Shown: one piece after another, positions 1 to 64,000 of the stretch | Layout of the letters: the number at the start of each line of letters is the position of its first letter | How positions within the stretch are numbered: position 1 is the stretch's first letter | NCBI RefSeq assembly: GCF_963921235.1 | Contig: NC_086108.1 | Location: 6,696,001 to 6,760,000, forward strand | DNA: 64,000 nt | Origin: Mobula hypostoma | Lineage: Eukaryota | Direction: 5' to 3' | The notes under the pieces: generated by a model | What the model saw: the letters and a program-made list of their open reading frames with translations, nothing else | Told to the model about the DNA's origin: nothing | Database searches by the model: none | Made by a program: the position numbers and the translations under genes

Positions 1-1737
1 GGACACCCCACTCTGGTCTTCTGCCTGCTCTGGATCTTCTCATTGCTAACTGCTGACAAGACATCAACATCCCGACTTCACTACTCCTCTCTCCAATTCT
101 AATCTCACTCCTTCTGAACGCACTGCTCTCCACTCTCTCTGCACTAATCCTAACCTCACCATCAAGCTTGTCGATAAGGGGAGCACCGTAGTAATCTGGT
201 GGACTGACCTCTCCCTTGCTGAGGCCCAGCGACAACTCTCAGACTCTTCCTCTTACTTCCCCTTTGAACAGGACCCCACTAAGGAGCACCAGGCCATTGT
301 TGCCCACTTCACCACCGACCTTATTGACTCTGGGGACTTCCTATCCACTGCCACCGACCTCATAGTTCCCTTCCCCATGCCTTCTGCTTCTACCTCCTAC
401 CCAAAATCCACAAACCTACCTGTCCAAGTTGACCCATTGTTTCTGCTTGTACCTGCCCCACCAAATTATATCTGCATGCCTCGACTCTGTTTTATCCCCC
501 TTGGTCTGGTCCCTTCCTACCTACATCCGGGACACTTCACACTCTCTTGATCTTTTCAGTGACTTTGTCCAGTACACCTCCACCCTCCATCAGGAGGGCC
601 TCAAAGCTCTCTGCTTCCTTCTGGACACCAGACCCAACTAGTTCCCCTCCACCACAACCAATCTCCTCCATCTGGCAGAACTTGTCCTCACTCTCAATCA
701 TATCTCCTTCAGCTCCTCCCGCTTACTTCAAACCAAAGGTGTAGCCGTGGACGCCCACATGAGTCACAGCTATGTCAGCCTTTTTGACATCTATGTGGTA
801 CAGTCTATGTTCCAAGTCTACACTGGCATCACTCCCCAACTTTTCCTACACTACATCGACGACTGCGTTGGTGCTGCTTCCTGCACCCATACCGAGCTCG
901 TCGACTTCAACAACTTTGCCTCCAAACTTCCACCCTGCCCTCAAATTTACTTGGTCCATTTCTGACACCTCCCTCCCTTTCTCAATCTCTCTATCTCTTT
1001 CCCTGGAGACTATACCATTTCACACACTGTCGCTTGTAAAAATGCCATCCCCTTCTCTCAATTCCTCCACATCCACAACATCTGCTTTCAGGACAAGGTT
1101 TTTTTTATTCCAGAACTTATATGATGTCGTCTTTCTTCAAAGAAAGGGGCTTCCCTTCCTCCACCATCAACGCTGCCCTCAACCGCATCTCTTCCATTTT
1201 ACGCATACCCCATCCTCCTGCCACCACTCCAGGAATAGGGTTCCTCTTGTCCTTGGCTACCACCCCGCTAGCCTCCGCGTCCAGCACATAATTCTCCGTA
1301 ACTTCTGCCATTGCCAGTGGGATCCCACCACCAAGCATGTCTTTTCCTTCCCCCCACTTTCTTGCCCATACGTCCCTCCCCACTGATCTCCCTCCTGGCA
1401 CTTATCCTTGTAAGCACCTACCCCTACACCTACACCTGCCCCTACACCTCCTCCCTCACTACCATTCCGGGCCTCAAGCAGTCCTTCCAGGTGAGCTGAC
1501 ACTTCACCTGTGAGTCTACTGGGGTCATATACTGTATCCGGTGTTCCCAGTGTGCCCTCCTGTACGTCGGTGAGACCCGAGGTAGATTGGGAGACTGCGT
1601 TGATGAACACCTGCACTCTGTCTAGCAGGAAAAACAGTATCTCCTGGTGGCCATTCATTTCAATTCCACTTCCCATTCCCATTCTAACATGTCAGTCCAT
1701 AGCTTTCTCTACTGCTGTGATGAGACCACACTCAGGT
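1..1737 (+). mobile_element. Penelope-like element (Neptune-type), degraded RT + GIY-YIG endonuclease
   Basis: RT fragments such as LFLHYIDDCVGAASC (ORF 747-965). From ~1503 one frame reads FTCESTGVIYCIRCSQCALLYVGETRGRL (GIY-YIG with CxxC). Many stops and frameshifts. Confidence 0.85.
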
Positions 1738-1744
1738 TACACCG

Positions 1745-2815
1745 TTAGACATAGGAGCTGAATTATGCCATTCAGCTCTGCATTCCATCATGGCTGATCC
1801 CGGATCCCACTCAACCCCATACACCTACTTTCTCACCATATCCTTTGATGCCCTGACCAATTAGAAAACTATAAACTTCCACCTTAAGTATACCCACAGA
1901 CTTGGCCTTACCCGCACTCTGTGGCAGAGCATTCCACAGATTCAATACTCTTTCGCTAAAAAAATCCCTCCTTACCTCTGTTCTAAAAGGTCACCCCTGA
2001 ATTTTGAGGCTGTGATGCCCACACCATAGGAAACATCCTCTCCACACCTGCTCAATCTAGTCCTTTCAACATTCGGTAGGTTTCAATGAGATCACCACGC
2101 ATTCTTCTAAATTCCAGTGCGTACAGGCCCAAAACTGCCAAATGCTCTTCATATGTTAACCCCATTCATTCCTGGAATCATCCTTGTGAACCTCCTCTAG
2201 ACTCTGTCCAAAGACAAGATTCAAGATTCAAGATTCAAAAAACTTTATTGTCATTCTAACCGTACATCAGCTCTGCAGGGCAGAATGAGACAACATTTCT
2301 CAGGAGCAGTGCAATCATAACATAACAAACGCAACACTAAATAATAAACATAACAATAAATAGTAAAACACAGCAGCCACATGTCTGTTAAAATCAAGTT
2401 ATAAGTGTCCAGTGTGTGTTAAAAGTGTCCAAAGCAGAGTCAGGTAGAGCAGCTATTTAGCAGTCTGACTGCCTGTGGGAGGAAGCTGTTTAGTAGCCTT
2501 GTGGTTTTAGTTTTGATGTTTGCCTGATGGCCGAAGAACAAACAGTTCATGGAGAGGGTGTGAGGGGTCTTTAATGATGTACCGTGTCTTCTGGAGGCAT
2601 CGACTCTGAAAGAGGTCTTGGACAGAAGGTAGGGAGACCCCAATAACCTTCTCTGCTCCCCTAATCACCCTCTGCAAGGCTTTTTTGTCGATCCTTTCTG
2701 AGATATGGGGTGCAAACCTGTTGACAATATTCCAAATGTGGCCTGAACAATGTCTTATAAAGCCTCAGCATTATGTCCCTGCTTTTATATTCTGTTCTTC
2801 TTGAAATAAGTGCCA
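1745..2815 (-). mobile_element. CR1 LINE 3' fragment, interrupted by a Rex1/Babar-type 3' fragment (~2215-2690, (ATTCAAG)n tail)
   Basis: Resembles the 3' ends of the longer CR1 copies in this window. The insert encodes KTKTTRLLNSFLPQAVRLLN (ORF 2440-2643). Confidence 0.65.
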
Positions 2816-3179
2816 ATATTGAACTGAACTAAACTGGACGCTCTTAGATGCCTTCAAGGACTCTGCGGTTTGATGTTTAATATTCTGTGTGATATTCACT
2901 CATTTTTTGCCATTCTGTCCCAAAATGTCAACTGTTTATTCCCCCCCAGAATGCCACCTGGCTTGCTGAGTTCCTCCAGCATTCTGTGTTTCCAGTATCT
3001 ACAGAATTCCTTGTGTTTATGATCCAACTGTGGGATCTGCAGAGTGAACCTCCTGCAGCCCACCACAAAACAAGCCATTGCCAGGGGCCTGGCCAGTGGC
3101 TGAGGCATTACTCCCAGACCAACAGCATGGATTAAATCCATCAAAGTAGGGGCCTGTGCATCTGAGAGACTTCCAAGAG

Positions 3180-3575
3180 GACCTCAACCTTGTCGTCGGG
3201 TTTGGAGGCTTGCGTGCCTCAGTGACCCGGAGAGCTATGCTGGCCAGAGTAAAGGCTTTATGCTTTGGCTCTTGGTAGGGTCACCTTTGCCAAACAGGTC
3301 GAAGGGTAGAGGGCAGACTAAGAGCGGTCCACGGGTGTTCCAGGTTCCTGGGTTCAGCTCAGGGCTAACAACCCTGACTGGTTGGAAGCTAATTGTCACG
3401 GAAGCAGCAGTGAAGGATCCTTCTATATCTGTGCGTAACGGTATTCCTCAGTCTCCACCCGGAACCTGCATGGCCAACAGGAGGGAAAACCAAGCTACTG
3501 ACACCCTGAACACTGCCAGAGATGGGGGAGTTTCGTTGCTGCCCCAAATGCCAGTGACTTAACGGGCAGTAGAGA
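3180..3575 (+). mobile_element. Internally deleted RTE (Rex3/Expander-like) non-autonomous element
   Basis: An RTE-like 5' region (gacccggagagctatg...gggtcacc...aaacaggtc) joined to an RTE-like 3' end (gttgctgccccaaatgccag...aacgggcagta), which also ends the RTE fragment near 42900. Confidence 0.5.
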
Positions 3576-3649
3576 GCAATGTATAAAGTACTGAGCTTCG
3601 CGTTCAACAGAGCTCAGTGGAGTGATACCTTTTGTTCCCACATCGCGAA

Positions 3650-4135
3650 GTTCAAAGTTCAAAAGTAAATTTATTATCATAGTACATATATGTCACCATA
3701 TACAACCCAGAGATTCATTTTCTTGTGGGCATTCTCAATAAATCCATAGAATAATAACCATCAGAATTGCCCAATCAGAGTACAGAAGACAACAAACTGA
3801 GCAACTACAAAGAGAAGAAATAATAATAATAAATAAACAAGCAATAAATATCGAGAACATGAGTCCTTGAAAGTGGGTCTGTTGGTTGTGGGAACATTTC
3901 AATGATGGGACAAATGAAGTTGAGTGAAGTTATCCCCTTTGGTTCAAGAGCCTGATTGTTGAGGGGTAATAACTGCTCCTGAACCTGATGGTGCGAGTCC
4001 TGAGGCTCTTGTACCTTCTTTCTGATGGCAGCAGCGAGACAAGAGCATATTCCAGGTGCTGGGGGTTCTTGCTGATGGCTGCTACTTTCCTGCGACAACA
4101 TTTGTGTAGGTGTGCTCAATGGTGGAGAGGACTAC
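3650..4135 (-). mobile_element. Rex1/Babar-type LINE 3' fragment (abundant family with a GAACTTT-type tail)
   Basis: Motif catcaggttcaggagcagttattacccctcaac plus a 3' UTR ending ...tttactttgaactttg. Related copies occur at ~4275-4757, 11240-11830, 25975-26480, 33900-34560, 35255-36930 and 46815-48015. Confidence 0.7.
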
Positions 4136-4951
4136 GTATATAAGGTCTGATAGCAGCTGCCCTTATTTATGTTGCTGAGAATACACCAATCATCACTGTA
4201 CCCTGTTCCCTCATGGGCAGTCCTATTGAAGGGCCTTGGCCTGAAACATCTTTATTCCTCTCCATAGGTGCTCCCTGACCTGCTGAGTTCCTCCAGCATT
4301 TTGTGTGATATGTCGCTATAAGTAGCATATCTACATGAAACACTGTCGTAGGAAAGCAGCATCCATCATCAGAGATCCCCACCACCCAGGTCATGCTCTC
4401 TTCTCGCTGCTGCCATCAGGTAGCAGCTATGAGAGCCTCAGGACTCGCACCACCAGGTTCAGGAACAGTTACTACCCCTCAGTCAGCAGGTTCTTGAACA
4501 AAGGATTTAACTGCACTCACTTGCCCATCCATTGAGATGTTCCCACAACCAATGATCTCACTGTAAGTGTTCATTAGCTTGTTAATTCATGTTCTCATTA
4601 TTTATTGCTATTTATTTATTTTTGCATTTGCACAGTTTGTTGTCTTCTGTACTCGAGTTGATCTTTCATTGATCCTGTTACAGTTACTATTCTATAGATT
4701 TACTGGGTATGCCCACAGGAAAATGAATTTCAGGGTTGTAAATGGTGACATATATGTCTGTTGTTCAGTCGTTAAGTTGAGTCCGACTCTTTGTCACCTC
4801 ATGGACTCCTGCACACCAAGCCCTCTTGTTGGAAATGGCCTCTCTAAGACCTCCAAGGTCATACGCATTGTCTGAGTGATATTATCTATCCATCATAGCC
4901 TCTGTCGTCCTCTCCTTCTTTTACTTTCTCTTTTACCTAAAATGAGAGTCT

Positions 4952-7900
4952 TAGAAACATAAAAACATAGAAAACCTACAGCACAATACAGGCCCTTTGG
5001 CCCACAAAGTTGTGTCGAACATGTCCCTACCTTAGAAATTACTAGGGTTACCCATAGCCCTCTATTTTTCTAAGCTCCATGAACTTACACAAAAGTCACT
5101 TAAAAGACCCTATCGTATCCGCCTCCACCACCACCGGCAGTCCATTCCACGCACTCACCACTCTCTGCGTACAAAACTTACCCCTGACATCTCCTCTGTA
5201 CCTGCTTCCAAGCATCTTAAAACTGTGCCCTCTCGTGCTAGCCATTTCAGCCCTGGGAAAAAGCCTCTGACTATCCACACGACCAATGTCTCTCATCATC
5301 TTATACACCTCTATCAGGTCACCTCTCATCCTCCGTCGCTCCAAGGAGAAAAGGTTGAGTTCACTCAACCTGTTTTCATAAGACATGCTCCCCAATCCAG
5401 GCAACTTACTTGTAAGTCTCTTTCACACCCATTCTATGGTTTCCACATCCTTCCAGTAGTGAGGCGATCAGAATGAAGCACAGTACTCCAAGTGGAGTCT
5501 GACCAGGGTCCTATATAGCTGCAACATTACCTCTCGGCACCTAAATTCAATTCCACGATTGATGAAGGCCAATACACCATATGCCTTCTTAACCAGAGTC
5601 AACCTGTGCAGCTGCTTTGAGCAGCCAATGTGCTCAGACCCCAGGGTCCCTCTGATCCTCCACACTGCCAAGAGTCTTACCATTAATACTATATTCTGCC
5701 ATCATATTTGACCTTCCAAAATGAACCACCTCACACTTATCTGGGTTGAACTCCATCTGCCACTTCTCAGCCCAATTTTGCATCCTATCAATGTCCCACT
5801 GTAACTTCTGACAGCCCTCCACACTATCCACAACACCCCCAACCTTTGTGTCATCAGCAAACTTACTAACCCATCCCTCCACTTTCTCATCCAGGTCATT
5901 TACAAAAATCACGAAGAGTAAGGGTCCCAGAACAGATCCCTGAGACATACCACTGGTCACCGACCTCCATGCAGAATATGACCCGTCTACAACCACTCTC
6001 TGCCTTCTGTGGGCAAGCCAGTTCTGGATCCACAAAGCAATGTCCCCTTGAATCCCATGCCTCCTTACTTTCTCAATAAGCCTTGCATGGAATATCTTAT
6101 CAAATGCCTTGCTGAAATCCATATACACTACATCTACTGCTCTTCCTTCATCAATGTGTTTAGTCACATCCTCAAAAAATTCACTCAGGCTCATAAGGCA
6201 CGACCTGCTCTTGACAAAGTCATGCTGAGTATTCCTGACCATATTATACCTCTCCAAATGTTCATAAATCCTGCCTCTCAGGATCTTCTCCATCAACTTA
6301 CCAACCACTGAAGTAAGACTCACTGGTCTATAATTTCCTGGGCTATCTCTACTCCCTTTCTTGAATAAGGGAACAACATCCGCAACCCTCCAATGCTCCA
6401 GAACCTCTCCCGTTCCCATTGATGATGCAAAGGTCATCGCCAGAGGCTCAGCAATCGCCTCCCTCACCTCCCACAGTAGCCTGGGGTACATCTCATCGAG
6501 TCCCGGCGACTTATACAACTTGATACTTTCCAAAAGCTCCAGCACATCCTCTTTCTTAATATCTACATGCTCAAGAGTTTCAGTCCACTACAAGTCATCA
6601 CTACAATCACCAAGATCCTTTTCCATAGTGAATACTGAAGTAAAGAATTCATTAAGTACCTCTGCTATTTCCTCCGGTTCCATACACACTTTCCCACTGT
6701 CACACTTGATAGGTCCTATTTTTTCACGTCTTATCATCTTGCTCTTCACATACTTGTAGAATGTCTTGGGGTTTTCCTTAATTCTGGCTTTCTCATGGCC
6801 CTTTCTGGCTCTCCTAATTTCCTTCTTAAGCTCCTTCCTGTTAGCCTTATAATCGTCTAGATCTCTAACATTACCTAGCTCTCTGAACCTTTCCTAAGCT
6901 TTTCTTTTCTTCTTGACTAGATTCATTACAGCCTTTGTACACCACGGTTCCTGTACCCTACCAAACTTCCCTATCTCATTGGAATGTACCTATGCAGAAC
7001 TCCACACAAATATCCCCTGAACATTTGCCACATTTCTTCCGTACCTTTCCGTGAGAACATCTGTTCCCAATTTAAGCTTCCAATTTCCTGCCTGATAGCC
7101 TCATAATTCCCCTTACTCCAATTAAACGCTTTTCTAACTTGTCTGGTCTTATTTCTCTCCAATGCTATTGCAAAGGAGTTAGAATTATGATCACATCTCC
7201 AAAATGCTCTCCCACTGAGAGATCTGACACCTGACCAGGTTTATTTCCCAATACTAAATCAAGTACAGTCTCTCTTCTTGTAGGCTTGTCTACATATTGT
7301 GCCAAGAAACCTTCCTGAACACACCTATCAAACTCCACCCCATCTAAACCCTTGCTCTAGGGATATGCCAATTGATATTTGGGAAATTAAAATCTCCCAC
7401 CATGACAACTCTATTATTATTACACCTTTCCAGGATCAGTTTCCCTACCTGCCCCTCCATATCCCTGTTACTATTGGGCGGCCTATAAAAAACACCCAGT
7501 AGAGTTATTGACCCCTTCCTGTTCCTAACCTCCACACACAGAGACTCCGTAGACAATCCCTCCATAGCGTCCACCTTTTCCGCAGCCGTGACACTATCTC
7601 TGATCAACAGTGCCACACCCCCACCTCTTTTGCCTCCCTCCCTGTCCTTTCTGAAACATCTAAAACCCGGCACTTGAAGTAACCATTCCTGCCTCTGAGC
7701 TATCCAAGTCTCTGTAATGGCCACCACATCATAGCTCCAAGTACTGATCCACGCTCTAAGCTCATCTGCTTTGTTCACAATACTCCTTGCGTTAAAATAG
7801 ACACATCTCAAACCGTCGGTCTGAGCGCGTCCCTTCTCTATCACCTGCCTATCCTCCCTCATACACTGTCTCCAAGCTTTCTCTATTTGTGAGCCAACCT

Positions 7901-8680
7901 CCTCTTCCCCTGCCTTCTCATTTCGGTTCCCACCCCCCAACAATTCTAGTTTAAACTCTCCCCAGAAGGCTTGGCAAATCTCCCCGCCAGGATATTGGTC
8001 CCCCTGGGATTCACGTGCAACCTGTCCTTTTTGTACAGGTCACACCTGCCCTAAAAGAGGTCCTAATGATCCAGAAATCTGAATCCCTGCCCCCTGCTCC
8101 GATCCCTCAGCCACGCATTTATCCTCCACCTCATTCTATTCCTATACTCACTGTCGCGTGGCACAGGCAGTAATCCCGAGATTACTACCTTTGCTGTCCT
8201 GCTTCTCAACTTCCTTCCTAACTTCCTGTAGTCTGTTTTCAGGACCCCTTCCCTTTTTCTACCTATGTCATTGGTACCAATATGTACCACGACCTCTGGC
8301 TGTTCTCCCTCCCTTGGACGCGATCTAAAACATCCCGGACCCTGGCACCTGGGAGGCAAGCTACCATCCAAGTTTCTTTCCTGCGTTCACAGAATCACCT
8401 GTCCGACCCCCTAACTATAGGGTCCCCTATCACTACTGCCTTCCTCTTCTTTTCCCTACCCTTCTGAGCCACAGGGCCAGACTCTGTGCCGGAGGCACGG
8501 CCACTGTTGCTTCCCCCAGGTAGGCTGTCCCGCCCAACAGTACTGAAACAGGAGTACTTATTGTTCAGGGGGACAGCCACAGGGGTACTCTTTAGTACCT
8601 GACTCTTCCCCTTCCCCCTCCGGACTGTGACCCACTTGTCTGTCTCCCGTGGCCCTGGTGTGACCATCTCCTTTCTATCA
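4952..8680 (-). mobile_element. CR1 LINE, long 5'-truncated copy (ORF1 SGNH esterase part, ORF2 APE + RT), nested in the RTE
   Basis: ORF1 VVIGDPIVRGSDR and PEVVVHIGTND; APE YFNARSIVNK...VAITETW...VGDFNFP (7344-7943); RT YMDFSKAFD...QGSVLGPLLF...KFADDTK (5634-6545); (AGAAACAT)n-type tail at ~4952-4975. Confidence 0.93.
5634..6545 (-). pseudogene. CR1 ORF2 reverse transcriptase remnant (303-aa open stretch)
   Basis: Non-LTR RT motifs PGNYRPVSLTSVVGKLMEKI, DFSKAFD and FADD. The flanks carry stops and frameshifts. Confidence 0.9.
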
Positions 8681-9493
8681 CCTCCTGTCTTCTCATGATT
8701 GGCCAAAATATTTGAGCTTTTGTCGCATAATCAAGCCTCGTAGTGAGCAGTCTGGCCGTATTCCTTCAAGTATTGACTTGTTGGATCTTCTTGCTGACCA
8801 ACAAACTCCTAACGCTTTTCTCCAGTATCCAAGTTCAAAGGCGTCGATTCTTCTGTATTCAGCCTTACTAACAGTCCAGCTCTCACAGACATACATCACA
8901 ACTGGAAATACTATAGACTCGACTATACGGATCTTCACTGACAATGTTATGTCTCTGCTCTTCAGTATTTTGTTTAAATTTGCCATTGCTGACCTCCACA
9001 GAAGTAAGTGCTGTTTAATTTCATGGTGGCAGTTAACATCTATAGAAATCTTTGAACCTAGGAAGATAAACTCCATCACTGCCTCCACTTCCTTTCCATT
9101 TATTAGCACAGAGACAATAGGGCTGGTCGACATAATCTTGGTTTTCTTAATATTGAGCAACAAGCCAGCTTTTGCACTTTCTTCTTTCACTTTGATTAGA
9201 AGCTTCCTCAGATCCTCCTCACTTTCAGCCATTAGAGTAGTATTGTCTGCTTATCTGACGTTGTTAATATTTTGTCCAGCAATTTTGACTCCAACATTTG
9301 AGTCCTCTGGACCAGCATTCCTCATGATATGTTCAGCATATAGTTTAAATAAGCAGGGTGACGGTATGCAGCCCTGTCGTACTCCTTTCCCAATCTTGAA
9401 CCAGTTTGTCATTCTGTGTTCAGTTCTAACTGTTGCTTCTTGATCTTCGTACTAGTTTCTCATAAAGCAGATCAGACGTCCAGATATCCCCAT

Positions 9494-9620
9494 TTAGAAA
9501 CATAGAAACATAGAAAATAGGTGCAGGAGTAGGCCATTCGGCCCTTCGAGCCTGCACCGCCATTTATTATGATCATGGCTGATCATCCAACTCAGAACCC
9601 AGCCTTCCCTCCATACCCCG
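9494..9620 (-). mobile_element. Short CR1 3'-end insertion in the RTE
   Basis: (AGAAACAT)2 tail plus the CR1 3' UTR gtaggccattcggcccttcgagcctg. A similar piece lies at ~49550-49725. Confidence 0.7.
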
Positions 9621-9878
9621 TTCTTTAAGGATTTGCAATAGTTTATTGTGGTCAACACTGTCGAAGGCTTTAGAGCAGTCAATAAAACATCGATAAATAC
9701 TTTGCTGGAATTCTCTTGATTTCTCCATTATCCAGCGTAGGTTAGCAATTTGGTCTCTGGTGCCCCTGCCTCTTCTAAAACCAGTTTGTACATCTGGCAG
9801 TTCTCGTTCCATATATTGCTGGAGTCTTGCTTGCATGATCTTTAGCATTACCTTGCTAGCATGTGAAATTCGTGAAAT

Positions 9879-10240
9879 TAGTCATAGTCATAGTCATAGT
9901 CATAGTCATAGTCATACTTTATTGATCCTGGGGGAAATTGGTTTTCGTTACAGTTGCACCATAAATAATAAGTAGTAATAAAACCATAAATAGTTAAATA
10001 GTAATATGTAAATTATGCCAGGAAATAAGTCCAGGACCAGCCTATTGGCTCAGAGTGTCTGACCCTCCAAGGGAGGAGTTGTAAAGTTTGATGGCCACAG
10101 AATGACTTCCTATGACACTCAGTGTTGCATCTCGGTGGAATGAGTCTCTGGCTGAATGTACTCCTGTGCCCAACCAGTACATTATGTAGTGGATGGGAGA
10201 TATTGTCCAAGATGGCATGCAATTTGGACAGCATCCTCTT
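9879..10240 (-). mobile_element. Rex1/Babar-type 3' fragment with (TAGTCA)n microsatellite tail
   Basis: ILDNISHPLH...STFSQRLIPPRC (ORF 10013-10234); hexamer array at ~9879-9915. Confidence 0.7.
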
Positions 10241-12760
10241 TGTTCAGTAATTTGAATGTTCTTTTATACTTTTCTTCTTGGGAATTGGGATATAAACTGA
10301 TCTTTTCCAATCTAAAGGCCATTGTTGGGTTTTCCAGTTCTGCTGGCAAATAGCATGCAACACTTTTACAGCATCACTTTATCAAGTTTTAAACAATTCA
10401 GCTGGAATCCTGTCACACACTGCAGTCTTATTATTGGCAATGTTTTCTGTCGCTCATTCGACTTCACTTTCCAGAATGTCTGGCTCTAGATCAATAAGGA
10501 AGTCATTGCAGGTATCTTCGCTGTTGGGATCTTTCCTGTACAATTCTTCCCTGTATTCCTGCCATCTCTTTTTGATGCCTTCTGCTTCTGTGAGGTCCTT
10601 CCCTTCTTTGTATTTTACTATACTCGTTTTTGCATGTTATGTTCCTTTGATTTCTCTAATCTTCTTGAATAGATCTCTTGTTTTTCCAGTTCTGTTGGCT
10701 TCTTCAGCTTCGTTGTATCGCTCCTTTGAATAAGTTTCCTTATCTTTCCTTGCTATCTTCTTGAACTTTTCATTCAGTTGGAGGTATTCATTCCAATCTC
10801 CATTGGCCATCACTTCTCTTCACTGCTCCGCCACTTGAAGAGCCTCCGCAGAACGCCATTTTGCTCTCCTGATCTTTTTGTTTGCAATATTTTTGTTGCC
10901 ACCTCTTGCATAATGCTCCTTACTTCTATCCATAGATGCCAAAGAGGATGAAATTATCCAATTTTATGAAGAACTGCAGCACCTCCTGGATATGACACCA
11001 AAAAAGGATGTTACATTTATCATTGGAGACTTCAATGCCGCAGTTGAAAACCACAGAATGCCTAGAGTAATGGGCAACTTTGGCCTTGGGGTATGAATGA
11101 AGCAGGACATCGACTGGTAGAATTTTGCCAAATTAGCTCTCTGGTTATAGCAAATACCTCTTCCAACAGCCGAAGAGGTGGGTCTATACATGGACATATA
11201 TGTACTTTGATAATAAAATTTACTTTGAACTTCAAACAGACTGTATGTTGTGTATTTAATATTGATTGGTTGCATCACAGCTTGGTATGGAAACGCCAAT
11301 GCCCTTGAACGGAAAAACCTACAATAAGTAGCAGACACAGCCCAGTCCATCACAGGCAAAGCACTGAGCACATCTACACAGAGCGCCGTGGCAGGAAAGC
11401 AGCACCCATCGTCAGGGACCGCCCCCCACCCCCGCCACCCAGGTCATGCTCTCTCCTCACCACCGCCATTCCGAAAAAGGTACAGAGGCCTCACGACTCG
11501 CACCACCAGCTTCAGGAATAGTTACTACACCTCAACCATCAGGCTCTTGAACCAGTGAGACAATTTCACGCAACTTCACTTGCCCCATCACTGAACTGCT
11601 CCTACAACCTATGGACTCAGTTTCAAGGATCCTTTATCTCATGTTCTCGATATTTATTGTTTATTTATTGATTATTATTTCATTTGTATATTTTTTGTTT
11701 TTTCAGTTTGTTGTCCTTTGCACATGGGTTGTTTGTCCGTCCTGTTGGGTGTGGTCTTTCATTTATTCTATTGAGGTTCTTGGATTTACGGAGTATGCCC
11801 ACAAGAAAGTGAATCTCAGGGTTGTATATAAAAACATAGAAACACAGAAAACCTACAGCAAAATACAGGTCCTTCGGCCCACAAAGCTGTGCCGAACATG
11901 TCCCTACCTTAGAACTACCTAGGCTTACCCACAGCCCTCTATTTTTCTAAGCTCCATGCATCCATCCAGCAGTCTTTAAAAGGCCCTATTGTTTCCGCCT
12001 CCACCACTGCCGCCGGCAGCCCATTCCACACACTCACCACTCTCTGCATAAAAAGCTTACTCCTGGCATCTCCTCTGTACCTACTTCCAAGCACCTAAAA
12101 CTATGCCCTCTCATGCTAGCCATTTCAGCCCTAGGAAACAGCCTCTGACTATCCACACGATCAATGCCTCTCATCATCGTATACACCTCTATCAGGTCAC
12201 CTCTCATCCTCCGTCGCCCCAAGGAGAAAAGGCCGAGTTCACTCAACCTATTTCATAAGGCATGCTTGCCAATCCAGACAACATCCTTGTAAATCTCCTC
12301 TGCACCCTTTCTATAGTTTCCATATCCTTCCTGTAGTGAGGCGACCGGAACTGAGCACAGTACTCCAAGTGGGGCCTGACCAGGATCCTACATAGCTGCA
12401 ACATTACCCCTCGGCTCTTAAACTCAATCACACGATTGATGAAGGCCAATGCACCATATGCCTTCTTAACCACAGAATCAACCTGCACAGCAGCTTTGAG
12501 CGTCCTATAGACACAGACCCCAAGATCCCTCTGATCCTCCACACTGCCAAGAGTCTTACCATATTATGCCATCATATTTGACCAACCAAAATGAACCACC
12601 TCACACTTATCTGGGTTGAACTCCATCTGTCACTTCTCAGCCCAATTATGCTTCCTATCAATGTCCTACTGTAACCTCTGACAGTCCTCCACACTATCCA
12701 CAACACCTCCAACCTTTGTGTCATCAGCAAATTTACTAAGCCATCCCTTCACTTCCTCAT

Positions 12761-12988
12761 TGAAGCACCTTCAATTACTCCAAAAGACTGAGGTTTGGTA
12801 AAATACTGAAAGGCTTTTATTCGCTGTACAATATGACTTCCACGGTGAGTGTCTGCCCCCGGACTGAGGCGAGGGGCAAGGCGAACACCTTTATACAGGA
12901 CTCTGTGGGAGGAGCCACAGGGGCAGTCAGCAGAGGGGTGTGTCCAGACAGGTAACCGAGTTACAACATATATACATGGTTTACCACA
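12761..12988 (-). repeat. Gypsy 3' LTR (228 bp)
   Basis: Direct repeat of 17016-17245. On the element strand it has TATAAA followed by AATAAA. Confidence 0.97.
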
Positions 12989-13006
12989 TTCACCCCTCCT
13001 TTTTTT
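12989..13006 (-). other. Polypurine tract (PPT)
   Basis: Element strand reads AAAAAAAGGAGGGGTGAA immediately before the TG of the 3' LTR. Confidence 0.85.
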
Positions 13007-13090
13007 AAAAAGAGTCCCGCGGGGTGAAGTGACTGACAATATTTACAAGAAGTATATTTACAGGTTAAGTCTATCAGGCGGTCGAGTCCA

Positions 13091-15404
13091 TCACTGTGAT
13101 CTACGTAGCACCGGCGATGGCGGTTGTGCTGGCTCCGGCCTGACTTGAGGTGTCAGCACGTTAGGCGTCGGTAATCCCTCGTGCGTGTGCGTCGCGCCCG
13201 GTATGGGAGTGTCGTGTGGTGTCTGTGTAGAGTTTGGGGTGCACGGTGTCTCGTAGGTACATACATTGGTGGGTATGGGGTTAATAGTCACCACGGAGTG
13301 TTCAGGGTAGGGGCCCGGAGCTCCTGCGGGCGCCAGGTCGCGGATGGAGACCGTGTCCTCCCGCCCATCAGGTAAAACCATGTAGGCATACTGGGGGTTC
13401 ACATGAAGTAAGTGAACCCTCTCGACTATTGGGGAGTATTTATTGCTCCTCGCATGTTTCCGGAGCAGCACTGGCCCCGGGGATGTCAGCCAAGTTGGTA
13501 GGGTGGTTCCAGTGGTCGATTTTCTGGGAAAAGAAAAGAGTCGCTCATGAGGGGTGGCATTGGTGGCTGTGCATAACAGGGAGCGGATGGAGTGGAGTGC
13601 CTCGGGAAGGACCTCCTGCCAGCGGGAGACCGGCAATCCCTTTGACCTGAGGGCTAAGAGTGTGGCTTTCCATACCGTGGCATTCTCCTTCTCTACCTGT
13701 CCATTCCCCCGGGGATTATAGCTTGTGGTCCTACTAGTTGCAATTCCCCTAGCCAGTAGGTATTGGCGCTGCTCGTCACTCATAAACGAGGACCCTCTGT
13801 CACTGTGGATATAGCATGGGTATCTGAACAGAGTGAAGAGCTTGCGCAGGGCTTTTATAACTGACGTGGTAGTGGTGTCGGGGCAGGGGATGGCGAAGGG
13901 GAACCGCGAGTACTCGTCGATAACGTTAAAAAAGTACACATTGCGGTCGGTGGAGAGAAGGGGGCCCTTAAAGTCAACACTCAGTCGCTCAAAGGGGCGG
14001 GTGGCCTTGATGAGTGGTGCCTTTTCGGGTCGGTAGAAGTGCGGTTTGCACTCTGCGCAGACTTGGCAGTCCCTGGTCATCATCCTGATCTCCTCAAGGG
14101 AGTAAGGCAGGTTCCGGGCTTTCACGAAGTGGAAAAGCCGGGTGGCAAAGGTCTACATGTAGGGCGTATAGCCGGTTGATCTGCGCGCTGGCGCACGTTC
14201 CCCGGGATAGGGAATCGGAGGGCTCGTTGAGCTTCCCAGGCCTGTACATGATGTCATAGTTGTAGGTGGAGAGTTCGATTCTCCACCTCAGAATTTTATC
14301 GTTTTTGATTTTGCTCCGCTGCTGATTATTAAATATGAATGCGACTGAGCGCTGGTCAGTTAGCAGGGTGAACCTTTTGCCGGCAAGATAGTGCCTCCAG
14401 TGCCTTATAGCTTCCACTATGGCCTGGGCCTCTTTCTCCACCGTGGAGTGCTGAATTTCAGGGCCTTGAAGGGTACGGGAGAAGAACGCCACCGGTCTTC
14501 CTGCCTGGTTGAGGGTAGCAGCCAGCGCAAAGTCGGAGGCGTCACTCTCTACTTGGAAGGGAATGGCCTCATCCACCGCATGCATTGCTGCTTTGGCAAT
14601 GTCCCCTTTTATGCGGTTGAAGGCCGCGTGGGCCTCGGCAGGGAGGGGGTGGGCCTTGTCTGCATACTTAGAGACCCATTGGGCGTAATATGAAAAGAAG
14701 CCCAGGCACCTTTTGAGGGCTCTGAGGGTATTGGGAAGAGGGAGTTCCAACAAGGGGCGCATACGGTCGGGGTCAGGGCCAATGACTCCATTCTCCACGA
14801 CACACCCAAGGATAGCAAGTCGGGTGGTCCCAAATACACACTTGTCCTTGTTATAGGTGAAGTTGAAAGATTTGGCCGCTTGGAGAAATTTTTGGAGGTT
14901 GTTATCGTGATCCTGCTGATCGTGACCGCAGATGGTGATGTTATCCAGATATGGGAACGTGGCCTTCAGAAAGCACTGGTCCACCATCCGGTCCATTGCC
15001 CTCTGGAAGACAGATACACCATTCGTGACACCAAAGGGGACGCGCAGGAATTGATAAAGCCTGCCGTCCGCCTCGAAGGCAGTGTAAGGGCGGTCCTCCC
15101 AGCGGATGGGGAGCTGATGGTAAGTCGATTTTAGGTCTATGGTCGAGTACACCTTGTACTGTGCTATCTGATTGACCATATCTGCGATGCGGGGTAGAGG
15201 GTACGCGTCGAGCTGCATGAACCTATTGATGGTCTGGCTATAGTCCACGACGATCCTATTCTTCTCCCCGTTCCGAACAACCACCACCTGCGCCCTCCAA
15301 GGACTTGTGCTTGCCTCAGTGACCCCCTCCCTGAGCAGTCGCTGCACCTCAGACTTAATGAAAGCTCTGTCCCCCGCGCTGTACCTTCTGCTTTTAGCTG
15401 CCAC
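13091..15404 (-). pseudogene. Gypsy pol: RT-RNase H (14094-15404) and integrase (13091-14125), frameshifted
   Basis: RT SPWRAQVVVV, IDLKSTYHQL, VPFGVTNG, YLDN; RH ESDAS...EKEAQA...LLTDQRS; IN HHCC (H...H...CQVC), VDFKG, HSDRG, NGQVEK. A frameshift lies in the IN zinc finger near 14130. No chromodomain is visible. Confidence 0.93.
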
Positions 15405-15612
15405 AGGTTTACAGACAGGGGTCAGGTTGGCGAACAGCGGTGGGGGAGGGATCCTGAGGGTGGAGAGGCCGCAGGTGGTGTCGGTGGTGTGGCAGTTGGC
15501 ATGATGTTGGGTGGGATGCGCGGGTTAGTGTGTGTGTGTGTGGTCAGTAGCGGGGTACGTGACATATCTCTACAAAACGGGATTTATGACAGTAATTGGC
15601 GGGAGGGGCCCA

Positions 15613-16989
15613 TCATACTTCATTGTCACGCTTTTCAGGTGGCTCTGGAAGTCCAACTCCAACAGTACAGGGGCACACAGTTGAGGCAAGACCAGTAACG
15701 TAAAGTCCCGATATTCTGTGCCCTGCACCACTAGTGTCGCTACACAACCCCCCCCGGATGTCTGTTGTATGCGACCTGGAGGCCATGGTGACCCTCTGAC
15801 TTACCGGCCGTATCATGAATCCACAATGCTGCACCGTGGCCGGGTGGATAAAACTCTCCGTGCTGCCTGTGTCAAACAGGCAGCTTGTCCTGTGCCCCTC
15901 CACCAGGATGTCCATCATTGACCTTGCGAGCTGGTGGGGAGCGCTTTGGTCGAGGGTCACGGAAGCCAGGGTGGGGTCGCTGTCTTGGTCCAGCATGGTG
16001 CGGTGCCCCGTGAGCACCCGTTGGTCGTAGGCGGTAGGAGGTGGCGCCGACCAAGATGGCCGCCCCCATGTCTCGCACGTGGTGGTGGCGTGCAGGGAAG
16101 ATGGCAGCAGGCAAGATGGCGACCCCCACGTCTCGCACGTGGTGGCAGTGTGCAGGGAAGATGGCGGCCCCCATGTCTCGCACGTGGTGGCAGTGTGCAG
16201 GGAAGATGGCGACCCCCACGTCTCGCACGCGGCGCTGCTCGATCCCGCTCGCGGTTTTGACTTACAGACCTTGGCGAAGTGGCCCTTCTTTCCGCAGTTG
16301 GAACAGGTAGCTTGTCGGGCCGTGCAGCGTTTCCGGGGGTGCTTCTCCAGTCCGCAGAAGTAGCACTTCGCGGACTCTCGACTGGCGGCAGCTGAGGTCG
16401 ATTTGCCGGCGGGTTGCGGGGTCTGCGGCACCCATGAGGCCGTCAGGGGATCGTGTGCCTGGAGAGCCTCGGAGTTATGCAGAGCGGCCTCCAACGTATC
16501 AGCCAGCTCGATCGCCGAACTTAGGGTAAGATCAGCTTTTTCCAGCAGCCGCTGGCGCACGTACACTGACCTGGTCCCCGTAACGAAGGCGTCTCTCACT
16601 AGGAGTTCTGCATGCTGCGCCACCGTCAGCTCCTGGCAATTGCAGGCTCACACGAGCGTCCGTAGGGCCCGGACAAACTCAGCACTCGATTCCCCGGACC
16701 GTTGTTGCCGTGTCGCTAAGCGATGCCGAGCATAGACGCTGTTTATCGGCTGCAGGTATTGTCTTTTGAGTGCGTTCATCGCGCCGTCGTAGTTCGGCTG
16801 GTCTCTGATCAGCGAATAAACCCGTGGACTGACCCTGGAGAGTAGAATTCTGAGCTTCGCTATGGGGTCGGTCACTTTAATTTCCTCTAGATACGCTTCG
16901 AAGCAGGCCAGCCAGAGTTCGAAAGTGTTTCCGGCGTCAGGCATTCGCGGATGGAGGTCTAATTTTTCTGGTCTCAGGGCCTGTTCCAT
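15613..16989 (-). pseudogene. Gypsy gag-protease with in-frame stop (16648-16650) and frameshift at a G8 run (~15750)
   Basis: ATG at 16989 (MEQALRPEKL). The two ORFs are in one frame across the TGA. Knuckles CYFCGLEKHPRKRC and CSNCGKKGHFAKVC; protease LFDTGS; the PR C-terminus (PVLLELDF) continues in a shifted frame. Confidence 0.9.
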
Positions 16990-17015
16990 GTTTTAAAATG
17001 TACAGCGAATAAAAT

Positions 17016-17245
17016 TGAAGCACCTTCAATTACTCCAAAAGACTGAGGTTTGGTTAAAATACTGAAAGGCATTTATTCGCTGTACAATACGACCTCCACA
17101 GTGAGTGCCTGCCCCCGGACTGAGGGGGAGGGGCAAGACGAACACCTTTATACAGGACTCTGTGGGAGGAGCCACAGGGGCAGTCAGCAGAGGGGTGTGT
17201 CCAGACAGGTAACCGAGTTACAACATATATACATGGTTTACCACA
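17016..17245 (-). repeat. Gypsy 5' LTR (230 bp)
   Basis: Direct repeat of 12761-12988. TATAAA at 17152-17147 and AATAAA at 17077-17072 on the element strand. Confidence 0.97.
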
Positions 17246-17615
17246 CTCATCTAGGTCATTTAGAAAAATCACAAAGAGTAGGGTCCCAGAACAGATCCCT
17301 GAGGCACACCACTGGTCACCGGTCTCCACGCAGAATATGACCCGTACACAACCACTCTTTGCCTTCTGTGGGCAAGCCAATTCTGGATCCACAAAGCAAT
17401 GTCCCTTTGGATCCCATGCCTTCTTACTTTCTCACTAAGCCTTGCATGGGGTACCTTATCAAATGCCTTGCTAAAATCCATATACACTACATCTACTGGT
17501 CTACCTTCATCAATGTGTTTAGTCACATCCTCAAAAAATTCAGTCAGGCTCGTAAGGCACGACCTGCCTTTGACAAAGCCATGCTGACTATTCCTAATCA
17601 CTGAGGGCTGTGGAG

Positions 17616-18080
17616 GTGAGTGAAGTTATCCACACTAGTTCAGGAGCCTGATGGTTGTGGGGTAATAACTGTTCCTGAACCTGGTGGTGTGGGACCTGAG
17701 GCTCATTGTGGTGAGTGAAGTTATCCACACTGGTTCAGGAGCCTGATGGTTGTGGGGTGATAACTGTTCCTGAACCTGGTGGTGTGGGACCTGAGGCTCA
17801 TTGTGATGAGTGAAGTTATCCACACTGGTTCAGGAGCCTGATGGTCGAGGGGTAATAACCGTTCCTGAACCTGGTGGTGTGGGACCTGAGACTCATTGTG
17901 GTGAGTGAAGTTATCCACACTGGTTCAGGAGCCTGATGGTTGTGGGGTAATAACTGTTCCTGAACCTGGTGGTGTGGGACCTGAGGCTCATTGTGGTGAG
18001 TGGAGTTATCCACACTGGTTCAGGAGCCTGATGGTTGTCGGGTGATAACTGTTCCTGAACCTGGTGGTGTGGGACCTAAG
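17616..18080. repeat. 95-bp tandem array (~4.9 units) derived from a Rex1/Babar 3' region
   Basis: Units start at 17616, 17711, 17806, 17901 and 17996. The array runs on into non-tandem LINE sequence to ~18260. Confidence 0.92.
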
Positions 18081-18457
18081 CCTCTTGTACCTTCTTCCCA
18101 ATGGCAGCAGTGAGAAGAGAGCATGGTCTGGATGGTGGGAATCCTTGATGTTAGATGCTGCTTTCTTTTGGCAGCGCTCCTTGTAGATGTGCTAATTGGT
18201 GGGGAGGGCTTTGCCTGTGATGGGCTAGGCTGCATCCACTATATTTTGTGGGCTTTTCTATTCTGTTGTACAACTTCAATAAGAGAAGGGTGATTCTAGT
18301 CCACACATTTTTTCATTTCGGTGTTATTAAAGTTCAGAAGCAGACCCTTCAACCAATATACCTGTACTAACCAGGCAAGGACACATCTGCACTAATCCCA
18401 TTTTCCAGCACTTGTAGAAACATTGGTTGATTAATCTGGAGCGTCAGAGGCCGAGGG

Positions 18458-18702
18458 TGTTGTGTCTTTAACACTTCAGTGACATTTGAGTAATCATATA
18501 TATATTGGTTGATTAAGCTTTCATGCTCATTTAAATAATTCATTATGAGTTATATGCATGAATATGTGAATTGTAAACGTCATCATGCAACCACATAATA
18601 CGTCCATGCCTCGTTAAAATAAGCATGAAGTTAGACCCGCATTTCAGATTCCTGAGTCTTCCTTTGAATTGGTTTAATGTTTTGCAGTTACAAAACATAA
18701 CG
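18458..18702. mobile_element. Possible solo LTR
   Basis: Starts TGTTGTGT and ends ACATAACG (imperfect terminal inverted repeat), AT-rich, interrupts CR1-like sequence. No TSD found. Confidence 0.3.
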
Positions 18703-19344
18703 AAGACACATTCAAGTCTTCTTCAGCAGTTCATGTTCTCAAGAGCCACTGATGCTAATCTAGCTCTGTAAGATGTGGGACGGTCTAGGTGGGCTCCATT
18801 GACTTTACCGCAAGAGCTGCTTGATAGGGTGGATGAGTGAGCTGTCTGGGAAGGTGGGGTTGCTTTAAATAGCTCCAAGCAGTTGATGCGACTGGACACA
18901 AGTGGGGTGCGAGTGTGGTTTCCTGCTGCCGAGTCCAACTTTGACTCTGCGAGGCTGCGGGGTGTTGTACTCCAAAATAGAAGCACTAGCTTCAAATTAA
19001 CAATGCATACTGATTAACATTGCAATCCACATACTTCCTTATGGTTAGTCACATCGTACAGCCTGACACAACCAGTAATATAGCCACTCGCATATTTATG
19101 CTTTGCATTTCCCTTGTGCACAACGACACCAGCAAAGTTCAAAGTAAATGGTTTTTGAGGTGTCTAATTTCAGAATGCACTATGTTGAGATTAATTTTCT
19201 TGCAGTTATTCACAGCAGAACAGTAGCATCAATGAAAAACTACGCATAGAGACTAGGGAGAAAACAACCAATTTGCAAAAGGAGAGAAATTGTACAAACA
19301 TAAAGTGTGAGTATGTAAATAGATAATACCAAAAGCATGAGCTG

Positions 19345-19960
19345 TCCCCTCCCCCAACCTTTTATTTCTGGCGTCTTCCCCCTTCCTTCTCAGTTCTGAA
19401 GAAAGGTCTCAGCTCAAAACATCAACCATCTGTTCATTTCTACAGGTGCTGCCTGACCTGCTGAGTTCCTCTAGCATTTTGCGTGTTGCTCAGGATTTCC
19501 AGCATCTGCAGACTTCCTCGTGTTTATAACTTGTCGAGCCGTTGAAAGGGATTCCAGAGGTTGCTTCAGTTGAAAGTTGTGGTGGGTGAGGTTGTCCAAC
19601 CTTGGTTCGGAAGCCTGATGATTGAGGGGTAATGGCTGTTCCTGAACCTGCTCAAGAACGAGTCTCAATAAGGGCCTCTGGGTAGCTTCCAACCTGATGG
19701 CATGAATATCAATTTCTCCTTCTGGTGAAATAATTTTTCCCTCTCTTGTACCCTCTTCTATTTCCCACTCTGGTCTCTTACCTCTTCTCACCTGCCAATC
19801 ACTTCTGCCTGGGTCCCCTCCTTCTTCCCTCTCCCCTATGCTCCACTCTCCTCTCCTATCAGATTCCTTCCTCTCCAGCCCTTTATCTTTCCAACCCACC
19901 TGGCTTCACCCATCACCTTCCAGCTAGCATTGTTCCCCTCCCCGCACCCCACCCCCATCT
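19345..19960 (+). mobile_element. Penelope (Neptune-type) pLTR and 3' fragments
   Basis: gctgcctgacctgctgagttcctc motif, a degenerate hammerhead-like segment at ~19391-19430, and gggtagcttccaacctgatggcatgaa followed by a pyrimidine-rich 3' UTR. Confidence 0.65.
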
Positions 19961-20357
19961 TTCTGGTCTGCATTCAGTTCTTTGGTCTCACTGGCGTTGA
20001 GTACCAAGTTCTTGCTTTGACACCACTCAGCTAGCTGTCACTGAGTGGTCACTGAGAGTAGCAGTAAGTGTTAAATCCTGCCAAGTATACGTTCAGTTAT
20101 ACCGCTGACTATAGGGCAACATGACTCAACAGCTCCAGGAGAGGAAGTAAACCCTACCCTATCTTTGTCACCACTTTGTTCAGTCAGTGATAATGAACTC
20201 ACTGTTCTCTGTTACAAGCGTGAGAGCCAGCAGAAAGGAAAAGTAGATCTACGTGGAACAAGGCAGTGAGGTTATTCTGAAACAGTCTAGATTATAGCCA
20301 ATGGAAAGAAAGAAAACCTATAGTTGCCAAAAATCTGAAACAATAGCATTAAACTGA

Positions 20358-20910
20358 TTCTTTAATGTTGTTATAGCCAGGGGTGGTAATAGGGACAATC
20401 TCCCACTGCCCATGAAATGCTCCCAATGGCGTGTGTCTCAAATAGCCTCTGACAACCAAGTCCAGCTTCTGGTTTTCACGAGTGGCTTAGCTACCAAGCC
20501 CACCAGAACCATTTCTACTGACAGGAGAAGGGGCAAAGGCGGGTTACTGGTGCCTTAAAACCAATCGCTTCAGGTAGCTGGGGCTCATTAGTCTACGTTG
20601 GCCAGCTCATCTAAGAGAAGGAAAACTCTGATCTCAAGCCCCTGCTACCTTCCACTCATGGGGAAGGCTTCAGGAGCAAATCCCAAAGAGAAATCCGGAA
20701 CTGGAGTCCCTGAGGCAGTCCAAGGCCTGTGACGCCACTGGTGCCAAAATGTATCAGTCTGTGATGTTCCTTTGGATTCATCAGCCTTGTGGAGAGGGGG
20801 AGTCTGCTGCACGGGCAACAGCTTGCTCTCCATATTGTACTGCCCTGGCTTGCATATCACATAGACAACAAGGACTCAACATTCATAGTTGACCCTGACC
20901 AATGGAGGGC
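20358..20910 (+). mobile_element. ~550-bp non-autonomous repeat (probably RTE-related); other copies at 38020-38520 (-) and 56540-57090 (-)
   Basis: Three alignable copies in the window. Each contains an HDV-ribozyme-like core (see findings). Confidence 0.65.
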
Positions 20911-21034
20911 ATTGGTAATTTACAATGTAAATGGCATGATAAAACATGGTTTATATTTCACTGTCAATGTATTAGGGATAACTGCTAAACCTTCCCTAAA
21001 AATTTCACAGTAAATTTATTATCGAAGTACATAG

Positions 21035-21372
21035 CCTGCCCCAGCCTGCAGGTCACCCTTGGGCAGGTGCCCACCTGCTTAGCACCGCCCCCCCATCCCC
21101 CGATCAGGGTCACATGAAGCCACAGGAGCAGGTGGTGGATGGTCGTATGAGCGGCTGGTGCAGATCACGAGTCCTGGTTATGTGACCACTGACACCAGGC
21201 AGACAAACTCTGAAGGGTACTGATAATGGCTGAGGTCACGAGTCTTGTAAAGTCACTGCCCAGAAGAAGGCAATGGCAAGCCACTTCTGCAGAAACTTTT
21301 CCCAAGAAGAATCGTGGTCATAGAAAGACCACAATCGCCCACATCATATGACATGGCACAATATGATGATGA
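21035..21372 (+). mobile_element. BovB/RTE-related non-autonomous repeat; copies at ~37150-37515 (-), 48180-48490 (-) and 51905-52160 (+)
   Basis: Contains gaagaaggcaatggcaagccacttc, which resembles the Bov-A/BovB motif GAAGGCAATGGCA..CCAC. Several alignable copies. Confidence 0.55.
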
Positions 21373-22063
21373 AGACAATGACAAATATGCCACAATATAC
21401 AAACCTGAAATTCACTTTCTTGCGGGAATTGACAGTAGAACAAAGAAATAGAGTGGATTCATTGTGAAGCTACCTACAAAGACTGACAAGTCTGAAGCCA
21501 TTATACATGGACAATGCCAGGCAAACATTCAAACATTTAACAATTTCTACAGCTGTACCATGGAGAGTATTTCAACTGGCTGCATCACCGTCTGGAAGGG
21601 GGGTGAGGGCTACTGTACAGGATTGAAATAAGCTGCAGAGAATTGTAAACTCAGTCAGCTCCATCATGGCCACTAGCCTCTGTAGTATCCAGGACACCTT
21701 CAAGGAGCAATGCTTCAAAAAGCGCAGCGTCCATCGTTCAGGACCCCCACCTCCCAGGTCATGCCATCTTCTCATTGCTACCATCAGGGAGGAGGTGCTG
21801 AAGCCTGGAGGCACACACTCAATGATTCAGGAGTAGTTTCTTCCCCTCTGTCATCCCATTTATGAATTGACATTGAACCCATGAATACTACCTCACTACT
21901 TTTTTCTCTCTCTTTTTGCACTATTTAATTTAACACATATACTTACTGTAATTTACAATTTTTATTATTCAGTATTGCAATGGACTGCTGCCACATAACG
22001 ACAAATTTCATGATATATACCAGAGATGTTAAACTTGATTTGGATCCTGATCCTTTTGATGGG

Positions 22064-22342
22064 GGCAGCACGCCAATGTAGCGGTTAGCGCAACACTTTA
22101 CAGTACAGACGACCCAGGTGCAATTCCCGCCGCCGTCTGTAAGGAGTTTGCACGTTCTCTCCGTGACCGTGTGGGTTTCCTCCGGGTGCTCCGGTTTCCT
22201 CCCACAGTCCAAAGACGTACCAGTTGGTAGGTGAATTGGTCAGTGTTAATGTTCCTGTGATTAGGCTAGGGTTCAATGAGAGGATTGCTGAAGGAATGAC
22301 GGGGCTACTCTGCACTGTATCTCAATAAACAATAAATAAAAT
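22064..22342 (+). mobile_element. tRNA-derived V-SINE (HE1-like)
   Basis: A/B-box-like head, V-domain ggagtttgcacgttctctccgtgaccgtgtgggtttcctccgggtgctccggtttcctcccacagtccaaagac, and an (AATA)n tail. Other copies at ~34600-34870, 39322-39605, 53941-54200, 54606-54885 (+) and 29655-29790, 33585-33795, 43000-43268 (-). Confidence 0.85.
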
Positions 22343-22829
22343 AAGTATTCAAATGAACATTTGTCCCAAGCCTGAATGTTGTCAATGCCTTATTGCTTGG
22401 CCGCATAACAACATATGTCAGTGATATTAAACTTGATTCTGATTCCGAGGGATCTTCAGTCCAAAATTGGACTGAGACGTCTGGACTATATGCACATATA
22501 TTAGTCTGGCTGTGTTTTTACTAATTATTCTACTTGTGCCTGTATACACAAGGACTGGGCTTCTAAGCCACGGTATTGCATAGTGGGCATCAGATGTCGG
22601 GGCCTATCAAGAGATGATCTCGGTGGGTTGGGAGGTCTGGACTATATACATGCATATACTGCGTCGTATTTTTACTAACATTCTTGTGTGTGACTGGTAG
22701 TGTGTTTTAATTAACTTGCCCCAAAGTGTCACTGTCTGGTTTGAGTTCAAAGTTCAAAGTAAAATTTACATAAGAGTACATACGTGTCACCACATACAAC
22801 CCTGAGGTTCTTTTTCTGTGGGCATACTT

Positions 22830-23595
22830 TCTTCTTACTTTTTAATTGACGTTATTTTTCGTATTTTTTTTGCTCATGGTAACACGTCGAAGCTGCGCCC
22901 TCTCTGACATGCTGGTAGAGAGAGTTTTATTTGGGTTTTCTTTAGCGCTGGAAATTGTTACATCCCGACACGCAGGACAGAAGCAAGGTCGCATTGTGTA
23001 TTCCACGGACCAGCAAAGACCGGCCGGCTTAGCGAACAGAGCGGCGGACACCCCTGCTGAAATCCAGAGGAAAACACACAGAGGGGGATCACAAAGCCGA
23101 GGAAGGAGGACCGGGTCGAGACAACAGAGACTTTTGGAGAAGAGGAGTTCGGTGGGTAATACCGTTCCGGCTGACCAGAAGTGCACTGAGAGCGGTAAGC
23201 GTAAAGGAGTTGGGTGCTTACTGTTCTGGCTAACAACAGATGGTGCAGTCCGGGGTATACTACAATCAAGGAACGTGTTTGCAGACTGGATATTGAACTT
23301 TTTACTGTTGGACTTCGGCCACATTCCACCGTGATACAACACTCGGCGGCACGGGAGGTCGTTCCTGCCTGTGGCCATCGAACGTGCAGCTCCTCCCGTG
23401 GAGGGTCAGACACCCTGAGCCAACAGACTGGTCCTGGACTTATTTTCCATCTGGCATAGTTTGCATTTTGGTGTTTGATTGTTGGGGTTTTTTGTATTGC
23501 TATATTTACGCTCTATTCTTGGTTGGTGCGGCTGTAACGAAACCCAATTTCCCTCGGGATTAATAAAGTATATCTATCTATCTACCTATCTATCT
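22830..23595 (+). mobile_element. Internally deleted Rex1/Babar-type LINE (5' region + APE piece + 3' end)
   Basis: APE fragment VLANNRWCSPGYTTIKERVCRLDIELFTVGLRP; (TATC)n tail; TSD ATACTT at 22824-22829 and 23596-23601 inside a host repeat. Confidence 0.65.
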
Positions 23596-26500
23596 ATACT
23601 TAGCAAATCTATAGAACAATAACTGTAAACAGGATAATGAATAAAAAAGGTGTGCAAACGCAGATATAAATAAATAGCAGTAAGTAATGAGCATGAAATA
23701 ACAAGATAATGAGCCCTTAAAGTGAGCCCATCGGTTGTGTACTATCCCTCAACCATCAGGCTCTTGAATAAAAAGGTTGTGGGAATATCAGAAGTAGAAT
23801 GAGTGTAGTTATCCCCTTCTATTCAAGAGCCTGATGGTTGAGGGACAGTAACTGTTCTTGAACCTGGTGGAGCGAGCAATTACTAGCCCTCAACCCTACA
23901 GTTTGTCTGTATTCATGAGTATTCATGTTGGTTGAATAACAATTAAACTGGAATTGAATTGATTCTGAATCTGAATAATTGCAAGCATTTCAGAAGTCTT
24001 TTTTCTACAGGTCCAGCACTGCTCTTCTTCCAGCACCACCTCCCCCCTTCACACCACAGGCTATGCAGGCAATTTAGCAACAGCAGGATGTAATTCAATT
24101 TAAAGGTCCCGATTGAATGGAGAATCCTCAGCTGCTGTTAGAACTTGCTCCAGCAACACAGGAATCTGCCCACTGCTTTCTGGGCAGTTTGAAGGCGGAA
24201 GGCCCCACCCTATTCACAGGGAATATATTGCTTTTAGCATTATACCACAGGCCACAGGGATTGAGTAAACACTTTGGAGCCAGAGTAAAAATCAAACTAA
24301 CAGCTTCAGCAAAACATTTTGCATCTTCGGAATGAAGTAATTTCTGCAAAACTAAGGGGGAAATACATGCAGAGGGTGCAAACTTTGGGTCCCAAAAGCA
24401 GTGTGGAAGTGGTAGTTTCTTGTTAAATTACAGAAATTAAAAACAAAATGAGGAATGGCAAAAACAGGAAATGCCATTTGAAGCTTGTTTGTGAAGGTCA
24501 AGTTCCTTTTACCCACTGTAATGCATGTGATGCAAGCCAGGACTGTAAGCTTTGGTAACACAGTGGCCAGCTCCTGTTTACACAAGCTCCAGTTGTGCCT
24601 TGTAAGCTTTAGTGAAATTTAACTTGGTCTCGTTGGATACTCAGAAAATTAGAAGATTTGAAGCGGTGAGATAACCTCAGGCTAGAATTAGATGGGCTCG
24701 TCACCCGCCCAAGAACACACACAGTCACAGTCCCTTAACGTGTGCATTCACATTGACCTTCCTCTCAGGAAGAGGCTTGGTGACATACAATTGCAAATGC
24801 CATGGCCTTAAGGTTATTGTAATTTGCTGTTCCATTGTTCTTTTTCCCTGCCTTTAGAACCTGCCAGTGCTTAAGGAAGCCATTCGGCCTGCTGCTGTAC
24901 CATCGGGAGCATCCTGTCTGGCTGCATCATTGTGTGGTGTGGAAGCTGCAAGGCATCGGTCTGCAAGACCCTACAGAGGAGAGTAAAAACCACTGAGACG
25001 ATCATCGGGATCTCCCTCCTCCCACCTCCCACCCCCCACCCCCACTTGTGACATTTACCAGGAGTACTGCATACGAAGGGTCCAAAGCATTGTTGATGGC
25101 CCCTACCAGCCATCATACAATCTCTCTGACCCACTACCATCAGGAAGGAGGTACAGGAGCATCAGGACTAGGACTGCCAGACTGGGGAACAGCTTCTTCC
25201 CCCAGGCTGTGAGACTAATGAATACCCTGCCATCACCAAGGTCTTGTCACTAGAACAGCAAGTTGTTTACTGTTTACTTAATATGGTAACATACACTTAT
25301 TTTGATAATAAATTACTTTGAATTTGACTTTGAATCAATTTTTGCCGCTGTTCAGACTGTGAATTTCAGGTTTTAGAAAATTATTGCTTGAAAACATATG
25401 TCTCAATATTCCTGTATGACTTTGCCAATTATCTTAAATCTGTGTACTGACTCTGCACCCAATGAAAATTGTTTCTGTTTTACAGTATTGGTCATGCAGC
25501 TGTTACAGAGAAAACAAGACTGAATATTATACAATGACTGCTAGGTGTAAACCAGTCCGGAGCTGGGTATCTAGGCAACTCGGGCAGTTATTATGTCATT
25601 ATCTTCCTTTGGGTGTAACAGTAATACATGCATGTTTTAACCTGAAATATTTGAGAAAGTGAGATTTCTTTTTGTGAAACTCTGTTTTTGAAAAGGATTC
25701 TGTTCAGAGTAAAAAAAAATCTACCACCACCAGTACTTTGTCTTTTCCTATCAGTCTCTTTACGGATGTACAATCAATTTATATATATATAAGTTATCTT
25801 ACGTATGTTTTAAAATTATTGTGTTTTTTTTGAGCTGCATCAGATTCACCCTATCAATTATTTCGCTCTTGTTTACACTGGTATACTGGAAATGACATTA
25901 AACAATCTTGAATGGTGAATTGTACTTGAGTGATAGTATTATGGTGGATTCAGATTAGTATAAGGAGTTCCTAAAAGTTCAAAGTTCAAAGTACATTTTA
26001 TTAACGAAGTACATGTATGTCTCCATATACAACCCTGAGCTTCATTTTCTTGTGGGCAAACTCAGCAAATTTGTAGAATAGTAACTGTAACAGGATCAAT
26101 GAAAGATCAACCAGAGTGCAGAAGACAACAAACTGTGCAAATGCAAATATAAATAAATAGCAATAAATAACAAGAACATGAGATAAAGAGTTCTTTAAAG
26201 TGAGATAATTGGTTGTGGGAACATTTCAATGATGGGGCAAGTGAAGTTGTGTAGTTGTTCACTAGTATTCAAGAGCCTGATGGTTGAGAGGTAGTAACTG
26301 TTCTTGAACCTGGTGGTGTGAGTCCTGAGGCTCTTGTATCTTCTGCCTGATGGCAGCAATGAGAACAGAGCATGGCCTGGGTGGTGAGGATCTCTGATGA
26401 TTTATGCTGCTTTCCTACAACCCTGTTTCAAGTAGATGTGCTCAATAGTTGGGAAGACTTTACCCGTGATGTACTGGGCAAGTACTTTCCTCTGTCATTC

Positions 26501-26600
26501 TGAAATAATCTACCCCTCCCCTCCTCAAAATCAACACACCCCATAACTTCATCAGTTCTAAAAAGAGAAAGTTCCAGTAAGGTATAAGAACAACCTTCCA

Positions 26601-27343
26601 CACTCAGTGTCCACTTTATGAGGTACACCTGTACACCTTTACACACTTGCTTGTTAATGCAAATATCTAATCAGCCAATTATATGGCAGCAACTCAATGC
26701 ATAAAAGTATGCTGACGTGGTCAAGAGGTTCAGTTGTTGTTCAGGCCAAACAGCAGATCTAAGTGACTTGCTTTGTGGCTGTGGACTCACTTTTACGAAC
26801 TTCAATTCTGAATGTGCTTGCTTTTATTGTTAGCATGATTTTTTTTCTCCCTGCACACTGGGTGTTTGGCGATCTTTTTTACTTGGGGGTTATTGGATTT
26901 CTTTGTTTTGTGGCTGCCTGTAAGAAGACAAATCTGAAGTATACATACTTAGATAATGAATGTATTTTGATCTTTGTTGGTTCCTACCGGGTTGATTTGA
27001 GTATCTCAGAAACTGCTGATCGCCTGGGATTTTCACGCACAACACTCTCTAGAGAACAGTGTGAAAAACAAAAAACATCCAGTGGACAGCAGTTCCATGG
27101 GCGGAAAGACCTTGTCAATGAGAGAGGTCAGAGGAGAATGGCCAGACTGCTTCAAGCTTACCTGAAGGCAGCAGAAACTCAAATGACCACACGCTACAAC
27201 AGTGGTGTGCAGAAGAGCATCTCTGAACGCACAGCACGTCAAACCTTGAAGTGGTTGGGCTACAACAGCAGAAGATCATGAACATGCACTCATTAGCCAC
27301 TCTACTAGGCACAGGAGGAAGCTAATAAAGTGGCCACTGAGTG
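26601..27343 (+). mobile_element. Tc1-like DNA transposon, internally deleted
   Basis: TIRs cactcagtgtccactttat (26601) and ataaagtggccactgagtg|TA (27343). HTH remnant SISETADRLGFSRTTLSR...ERGQRRMARL...ISERTARQTLKWLGYNSRR. A LINE 3' UTR piece is inserted at ~26765-26975. Confidence 0.85.
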
Positions 27344-27619
27344 TATATTTCATGTAAAAGGTAATCTTTCATGTAAAATGATTGGAGGGAACATAATATC
27401 TACCCAAGGGTGACAGGAGGCCATTCAGCCAATTATGTCTATAGTTATATTCAATGGTTATGAATATATGTTCACTCCTTCTGTGCTCTATATCCCGTGA
27501 TATACTTATCTAATGGATTAGTAGCACAATCAGTCTCAGGTTTCAGCATTTAAATTCAAGGCCATTCAGTGAGGTAGATTGCTACCACCCTCCTCTTTGG
27601 AAAAATGCTGTCACTGGAA

Positions 27620-28000
27620 CATGTAGAGTGACAGAGGCTGAGGAGGAGATCTGATAGAGGTTTATAAGATTATGAGAGGCATAGATCGAGTGGACAGGGA
27701 ATATCTGTTTTCCAGGGTAGAAATGTCTAATACCAGAAGGCACACATTGGGGGTGAGAGGGGTAGGATCAAGGGAGATGTGAGGAGTAAGATTTTTACTC
27801 GGAGAGTGGTGGATGCCTGGTATGGTGGTAGAGGCAAATACGTTAGAGGTTTTTAAGAGGTGCATGGAATTAAGGAAGATGGAGGGATACGGACATGGTG
27901 TAGGGAGGAGGGATTAGTGTTTGGGTGTTTTTGATTTGCTTCTTAGCTGGTTTGGCACAACATTCTGGGTCGAGGGGCTGTTTCTGTGATGTACTCTACT
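27620..28000 (+). mobile_element. CR1 3' fragment; similar fragments at ~30070-30435, 52370-52790, 53470-53800, 55905-56200 (+) and 39790-40280, 40500-40995, 43440-43935, 50520-50860 (-)
   Basis: C-terminal motifs RLRGDLIEVYKIMRG.DRVD...LFPR...FF.QRVV..WN.LP (e.g. ORF 43538-43948). Confidence 0.8.
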
Positions 28001-28029
28001 ATATCTAAAAAAAAATACCAGGATAAATA

Positions 28030-29105
28030 AACCACTGGCATATGTTGTGAAATTTGTTGTATTGGTAGCAGCAGTACATTACAATACAGAATACTGTATA
28101 TATTAAATAGTTAAATTAAGTAGTGCAATAACAGAAATAAAAAGGTAATGAGGTAGTGCTCATGGGCTCAATGTCCATTCAGAAATCAGCTGAGAGGGGG
28201 GAAGAGGCTGAATCTCTGAGTGTGTGTCTTCAGGCTCCTGTAACTCCTTCCTGGTGGTATCAATGAGAATAAGGCTTGACTTGGGTGATGGGGGTCTTTA
28301 ACGAGGGACGTTGCTTTTTTCGAGGCATTGCTCCTTGACATGTCCTGGACACCACGTAGACTAGAGCCCATGATGGAGCTGACTAAGTTTACAACTCTCT
28401 ACTGCTTATTTCAACGCTGTGCAGTAGCCCTCCCCCTTCCCCCCCCCCACCATACCAAACAGTGATGCAGCCAGTTAGAATGCTCTCCATGGTACATTTG
28501 TAGAAATTTGCAAGTGGTTTTGGTGACATACTAAATCTCCTCAAACTCCCAATGAAATATGTTGTTCTTTCTCTGTAGCTGCATCGATATTTGGGCCCAG
28601 GTTACATCCTCAGAGGTAGTGACACCCAGGAACTTGAAGTTGCTCACTCTTTCCGTTTCTGGTCCCATGGTGATGTTCCCTCATCTTACCCTTTCTGAAG
28701 TCCACAATCAGCTCTTTGTCGGGTGCAAGGTTGTTGCTGTGACCACTTAACTAGCTGATATATCTCACTCCTGTATGCCCGCTCGATACCATCTGAGATT
28801 CTGCCAACTTCCGTGTATCTTCAGCAAATTTCTCGATGGCATTTGAGCTGTCCCTGGCCACACAGTCATGGGTGTAGAGAGAGCAGGGCAGTGGGCTAAG
28901 CACACATCCCCGAGGTGCACCAGTGTTGCTTGTCAGTGAGGTAGAGATGTTATTTCCAACCCACACAGACTGTGGTCTTCTGGTTAGGAAGTCAAGGGTC
29001 CATTTGTAGAGGGAGGTATAGAGGCTTAGGTCCTGGAGCTTTTTGATCAGAACTGTAGGAATGATTGTATTAAACACCAAGCTGAGTTCAGTAAACAGCA
29101 TTTTG
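28030..29105 (-). mobile_element. Rex1/Babar-type LINE RT fragment
   Basis: LDFLTRRPQSV...NTGAPRGCVLSPLPCSLYTHDC...KFAEDT (ORF 28751-29101). Similar fragments at ~48490-49450, 49760-50420 (+) and 61065-61920 (-). Confidence 0.8.
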
Positions 29106-31189
29106 ATCTAGGCATATGTATTTGTATTCATGCGTGCTTAGTGTGGAAGATTGTTACTACCTTCATCTTGAAAAAATACTATCACTTGAACACATAGAGC
29201 AAAAAAATAAACACAACGTACAGAAAATAATCAGAACAACAAAACAGGCAAACAGTAATAAATGCTATTGGTACAGTGGCATTTTTGTTACTGTTATGTA
29301 CCAATACACATCTCACGCAACCCACAGCTACAGCAAATAAATGTGGTTAGAAACTGGAAAAACACATGTTTTTTTGCAGACAGACAGCTTTAGTGAACTG
29401 GGAAGGCTTGTTCTGTGCTTTACAGGCTGACATACACCCAGTGTAGGTTTAATATCACTGGCATACGTTTATTAACTTTGCAGCAGCAGTACAATGCAAC
29501 ACATGATAATATGGAAAAAGCTGTGAATTACATTAAGTATATACAATAGTTACATTAAATAAGTAGTGCAAAAATAGAAATAAAAACTAGTGAGGAAGTG
29601 TTGGGCTCAATCTCCATTCAGAAATTGGATGGTAGCGAGGAAGAGTTTGCAATAACCAATTAACCTAATAAGCGGTGCGTCTTTGGACTGTGGGAGAATA
29701 CAGGAGTACCCAGAGGAAACCCACACAGTTGACGGGGAGAAGGTACAAACTCCATAGAGACAGCGCTGGAATTGAAATCTGAATTCCCGACCACCCAACG
29801 TACTTTGATAATCAATTTACTTTGAACTTTGAGATCCATTTCTCTACTAAGGAATATCATATAAAGAAAGGTAAACTATTGTTTTGCTCCATGACAGTGT
29901 CCATTAGACAATGGCTTAGTTATACTTTTCAAGTAATCAATAATTAGAACTTGATTTACTGCTTCCTATCTGTGAAACTTAAGTCCTTAACACTACACCC
30001 TGTGGCAGGTTGACATAAATTCTCTTAAGTCTCTCTCTTATTCAGTACTAGTTACCAAATCCCTTCACATATTGAATGTTGAAAGGCCTAGATAGAGTGG
30101 ACGTGGAGAATGTTTTGTTTGGTGGGGAAGTCTAGGAGCAGAGGGAACAGCCTCAGAATAGAGGAACATCCATTTAGAATGGAGATGAGGAGGAATTTCT
30201 TTAGCCAAAGGGTGGTGAATCTGTGGAATTCGTTGCCACGGGCAGCTGTGGAGGCCAGGTCACTGGGTGTATTTAAGGCAGAAGTTGATAGGATCTTGAT
30301 TAGTCAGGGCATGAAGCATTACAGGGAGAAGTCAAGAGGTTGGAGCTGAGAGGGAAATGGATCAGCCATGATGAAATAGCGGCGAAGACTCGATGGGCCA
30401 AATGGCCTAATTTTACTCCTATATCTTTTGGTCTTATGAAACTTCCAATAATATGTACAAAAATGCACCCATTTTTTGATTACTTTTAACCTAATGATGG
30501 TGTTCATCATTAGTGACCCTCATCACCCAGGTCATGCCTTGTTCTCATTGCTACCATCAGGGAGGAGGTACAGGAACCTGAAGGCACACACTCAACAATT
30601 CAGGAACAGCTTCTCCCCCTCACCCGTCGGATTTCTGAATGAACATTGAATCCATGAACACTATCTCACTACTTTTTTATGCCTGGTTTTGTACTATTTA
30701 TTTAACTAATTCATATATACTAACTGTAATTGATGTTTTTTTTCCTATTATTATGTATTGCATTGTTCTGATGCTGCAAAATCAACGAATTTCACAACGT
30801 ATGTTGTGATTTTTGTTCCTCTCCGCACCTTGTGGCACTTTGAGCAGCAACGTTGTTATTTTTCTTTAACATTTTTGTCTTTTTTTACGAGGCTGTGTTG
30901 CTAGCTCATCACTCAACCCAGCATGGATGGAAAGCGTGCAAAGAGACAGCCAGATTCGAACCCATGACCACTTGCCTTGAAGTCCAGTGTGGATGGCACT
31001 ACACCACCGGCCAGCATGACATATACAAGAGATATTAAACCCGTTTCTGCTTCTGATTCTGACTGTTTTATTTTGTCATGAAGTTTATGAATGTGAAAAG
31101 TATTTATAGGATGAGATTGCACTAGCTGCAAGTCCCACCAACATCAAATAAGATCAGAGAAAGAATTCCGGAAATGACGTAGAAGTAAC

Positions 31190-31500
31190 CACCTTTGACA
31201 TCAAGGCAGTATTTGACCAAATGTGCCATCAAGATGCCCTGAAGTAAACTGGTCTATGGGCATCAAAAGGAAATTGTCCCAATGCTTCGAGCCATGCTTT
31301 GCGGAAAAGACTATTGTGATGGAGGTCAACCAGAGAACATTACTTCGGGCAGTAACCTGGCCAAACGACCATCATCATAATGTCAGAATTAGGGATGCTT
31401 GCTGTTAACTGTAGAGTATTCAATTCCAATGACAAGGACTCAGCAGATGAGCAGTAGACGATACCTGCAAGCAGCAAGGCATCGTCAATATTCAGGTTTG
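31190..31500 (+). mobile_element. Old, highly degraded LINE RT fragment
   Basis: ttt gac atc aag gca gta ttt gac translates FDIKAVFD, like the RT DxxxAFD motif, followed by H-Q and MGI remnants. Confidence 0.45.
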
Positions 31501-31535
31501 TGACTAATGATCATTTGAGCATTGGGTACTAATTA

Positions 31536-32264
31536 CTTTGGACAACAAAGATTTTGCTTCCTGAATACTTTTGGGTATATCTTTTGGATTTTGGGCTGCT
31601 GATCTTGAAAATCACCGTGAAATTGCCCTATCATGCACCATTGTTTTGAAATTGCCTATATTTATTATTTCAATTCATTATTCAAGACAGATAACTGATA
31701 CCAAGATTAAGGCATTTTTGTTGGTTCACAAATCAAGCAGGCGATTCAAAGAACTTCTAGTGGGACCAGAGAAAATCATATGGAAGGCATTCAAGAATGT
31801 TGTTGAAAATTTTCTTGGCAACTGCAGAGCACCAAACTAAATGCAGCTGGTTGACAACATGCTTCAAGCATACAAAACCAAGAAGTGCAACATGTCACTA
31901 AAGATTCATTTTCTGCATTCCCATTTAGACTCCTTCCCTGCAAATCTTGGTGCTGTCAGTGACGAGCACGGTGAAAGGTTTCATCAGGACATTGCGGTCA
32001 TGGAGAAATAGTATCAGGGCAACTGGAATCCATCAACACTGGCTGATTATTGTTGGACACTTCAGCAAGAAGCCTCAGACACTGAGTACAAATGAAAATC
32101 AACAAAAAACATCTTGAGCTCAGTTGTATTTTTGCAAAGCGTCAGCACCATAACGCAATTTAACACATTATATTCAATAAAAGTTAATTTATTGCTTCTC
32201 CAAGTTCCTACATGATACAAATTTCTGAGAAAGCAACACATTAAAATAAAATTGTGTTCCAGTG
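31536..32264 (+). mobile_element. Internally deleted DNA transposon, probably Chapaev3 (CMC superfamily)
   Basis: Transposase C-terminus WKAFKNVVENFLGN...CNMSLKIHFLHSHLDSFPANLGAVSDEHGERFHQDIAVMEK.YQGNWNPSTLADYCWTL. The right end is ...TTCCAGTG|TAA and the degenerate left end is TTA|CTTTGGAC. The family name comes from motif memory, not a search. Confidence 0.6.
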
Positions 32265-32766
32265 TAATCATCTGAAGATCAGAAGGATCTGGATCAGAAT
32301 CAAGTTTAATATCATGAGATTTGATATTATGCAGCAGCAATACAATGTAATACAGAATAACAGAATCCTCTAAATTACAGTAAGTATATATACATATATA
32401 TATCTGTATCTATATAATAAGTTAAATTATTTACGTAGTGCAAAAAGAGAAAAAGAAGCAGTGAGGTAGTGTTCATAGGTTCAATATTCATTCTCCTGTA
32501 CCTCCTTCCTGATGGTAGCAATGAGAATCAGGCATGGCCTGGGTGATGGGGGTCCTTAATAATGGATGCAACACACACAAAATGCTGGAGGAACTCAGCA
32601 GGTCAAAACCCTTCGTCGGGAAGGTGTTGCTTTTGATTTCCAGCATCAGCAGGCTTTCTCATCTTAATGATGGTTGCTGCCTTCTTGAGGCATTACTCCT
32701 TGGAGATGTCCTGGATGCTGGGAAGGCAAGTGCTTATGATGAGGCAGACTGAGTTCACAACTTTTA

Positions 32767-33372
32767 GATTATGAAGACACGCAGTCCTCTTTTATTGTCA
32801 TTAAGAAATGACGCAATATTTCCTCTGGTGTGATATCACAAAACACAGGACAGACCAAGACTGAAAAAACTGACAAAACCACATAATTAAAACATATAGT
32901 TACAACAGTGCAACAATACCATAACTTGATGAAGAAGTCCATGAGCACAGTAAAAAGTTCAAAGTCTCTCAAATGTCCCACATCTCACGCAGACAGGAGA
33001 AGGAAGAAAACTCTCCCTGCCATGCCCGACCACAGTCCAACTCTGAGTCGTCGGAAAACTTCGAGCCTCCGATCAGCTCTCCGACACCGAGTACTGAGTG
33101 CCATCTCTGTCTGAACGATTCGACCTCAATCTCGGTTGCCAACAGCAGGCAAAGCCGGGGATTTTGAGGCCTTCCCTCTGGAAGATTCCCGACCGCGCAC
33201 TAACAACAGCAGCGAACTGGCGTTTCAGAAATTTCTCCAGATGTTCCTCTGTGCTTTCACGTCTGTCTCCTTCAAATCAGAATTGTCCACGGCCCTATTT
33301 AACAGATACGATATCATTTTTCACCGGAGGCCTGCGCACGCGCGGCGTGCTGCTCTCTCTCCTCCCGCCATT
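32767..33372 (-). mobile_element. CpG-rich non-autonomous retroposon inserted in a Rex-type repeat
   Basis: Interrupts host ...cacaacttt|ctgcagc; CAACTTT is duplicated. AATAAA and a 3' tail on the minus strand; CpGs retained. Confidence 0.55.
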
Positions 33373-35584
33373 CTGCAGCTTATTTCTGCAACTTTCTGCA
33401 GCTTATTTTGATCCAGTGTAGTGGCTCCCCCCTCCACCCCCAATCCTCATACATTTGGTGATGCAGCCAGTTAGAATGTTCTCCACTGTACATCGGTAGA
33501 AATTTGCGACTGTATCTATTTATTCATTTATCTACGTATTTACTTATTAATCCGTTTATTCGTTTATTTATTTATTTATAGACAAGCACAGAGTAGGCCC
33601 TTTGAGCAGCATCACCACTGTAAACCCTGATAACCCCTGTTTAAACCTAGCCTAATTAAGGGATAAATTTACATAACCAATTAACCCATCCGGTATGTCC
33701 TCAGACTGTTGGAAGACAAACGGAGACTCCTTACAGAGGACGTGGAATTGAACTGTGAACTACAACACCCCGAGCTGTGATAATGTCATGCTACCATGAG
33801 TTGAGAATCCTATACAAGGAACTCAGAGTGTATCAGGTGGCAACTGCATACTTGATTGGCGCACTCGGGCCTGGGCTCAGAGTGAGTTTGTAGATGGCAG
33901 ATGGGTCAGGACGGTTCCAAACTTTGACAGACATCTGTGGATGTGTAGTGGAGAGTGTATAGACTGGCTGCATCACAGCCTGGTATGGAAACTCCAATAC
34001 CCTTGAATGGAAAATCCTACAAAAGTAGGGGATACGGGCCCAGTACATCAAAGGTAAAGCCCTCCCCACCATGGAGCACACCTACATGAAACGCTACCGC
34101 AGGAAAGTAGCATCCATCATCGGGAACCTCCACCATCCACAACATGCTCTGTTCTTGCTGTTGCCTTAGGAAGAAAGTAATGAAGCCTCAGGACTCACAC
34201 CATCAGGTTCAGGAACAGTCATTGCCCCTCAACCATCATGAACCAGAGGGGATAGCTCACTCAGCTTCACTTGCCCCATCACTAAAATGCTCCCACAACC
34301 AGTGGGCTCACTTTCAAGGACTCTTCACCTCATGTTCTCAGTATTTATTATTATTATTTCTTTCTTTTAGTATTTTTACAGTTTCTTGTCTTCTGCACAC
34401 TAATTGAGCACCTAAGTTGGTGTGGTCTTTCATTGATTCTTTATGGTTATTACTCTATTATGGATTTAAAGAGTATGCCCACAAGAAACTGTATCTCAGG
34501 GTTGAATATGGTAACACAGATGTACTTTGATCATTATTTTACTTTGAACTTTGAACTTTGAGCGAAACTAGGGTGAAACAATGAGAAGGGACGATAAACA
34601 AAGTAGTAGTTACCACACTGCTTTACGGTACAGGTGACACAGGTTCAATCCCCACCACTGCATGTAAGGAGCTTGTACGTTCTCCCTGTGACTGTGTGGG
34701 TTTCCTCAGGGTGCTCAGGTTTCCTCCCACACTCCAAAGGTGTACCGGTTGGTAGGTTAATTGGTTATTGTAAATTGTCCCGTGATTAGGCTAGGGTTAA
34801 ATCAGGAGACGGCTGGGTAGTGTGGCTTGAATGGCCAGAAGGGCCTATTCTGCACTGTATCTCAATAAACAAACCTTGCCTAATATAGATCCCAATCCAT
34901 TGTTGCATTTGTAAAATATGCTTGTCTCAGGAATGTTCAACAACAGTCACGTCATTCACAATGTTGCAAATAAAGTGTAATAGGAGGAACAACATCATCT
35001 CACGTACAGCTGACAGAAATCACGTCATGGAAAGTGTAAAGGCAACTTTCCAGAGTTTTGTGAAATGACCCAGAAATGGCTGATATTGCATTTCACTCCA
35101 GGTTAAATTAATTCCCACTCACAGAGTGTTGAAAGAAAACAGTTTGTGATCAAGTTTCTCGGACAAAACCTTCAGTTTCAACTGCACCTGCCCTGTCCTA
35201 GAACCAGCATGTAAATGTAATTGTGAAGAAATCACGTGCAGCACCTCTACATCCTTAAGAGTCCGTGGAGATTTGGCATGTCATCAAAAACTGACAAACT
35301 TCTATAGATGTGTAGTGGAGAGTGTACGGACTGGCTGCATCACAGCCTGATATGGAAACACCAATGCCCTTGAATGGAAAATCCCACAAAAGGTAGTGGA
35401 TCCAGCCCAATCTATTATGGGTAAAGCCCTCCCAGCTATTAAGCATATCTACATGAAACGCCATACATGAAAGCAGCATCATCATCAGCGATCCCACCTC
35501 CCAGGACATGCTCTCTTCTCATTGCTTCCATCAGGAAGGAGGTACAAGAGCCTCAGGACTCACACCACCAGGTTCAGGAGCAGC

Positions 35585-36630
35585 TGTCCTCTGCAATCAC
35601 TCTGAGCACCGGTGCCCCACAAGGCTGTGTACTCAGCCCCCTGCTGTACTCACTGTTCACCCATGATTGTGTAGCCAAGTTTCCATCAAGCTCAATATAT
35701 AAGTTTGCTGATGACACAACAATTGTAGGCCGTGTCTCAGGTAACGATGAGTTTGAGTACAGAGAGGAAATTAAGAACCTGGTGGCATGGTGTGAAGACA
35801 ATAACCTATCCCTCAACGTCAGCAAGACGAAGGAATTAGTTGTTGACTTCAGAAGGAGTAGCGGACCGCACGACCCAATTTATATCAGTGGTGCGCAAGT
35901 GGAACAGGTCAAAAGCTTTAAGTTCCTCGGGGTCCATATCACAAATGACCTGACTTGGTCCAACCAAGCAGAGTTCACTGCCAAGAAGGCCCACCAGCAC
36001 CTTTACTTCCTGAGAAAACTAAAGAAATTTGGCCTGTCCCCTAAAACCCTCACTAATTTTTATAGATGAACCGTAGAAAGCATTCTTCTAGGGTGCATCA
36101 CAACCTGGTATGGAAGTTGTCCTGTCCAAGACCGAAAGAAGCTGCAGAAGATCGTGAACACAGCGCAGCACATCCCACAAACCAATCTTCCATCCTTGGA
36201 CTCACTTTACACCGCACGCTGTCGGAGCAGTGCTGCCAGGATAATCAAGGACACGACTCACCCAGCCAACACAATTTTCATCCCTCTTCCCTCCGGGAGA
36301 AGGCTCAGGAGCTTGAAGACTCGTACGGCCAGATTTGGGAACAGCTTCTTTCCAAATGTGATAAGACTGCTGAACGGATCCTGACCCGGATCTGGGCCGT
36401 ACCCTCCAAATACCTGGACCTGCCTCTCGGTTTTTTTGCACAACCTTACTTCCCAGTTTTCTATTTTCTGGTTATGATATATAATTTAAATTTTTAATAT
36501 GTACAACTTTTTACTATTTTTAATATTTAATATTTGTAATCCAGGGAGTGGGAAGCACAGAATCAAATATCGCTGTGATGATTGTACGTTCTAGTATCAA
36601 TTGTTTGGTGACAATAAAGTATAAAGTATA
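35585..36630 (+). mobile_element. Relatively young Rex1/Babar LINE 3' portion (RT to C-terminus)
   Basis: [25 protein letters not shown]...KFADDTT...LSLNVSKTKELVVDFRR...FKFLGVHI; one stop at 36067-36069; (ATAAAGT)n tail. Confidence 0.88.
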
Positions 36631-39600
36631 AAATATTATCCCTCAACCATCAGACTCTTGAACAAAAGGGGATAGCTACACTCACTTGCCCCACAACCAA
36701 TGATCTGACTTTAAGAATTCTTTATCTTGTTATTTCATGTTCTCGTTATTTATTCTATTTATTTATATTTGCATTTTTGCAGTCTGTTGCCTTCTGCACT
36801 CTGGTTGATCTTTCACTGATTCTGTTATGGATACCGTTCTATAGGTTTGCTGACTGTGCCCACAGGAAAACGAATCTCAGGGTGACATACACATTCTCTG
36901 ATATTAAAATTTACTTTGAACTTTGAACATCTCTGAGGCAGTCAACCACCTTGTGGCACTCTACAGGAATAGTTTCACACACAATTTAACATTGAGATCT
37001 TAGGAGAACCAAAAATTTGTTCAAACATTACCTAAAAAGATAGTTTTTATAAAGCACCTTAAAGGGGAGATGAGAGGCAGAGAGGTGAAGGAAGACTACT
37101 CAGGAGCTTAAGACCCAAACAACAGAAGACATGGTGCCAGTCATCATCGTTATCATTATCATTATTAAGCGTCGTATCTTAGACCATGATTATTCTTGGC
37201 AAATTTTTCTACAGTACTGATTTACCATTGCCTTCTTCTAGACGGTCTTTACAAGACGGGTGACCCCAGCCATTATCAATTCTCTTCAGAGATTGTCTGC
37301 CTGGTGTCAGTGGTCACATAACCAGGACTTGTCATATGCACCGGCTGCTCGTACGACCATCCACCACCTACTCCCATGGCTTCACGTGACCCTGATCGGG
37401 GGCGGCGGGTGCGGATAAGCAGCTGCTACACCTTGCCCAGGGTGACCTGCTGGTGAGCGGAGGGAAATCCACCTTTTAGCTCCTTGGTAGAAATGTATCT
37501 CTGCCCCGCCATCCAAGTTAGAGCAATTAAATTCAGGGAGGAAAAAGAAGCCAGAGCTGGAATTGTCTTGTAAGGTTGTAGAATTTAAAAATTATGAAAT
37601 CAGGGAGAGTTTTATAAGCAAAGGTGTGAATTTAAAAAATGAGATATTGTTAACAAATTTCATGACATATGCTGGTGATATTAAACCTGATTCTAATGCT
37701 GTTTAAACAGGGATCAACATACTGTATATCAGCAAGTGCAGAGGTGAGGGCTGAACAGGGCTTGGTACGAGTTGGAATACAGGCAGTAAGGTTTTGGATA
37801 GCATTGGGTTTATGGAGACTGAATATGTGAAACCATTTAGAAGTGTGATGGAAAAAGTGAGACTCGATGTAACAAAGGCATGGATGTGGGTTTCATCAGA
37901 TTATGAGTGTAGCAATGTTATAAAATTGGAAATATGTAGTTTTTGTGGAAATGGTATCTGAACCTTGTGTCAGAGTCACAAAACACCAAGGTCATGAACA
38001 GCTGATTTAATTTCATGTAGGCCTCCATCGGTCAGGGTCGACCATGAATGTTGTGTCCTAGTGTCTAGATACGCAAGCCAGGGCAGTACAACATGGAGGG
38101 CAAGCTGTTGCTCATCTAGCAAGCTCCCTCTCTATACGCATCCGATGAACCCAAAAGAAAGACAGAGACGGACACAGTTTGGCACCAGCAGCGTTGCAGG
38201 AGTTGCCAGTCATCATTGAACACAATGTTGGACTCCAGTCCAGATTTTTCCCTCAGGGTTTAATACTTCCTCCCAGATGAGATGCTAACCATGACTAACA
38301 AGCCCCTTTTACCCAAAGGGACTGGTTTTAAGGCGCCTATAACCCACCTTTGCCCATTCTCCTATCAGTGGAAACATCTCCGCTGGGTTTAGGAGCTAAG
38401 CCAGACGTGAAGGCCAGGAGCTGTCAGAGGCTAAATGAGGTGCACGCCATTGGGAGCATGTAATAGGTAGGTGGCAGCTTCGATTCCTTACCAACCCCCA
38501 GCTATAGCAACCTTAAGGAACCTTTCGAACAGGAAGAGGGAAGGATTGCTAGGGGTCAGACTTAAAACTAGTGATTAAGGCCAAAAGATTAATTTACCCC
38601 AATATCTGTGTGAACAGGAAGTCTGACATTGGAGGCTCAATTGCTAGGTATATGCAAGCCAGAAATCAATAGACTATGGTTACCTTTATGGATTGAGGTA
38701 TATTTTGCAGATCTTCTGTATGTGCTTGTTTATGTGTGAGGACAGGGCCTCAAGCTGTGGGGTTGCCTGGAGGGAGGGGTGCTCCACTGGGGGCAATGTG
38801 TTCCACTGTCCAGGCTGGAGTCAGTGTCCAGGCCGGAATGTCCAGTGTCCAGGCTGGAGTCACTGGGGGCAATGCGTTCCGCTGTCCAGGCTGGAGCCAG
38901 TGCTGCCCCCCCACCCCCACTGTTCGATGGCATAAGTTTTGGACCCTTTTATTGACTGAACGTGATACCATTTGTGCTTGCTATCTTGTGTGTGCCTCAT
39001 GCTGTGCGCAACTGTTGGTACTGTGTTTTCCACGTTGACCCCAGAGTAACACTGTTTCATTTGGCTGTGGTTGAATGACAATTAAACTCAAATTGAATTA
39101 AACACAGCAACTGAGACTGACTTGATTAGTCATGATCTAACTAAATGGTGGAACAGCTCAAGGAGTCAAAAGGCCCAGTGTTTCTATTTCTTGTACTCGT
39201 GTGTTCCTGCACAGAAAAAGAAGCTTCTGTTGGTTTTTGGAACGTAGAACCACCAGGCTGTGTCCTTGGTCGAGTCATTCAAATTCCTGGGGACTACCTT
39301 TACTAAAACATTGAACTGGGATGACCGCACAGTAGTGTAGTGGTTAGCACAACGCTTTACAGCCCCAGAAACTGGGGATCATTCCCCGCCACTGTCCTGT
39401 AAGGACTTTGTACGGTCTCTCCGTGACTGTGTAAGTTTCCTCCGGGTGCTCTGGTTTCTTCCCACAGTCCAAAGGCATACCTGTTAGTAGGTTAATTGTT
39501 CATTGTAAATTGCCTGTGATTAGGTTAGGGTTAAATGGGGGATGGCCGGGCGATGCAGCTCAAAGGGCCGGAAGAACCTACCCCAAACTGCAATAAATAA

Positions 39601-42239
39601 GTAATTAACACATCACACTCCACACTAGAAAAGCCCAGCAGAGATTGCTTCTCCTACACCAGTCTAGGAAACCTAACATCTCATGGCGCATCCTGATGAA
39701 CTTTTGCTCAGCCATCATTGATAGTGTTGTTGCGACCACCTCTATCACCATTTGGTTTCTGGCTGCATCCTCCCTCTCCAAGTCCAGGTTTGTGTAAGAA
39801 GCTTACCACTGACATCCCTCCTATACTTTCCTCTGATCACCGTAAAATTATGATCCCTTGTATTAGCCATACCTGCTCTGGGAAAAAGTCTCTACCTGTC
39901 CACTCGATCTATGCCTCGTATCACCTTGTACACCTCTATCAAGTCACCTCTCATCCTCCTTCACTCCAAAGAGAAAAGCCCTAGCTTGCTCATAAGACAT
40001 GCTCTCTGATCCAGGCAGCATGCTGGTAAATCTCCTCTGCACACTCTCTAAAGCTTCTACATCCTTCCTATAATGAGGTGACCAGAACTGAATACATTAT
40101 TCCAAGTGTGGTCTAACAAGGGTTAAATAGAGCTGCATAATTACTTTGTGGCTCTTGGGCTCAATCTCCTGAATAAAAAACAATACACCATATGCCTTCT
40201 TAAAAACACTATCAACTTGTGCTGCAGTTTTGAGGTATCTATTGTGGACCCCAAGATCCCTCTGTTCCTCCATACTGCTGCACTCATCAAGTCAAAATTA
40301 GAACCTGTTTTTGTTTTGAAGAGGCATCGATAGGTGGAAATTTGAAAATAAGGGTGCTAGTCATTGAGGAGTAACTCTGAACAAAGGCAAAGTAATTTTA
40401 AAACAGACTGGAGTGATGGCTGAACAAGGACCTCACGAAAGTCAATTAAAATTCAAGTAGATGAATTCTGTTCAAGGGATAAATGCAAATGTGGATTAGT
40501 AGAATCATAGAATAGCGCAGTGCAGATGCAGGCCCTTTGGCCCATCTAGTCTGTGCTGAACTATTATTCTGCCTAGTCCCATTGATCTGCACCTGAACCA
40601 TGCCCTCCATTCCCCTCCCGTTAATCTACTTCTCCAAATTTCTCTTAAATACTTCTATTGAACCCACATCCACCACTTCAGCTGGCAGCTCATTCCACAA
40701 TCTCACCACCCTCTGAGTGAAGGAGTTTCCCCTCAGGTTCCTCCTAAACATTTCACCTTTCACCTTTAACTCATGACCTCCAGTTCTTGCCTCACCCAAC
40801 CTCAGTGGAAAAAAGCCTGCTTGCGTTTACCCTATCTATACCCCTCATAATTTTGTATACTTCTACCAAGTTTTCCCTCATTCTCCTACGCTCTGGGGAA
40901 TAGTCCTCAATTATTCAACCTTACACTATAACTCAGGTCCTCAAGTCCTGGCAACATCCTTGTACATTCTGTACTCTTTCAACCTTACTGATATCTTAAG
41001 CAACACACACAAAATGCTGGAGGAACTCAGCAGGTCAGGCAGCATCTATGGAAAAGAGTACACAGTCAATGTTTCATGTCGAGACCCTTCTTCAGGATTG
41101 AGAGGTAAGGGGCAAGATGCCTGAATTAAAAGGTGGGGGGGGGGAGGGGAACGAGGCTAGCCGGAAGGTGCGACGAGTTAGAGGGCTGCAGAAATCACAG
41201 AGGGGGAGCAGTGAGAGAAAATCTGTGGGTGCTGGTGGTTGGTGATGAAAATGGTAAAAGACAAATCTTAGGGAAAGTTATGAAGTATTTGCTCTGCTAT
41301 ACACCATAAATAACACATGTGAGTGACAAGATTAGATTCCCCACATAACTGCAACTGATAAATTCTATTTAAGTATCATTGCTTCTTGTGTACCTTCAAA
41401 GTGTGAAAAGTATTCGGAGTAAGAAAACCAATCATTTCCTGTTTGCCTCATTTTGACCTTCTAGCTGTTCTCAATAATCTGCCACTAATGGGTCTCAGGT
41501 TGTGCTAATTTGAAATGCTTCTCCACAGGAAGTATCTGAGTCAAGATGTTTTAGAAAAGTGTTATTTCATTAGAAGTTTCAGGAGATTTGTATGTCTCCA
41601 AAAACACTCAAAAATTTCTACAGATGTACCATGGAGAGCATTCTGACTGGCTGCATTATCATCTGGTTGCGGGGGCAGGGGGTGCTACTGTACAGGATTG
41701 AAATAAACTGTGGGGAGTTGTAAATTAGTCAGCTGCATCATGGGCACTAGCCTCTGTAGTATTCAGGACATCTTCAAGGAGCGAAGCCTCAAGAAGGTGG
41801 CATCCGTCATTAAGGACCCCATCACCCAGGTCATGCCTTATTCTCATTGCTACCGTCAGAAAGGAGGTACAGAAGCCCGAAGACACACACTCAATAATTC
41901 AGGAACAGCTTCTTCCCCTCTGCCATCCGATTTGTCAATGGACATTGAACCCATGAACACTACCTCACTTTTTAAAATTTCCATTTTTGCTATACTTATT
42001 TAATTTAACTATTATATAATATACAATATTACTGTCATTTAGGTTTTTTCTTTATTATTATGTATTGCACTGTACTGCTGCTGCGAAGTCAATAAATTTC
42101 ACAACAGATATTAAACCTGATTCTGATTCTGAAATGTTGAAGTCTTGACAACTGAAGATTCTATTCTATGTCTTTTCCAGACGCCATTGCAGATTTCCAA
42201 AGCCCAAAAAATGAGCTGGCTTAATCTCTGTGTTAACTG

Positions 42240-42940
42240 ATTCTTAACTCAGAGTCAGCCAGAGAAAGATTGAGACTATGACCTTCAATATAGAGTCTCC
42301 TCCTCCCGTCAGGGCATATGGCATCGACTTACCCATCACTGGCAGATTCACCTACCTGCCCAGCATTATTTGGCGGAATGGTGGGACCAAGGACAACATC
42401 CGATGCAGACTCACCAAAGCTGGAAACATCCTCGGATCTATGAGCAACATATGGGGATCAACCAAGTGCAGTGTCCACTCCAAGGTGAAGTTGTACCAGA
42501 GCTGTGTTCTGTCCACACTCCTGTACGGTGCATGACAGGGAGTGACCTTGCCAAGCTTGTCAGAGAGTGACCTTGTCATTCCACACCATGACCCTCTGGA
42601 AGATCCTCAGAATTTTCTGGTTGAGAAAGCTCTCCAACCACGCCCTACTCCTTCAGTGTCACCAAGAGGACACGGCCACAATCATCATGAGAAAGCGTTA
42701 GAGATGGATTGGGCACGTGATGAGAAGAGAGGCCAGCTCCATCTTCAAGACAGCACTTCACTGGACCCCTGGAGGAAATGCGGGACACCAAAGACAATTT
42801 AGCACTGTAGCATAGAGGCAGAAATGAGGACCCTGAACCAGATCTGGGGCACAGTGGAGAAGATGGCAATGACAAACAGAGGTGGAGGATCTTCATTGTT
42901 GCCCTAAACGCCAGCAGTATAACAGGCAGTAACTAACTAT
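42240..42940 (+). mobile_element. RTE LINE 3' fragment
   Basis: FTYLPSII...KVKLYQSCVLSTLLYGA (ORF 42278-42535); (TAAC)n tail. Confidence 0.75.
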
Positions 42941-44011
42941 TATTCCCTGAGTGTACTGATGGTTAACGAAAGTTCAAGTTCAAAGTAAATGTGTTTTTTT
43001 GAGATACAGAGCCGAATAGGCCCCTCCAGCACTTTGAGACGTGCCACCCAGGAACCCCTCATTTAACCCTAACCTAATCATGGGACAACTTACATTGGCT
43101 AATTAACCTACCAACCAGTTCACCTTTGGACTGTGGGAGGAAACCAGAGCACCCAGAGGAAACTCATGTGATCACAGGACGAATGTACAAACTCTTTACA
43201 GGCTGTGGTTGGAATTCAACCCAGGTCACTGGTACTGTAAAGCCTTGTGATAACCAGTATGCTACCATTATCAAAGAATGTATATTTTGCAAAATATTAC
43301 CCTGAGACTCATTTACTTGCAGTCATTCACAGTAGAAAACATAAATACAATAGAATTAATGAAAAATTATGCACAGATAAATGACTGACAATGAATGTGA
43401 AAAAGAAGATCGACTGTAAAAATAATAAATAAAAGAGTAGAACATAGAATGTAGAAAAGCACAGAACAGGAACAGGCCATTCAGCCCACAATGTTGTGCT
43501 TGAACCAGCTGAAAAACAAATCAAAGTCACCCAAATACTAATCCCTCCTACCTACACCGTGTCCATATCCCTCCATCTTCCTCACATCCATGTGCCTATC
43601 CAAACATCTCTTAAAAGCCTCTAATGTATTTGCCTCTACCACCAGACCAGGCAGCGGATTCCAGGCATCCACCACTCTCTGAATAAAAAACTTACTCCTC
43701 ACATCCCTTTTGAACCTACCCCCTCTCACCTTCAATGCATGCCCTCTGGTGTTAGATGTTTCAACCCTGGGAAACAGATACTCTCTGTCTACTCTATCTG
43801 TGCTTCTCATAATGTTGCAAACCTCTGTCAGATCTCCCCTCAGCCTCTGCCGCTCCAGAGAAAACAACCCAAGTTTATCCAGCCTCTCGTGATAGCACAT
43901 GCCCTCTAAACCAGACAGCATCCCAGTAAACCTCCAAAGCCATATCAAGAACCTGAGATGAAGAATCCTTGAAAGTGAGTCCGTATGATGTGGGAACAGG
44001 TCAGTCTTGGG

Positions 44012-44290
44012 GTCAGTGAAGTTATCCCCGCTGGTTCAGGAGCCTGATGGTTGTGGGGTAATAATGGTTCCTGAACCTGGTGGTGTGGGACCTGAGGCTC
44101 ATTGTGGTGAGTGAAGTTATCCACACCGGTTCAGGAGCCTGATGGTTGTGGGGTAATAACTGTTCCTGAACCTGGTGGTGTGGGACCTGAGGCTCATTGT
44201 GGTAAGTGAAGTTATCCACACTGGTTCAGGAGCCTGATGGTTGTGGGGTAATAACTGTTCCTGAACCTGGTGGTGTGGGACCTAAGGCTC
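44012..44290. repeat. Second 95-bp tandem array (~3 units), same unit as 17616-18080
   Basis: Units at ~44012, 44107 and 44202, with the same junction gaggctcattgtggtgagtgaag. Confidence 0.9.
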
Positions 44291-44916
44291 CATGTCAGCA
44301 CCATATTCCCAAATATAACTTGCTCTAATTTTGTTTAACTATCTCTTGTGTGGTGTCTTATCAAAGGACTTTTGAAAGCCCAACCATGTCATATCAACTG
44401 GTTCAACTTGTTTATCCTTACTAATTCTACCTCAAGGATTCCAGCACAGTTGTCAAATGTGAACTTTCCATAAGTACATGATGAATTTGCCTGTACCTAT
44501 AATTTCATTAGCACTCTGCTGCTACTTCTTTAATGGTGGATTCCGGCATTCTTCAGGATTATTAAAAAAATCTGAATGTTACTAGTATTAGTAATGTTGG
44601 ATCCTGATGGCTATTGCGATCCAAAGGTTCTTTGAAAGTCAGAGGCATAAAACTTGTTGCTTACGATTGTTTTATTATATGTTACAAGAGCAAAGAAGGT
44701 CACGAAGCATCCTGGACATCTTAAAGGGGCAATGCCTCAAAAAGGCAAAGTCCTTCATTGAGGGTCCCCATCACCCAGGACGTACCCTCTTCTCATTGCT
44801 ACCATCAGGGAGGAGGTACAGAAGCCTGAAGACACACACTCAATGATTCAGGAACAGCTTCTTCCCCTCTGCCATCAGATTTCTGATTGGACATTGAACC
44901 CATAAACACTACCTCA

Positions 44917-45500
44917 TGCAACACACATAAAAATTGCTGGTGAACGCAGCAGGACTGGCAGCATCTCTAGGAAGAGGTACAGTCGACGTTTCGGGCCGAG
45001 ACCCTTCGTCAGGACTAACTGAAAGAAGAGCTAGTAAGAGATTTGAAAGTGGGAGGGGGAGGGAGAGATCCGAAATGATCGGAGAAGACAGGAGGGGGAG
45101 GGATGGAGCCAAGAGCTGGACAGGTGATTGGCAAAAGGGATATGAGAGGATCATGGGACAGGAGGCCCAGGGAGAAAGAAAGAGGGGGGGAAATCAGAGG
45201 ATGGGCAAAGGGTAGAGTGAGGGGGACAGAGGGAGAAAATGGAGAAAGAGAAAAAGAATGTGTGTATATAAATAAATAACAGATGGGGTACGAGGGGGAG
45301 GTGGGGCACTAGCAGAAGTTTGAGAAGTCAATGTTCATGCCATCAGGTTGGAGGCTACCCAGATGGAATATAAGGTGTTGTTCCTCCAACCTGAGTGTGG
45401 CTTCATCTTTACAGTAGAGGAGGCCGTGGATAGACATATCAGAATGGGAATGGGATGTGGAATTAAAATGTGTGGCCACTGGGAGATCCTGCTTTCTCTG
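44917..45500 (-). mobile_element. Penelope (Neptune-type) 3' end with pLTR
   Basis: GIY-YIG C-terminal coding sequence, a purine/pyrimidine-biased 3' UTR and a pLTR with a hammerhead motif. Confidence 0.8.
44981..45016 (-). ncRNA. Minimal type I hammerhead ribozyme motif in a Penelope pLTR
   Basis: Minus strand reads AGTC-CTGACGA-AGGGTCTCGGCCC-GAAA-CGTC-GACT: stem I AGUC/GACU, core CUGANGA, stem II GGG/CCC, GAAA, palindromic ACGU stem III, GUC cleavage triplet. Confidence 0.8.
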
Positions 45501-45887
45501 ATGCCAACACTACTTCACTTTTTTTTTCCTCTTTGTTTGCACTATTTTTTAAATATATGCACTTCTTTCAATAATTGACCACCCCTCTCCTTCACCATTC
45601 CCTATTCCTGTTTCCATCTCTCACCTCCCTGTGGTGCTCCTCCCCTTCCCTTTCTTCCATGATCTACTGTCCTCTCCTATCAGATTCCCCTTTCTCCTGC
45701 CCTTTTTTCTCTTTCACCAATCAACTTCCCAGCTCTTTATTTCACCCCGTCCCCTCTCCCAGTTTCACCTATCACCTGCTACCTTGGATTTCTTCCTCCC
45801 CTCCTTCCACCTTCTTACTCTGACCTCTTCTCTTCCTTTCCAGTCCTGATGATGGGTCTCAGCCTGAAACATTGACTGTTTACTCCT

Positions 45888-46594
45888 GAAATAACTCAAC
45901 AGCTCGGGCAGTTGATGGTTGGGTTGGGTTATCTTTCGATCTTGGCAACTCATTTACAAACATTTTGTTACCATACGAGGAGACATCATCAGTGCACTGT
46001 TCACATGTGTTGTGACCTCCGAATGTCTGGCGTTTATATACTTCTCCGTCAGCTGACTGGTCGTCATTACGGAAACTCAATTGTGACGTAACTTCATACG
46101 AAGATGGCTTTAAGGTCGACAATGCACTGTTACGTTGTCTAAACTGGGATCTATGAACATTAACTGGCTGTGAAGCAGCAAGACCAACTCTCCCTGGTCT
46201 CTACCCTTGAAGATCGAGAGGGGAACAGATTCGACTGGGCATCAGTGAAAGTCGTGGCACAAGCAACTGGTCCATGCAAGAGAATTCCTGGAAGTGTGGT
46301 TTTCTGCTAACAATTCTCAACAGACATGTAAAGTTCGATCCCATTTGTAGGCTAATGCAGGCAAAGTTCCTGACCATGCACGAAGTTAGCCATGCAAACC
46401 CATCAGCAACTAGATCCCCTCCCTACATCACAACTGAGTTTCCGTAATGACAACCAATCAGCTGATGGATATGTATATAAAGGCCAAGCATTCAGAGGAC
46501 ACACCACAAGTGAACAGTGCATTGATAATGTCTCCTCATACGGTGACGAAACATTTGCAAATGGATTACCAAGGTTGACAACAATTCAACCCAA
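45888..46594 (+). mobile_element. Penelope/Poseidon-type 3' fragment with an inverted pLTR, inserted in a Neptune pLTR
   Basis: Inverted arms at ~45920-46090 and ~46420-46592; EN remnant DREGNRFDWASVKVVAQA...REFLEVWFS; TSD CTGTTTACTCCT at 45876-45887 and 46598-46609. Confidence 0.75.
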
Positions 46595-47003
46595 TGGCTG
46601 TTTACTCCTTTCCACGGATGCTGCCTGACATGCTGAGTTCTTCCAGTGTTTTGTGTGTATTGCCTCGGGTTTCCGGCAGCTTCAGATTTTCTCCTGTTTG
46701 TGATTTCATTATAATTTACAGTTTATTAAGTTATGCATTGTACTGCTGCTGCAAAACAACAAAGTTCTTGACATATGCCAGTGATATTAAACCTGACAGT
46801 GCATCTCAGGTAAAGTCCTTCCAACCACTGAGTACATCTATGTGAAACACTGTCGTAGGAAAGCAGCATCCCTTATCAGAGATCCCCACCGCCCAGACCA
46901 TGCTCTCTTCTTGCTGCTGCCATCAAATAGAAGGTAAAAGAGCTTCAGGACTTGCACCACCAGGTTCAAGAACACTTACTACCCCTCAACCATCAGGCTC
47001 TTG

Positions 47004-47716
47004 TTTCAATAGGTACATTTAAAGTCAGAGAAATTTATACATTATACATCCTGAAATTCTTTTTCTTCACAAACATCCACGAAAACAGAGGAGTGCCCCA
47101 AAGAATGAATGACAGTTCAAAAACCTCCTAGCTCCCCCTCCCATGCATAAGCAGCAGCAAAGCAACGACTCCCCACCCCCCCAGCAAAAAAGTATCAGCA
47201 CCTTCCACTGAGCACTCAAGTGTGCAGCAAGCATCAATAAAGACTTGTAGTACCCCAAAAACCACTCGCTCATCCAGTAATTCGATATACCACAGGGTTT
47301 ACCCTCATAAGGGAAAAAGAGGCGTCCCCATTTCACAGCAAGAGGGGAGACATAACAAACATGTTAAAATTCTGTTGCTTCGCTTTTTCTGAGCTCTGAG
47401 CCCAGAGAGTCGGCACCAAAAAGGCACAGCTCTCTGGACACACAACCCCCGGCAGCTAATCAGCTGCTCTCGATGTTCCGTGTTCTCCCGCGACGCTTCA
47501 GTCAGGGGCACTGGCCGAGAATCAGCCCGTCCCCACAGCCACGAAATTCCAGAACTCTGAAGGTGCGCTCAGGGTATCAAGAAGCGACCTGACGTGAGGC
47601 CCTGAGAGCGGGTCTCGTTCCCACAAAGAACCGAAGCCAGAGTGTAACTCCAGGTCAGGGTCTTCAAAAGAACCTTGAAAAGGCAAAAAAAGAGCTGTCA
47701 AGATAGAAATAGATGG
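47004..47716 (-). mobile_element. Non-autonomous retroposon inserted into a Rex-type repeat
   Basis: Interrupts host ...catcaggctcttg|aaaaaagggtttaactgc. CpG-rich 5' part and LINE-like 3' UTR. Confidence 0.5.
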
Positions 47717-50700
47717 AAAAAAGGGTTTAACTGCACTCACTTGCCCATCTATTGAGATGTTCTCAAAACCAATTATCTCACTTTAAGTACTCTTTTTCTT
47801 GTTATTTCATGTTCTCGTTATTTATTGCTATTTATTTATATTTGTATTTGCACAGTTTGGTGTCGTCTGCACGCTGGTTGATCTTTCATTGATCCTGTTA
47901 TAGTTACTGTTTTATAGATTTGCTGAGTATGCCCACAGGAAAATGAATCTCAGGGTTGTATATGGTGACATATACTATATGTACTTTGAGAATAAAATTT
48001 ACTTTGAACTTTGAAATTTAAAAATACAAGCAAGCATAGTAAAGCTAAAATATAAGTGAAAATAACAATTCTGGATCCCAGTTTAACAGTATGCACCCAA
48101 GCAAGATCAAGCAGTAGGAGTATAAGGGTCACGTAACCAGATGTCACATGATCAGATCTTTTAGGACACATCTTCAACATCATTATGTGCTGGGTCATAT
48201 GACATTGGTGATCATGGTCTTATGACTATGATTGTTCTTGGCAGATGTTTCTACAGAAGTGGTTTGCCTTCTTCTGGGCAGTGTGTTTACAAGATGGGTG
48301 ACCCCCCCCCACCAAGTCATTCTCAATACTCTACAGAGATTGTCTGCCTGGTGTCAGTGGTCACATAACCAGGAATTCTGATACGCACCACCTGCTCCCG
48401 TGGCTTCACGTGACCCTGATTCCAGGGGTGGGGGTGGTCTAAGCAGGTGCTACACCTTGCCCAAGGGTGACCTGCAGGCTAGCAGAGGGAACAGAGCCTA
48501 CTCCCATTTGGATAAGCAGGGCAGCACTGTGAGGATCATGTTCTTTGATTTCTCATGCGCCTTCAATACCATACAGCCCTCATTGCTGGGGGAAAAGCTC
48601 CATTCTATGCAGGGTGGCACTTCTATTGTATCCTGGCAGCCCATAGTTTGTGTGGCAAATGGTAAGAGTGGGCTCCCTCACCTCTGCCCCTGACCCTCAA
48701 CACAGGTGCCGTTCAGAGTTGTATACTAAGCCCCCTCCTTTACTCTCTGTATACCCATGATTGTATCACCACCCACAGCTCCAATCTACTAATTAAATTT
48801 GCTGACGACACTACACTGATTGGCTTAATAATGAGGCAGCCTTCAGAGAGGAAGTCATTACCTTGACACAATGGTGTCAAGAAAACAACCTCTCCCTCAA
48901 CGTCACAAAACAAAGGAGCTGTTTGTGGACTACAGGAGGAATGGAGAATGGCTAACTGTTATTGATATCATTGGATCTGTGGTTGAGAGAGTGAACAGCT
49001 TTAAGTCTGACTTGGTCTGTACATACCGGCCGTGTGGTGAAAAAGACACAGTAGTGCCTCTTTCACATCAGACGGTTGAAGAAGTTTGGTATGGCCCCCA
49101 CAGATTCTAAGAATTTCTATAGTGGCATGATTGAGAGCATCACTGCCTGCTATGGGAACTGTACTTCCCTCAATCACAGGACTCTGCAGAGAGTGGTGCG
49201 GACAGCCCAGCACATCTGTAGATGTGAACTTCCCACTATTCAGGACATTTACAAAGACACGTGTGTAAAAAGGGCCTGAAGGATCATTGGACACCTGAGT
49301 CACCCCAACCACAAACTGTTACAGCTACTACCATCCAGGAAATGGTATCGCAGCATGAAAGGCAGGACCAACAGGCTGCGAGACAGCTTCTTCCACCAGG
49401 CCATCAGACTGATTAACTTCTATTTCTGTATTTCTATGTTATACTGACTACCCTGTTGTACATAATATTTATTATAAATTGCTATAATTGCACATTGCAC
49501 ATTTGAACAGAGCTGTAACGTGAAGATTTTTACTCCTCATTTATTTTATAGACAATAGACAATAGGTGCAGGAGTAGGCCATTCAGCCCTTCGAGCCAGC
49601 ACCGCCATTCACTGTGATCATGGCTGATCAACCACAATCAGTACCCCGTTCCTGCCTTCTCCCCATATCCCTTGACTCCGCTATCATTAAGAGCTCTATC
49701 TAACTCTTTCTTGAAAGCATCCAGAGAAGGATGTAAGTAATAAAGTCAATTCAATTCAAGTCAGAGCTGTGTGTGTTAGACAAGACTATAAGCAGTACTG
49801 GGGTCCCACAGGGGACTGTATTGACTCCCTTCCTGTTTACCCTGTATACCTCAGACTTTAGATACTGAGTTATGTCATCTGTAAAAATTCTCTGTTGACT
49901 CAGCAATAGTTGGATGTATAAAGGGAGGGTAGGAGGTGGAATACAGGGCCCTGGTGGACTATGTCAAATGGTGCAAGCTGTATCATCTACAGCTCAATAT
50001 CAGTAAGACAAAGGAAATGGACTTTAGGAAGTCTAAGCCTGTGCTGCTTCCTGTTACTATTGATGGTGAGGACCTACAGGTACCTGGGGTGCACCTGGAT
50101 GACAGACTTGAGTGGAGCACCAACGCAGAGGCTGTGTACACGAAGAGACAGAGTCGCCTCTACTTACTGAGGAGACTGAGGTCTTTTGGATTATGCAGGC
50201 CTTTTCTTCACATGTCCTACCAGACCGTTGGCGCCAATACAATCTCGTATGTGGTGATGTGCTGGGGCAATGGCATCAACATGGGTGATGCCAACAGGCT
50301 GAACAAACTGATTAGAAAGGCTGGCTCTGTTATAGGAGTCAAACTGAACACACTGGAGGTTGTTTTAGAACAAAGGACCCTATGGAAAATTCTGACAATT
50401 CTGGAAAATGTTTCTCACTCTTTCCACCGAGTTGGGGTGAGACTAGAACTAGACGTCATGGGTTAAGGGTGAAAGGTAAAATTTTAAGGGGAACATGAGG
50501 GGGAACTTCTTCATTCAGATGATGGTCCATCTTGTCCGAGCTGACTGCCTACTCCCATCGATCTACATCAGGAACATAGGCCACCATATCTCTGCCATCC
50601 GTGTACTTATCCAAATTTCTCTTAAACATTGAAATTGAGCTTGCACGCACCACTTGCGCTGGCAGCTCGTTCTACACTCTCACTGACCTCTGAGTGAAGA

Positions 50701-52794
50701 AGTTTCTCTTCATGTTCCTCTTAAACTTTTCACCTTTCATCCTTAACCCATGACCTCTGGCTGTAGTCCCACCCAACCTCAGTGGAAACAGCCTGCTTAT
50801 ATTTACCCTATCTATAACCTTCATAATTTTGTATACCTCTATCAAAACTCCTCTCATGTGGGTTCAATTTGAGCATTTGAGATAAATGTGGACATGGGTG
50901 GGAGGTGCAGTCTAGGTGCAGCCGAGGGAGGGAGAGCTTACACCTCCTTTGACGAAATAGCACCATCCAGAATGACAATCCTGTGCACAGGCCAAGTACA
51001 AATCTCCCAAAAGCTATTTATGATGCTAGTGTTCTATGAAATCTTGTGAGAATATGATTAAGGATTAAAGGAGGCACTGTATGATATTAAGCAGTGGAAC
51101 TTGGCTACCGACAGATCGGGATCTTTAGTTACAATAAACAAGGTGGCAGACAACGGTTTTGCCAAGATTTTGTTTTATTGAATATTACATTAAGTAGTTA
51201 CAATAGTGAGATGAATATATAAACTAGGTTTTATAAGTAGATAATTACTACAGTTTGCACTATAAAAGTGTGATTCTGTCTCGGTGATATATAGAGTACA
51301 TTAAGAGTTCCATGCATTGGGCTTGAATCCAGGCAGGCAACTCGGTTTATAAGGAGTCGTTGAGTGACTTTGGTGATATAAACCAAAAGGAAAGCAGCTG
51401 AGAAGAAAGTAAGAGCAAACTCTGGAAATAAAAGCCTCATTCACATATTTCGTGATTCTCATGTAGTTTTAAAATTTTTTTACCTTTGCACTACCTATTT
51501 AATTTTACTATTTAATATATATAGTTACCGTAATTCACATTTTTTCTTTATTATTATGTATTACAATGTATTGCTGCCGCAAAGACAACACATTTCCCAA
51601 TATAGTCTGGTGATATTAAACCTGATTCTGGTCTGTTACCTTTTTCAGTGACCTTACACATCTTCAGTCTGACCTGTCACATTGACTTGACAAGCCCTCA
51701 TCATGCAGAAAATACTTTTCTTTTTCCCTCGTTCTATCAATAGCTCTGAACATCTGACATGGTCCTCTCCACCACAAGAAAATTAAAAATCATCCCAATT
51801 GACTCCTTCTTCTCATCTATTCTTAGGAACTGTCTTAAGAGTACAGGCATTAGCAAAATTAAAAAAGAAGGTAAAAAATCAAATAATCCAAAGGCTAAGA
51901 AAGATCTGGGTGGCAGGGTAGAGATACATTTCCACTAAAGATGTGCAAGGCCTTCCTTTGCTCCGCTAGTCTGCAGGTCAAACTGGGGCAAGGATTTGCA
52001 CCTGCTTAGTCCACCCCCCGCCCCGATCAGGGTCATGTGAAGCCATGGGAGCGGGTGGTGGATGGTCGTATGAGCAGCTGGTACATATCACAAGTCCTGA
52101 TTATGCAACCACTGATGCCAGGCAGACTATCTCGGAAGAGTATTAATAATGGCTGGGCCTCTCTGTTTTATAGATATGAGAAAGTCAGTAGATGCTGGAA
52201 ATCCAAAGCAACACATACAAAATGTCTTCCCCCTTCCTTTCTAGTCTTGAAGAAGGGTCTCAGCCCGAAACATCGACATTGATTTATATTGATGCTGCCT
52301 GACCTGCTGAGTTTGTCCAGCATTTTGTGCGTGTTGTAAAGACACTGCCAAGCGGCGGGGTGAGGGTCACAGTTAGACGGTGAGGAGAGATTGGTCACTT
52401 GGGACTGTACTCGCTGGAATTCAGAAGGATGAGAGGAGATCTTATAGAAACATATAAAATTATAAAAGGGATAGATAGAGGCAGGAAAGTTATTTCCACT
52501 GGTAGGTGAGACTAGAACTAGGGGACATAGCTTCAAGATTCGGGGGAGTAGATGCAGGGTGGAGATGAGGAGGAACTGCTTTTCCCAGAAAGTGGTGAAT
52601 GTGTGGAATTCTTTGCCCAATGAAGCAGTGGTAGCTACCTCAGTAAATATATACAAGACAAGGCTGGATAGATTTTTGCAGAGTAGGGGAATTAGGGGTT
52701 ATGGGGAAAAGGCAGTTAGGTGGAGATGAGTCCATGGTCAGATCAGCCATGTAGGTCAGATGGTCTACTCCTGCTCCTATTTCTAAGTTCTTAT

Positions 52795-53462
52795 GTACCT
52801 TAGCCTGAAGAAGACTAAGATTATCACTACTGGCAGTACAACCAATTTCAATCTCGATGGAGAGGAAATTGAAGTGGTTGACTGCTTCAAGTTATTTGGA
52901 TCAACAACTAACACCAAAGCGATAACCAGTCAAGAAATCCAACAGAGAATTGCCCTTGGCAAAGCAGCCATGAAGGATTTAGAGAAGATCCTCGGGAACA
53001 GGAATCTATCTCTACAAACAAAGATTCGACTTGTGCATTATATAGATGCAAATGTTGGATGGTAAAGAAAAGGATAGGAAGTATATCAAAGCCTTAGAAC
53101 TGTGGTGTTGGAGAAAAAAATACTCGTATCTCGTGGACCTCTCATAGAAGAAACAAATCAGTCCACAATGAAATTAAATCAAGTCTCTCTCTGGAGGTTC
53201 AAACGACAAGTCTCTGCCTATCATACTTTGAGCACATCATGTGAAGAAACAGCTCCCTGGGAAAGGATATCATGCTCAGCAAGGTTGAAGGACAACAGAA
53301 GAGAAGAAGGCCACCAATTAGATGGATGGACAGAATAAGCACAGCTATGAATGCAATGTTATCAACAATGAACTGCCTTTGTCAGGATCAAAACTAATTT
53401 AGGGCATCTATCCATAGGGTCGCCATGAGTCGCCGATGACTTGATGGCACTTAACAACAACA
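52795..53462 (+). mobile_element. RTE (BovB-related) 3' fragment
   Basis: LSLKKTKIIT...GEEIEVVDCFKLFGS...RIALGKAAM (ORF 52793-53065); 3' end gggtcgccatgagtcg...gatggcacttaacaacaac. Confidence 0.75.
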
Positions 53463-56400
53463 TGAGGGGAAAAGATAGGGTATATTCAAGTAGGCTTTCT
53501 CCACTGAGGTTGGATGGGATGCAACCAGAGGTAATTGATTAAGGGTGAAAGGTGAAAAAGTTTAAGGTGAACATGAGAGCAAACTCTTCACTCAGCAGGT
53601 ATGGAACAAGTTGCCAGTGCCAGTGGTGGATGCAGGCTCAATTTCAACATTAAAGAGAAATTTGGATAAGTACATGGATGGTATGGGTATGGAGGGCTAT
53701 GGTTCTGGTGCAACTCAATGGTAGTAGGCAGTTTAAATGGTTTGACATGGACTGGATAGGCCGAAGTGCCTGTTTCTGTGCTGTACTTTTCTTTGACTCT
53801 ATGTATGTCAACTGTTGCCATGTAGGAAATGAAACATGCAAACTGCCAAGTGTAAATATGACCAAACATTTATCCTGGTCCACTTACGTGTATTCTACTG
53901 TACATCTAAGAAATGCCTGTATTACCTCAGAAGAGGGAAAAGCAACATGGTAGTGTAGTGATTAGCGCAATGCTTTATTGCAGCAGAGATCTGAGTTCAA
54001 TTCACGCCGCCACCTGCAAGGAGTTTGTACGTTCTCCTCTTGACTCCTTTGGGTGCTCCAGTTTCCTCCCACATTCCAAAGGTGTGCTGGTTGGACGGTT
54101 AATTGGTCATTGTAAATTCTCCTGTGATTAAGCTAGGATGAAATCGGAGGATTGCTGGGCGGTGTGGCTCGAAGGGCCCATTCTACGCTGCATCTCAATA
54201 AGTAGGTGGTTCGCTGAGCAGTGTGGCTCTTTGGGCCAGGCGAGTCTGTTCTGAGCCGTATCTATTGAGGAAGTTGGACTTCCCCAATCTCTGATCTTTC
54301 TTGACCAGCTTTTGATCTTAGTTCCCCTTTGTCAGATTATTGTGAAAGGCAAACATTTCCTCTAACACCTTTTCTCCTCCCCATCTCGTCTTTTTGACAC
54401 CCAATACATTTATGGATTTTTTTAACCTTCAATTAAACTCAATTCAACTGCCCAATAAATTAGATTAAATACAATCCAACTGCCTATCTGGGGGTTCTCC
54501 ACTCTCCATATTTCCTCTTTCCCTTATTTATGTCTTGTAGGCATTAAAGTTGTAACCTTCCTAATCTACAAGCACCATAGATCAAGAGAAAAGTGGGTAT
54601 AATAAGGCAGCACTGTAGCGTAATGGTTAGCACAACGATTTACGGTAAAAGTGTCCCAGGTTCAATTCACGCCACTGCCTGTAAGGGCTTTGTGTGCTCT
54701 ACCCCATGACCTCATGGGTTTCCTTAGGGTGCTCTGGTTTCTCCCTACAATCCAACGACCTACCAGTTTGTAGGTTAGTTGGTCTTTGTAAATTGTCCTG
54801 CAATTAGACGAGGGTTCAATCGGGGGATTACTCGAAGGGCCAGAAGGGCATAATCTGTGCTGTATCTCAATAAATAAATTAAATTCAGCACGTCCCAATG
54901 ACTCAGACCAATTTTTGCACATGCACCATAGCAAGCATACTATCTGTAGCATCACAGGTTGGTATGGAAACTGCTGTACCCAGGAACACAAGAAATTACA
55001 GAGAGTTGTAAGCGTGGCCCAATCCATTACGCAAACCAGCCTCCCCTCTATTGATTCCATCTATAATTCCTGCTACCTTTGGAGCATAATTAAGGACCCC
55101 TTTCACTCTGGTCATTTTCACAATCCCCCTCCCTGTTTTCCTTTTACAGATCCTTGAAAGGACCTGTTCCCTGCTGCATCATAAATATCTTTAAATCAGC
55201 TACAAAACAAGAAACCCAAAAGAACCCAATTATGAAAAAGGACCAAACTCAATGTGCAACAAGAGAGAAAAATCATGCAAACAATAAAGCAAGCCAGAGC
55301 ATTCAGAACAAAACTGAGCTTTTAAACCCGAAGCTTGGAGCAGCCAGAGTGGGCCCATAGTCTCAGCGTCAGTTCCTCTCACAAAGAGGCAAATTGCCGT
55401 GAAGCTCGCAGACACTAAGACCAGAGCAGCTGGGGCATGACACAGCCTCGGTGCCGAGGAGTAAGATGTTGTGGAGCAGGACTGGCTCAACCCTCACCTC
55501 TGGTCCCAATACCCTGCCTTTCGTTCCAGCTGGCCTGGCATTTACCCCAGAAAGTTGTGGACTTTATATTACTGGGAGTATTTAAAAGAAGCAGCAGAGG
55601 CATTTCTGAAAGATCCGGGACTGAGGGCTGTGAAGGGGTTCAAGAGAATGCGGAAGATGGAATCTGGGGGAACAAACTACCAAACTCAATGACAACTTCA
55701 ATGCTGCTGTTATAAGACTATCGAACAATGAGATGAATTCTTGACCAATCAACCTCCTTATGATCTTGTATCATATTGTCTGACTTCACTGCACTTTAGT
55801 CCGTAACTAAAATATTTTATTCTGGATTCCATAATTGTTTACATTCATACTACCTGAATGCATTGTTGGAATGGAACGGTCTGTGTGTGTGGCATGCATG
55901 CATAAATGGTAGTGGCATGCAGAGGGCAGGCATTGAAGGTGAGGGGGGATAAGTTCAAAGGGGATGAGAGGGGTAAGTTTTTTACTCCGAGAGTGGTGGA
56001 TGCCTTGTATACTGGTAGAGGCAAATGCATTAGAGGCTTTTAAGAGACATTTAGATAGGTTCATGGATATGAAAAAGATGGAAGAGTATGGATTTTGTGC
56101 AGGTAGGAGGATTTTTAAAATTTAAATTTTTAGCTAGTTCGGCACAGCATTGTGGGCCAAAGGGCTTGTTCCTCTACTGTACAGTTCTGTGTTCTAAGTT
56201 CAATGTGTGAGGCTGTTGCACTTTCGGAGAACAAGCAGGGTAGGATGTATACAGTGAACAGTAGGGCACTGAGGGGTGCAGTAGAGTAAAGGGATCTGAG
56301 ATTACAGATCCATAATCCTTGAAAGTTGTGTCGGAGGTAGGTAAAACCATAAAGAGACCTTTTGTCGTATTGGCCTTCATAAATCCGAGTATTCAGTATG

Positions 56401-57149
56401 GGAGTTTGGATGTTATATTGAAGCTGTATAATATGTTGTTGAGGCTATATTTGGAGTATCTACCTACAGAAAAGATCCTACTAAGATTTAAAGAGTACAG
56501 CTGAAATTTACAGCTGAGCTTTATTCCCTGTCTTAAGCTTCCATTGGTCAGGGTGAACCGTAGATGTTGCGTCCTAGTCTAGATACGCAAGCCAGGGCAA
56601 CACAATATGGATAGCAAGCTGTGGCCCATGTAGCAAGATCTTCCTCTCCACGCGGCTGATGAATGCAAAGGAAGGGCAGAGGCCAATGCAGTTTGGCACC
56701 AGCCCAGAAGTTGCCAGTCGGCATTGAACTCTTCATAGGTAGGGACTCCAGCTCTTTTCCTCAGGGTTTACTCACAAGCTTTATCCATGAGTGGGTATAG
56801 ATATTAGGCAGTGGAGGTTTGAGATGAGAGTTTTCCTTATCTCAGACAAACTGCCAACCTCGGCTGACGAGCCCCATCCACCCAGAGCGAATGGTTTTGA
56901 AGTGTCAAGTCACCCGCCTTTGCCCCTTCTCCTGTCAGTAGAAACGGACTTAGTTGCTAAGGCAGACGTGAAGGCCCGGAGCTGGACTTCGAGTGTCAGA
57001 GGCTATTTGAGGTGCACACCATTGGGAACATTTAGTAAGTAGTGGGAGCTTGTCCCGATTACCACTCCTGGATATAACAACTTTAAAGAAGGAGCCTGCC
57101 ATCCAGATAGATTATTCCACAGATACAGAGAGAGGGGAGAACGAACCAA

Positions 57150-57960
57150 GCAAGCGCACAATGACGAACGAGCGGAGGAATTCCAACCACAGATCCCTCC
57201 CGACGTGGGAGGGAGGACCGGTGAGAGAGGTGAAGTGGGCGGGGGAATAAGGAACGGCGCAAGCGCACAGTGATGAGGAGAAAGGGGGCTCCCGGAGTGG
57301 ACGGCGTGCAGGTTGGCGCCTTTTGGCGCGCGAGCTCGAGCGTGTGCGCCGCCGCCGCCCCTGACTGGCCGTCCGCAGCAGCGAGTGAATGAGAGAGGGA
57401 GTGCGCGCGCATGCGTGCTCGTGAATGGGAGTGCGCGCGCGTTCGCGCGCCCCGGGCGGAAGTGGAGAGGCACACACACATACACACACGCACACACTGC
57501 ACTCACAGGAGAAGCCGAGCGCAGAGCCTGCCTGGCGGACAGTCGCGGAGGATCGTCGGCTTGTCACGGCTATCGCCAGGGGGGGGGAAAGAAAGGGCTT
57601 TCCTGGTCTACCGTGTGCGTCCATTAAAAAAAAACTACATAGTGGGAGACAACAAAGAGTTTTGATCTCGGCTTGGTTGTGATTTTTTTTGTTGATTAAT
57701 CGTGTCACATTCGGAGACACCTGGAGCAGCTACTGCCCCCCTTCCTCCTCCTCCTCCTCCTCCCCTCCGGAACATGGTGGACTACCACGAAGCCAACTCG
57801 CAGTTGCAGCAGCCCAACCATGGCGACTACATGCAGCCTGAGGAGGACTGGGACCGCGATCTGCTGCTCGACCCGGCCTGGGAGCGGCAGCAGCGGAAGG
57901 TGAGACAGCAGCGGGGGTTGCGCGCAACCCTGGGGAGGGCAAGCGAGGGTATATAAAGGC
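57150..57960 (+). promoter_or_regulatory. CpG-island promoter / 5' UTR of alpha-actinin
   Basis: Dense CpG in a CpG-poor window; GC boxes (GGGCGGGG at ~57237, GGGCGGAAGT with an ETS core at ~57454); (CA)n and (CCT)n tracts before the ATG. Confidence 0.8.
57774..57899 (+). CDS. ACTN4: Non-muscle alpha-actinin, coding exon 1 (ACTN4-like; ACTN1 not excluded)
   Basis: AACATGG start; [42 protein letters not shown] (42 codons) carries the actinin signature [17 protein letters not shown] phase-0 donor AAG|GTGAGA at 57900 matches the position of intron 1 in vertebrate actinins. The score reflects actinin identity; paralog assignment is about 0.65. Confidence 0.93.
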
Positions 57961-58009
57961 CCAGGGATGGGGGTAAGGTTCTTTCTCTGCACATCGACGG
58001 GGCACCTCC

Positions 58010-58628
58010 CGCAGGTTTTGCCTTTCTTTCATACCCCCCCAGGTTTTGCCTTCCTTTCTTACCCCCCAGGTTTTGCCTTCCTTTCTTACCCCCCAGGTTT
58101 TGCCTTCCTTTCTTACCCCCCCAGGTTTTGCCTTCCTTTCATACCACTCCCAGGTTTTGCCTTCCTTTCATGCCCCCCTCAGGTTTTGCCTTCCTTTCTT
58201 ACCCCCCCCAGGTTTTGCCTTCCTTTCTTACCCCCCCAGGTTTTGCCTTCCTTTCATGCCCCCCCCAGGTTTTGCCTTCCTTTCTTACCCCCCCCAGGTT
58301 TTGCCTTCCTTTCTTGCCCCCCCAGGTTTTGCCTTCCTTTCTTGCCCCCCGAATTTGCCTTCCTTTCTTGCCCCCCCGAATTTGCCTTCCTTTCTTGCCC
58401 CCCCGAATTTGCCTTCCTTTCTTGCCCCCCCGAATTTGCCCTCCTTTCTTGCCCCCCCGAATTTGTCCTCCTTCCCCCCCCCGAATTTGTCCTCCTTCCC
58501 CCTCCCGAATTTGTCCTCCTTCCCCCCCCGCGAATTTGTCCTCCTTCCCCCCCCGCGAATTTGTCCTCCTTCCCCCCCCCGCGAATTTGTCCTCCTTCCC
58601 CCCCCGAATTTGTCCTCCTTCCCCCCCA
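58010..58628. repeat. C/T-rich minisatellite (~24-30-bp unit) in actinin intron 1
   Basis: About 22 units, from CnAGGTTTTGCCTTCCTTTCTTA to CnGAATTTGTCCTCCTT. Confidence 0.95.
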
Positions 58629-59034
58629 TGGGAAAACTCCTGAACTGTACCTAGTCTGCACCCTTCTGTAAACGTCATCAGCTCTTTGCAATCAGAGTGC
58701 CTTAAATTCCTGCAGCTCCCATAAAATTCTAGGTGTGTTAGAGGCCGTGCAGGCAACTACTATAGTTATGTGACATGCCTGTTAACTCAGAGCTCAAAAT
58801 ATTTCTCTAGTAACTCTTCTTGTACACTGCATGTAGATCTGTAGGACTGGGTTTTGCTTTCCTTACCCCCACGCCCCTGCCCCTTACAACGCCTTAGAAC
58901 GGTTTTTCCTTTCTCCTCCGACAAAGACTGGGGCACTGAAGATTTGTGACCTTGTGTTTAAGTTGAATTGCAAGCCAACCGTATTTGTACACAACAATGT
59001 ACTGTCTAGTGTACAGAGTCTTTTACTTAATTTC

Positions 59035-59247
59035 AAAAACGCAACAACAGGAATTTTGCAGATGCTGGAAATTCAAGTAACACACATCAAAGTTGCTGGT
59101 GAACGCAGCAGGCCAGGCAGCATCTCTAGGAAGAAGTACAGTCGACATTTCAGGCCGAGATGAAGGGTCTCGGCCTGAAACGTCGACTGTACCTCTTCCT
59201 AGAGATGCTGCCTGGCCTGCTGCGTTCACTAGCAACTTTGATGTGTG
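59035..59247. mobile_element. Fold-back Penelope pLTR insertion (86-bp hairpin)
   Basis: Arms 59075-59160 and 59168-59253 with a 7-nt loop; TSD TTACTTAATTTC at 59023-59034 and 59248-59259. Confidence 0.9.
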
Positions 59248-59569
59248 TTACTTAATTTCGGATATTGTTTTGAGCACTCTGAACTCTTTTTAAGTGCATT
59301 GTGGTTTCAGGGGTTTCAATAATACATTAAGCTATAATATGGACCAAGGCAGGCAAATTGCAAGCGGATAGATTTTTTTAATTCTGTCTGGAATACAGGG
59401 GATGTTGTTTATTAATTTCAAATATGTTTGAGCACTCTGGTCTTTTTTAAAGTTTTAGTGATTTCAGTAATAACAATAAGTTATAATATGAGCCATGGAA
59501 GGCAAATTGCAAGTGGGTAGATTTGATACTGCAATATAGAGTGGGTTATTTGTTTACAAAGTGCTTGCT

Positions 59570-60305
59570 TGTGCCAAGATGAGGCCACCCTTGGGGTGGA
59601 GGAACAACACCTTGTATTCCAGGTCTGCAACCTGATGGCATGAATATTGTTTCCTTCTAGTTTTTAAAATAATCCCTCCCTTTCCCCCCTTTTATTCCCC
59701 AGTCTGGCCTCTTACCTCTTCTCACCTGCCTATCACCTCCCCTTGGTATCCCTTCCTCCTTCTCTTTCTCCTGTGGTCCACTCTCCTCTCCTATCACCTT
59801 CCTGCCTCTCCAGCCCTTTACCTTTCCCACCCACCTGCCTTCATCTATCATCCCTTGGTTCCCTCCTCCTTTTCTTTCTTCTGTCGTCCACTCTTCTCTC
59901 CTTTTAGGTTGCTTTCACTCCAGCTCTTTATCTTTCCCACCCACCTGGCTTCACCTATATCCTTCCAGGTAGCCTCCTTCACCTCTCTCTTCTCTCCCCC
60001 CCCCCCCCATTTTTATTCTTCTCCTCACCGGCCTGTCTGTCACCTTTAGGTGACCCTCCTCCTTCCCTTTCTCCTTTGGTCCACTTTCCTCTGGTTTGAC
60101 ATGTTTACCTTTTCCACCTATCACCTCCCAGATTCTTACTTCATTCACCTAGCTTCACCTACCATCGTCTGGTTTATCCTCCCTGCACCCTCTTATTCTG
60201 GCGTCTTTCCCCTTCCTTTTCAGACCTGGAGAAGGGTCTCAACCCAAAACGTTGGCTGTTTATTTATTTCCATAGATGCTGCCTGACCTGCTGAGTTCCT
60301 GCAGT

Positions 60306-60369
<64 letters not shown>

Positions 60370-60405
60370 GCTCTGGATTTCTAGTGTCTGCAGACTTTCA
60401 TGTTT
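59570..60405 (+). mobile_element. Penelope (Neptune-type) 3' end with pLTR
   Basis: EN C-terminus, pyrimidine-rich 3' UTR, degenerate hammerhead at ~60221-60258, gctgcctgacctgctgagttcc. Confidence 0.75.
60310..60366. repeat. (TG)n microsatellite
   Basis: Perfect dinucleotide run expanded from the pLTR tgtgtg motif. Confidence 0.98.
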
Positions 60406-61022
60406 ATAACTATTCCACCTTCTGCTGTTCAAAAATTTTTCCTGATGCAAATGTGTGAATGTTTAAAATTTTCTTTAAAGCATGAATTAATTTAGCACTG
60501 CTGGTGTAACACTGTGAACTTTAGTAGAGCATCTGACTGTCTAGATTAATGTGAAGACATTTGTGAAAGTCAATTAAAAGGTAGAGCTAGCTAAATTTGG
60601 TATTCGTTTTTAAAATTATGCTTGAGGTTTAGTAATTGTAATTATCTTTTGTAAATCAAAAGTGCAGTCTTTTTAACTCATGACACTACATTCCAGGGTT
60701 TAATGCATATCTTTAATCTGGAATTTTCTGATATGGCCCTCCCTGGTTTGCAATTGAAAATATGAACACAATCTGTCTGTGAATAGATTTTTCCCGTCTT
60801 TGTAAATAGTGGCCTGCACAATCCCCTTTATCCCTCCCCAAGGACGTCATTGGAATTGTCACGCATTCACCTGTAGGACAAAAATATTTGTGCAATATCA
60901 AAGCCCAAATCAGAATTTGGTTTGATGTATCTTGTATATGTCATGAAATTTGTTGCTTTGTACAGCAGTACATTGTAATACATAAATTATAAATTAGAGT
61001 AAATTTTCAGATATATATACTG

Positions 61023-61025
<3 letters not shown>

Positions 61026-61061
<36 letters not shown>
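61026..61061. repeat. (TA)n microsatellite
   Basis: Perfect dinucleotide run. Confidence 0.97.
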
Positions 61062-61067
<6 letters not shown>

Positions 61068-62994
61068 ATTCATGGATTCAATGTCCATTCAGAAATCTGA
61101 CCGCAGAGGGGAAGAAGCTGTTTCTGAAAAGTTGAGTGTGTGCCTTCAGGCTTCTGTACCTCCTTCCTGATGGTAGCAATGAGAAGACAGTATGTCCTGG
61201 GTGATGAGGGTCCTTGATGGTGGATACTGTCTTTTTCAGGCATCGCATTTTGAAGATGCCCTTGATATTGCGGAAGCAATTGTACATGATGGAGCTGACT
61301 GAGTTGACGTGACTGAGCTAACTGAGGCTTTTTCCAATCCTGTGCAGTGACCCCTCCATACCACATGATGATGCAACCAGTTAGAATGCTCTGCACAGTA
61401 CATCTGTAGAAATTCGAGTGTCTTTGGTGTCTTTTCTCAAACTTCTAATGAACTATAGCCGCTTTTGTAACTTCTTTGTAATTGCATCAGTATTTTGGGC
61501 CAAGGATAGATCTTCAGAGCTGTTGACACGCAAGAACTTGCTCACCCTTTCCACTTCTGTTCCCTTGATAAGGAATAATGTACGTTTCTTCAGCTTCTCA
61601 GTACAGAAGTCCACAATCAATTCCTTGGTTTTATTAACACTGAGTGCAAAGTTATTGGTGCACCACTCAACCAGCTGATCTATCTCACTTTTGTATGTCT
61701 GCTTGACATCATCTGATAGTTTGCCAGCAATCATATCATCAGCAAATTTATCGATGGCATTTGATCTGTGCCTAGCCACATAGTCGTGAGTGTAGAGCAG
61801 TGGGCTAAGCACACATCCCTGAGGTGTGATGGTGTTGATTGTCAGTGAGGAGATGTTATTTCCAATCTGCACAGATTGTGGTCTCCCAGTGAGGTAGTCA
61901 AGGATCCAGTTGCAGAGGGAAGTACAGAGGAAGAAACTGCATATTGACACAGTTACAAAGAAGACACAATAGTGGTTATATTTCATTAGGAGTTTGAGGA
62001 GATTTGGTATGTCACCAGGACATCCAAGGCATCTACAAGGAGTGATGCCACAAAAAGGCAGCATCCATCATTAAGGACCCCCATCACCCAGGACATACCC
62101 TCTTCTCATTGTTATCATCAGGGAGGAGGTATAGGAGCCTGAAGACACACACTCAACAATTCAGCAACAGCCATCAGATTTCTGAATGGACATTGCATTC
62201 ACGAGCACTACCTCATACATTTTTTGCACTACTTATTTAAATTAACATATATAGTGTTTATTATTATGTATTGCAATGACCTGTTGCCACAAATAAAAGA
62301 CTGAAGCTCTGGTTTGTTTTGTCAGTGTCATTCCACTAATTTGAGAAGTCATCCAGATAATGGTGAGCTTCAGATCTGAAGTTTACCGTTATTGCAATCA
62401 TAATGCTCATGGCAGACGTGGTAGTTTGCCAGTATAGTAAGACTTAAAATGTCTTTTATTTTCAGTAGGTTGCGCACAACCTTGTTTAGATGCTGACTGA
62501 CCTGTTGAGTTCTTCTAGCATTCTGTATGTCTGTTTCATTAGTTACTGAGACTTCTGGGCAAACTTTCTAGTGCTTCATATATTGTATTGAGCCTGTAGT
62601 CTTGGTTTAATACTGTTTCTACTCCGCTTAAAGGTTTCTACACTACTAGTTTTGACGATTTACTAATCTTTACTGATAAGAGTGTCTTGACAAGCTGCAT
62701 CTTCATCTGGTATGTAAGCATCCAGGCATCGGACTGGAAGCCTATACAAAGGACTATGAGAACGGCTGAGAGGATCATGGGTCTCCCTACCATCCATTTG
62801 GGACATGTATCAGGAGTGCTGTGTATGTAGGGATCCCACCCATCCAGCATACTCTTTGACTTCCTACCATCAGGCAGGAGACCTCAATGCATAAAAACAA
62901 GAACGGCCAGGATGGGAAACAGTTTCTTTCCTCGGGTCATTAGGCTTCTGAACTCCCTGCCGCATCGCATTCGAAGTGTCACTGGTTAATCTGT

Positions 62995-63578
62995 TAGGCT
63001 TTGTTCCAGGTTACATTTGACTACAAATGTGTTCAAGTATTCTATGGCTTTGAGGGTAAGAAAACAAGACCATTTCCCGACTTGTTTTAATTCTTCACTA
63101 ATTTAAAAACCTTTTTTTGAAAAAAGGAGCACGTGCCTGACAATACTTAATTTATGCACTTTACTTTGTTTATTTATGCGTAATTCATCTTGCTTTCTTA
63201 AATTGTTGTGTGTGCTACTGTTCTTTACGCCCTGGTCCAGAGAAACCTCATCTCATTTGACAGTATATAGTTAAATGACAATAAACTTGACTCTAGGTAA
63301 GTTTGAGATCTTGAGGCATCTTGACATCTACATGTCTCTAAAACTTATGAAAAATCTATACTTCAGCAAGATGGATTTCTCGTATTGTGGTTAGAAAGTT
63401 AGTTTCGTACTTAAACATGCAAAAAACTTGTAAGCATGCGTTCCTTTTTTTTAAGAAAAAGTTTTTAGATTAGTGGAGGTCTAAAGCAAGTCGGGAAATG
63501 GTCTTGTTTTCTTACTCTCAAAGCCAATAGGGTACTTTGAACACATTTGTCGTCAAATGTAACCTGGAACAAAGCCTA
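62995..63578. repeat. Inverted duplication, ~150-bp arms with a ~285-bp spacer
   Basis: 62995-63143 is the reverse complement of 63428-63578, roughly 85% identical by eye. Confidence 0.9.
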
Positions 63579-64000
63579 GCTCTTAAGCTTTCTATCGTAG
63601 CTGGCTTTACTAGATGTTAGTGTCATTTGCTTCCTGTTTAAAATGTGACGGATCAGAGTTTTAGTCATAACTAATCGGCTTTGCGCTTTAGTTTTGCCTT
63701 TTGTTGAAGATTTGACTTCAGGCACAGATTAATGAATGGGTTTTAAAAAGAATTCCAGATGTCTATGTGCACTTAATCATGGCAAAAATGTTTTTTCATT
63801 ATGGAAGATCTTGTGACTGAAATGTAAAATCTTAAACCACCGCATGCAGGTTTTGTGCTTTTATCTTTGTGTCTGTCATACCAGATAAGATGCAAGATGA
63901 AGCTGGGGGTCGGTGCGAGTGCAGAGGGAACCATTTTTTTAAAATCAGCTGGTGTCCTTGTAAGTCTGGTGACTAACAACTTGTGATCAGTGTGCAATTA

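What the first reader, a model, noticed from the sequence alone, without database searches (positions are those of the whole stretch)
16990..17090. Gypsy element has a self-complementary sequence instead of a tRNA PBS: candidate self-priming or poly(A)-masking system
Seen: on the element strand the 5' LTR ends ...GCTTCA and, after 1 nt, reads TTTTATTCGCTGTACA (plus 16999-17014). There is no TGG, and the gag ATG follows after a 26-nt leader. This segment is the perfect reverse complement of TGTACAGCGAATAAA(A) inside the LTR: 15/15 with the 5' LTR (17072-17086) and 16/16 with the 3' LTR (12815-12830). The paired segment contains the LTR's AATAAA. Known: tRNA-independent self-priming is established for Tf1 and proposed for the Tf1/sushi group, where the transcript's extreme 5' end pairs with the PBS. 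Inference: this element shows no chromodomain, and the complementary segment starts ~60 nt after the TATAAA (17152-17147), so it may not be the RNA 5' end. The primer could come from an internal or 3'-terminal R segment, and the same duplex could hide the 5' LTR poly(A) signal.
Basis: partly seen in the sequence, partly recalled or inferred. Interest (0 to 1): 0.85.

Follow-up and report, generated by a model that had tools for sequence, protein, structure and literature searches.

The report
Self-priming Gypsy retrotransposon, no tRNA site
A young, high-copy jumping gene in a cartilaginous-fish genome, like its distant relatives in many other animals, carries next to its terminal repeat a short sequence that pairs with the repeat itself, so it probably starts copying itself with its own RNA and not a host tRNA.

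Summary
The element lies on the minus strand. It has 230/228-bp LTRs, a 5-bp target duplication and gag-PR-RT-RNaseH-IN with no chromodomain. One base after its 5' LTR sit 16 nt (16999-17014) that pair perfectly with an LTR segment holding AATAAA: 15/15 with the 5' LTR and 16/16 with the 3' LTR. No TGG lies before the gag ATG.

The pairing is a clade trait, not chance. In metagenome relatives with 43-62% RT identity, 31 of 47 testable loci have a 13-14/14 inverted repeat at the same place, against 2 of 187 control scans. There are 21 distinct arm sequences, all Watson-Crick, without G-U pairs. Three close pairs of relatives show matched changes on both arms.

The best reading is Tf1-type self-priming in a non-chromoviral, probably Mag-like, Gypsy clade (confidence 0.72). 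It is open whether the primer is the RNA's extreme 5' end, because a TATA box and initiator motif predict a start 35 nt upstream. Poly(A) masking is possible but not universal among the relatives. No RNA data could be obtained.

The scan had already found self-priming architectures on other DNA (diatom Copia, a moss chromovirus), none in this clade. Six literature searches found no report for this clade.

The parts
17246..17250 (-). target-site duplication, upstream copy (ATGAG)
   Evidence: the same 5 bases flank both LTRs. The flanks continue one interrupted LINE-type RT frame.
17016..17245 (-). 5' LTR (230 bp, TGTGG...CTTCA)
   Evidence: direct repeats D3-D5 (spacing 4255-4257). Boundaries were read.
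17147..17152 (-). TATAAA box in U3
   Evidence: It lies 31 nt upstream of the A (17121) of an initiator-like CTCAGTCC. The link to transcription is inferred, not measured.
17117..17124 (-). initiator-like motif CTCAGTCC; predicted start at A 17121
   Evidence: sequence reading only. There are no RNA data.
17072..17086 (-). LTR arm of the duplex (candidate self-primer TGTACAGCGAATAAA; holds AATAAA at 17077-17072)
   Evidence: I13, 15/15. Sister copies have 16 nt. Relatives carry an arm at the same place.
17015..17071 (-). loop between the arms: rest of R plus U5, folding into its own hairpin
   Evidence: minimum free energy -47.3 kcal/mol, z -2.98, 0 of 200 shuffles as low; by my reading of the printed folds, a hairpin starts at or next to the first base after the LTR arm in about 14 of 18 representatives.
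16999..17014 (-). primer-binding site TTTTATTCGCTGTACA, 1 nt after the LTR's CA
   Evidence: I9 and I13. Position 16 (16999) is A in 23 and G in 7 of 30 copies, as a heritable variant.
13091..16989 (-). gag-PR-RT-RNaseH-IN coding region, broken into several frames in this copy; ATG at 16989-16987
   Evidence: ORFs. Pfam: zf-CCHC, aspartyl protease, RVT_1, RT_RNaseH and rve, with no chromodomain.
12993..13006 (-). polypurine tract AAAAAAAGGAGGGG, 4 nt before the 3' LTR
12761..12988 (-). 3' LTR (228 bp); its arm at 12815-12830 pairs 16/16 with the primer-binding site
   Evidence: (I9).
12756..12760 (-). target-site duplication, downstream copy (ATGAG)

Best explanation
This is a copy, about 5% diverged between its LTRs, of a young high-copy Ty3/gypsy LTR retrotransposon without a chromodomain. 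It most likely primes minus-strand DNA synthesis with its own RNA, as Tf1 does.

Proposed mechanism:
1. In the transcript, the LTR segment UGUACAGCGAAUAAAA folds back over a 56-58-nt loop. The loop is the rest of R plus U5 and forms its own hairpin.
2. The segment pairs with the 16 nt that begin one base after the LTR's terminal CA.
3. The element's RNase H is inferred to cut at the 3' end of the arm, after ...UAAA(A).
4. The new 3'-OH is extended through U5 and the short remainder of R, giving a strong-stop DNA of about 56 nt that jumps to the 3' R.
5. Plus-strand synthesis later copies the RNA primer and so rewrites the primer-binding site each cycle. This would explain why the two arms stay perfectly Watson-Crick in every lineage.

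Shown here: the geometry, the absence of a tRNA-type site, and conservation with matched changes across a broad clade. Inferred: the cleavage, the primer's exact 5' end, and the R/U5 border.
For: Geometry and chance:
- The duplex begins 1 nt after the LTR's CA, where a primer must sit. There is no TGG in the 26-nt leader.
- Chance is excluded. The observed 15/16 nt compare with a maximum of 11 in 395 internal windows and 12 in 2000 shuffles.

Family in the window's own genome:
- It is very young and abundant. One search gave 1714 first-look candidates; the 40 scored were 97-100% alike. Some copies keep open frames of up to 1357 aa.
- 20 of 30 copies keep 16/16 pairing and 6 keep 15.

Relatives from metagenome contigs (80 loci, 43-62% RT identity):
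- A perfect inverted repeat of 12 nt or more, with a 25-95-nt loop, lies 1180-1330 nt upstream of the RT frame in 25 of 39 loci. Only 3 of 106 control windows have one.
- With 14-nt arms, 31 of 47 loci reach 13/14 or better, against 2 of 187 control scans.
- Where LTR pairs could be defined, the right arm starts 0-2 nt after the LTR end.

Covariation:
- 27 elements give 21 distinct arm sequences. All are 12/12 Watson-Crick at anchored positions, with no G-U pair.
- The LTR arm of one element scores a mean of 6.56/12 against the primer site of another. With the partner slid by 1-3 nt the score is 3.0-4.1/12.
- Matched double changes occur between close relatives: L115/L116 (T>G with A>C), L145/L152 (G>A with C>T) and L108/L110 (C>T with G>A).

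Arguments against a host tRNA:
- Three different primer-site sequences occur on contigs of one assembly (L114, L115/116, L119/120).
- A second Gypsy family in the same fish genome has a normal TGG site, TGGTGACCCCGACGG.

Structure and spread:
- The arms pair in the minimum-energy fold of 18 of 18 representatives and of the window copy.
- Hairpin-bearing elements lie on both sides of the midpoint root of the RT tree.

The mechanism itself is established for Tf1/Tf2 and proposed for Tj1 (passages read in PMC4600332 and PMC5341516).
Against: - No RNA evidence exists. Neither the transcription start nor the poly(A) site is known.
- The TATA box and initiator motif predict a start at 17121. That would give the primer a 35-nt 5' tail, which is unlike Tf1 and awkward for plus-strand transfer.
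- No cleavage or strong-stop product has been seen.
- 16 of 47 loci score 12/14 or less. By eye most are decayed or 5'-truncated copies. One, L129, reads ...ACAA then TGGTCCTCCA at the expected place, with its LTR cut off by the contig end, so it could be a tRNA-type exception.
- The arms share conserved letters: TTTA at the start of the primer site, and A-G at 11-10 nt from the arm's 3' end (17 and 18 of 21). Free covariation is therefore limited mainly to positions 5-9 and 12 onward.
- The pair counts were anchored on the structure itself, which favours it.
- Only three tRNA anticodon types of the host could be collected.
Confidence: 0.72

Rival explanations
1. The hairpin is a regulatory or structural RNA element and not the primer. 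It could hide the 5' copy of the poly(A) signal, control gag translation (its right arm ends 0-26 nt before the AUG), or serve packaging or dimerisation. Priming would then be by something not yet seen.
For: - The LTR arm ends in AATAAA or ATTAAA in about 12 of some 21 lineages.
- At the 3' end of the RNA no partner follows the arm, so the signal would be free there.
- The predicted start at 17121 makes the arm internal, which suits a plain hairpin.
- The right arm abuts or overlaps the gag ATG in several relatives.
Against: - Four lineages keep the pairing without any poly(A)-like hexamer (L134, L160, L141, L186).
- In L108 an AATAAA lies in the loop, not in the arm.
- The right arm always starts 0-2 nt after the LTR end, which is required for a primer site and for none of the other roles.
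- No other primer site is visible.
- About 300 pairs without one G-U fit templated copying better than selection for stability.
Confidence: 0.15
2. A host tRNA fragment or another host small RNA primes at 17014-16999, and the likeness to the LTR is secondary.
For: - Internal or half-tRNA primers are known for some Copia lineages (passages in PMC6317226).
- Only 3 tRNA anticodon types of this genome were tested.
Against: - Mature tRNAs end in CCA and need a site starting TGG. None lies within 26 nt of the LTR.
- The 23 distinct tRNA genes collected (Lys-UUU, Cys-GCA, Thr-CGU) pair with at most 6 nt.
- The site's sequence differs between close relatives and changes together with the element's own LTR. 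A conserved host RNA cannot explain that.
- Rfam finds nothing in 16850-17300.
Confidence: 0.05
3. The pairing serves strand transfer or pairing between two co-packaged RNAs. The primer site of one RNA would pair with the R of the other RNA, or with the 3' R, so that priming happens in trans.
For: - The 3' LTR arm pairs 16/16.
- The mosaic of shared variants among the 30 family copies suggests frequent recombination between co-packaged RNAs.
Against: This is a variant of self-priming and not a true alternative, and nothing here tells cis from trans. The short loop (36-79 nt) and the conserved hairpin inside it fit an intramolecular fold.
Confidence: 0.06

Closest known systems
Tf1 and Tf2 of Schizosaccharomyces pombe, and Tj1 of S. 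japonicus (self-primed Ty3/gypsy elements)
   Same: There is no tRNA site. A stretch of the LTR (R) pairs with the sequence just after the LTR. A structured U5 loop lies between the arms. The primer is released by the element's own RNase H. Passages were read in PMC4600332 and PMC5341516. The 11-nt primer length and the U5-IR requirement are recalled from Levin's papers, which the library does not hold.
   Different: Those elements are fungal chromoviruses; this clade has no chromodomain. The duplex here is 12-19 nt and usually ends in the poly(A) hexamer. In the fish family the core-promoter motifs predict an RNA start 35 nt upstream of the arm, whereas in Tf1 the arm is the extreme 5' end.
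Vertebrate Tf1/sushi group (sushi-ichi and relatives; Butler et al. 2001, seen only as a citation in PMC6317226 and PMC4600332)
   Same: These are vertebrate Gypsy elements for which self-priming was predicted from LTR-to-primer-site complementarity.
   Different: That group belongs to the chromoviruses. The present element's closest proteins are ray proteins and then invertebrate pol proteins, and its integrase C-terminus has no chromodomain. Its placement against sushi on a tree was not tested, because no reference sequences were at hand.
Mag lineage of Gypsy elements (Mag, SURL/C-clade, Jule)
   Same: - One compact gag-pol frame of 1183-1234 aa in relatives.
- Elements of 4.0-4.6 kb with short LTRs of about 100-300 bp.
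- A metazoan-wide host range.
- The relatives' LTR ends (...ACAACA, ...ATAACA) resemble the Mag C motif AYANAACA of PMC3601003, Table 3.
   Different: Insect Mag elements are reported with tRNA-Leu or tRNA-Ser sites (PMC3286476, passages and Table 1). Membership in the C-clade is my inference, not a tree result. The window element's own LTR ends (TGTGGTAA...GCTTCA) do not fit the Mag C motif.
Other predicted self-primers: Tcn1-clade chromoviruses of mosses and TAR-lineage Copia of plants (PMC6317226); diatom Copia and a moss chromovirus noted earlier in this scan
   Same: The primer site is complementary to the element's own LTR and not to a tRNA.
   Different: They belong to different superfamilies or clades and have different hosts.
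Poly(A)-signal occlusion by RNA structure in the 5' R of retroviruses (HIV-1 poly(A) hairpin; recalled, not read here)
   Same: The 5' copy of AAUAAA is sequestered in a stem, while the 3' copy lacks the partner.
   Different: In the retroviral case the hairpin is local within R and unrelated to priming. Here the partner is the primer site itself, and the hexamer is not in the arm in all lineages.

Membership tests
Self-primed (Tf1-type) LTR retrotransposons, as a mechanism class | No tRNA-type (TGG...) primer site next to the 5' LTR | tested here: met
   there is no TGG in the 26 nt between the LTR and the gag ATG; none in the relatives whose junction could be read. L129 is unresolved.
Self-primed (Tf1-type) LTR retrotransposons, as a mechanism class | The sequence directly after the 5' LTR is complementary to a stretch of the same LTR | tested here: met
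   (15/15 and 16/16). (controls reach at most 11-12). (31 of 47 relatives against 2 of 187 controls).
Self-primed (Tf1-type) LTR retrotransposons, as a mechanism class | The complementary stretch is the extreme 5' end of the transcript | tested here: inconclusive
   There are no RNA data. TATA (17152) and the initiator A (17121) predict a start 35 nt upstream. Against that, the abrupt end of perfect pairing and the heritable A/G variant at pair 16 fit a primer starting at G 17085.
Self-primed (Tf1-type) LTR retrotransposons, as a mechanism class | RNase H cut at the end of the RNA duplex creates the primer 3'-OH | not testable with these tools
   This needs biochemistry. The only lead is the conserved junction ...TAAA followed by GCC or ACC after the LTR arm, seen in 17 of 21 arm sequences.
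Self-primed (Tf1-type) LTR retrotransposons, as a mechanism class | The pairing is kept in relatives through changes on both sides | tested here: met
   21 distinct arms, all 12/12 Watson-Crick. Three pairs of close relatives show matched double changes.
Tf1/sushi group (chromoviruses) | Chromodomain at the integrase C-terminus | tested here: not met
   Searches (window integrase frame, which runs to its stop; three intact relatives of 1183-1234 aa): no chromodomain at E up to 0.01.
Tf1/sushi group (chromoviruses) | RT/integrase phylogeny places the element with Tf1 and sushi | not tested
   No named reference sequences were available. The best solved-structure match is Ty3 RT (E 3e-45), which does not resolve clades.
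Mag lineage, C-clade (SURL/Jule-like) | RT phylogeny places the element with SURL, Jule or Mag references | not tested
   No reference sequences were at hand. The tree holds only unnamed relatives and ten database proteins.
Mag lineage, C-clade (SURL/Jule-like) | LTR end motifs TGTNATRT ... AYANAACA and LTRs of about 170 bp (PMC3601003, Tables 1 and 3) | tested here: inconclusive
   relatives begin TGTTGTG, TGATGTG or TGTAGTA and end ...CTACAACA...TCATAACA or ...ATACAACA, a partial fit. The window element (TGTGGTAA...GGTGCTTCA) does not fit.
Ty3/gypsy (Metaviridae) | Domain order PR-RT-RNaseH-IN, with Gypsy-type RT_RNaseH | tested here: met
   The best structure hits are Ty3.

The most novel reading that the evidence does not exclude
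A whole clade of chromodomain-less Gypsy elements, found from cnidarian-like hosts to cartilaginous fish, has given up tRNA priming. In most of its lineages the self-primer is built around the LTR's poly(A) hexamer. One duplex would then do two jobs: it supplies the primer, and it silences the promoter-proximal poly(A) signal only at the 5' end. In the fish family the primer may be cut out of the interior of R and not taken from the capped 5' end, which would be a priming mode not described for Tf1.
Probability: 0.25. Interest if true: 0.7.

Novelty: new member of a known kind. Interest (0 to 1): 0.55.

Why it matters
In print, self-priming is tied to the Tf1/sushi chromoviruses, their moss relatives and a few Copia lineages (PMC6317226, PMC3601003). 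Here the same architecture marks a separate, chromodomain-less Gypsy clade found in many animals, one of whose families is among the youngest and most abundant repeats of a 3.5-Gb fish genome.

- Annotation: pipelines that look for tRNA sites will call such elements "PBS-less". The eLife survey PMC13524379, for example, searched only for tRNA 3' ends.
- Host defence: tRNA-fragment silencing aims at tRNA primer sites (abstract of PMC7472051, seen in the search listing). It could not see these elements.
- Evolution: the finding adds a data point to the debate on whether hairpin priming is ancestral to tRNA priming (PMC3601003, discussion).

The overlap of primer and poly(A) signal offers a testable link between 3'-end processing and replication.

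Tried and rejected
RNA evidence:
- The look-up of sequencing runs listed no RNA holder.
- The four runs laid (X1, X4, X9, X10) are short Logan contigs of uncertain kind. They give no start, end or strand. They show variant letters in the primer site in other organisms (for example 17002 and 17006 in X9), but no contig bridged both arms, so no cross-species covariation could be read.

Host tRNAs:
- The Rfam tRNA search of the genome returned almost only one tRNA-Lys(UUU) array plus Cys and Thr genes.
- The window holds no tRNA.
The tRNA test therefore covers 3 anticodon types only.

Divergent families in the same genome:
- Searches with ray and invertebrate proteins hit the same family again.
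- The DUF7041 search found a different, tRNA-primed family, which I used as a control.

Literature:
- Six searches and one on clade descriptions found no paper describing self-priming in Mag, SURL, Jule or C-clade elements.
- Four key older papers are not held: Lin & Levin 1997, Levin 1995, Lin & Levin 1998 and Volff 2001. Butler 2001 was not requested and was seen only as a citation. An earlier mention, for example in the Jule or SURL papers or in Repbase notes, cannot be excluded.
- Supplements of PMC6317226 and PMC13524379 were not opened.

Other:
- Rfam found nothing.
- I considered a transcription start at the conserved A-G 11-10 nt from the arm's end, which would give an 11-nt primer as in Tf1. 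I set it aside because perfect pairing runs on to 12-19 nt.
- Earlier notes of the scan: a look-up by sequence found nothing.

Full report
**What is there**

The finding lies in an LTR retrotransposon on the minus strand.
- LTRs: 17245-17016 and 12988-12761 (230 and 228 bp, TGTGG...CTTCA).
- Target duplication: the 5-bp ATGAG at 17250-17246 and 12760-12756.
- Polypurine tract: 13006-12993.
- Insertion site: the element sits inside a LINE-type reverse transcriptase frame that continues on both sides.
- Coding region: the internal 3.9 kb encodes gag with two CCHC knuckles, an aspartyl protease, RT, RNase H and integrase, with no chromodomain. In this copy it is broken into several frames.
- Age: the two LTRs are about 95% alike, 220 of 231 aligned columns (my boundaries there were off by 1-2 nt).

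**The observation**

One base after the 5' LTR's CA comes TTTTATTCGCTGTACA (17014-16999).
- It is the perfect reverse complement of 17086-17072 (15/15) and of 12830-12815 in the 3' LTR (16/16) (I13 and I9).
- The arm holds AATAAA (17077-17072).
- There is no TGG in the 26-nt leader before the gag ATG (16989).
- Chance controls: 395 internal 30-nt windows gave at most 11 nt of perfect complement to the LTR, and 2000 LTR shuffles gave at most 12.
- As RNA, 17121-16960 folds with the two arms paired and a second hairpin in the loop. The energy is -47.3 kcal/mol, z is -2.98, and 0 of 200 shuffles fold as well.

**The family**

The window's genome has 3.48 Gb in 200 contigs.
- The LTR-leader query gave 1714 first-look candidates. 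The 40 scored were 97-100% identical.
- Some copies keep open frames of up to 1357 aa.
- Of 30 copies read, the perfect complement is 16 nt in 20, 15 in 6, 14 in 2, 11 in 1 and 7 in 1.
- The last pair (16999) is A in 23 copies and G in 7. The G state is fully linked to two other shared variants, so it is inherited and not a set of independent hits. It makes a U-G wobble. This fits either a primer that starts at G 17085 or simple tolerance at the helix end.
- Many shared variants are distributed incongruently, as expected if several active lineages recombined.
- The closest proteins are from two rays (77-80% identity). Next come cnidarian, flatworm, nematode, spider and crustacean pol proteins at 50-62%.

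**A control in the same genome**

A second abundant Gypsy family, found through its DUF7041 gag domain, has a normal TGG-type site, TGGTGACCCCGACGG, 2 nt after its LTR. The host therefore supports ordinary tRNA priming. The odd site is a property of this element.

**Relatives**

An alignment of the RT frame with 21 database relatives was used to fetch 80 metagenome loci with 43-62% RT identity.
- Twenty-six loci had a flanking direct-repeat pair. In 16 of them the 30 nt after the left repeat held a 12-19-nt perfect complement to that repeat, starting 0-2 nt after its end. Internal control windows reached 7-13 nt. L137 (10 nt) and L121 (0) failed only because the BLAST LTR end overran the site; one search recovered 16-nt arms in both. 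Of the other eight pairs, four stood at both ends of a contig and looked like assembly overlaps (L109, L110, L126, L155; later found the hairpin inside L109 and L110), and four were misplaced repeat pairs (L111, L112, L145, L171). These calls on the eight pairs are my judgement.
- A scan that ignores LTR calls gave the same answer. A perfect inverted repeat of 12 nt or more, with a 25-95-nt loop, lies 1180-1330 nt upstream of RT residue 1 in 25 of 39 loci, against 3 of 106 coding control windows.
- With ungapped 14-nt arms, 31 of 47 loci reach 13/14 or better, against 2 of 187 control scans.
- Of the 16 loci scoring 12/14 or less, several are visibly decayed versions of the same hairpins (L144, L167, L143, and L128). 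Others have no recognisable gag upstream.
- L129 reads ...ACAA then TGGTCCTCCA, with its LTR cut off by the contig end. It may be a tRNA-type exception.
- Shorter loci added L131 (18 nt), L172/L168 (13 nt) and L132 (11 nt).

**Covariation**

Twenty-seven elements give 21 distinct arm sequences.
- All are 12/12 Watson-Crick at positions anchored on the LTR-proximal end, with no G-U pair.
- Pairing the LTR arm of one element with the site of another gives a mean of 6.56/12. Only near-identical elements reach 12.
- Sliding the partner by 1-3 nt gives 3.0-4.1/12.
- Close relatives differ by matched double changes: L115/L116, L145/L152 and L108/L110.
- Not everything varies. The site starts TTTA in most, the LTR arm is followed by GCC or ACC in 17 of 21, and an A-G sits 11-10 nt from the arm's 3' end in 17 and 18 of 21.
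- The anchoring uses the structure itself, which biases the counts towards it.
- The arms pair in the minimum-energy fold of 18 of 18 representatives. By my reading of those folds, a small hairpin begins at or next to the first base after the LTR arm in about 14 of them.
- On an RT tree, hairpin-bearing elements fall on both sides of the midpoint root. The window groups with the three ray proteins (support 100). Rows without a label are those whose 5' junction is not in hand.
- Three intact relatives (1183-1234 aa) have gag-PR-RT-RNaseH-IN and no chromodomain.

**How it most likely works**

The right arm sits where a minus-strand primer must anneal. It varies together with the element's own LTR, even between elements on contigs of one assembly. 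It never shows G-U pairs. This is what templated rewriting of the site from an RNA primer predicts, and what a conserved host tRNA cannot give. I therefore read it as Tf1-type self-priming.
1. The R segment folds back onto the site.
2. RNase H cuts after ...UAAA(A).
3. RT copies U5 and the remainder of R.
4. The strong-stop DNA jumps to the 3' R.

From the hexamer, a CA near 17051 and a GU-rich stretch at 17041-17033, I infer poly(A) addition near 17050. That leaves about 21 nt of R for the jump. The cleavage, the R/U5 border and the primer's 5' end are all inferred.

**The open point**

TATAAA (17152) and an initiator-like CTCAGTCC (A at 17121) stand at the canonical 31-nt spacing. This predicts an RNA that starts 35 nt before the arm.
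- A 35-nt 5' tail on the primer would be copied during plus-strand synthesis and should hinder the second jump. The copy model therefore favours a start at 17086 or 17085.
- The relatives have no clear TATA box to help decide.
- No RNA data could be had.

**Poly(A) masking**

The hexamer lies in the arm in about 12 of some 21 lineages, and a one-letter variant lies there in about five. Four lineages lack it, and L108 has its AATAAA in the loop. Masking may be a secondary benefit, but it is not the conserved function.

**Comparison with what is known**

- Self-priming is shown for Tf1 and Tf2 and proposed for Tj1 (PMC4600332 and PMC5341516, passages).
- It is predicted for vertebrate sushi elements, moss Tcn1-clade chromoviruses and plant TAR Copia (PMC6317226, passages), and is described as a trait of "several chromoviruses" (PMC3601003, passages).
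- Insect Mag elements are reported with tRNA-Leu or tRNA-Ser sites (PMC3286476, passages and Table 1).
- The present clade is not a chromovirus. Its size, single frame, short LTRs and the relatives' LTR ends suggest the Mag lineage, perhaps the SURL-type C-clade. PMC6238403 (passages) suspects that clade to be widespread. I could not test this on a tree with named references.
- Seven searches found no report of self-priming in this clade. The Jule and Tf1 papers requested are not held, Butler 2001 was seen only as a citation, and the SURL papers were never requested.
- Earlier notes of this scan describe the same architecture in diatom Copia and a moss chromovirus, none in this clade.

**Verdict**

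It is a real, conserved feature and a new lineage for a known mechanism, with one unresolved twist: whether the primer is terminal or internal, together with its overlap with the poly(A) signal.

Noticed in passing
window 17251-17625 and 12243-12755 (minus strand): The element is inserted in a LINE-type reverse transcriptase frame (RVT_1, E 2e-14). The frame continues across the insertion, from ...FLNDLDE to FADDTK..., which gives a clean empty-site reading of the 5-bp duplication.
   Followed up: partly
window 16053-16255 (minus-strand coding region between the zinc knuckles and the protease): There is a 45-60-bp tandem repeat of 4 copies at 60-92% identity inside the gag-protease linker. It encodes repeated CETWG.PSSLHTATT-like units. 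Sister copies differ by indels in this stretch (columns about +1060 to +1180 from the primer site), so the repeat number varies within the family.
   Followed up: partly
window 17615-18179, and inverted copies at 11307-11557: There is a 95-bp tandem array of 5 units at 96-97% identity. Related sequence lies in inverted orientation about 6 kb away on the other side of the element (D1 and I1-I7).
   Followed up: no
L031-L060 (own genome): A second abundant Gypsy family in the same genome has a strong DUF7041 gag domain (84-91 bits; 3409 first-look candidates), LTRs starting TGTGGCG, and a normal TGG primer site. A TTTAAAG box lies only about 24 nt before its AATAAA.
   Followed up: partly
own genome contig C90, about 4.02-4.33 Mb (L067-L090, L102-L106): There is a dense array of dozens of tRNA-Lys(UUU) genes. 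They dominated the genome-wide tRNA search.
   Followed up: no
L129:1-60: One relative reads ...TTACAA then TGGTCCTCCA where the others have the self-complementary site. Its LTR is cut off by the contig end. It could be a tRNA-primed member of the clade, or its arm may simply be out of view.
   Followed up: no
arms of L108-L186 and the own family: A conserved A-G lies 11-10 nt from the 3' end of the LTR arm (17 and 18 of 21 arm sequences), usually followed by a pyrimidine. It resembles an initiator core, and the distance recalls Tf1's 11-nt primer. However, perfect pairing runs on beyond it.
   Followed up: partly
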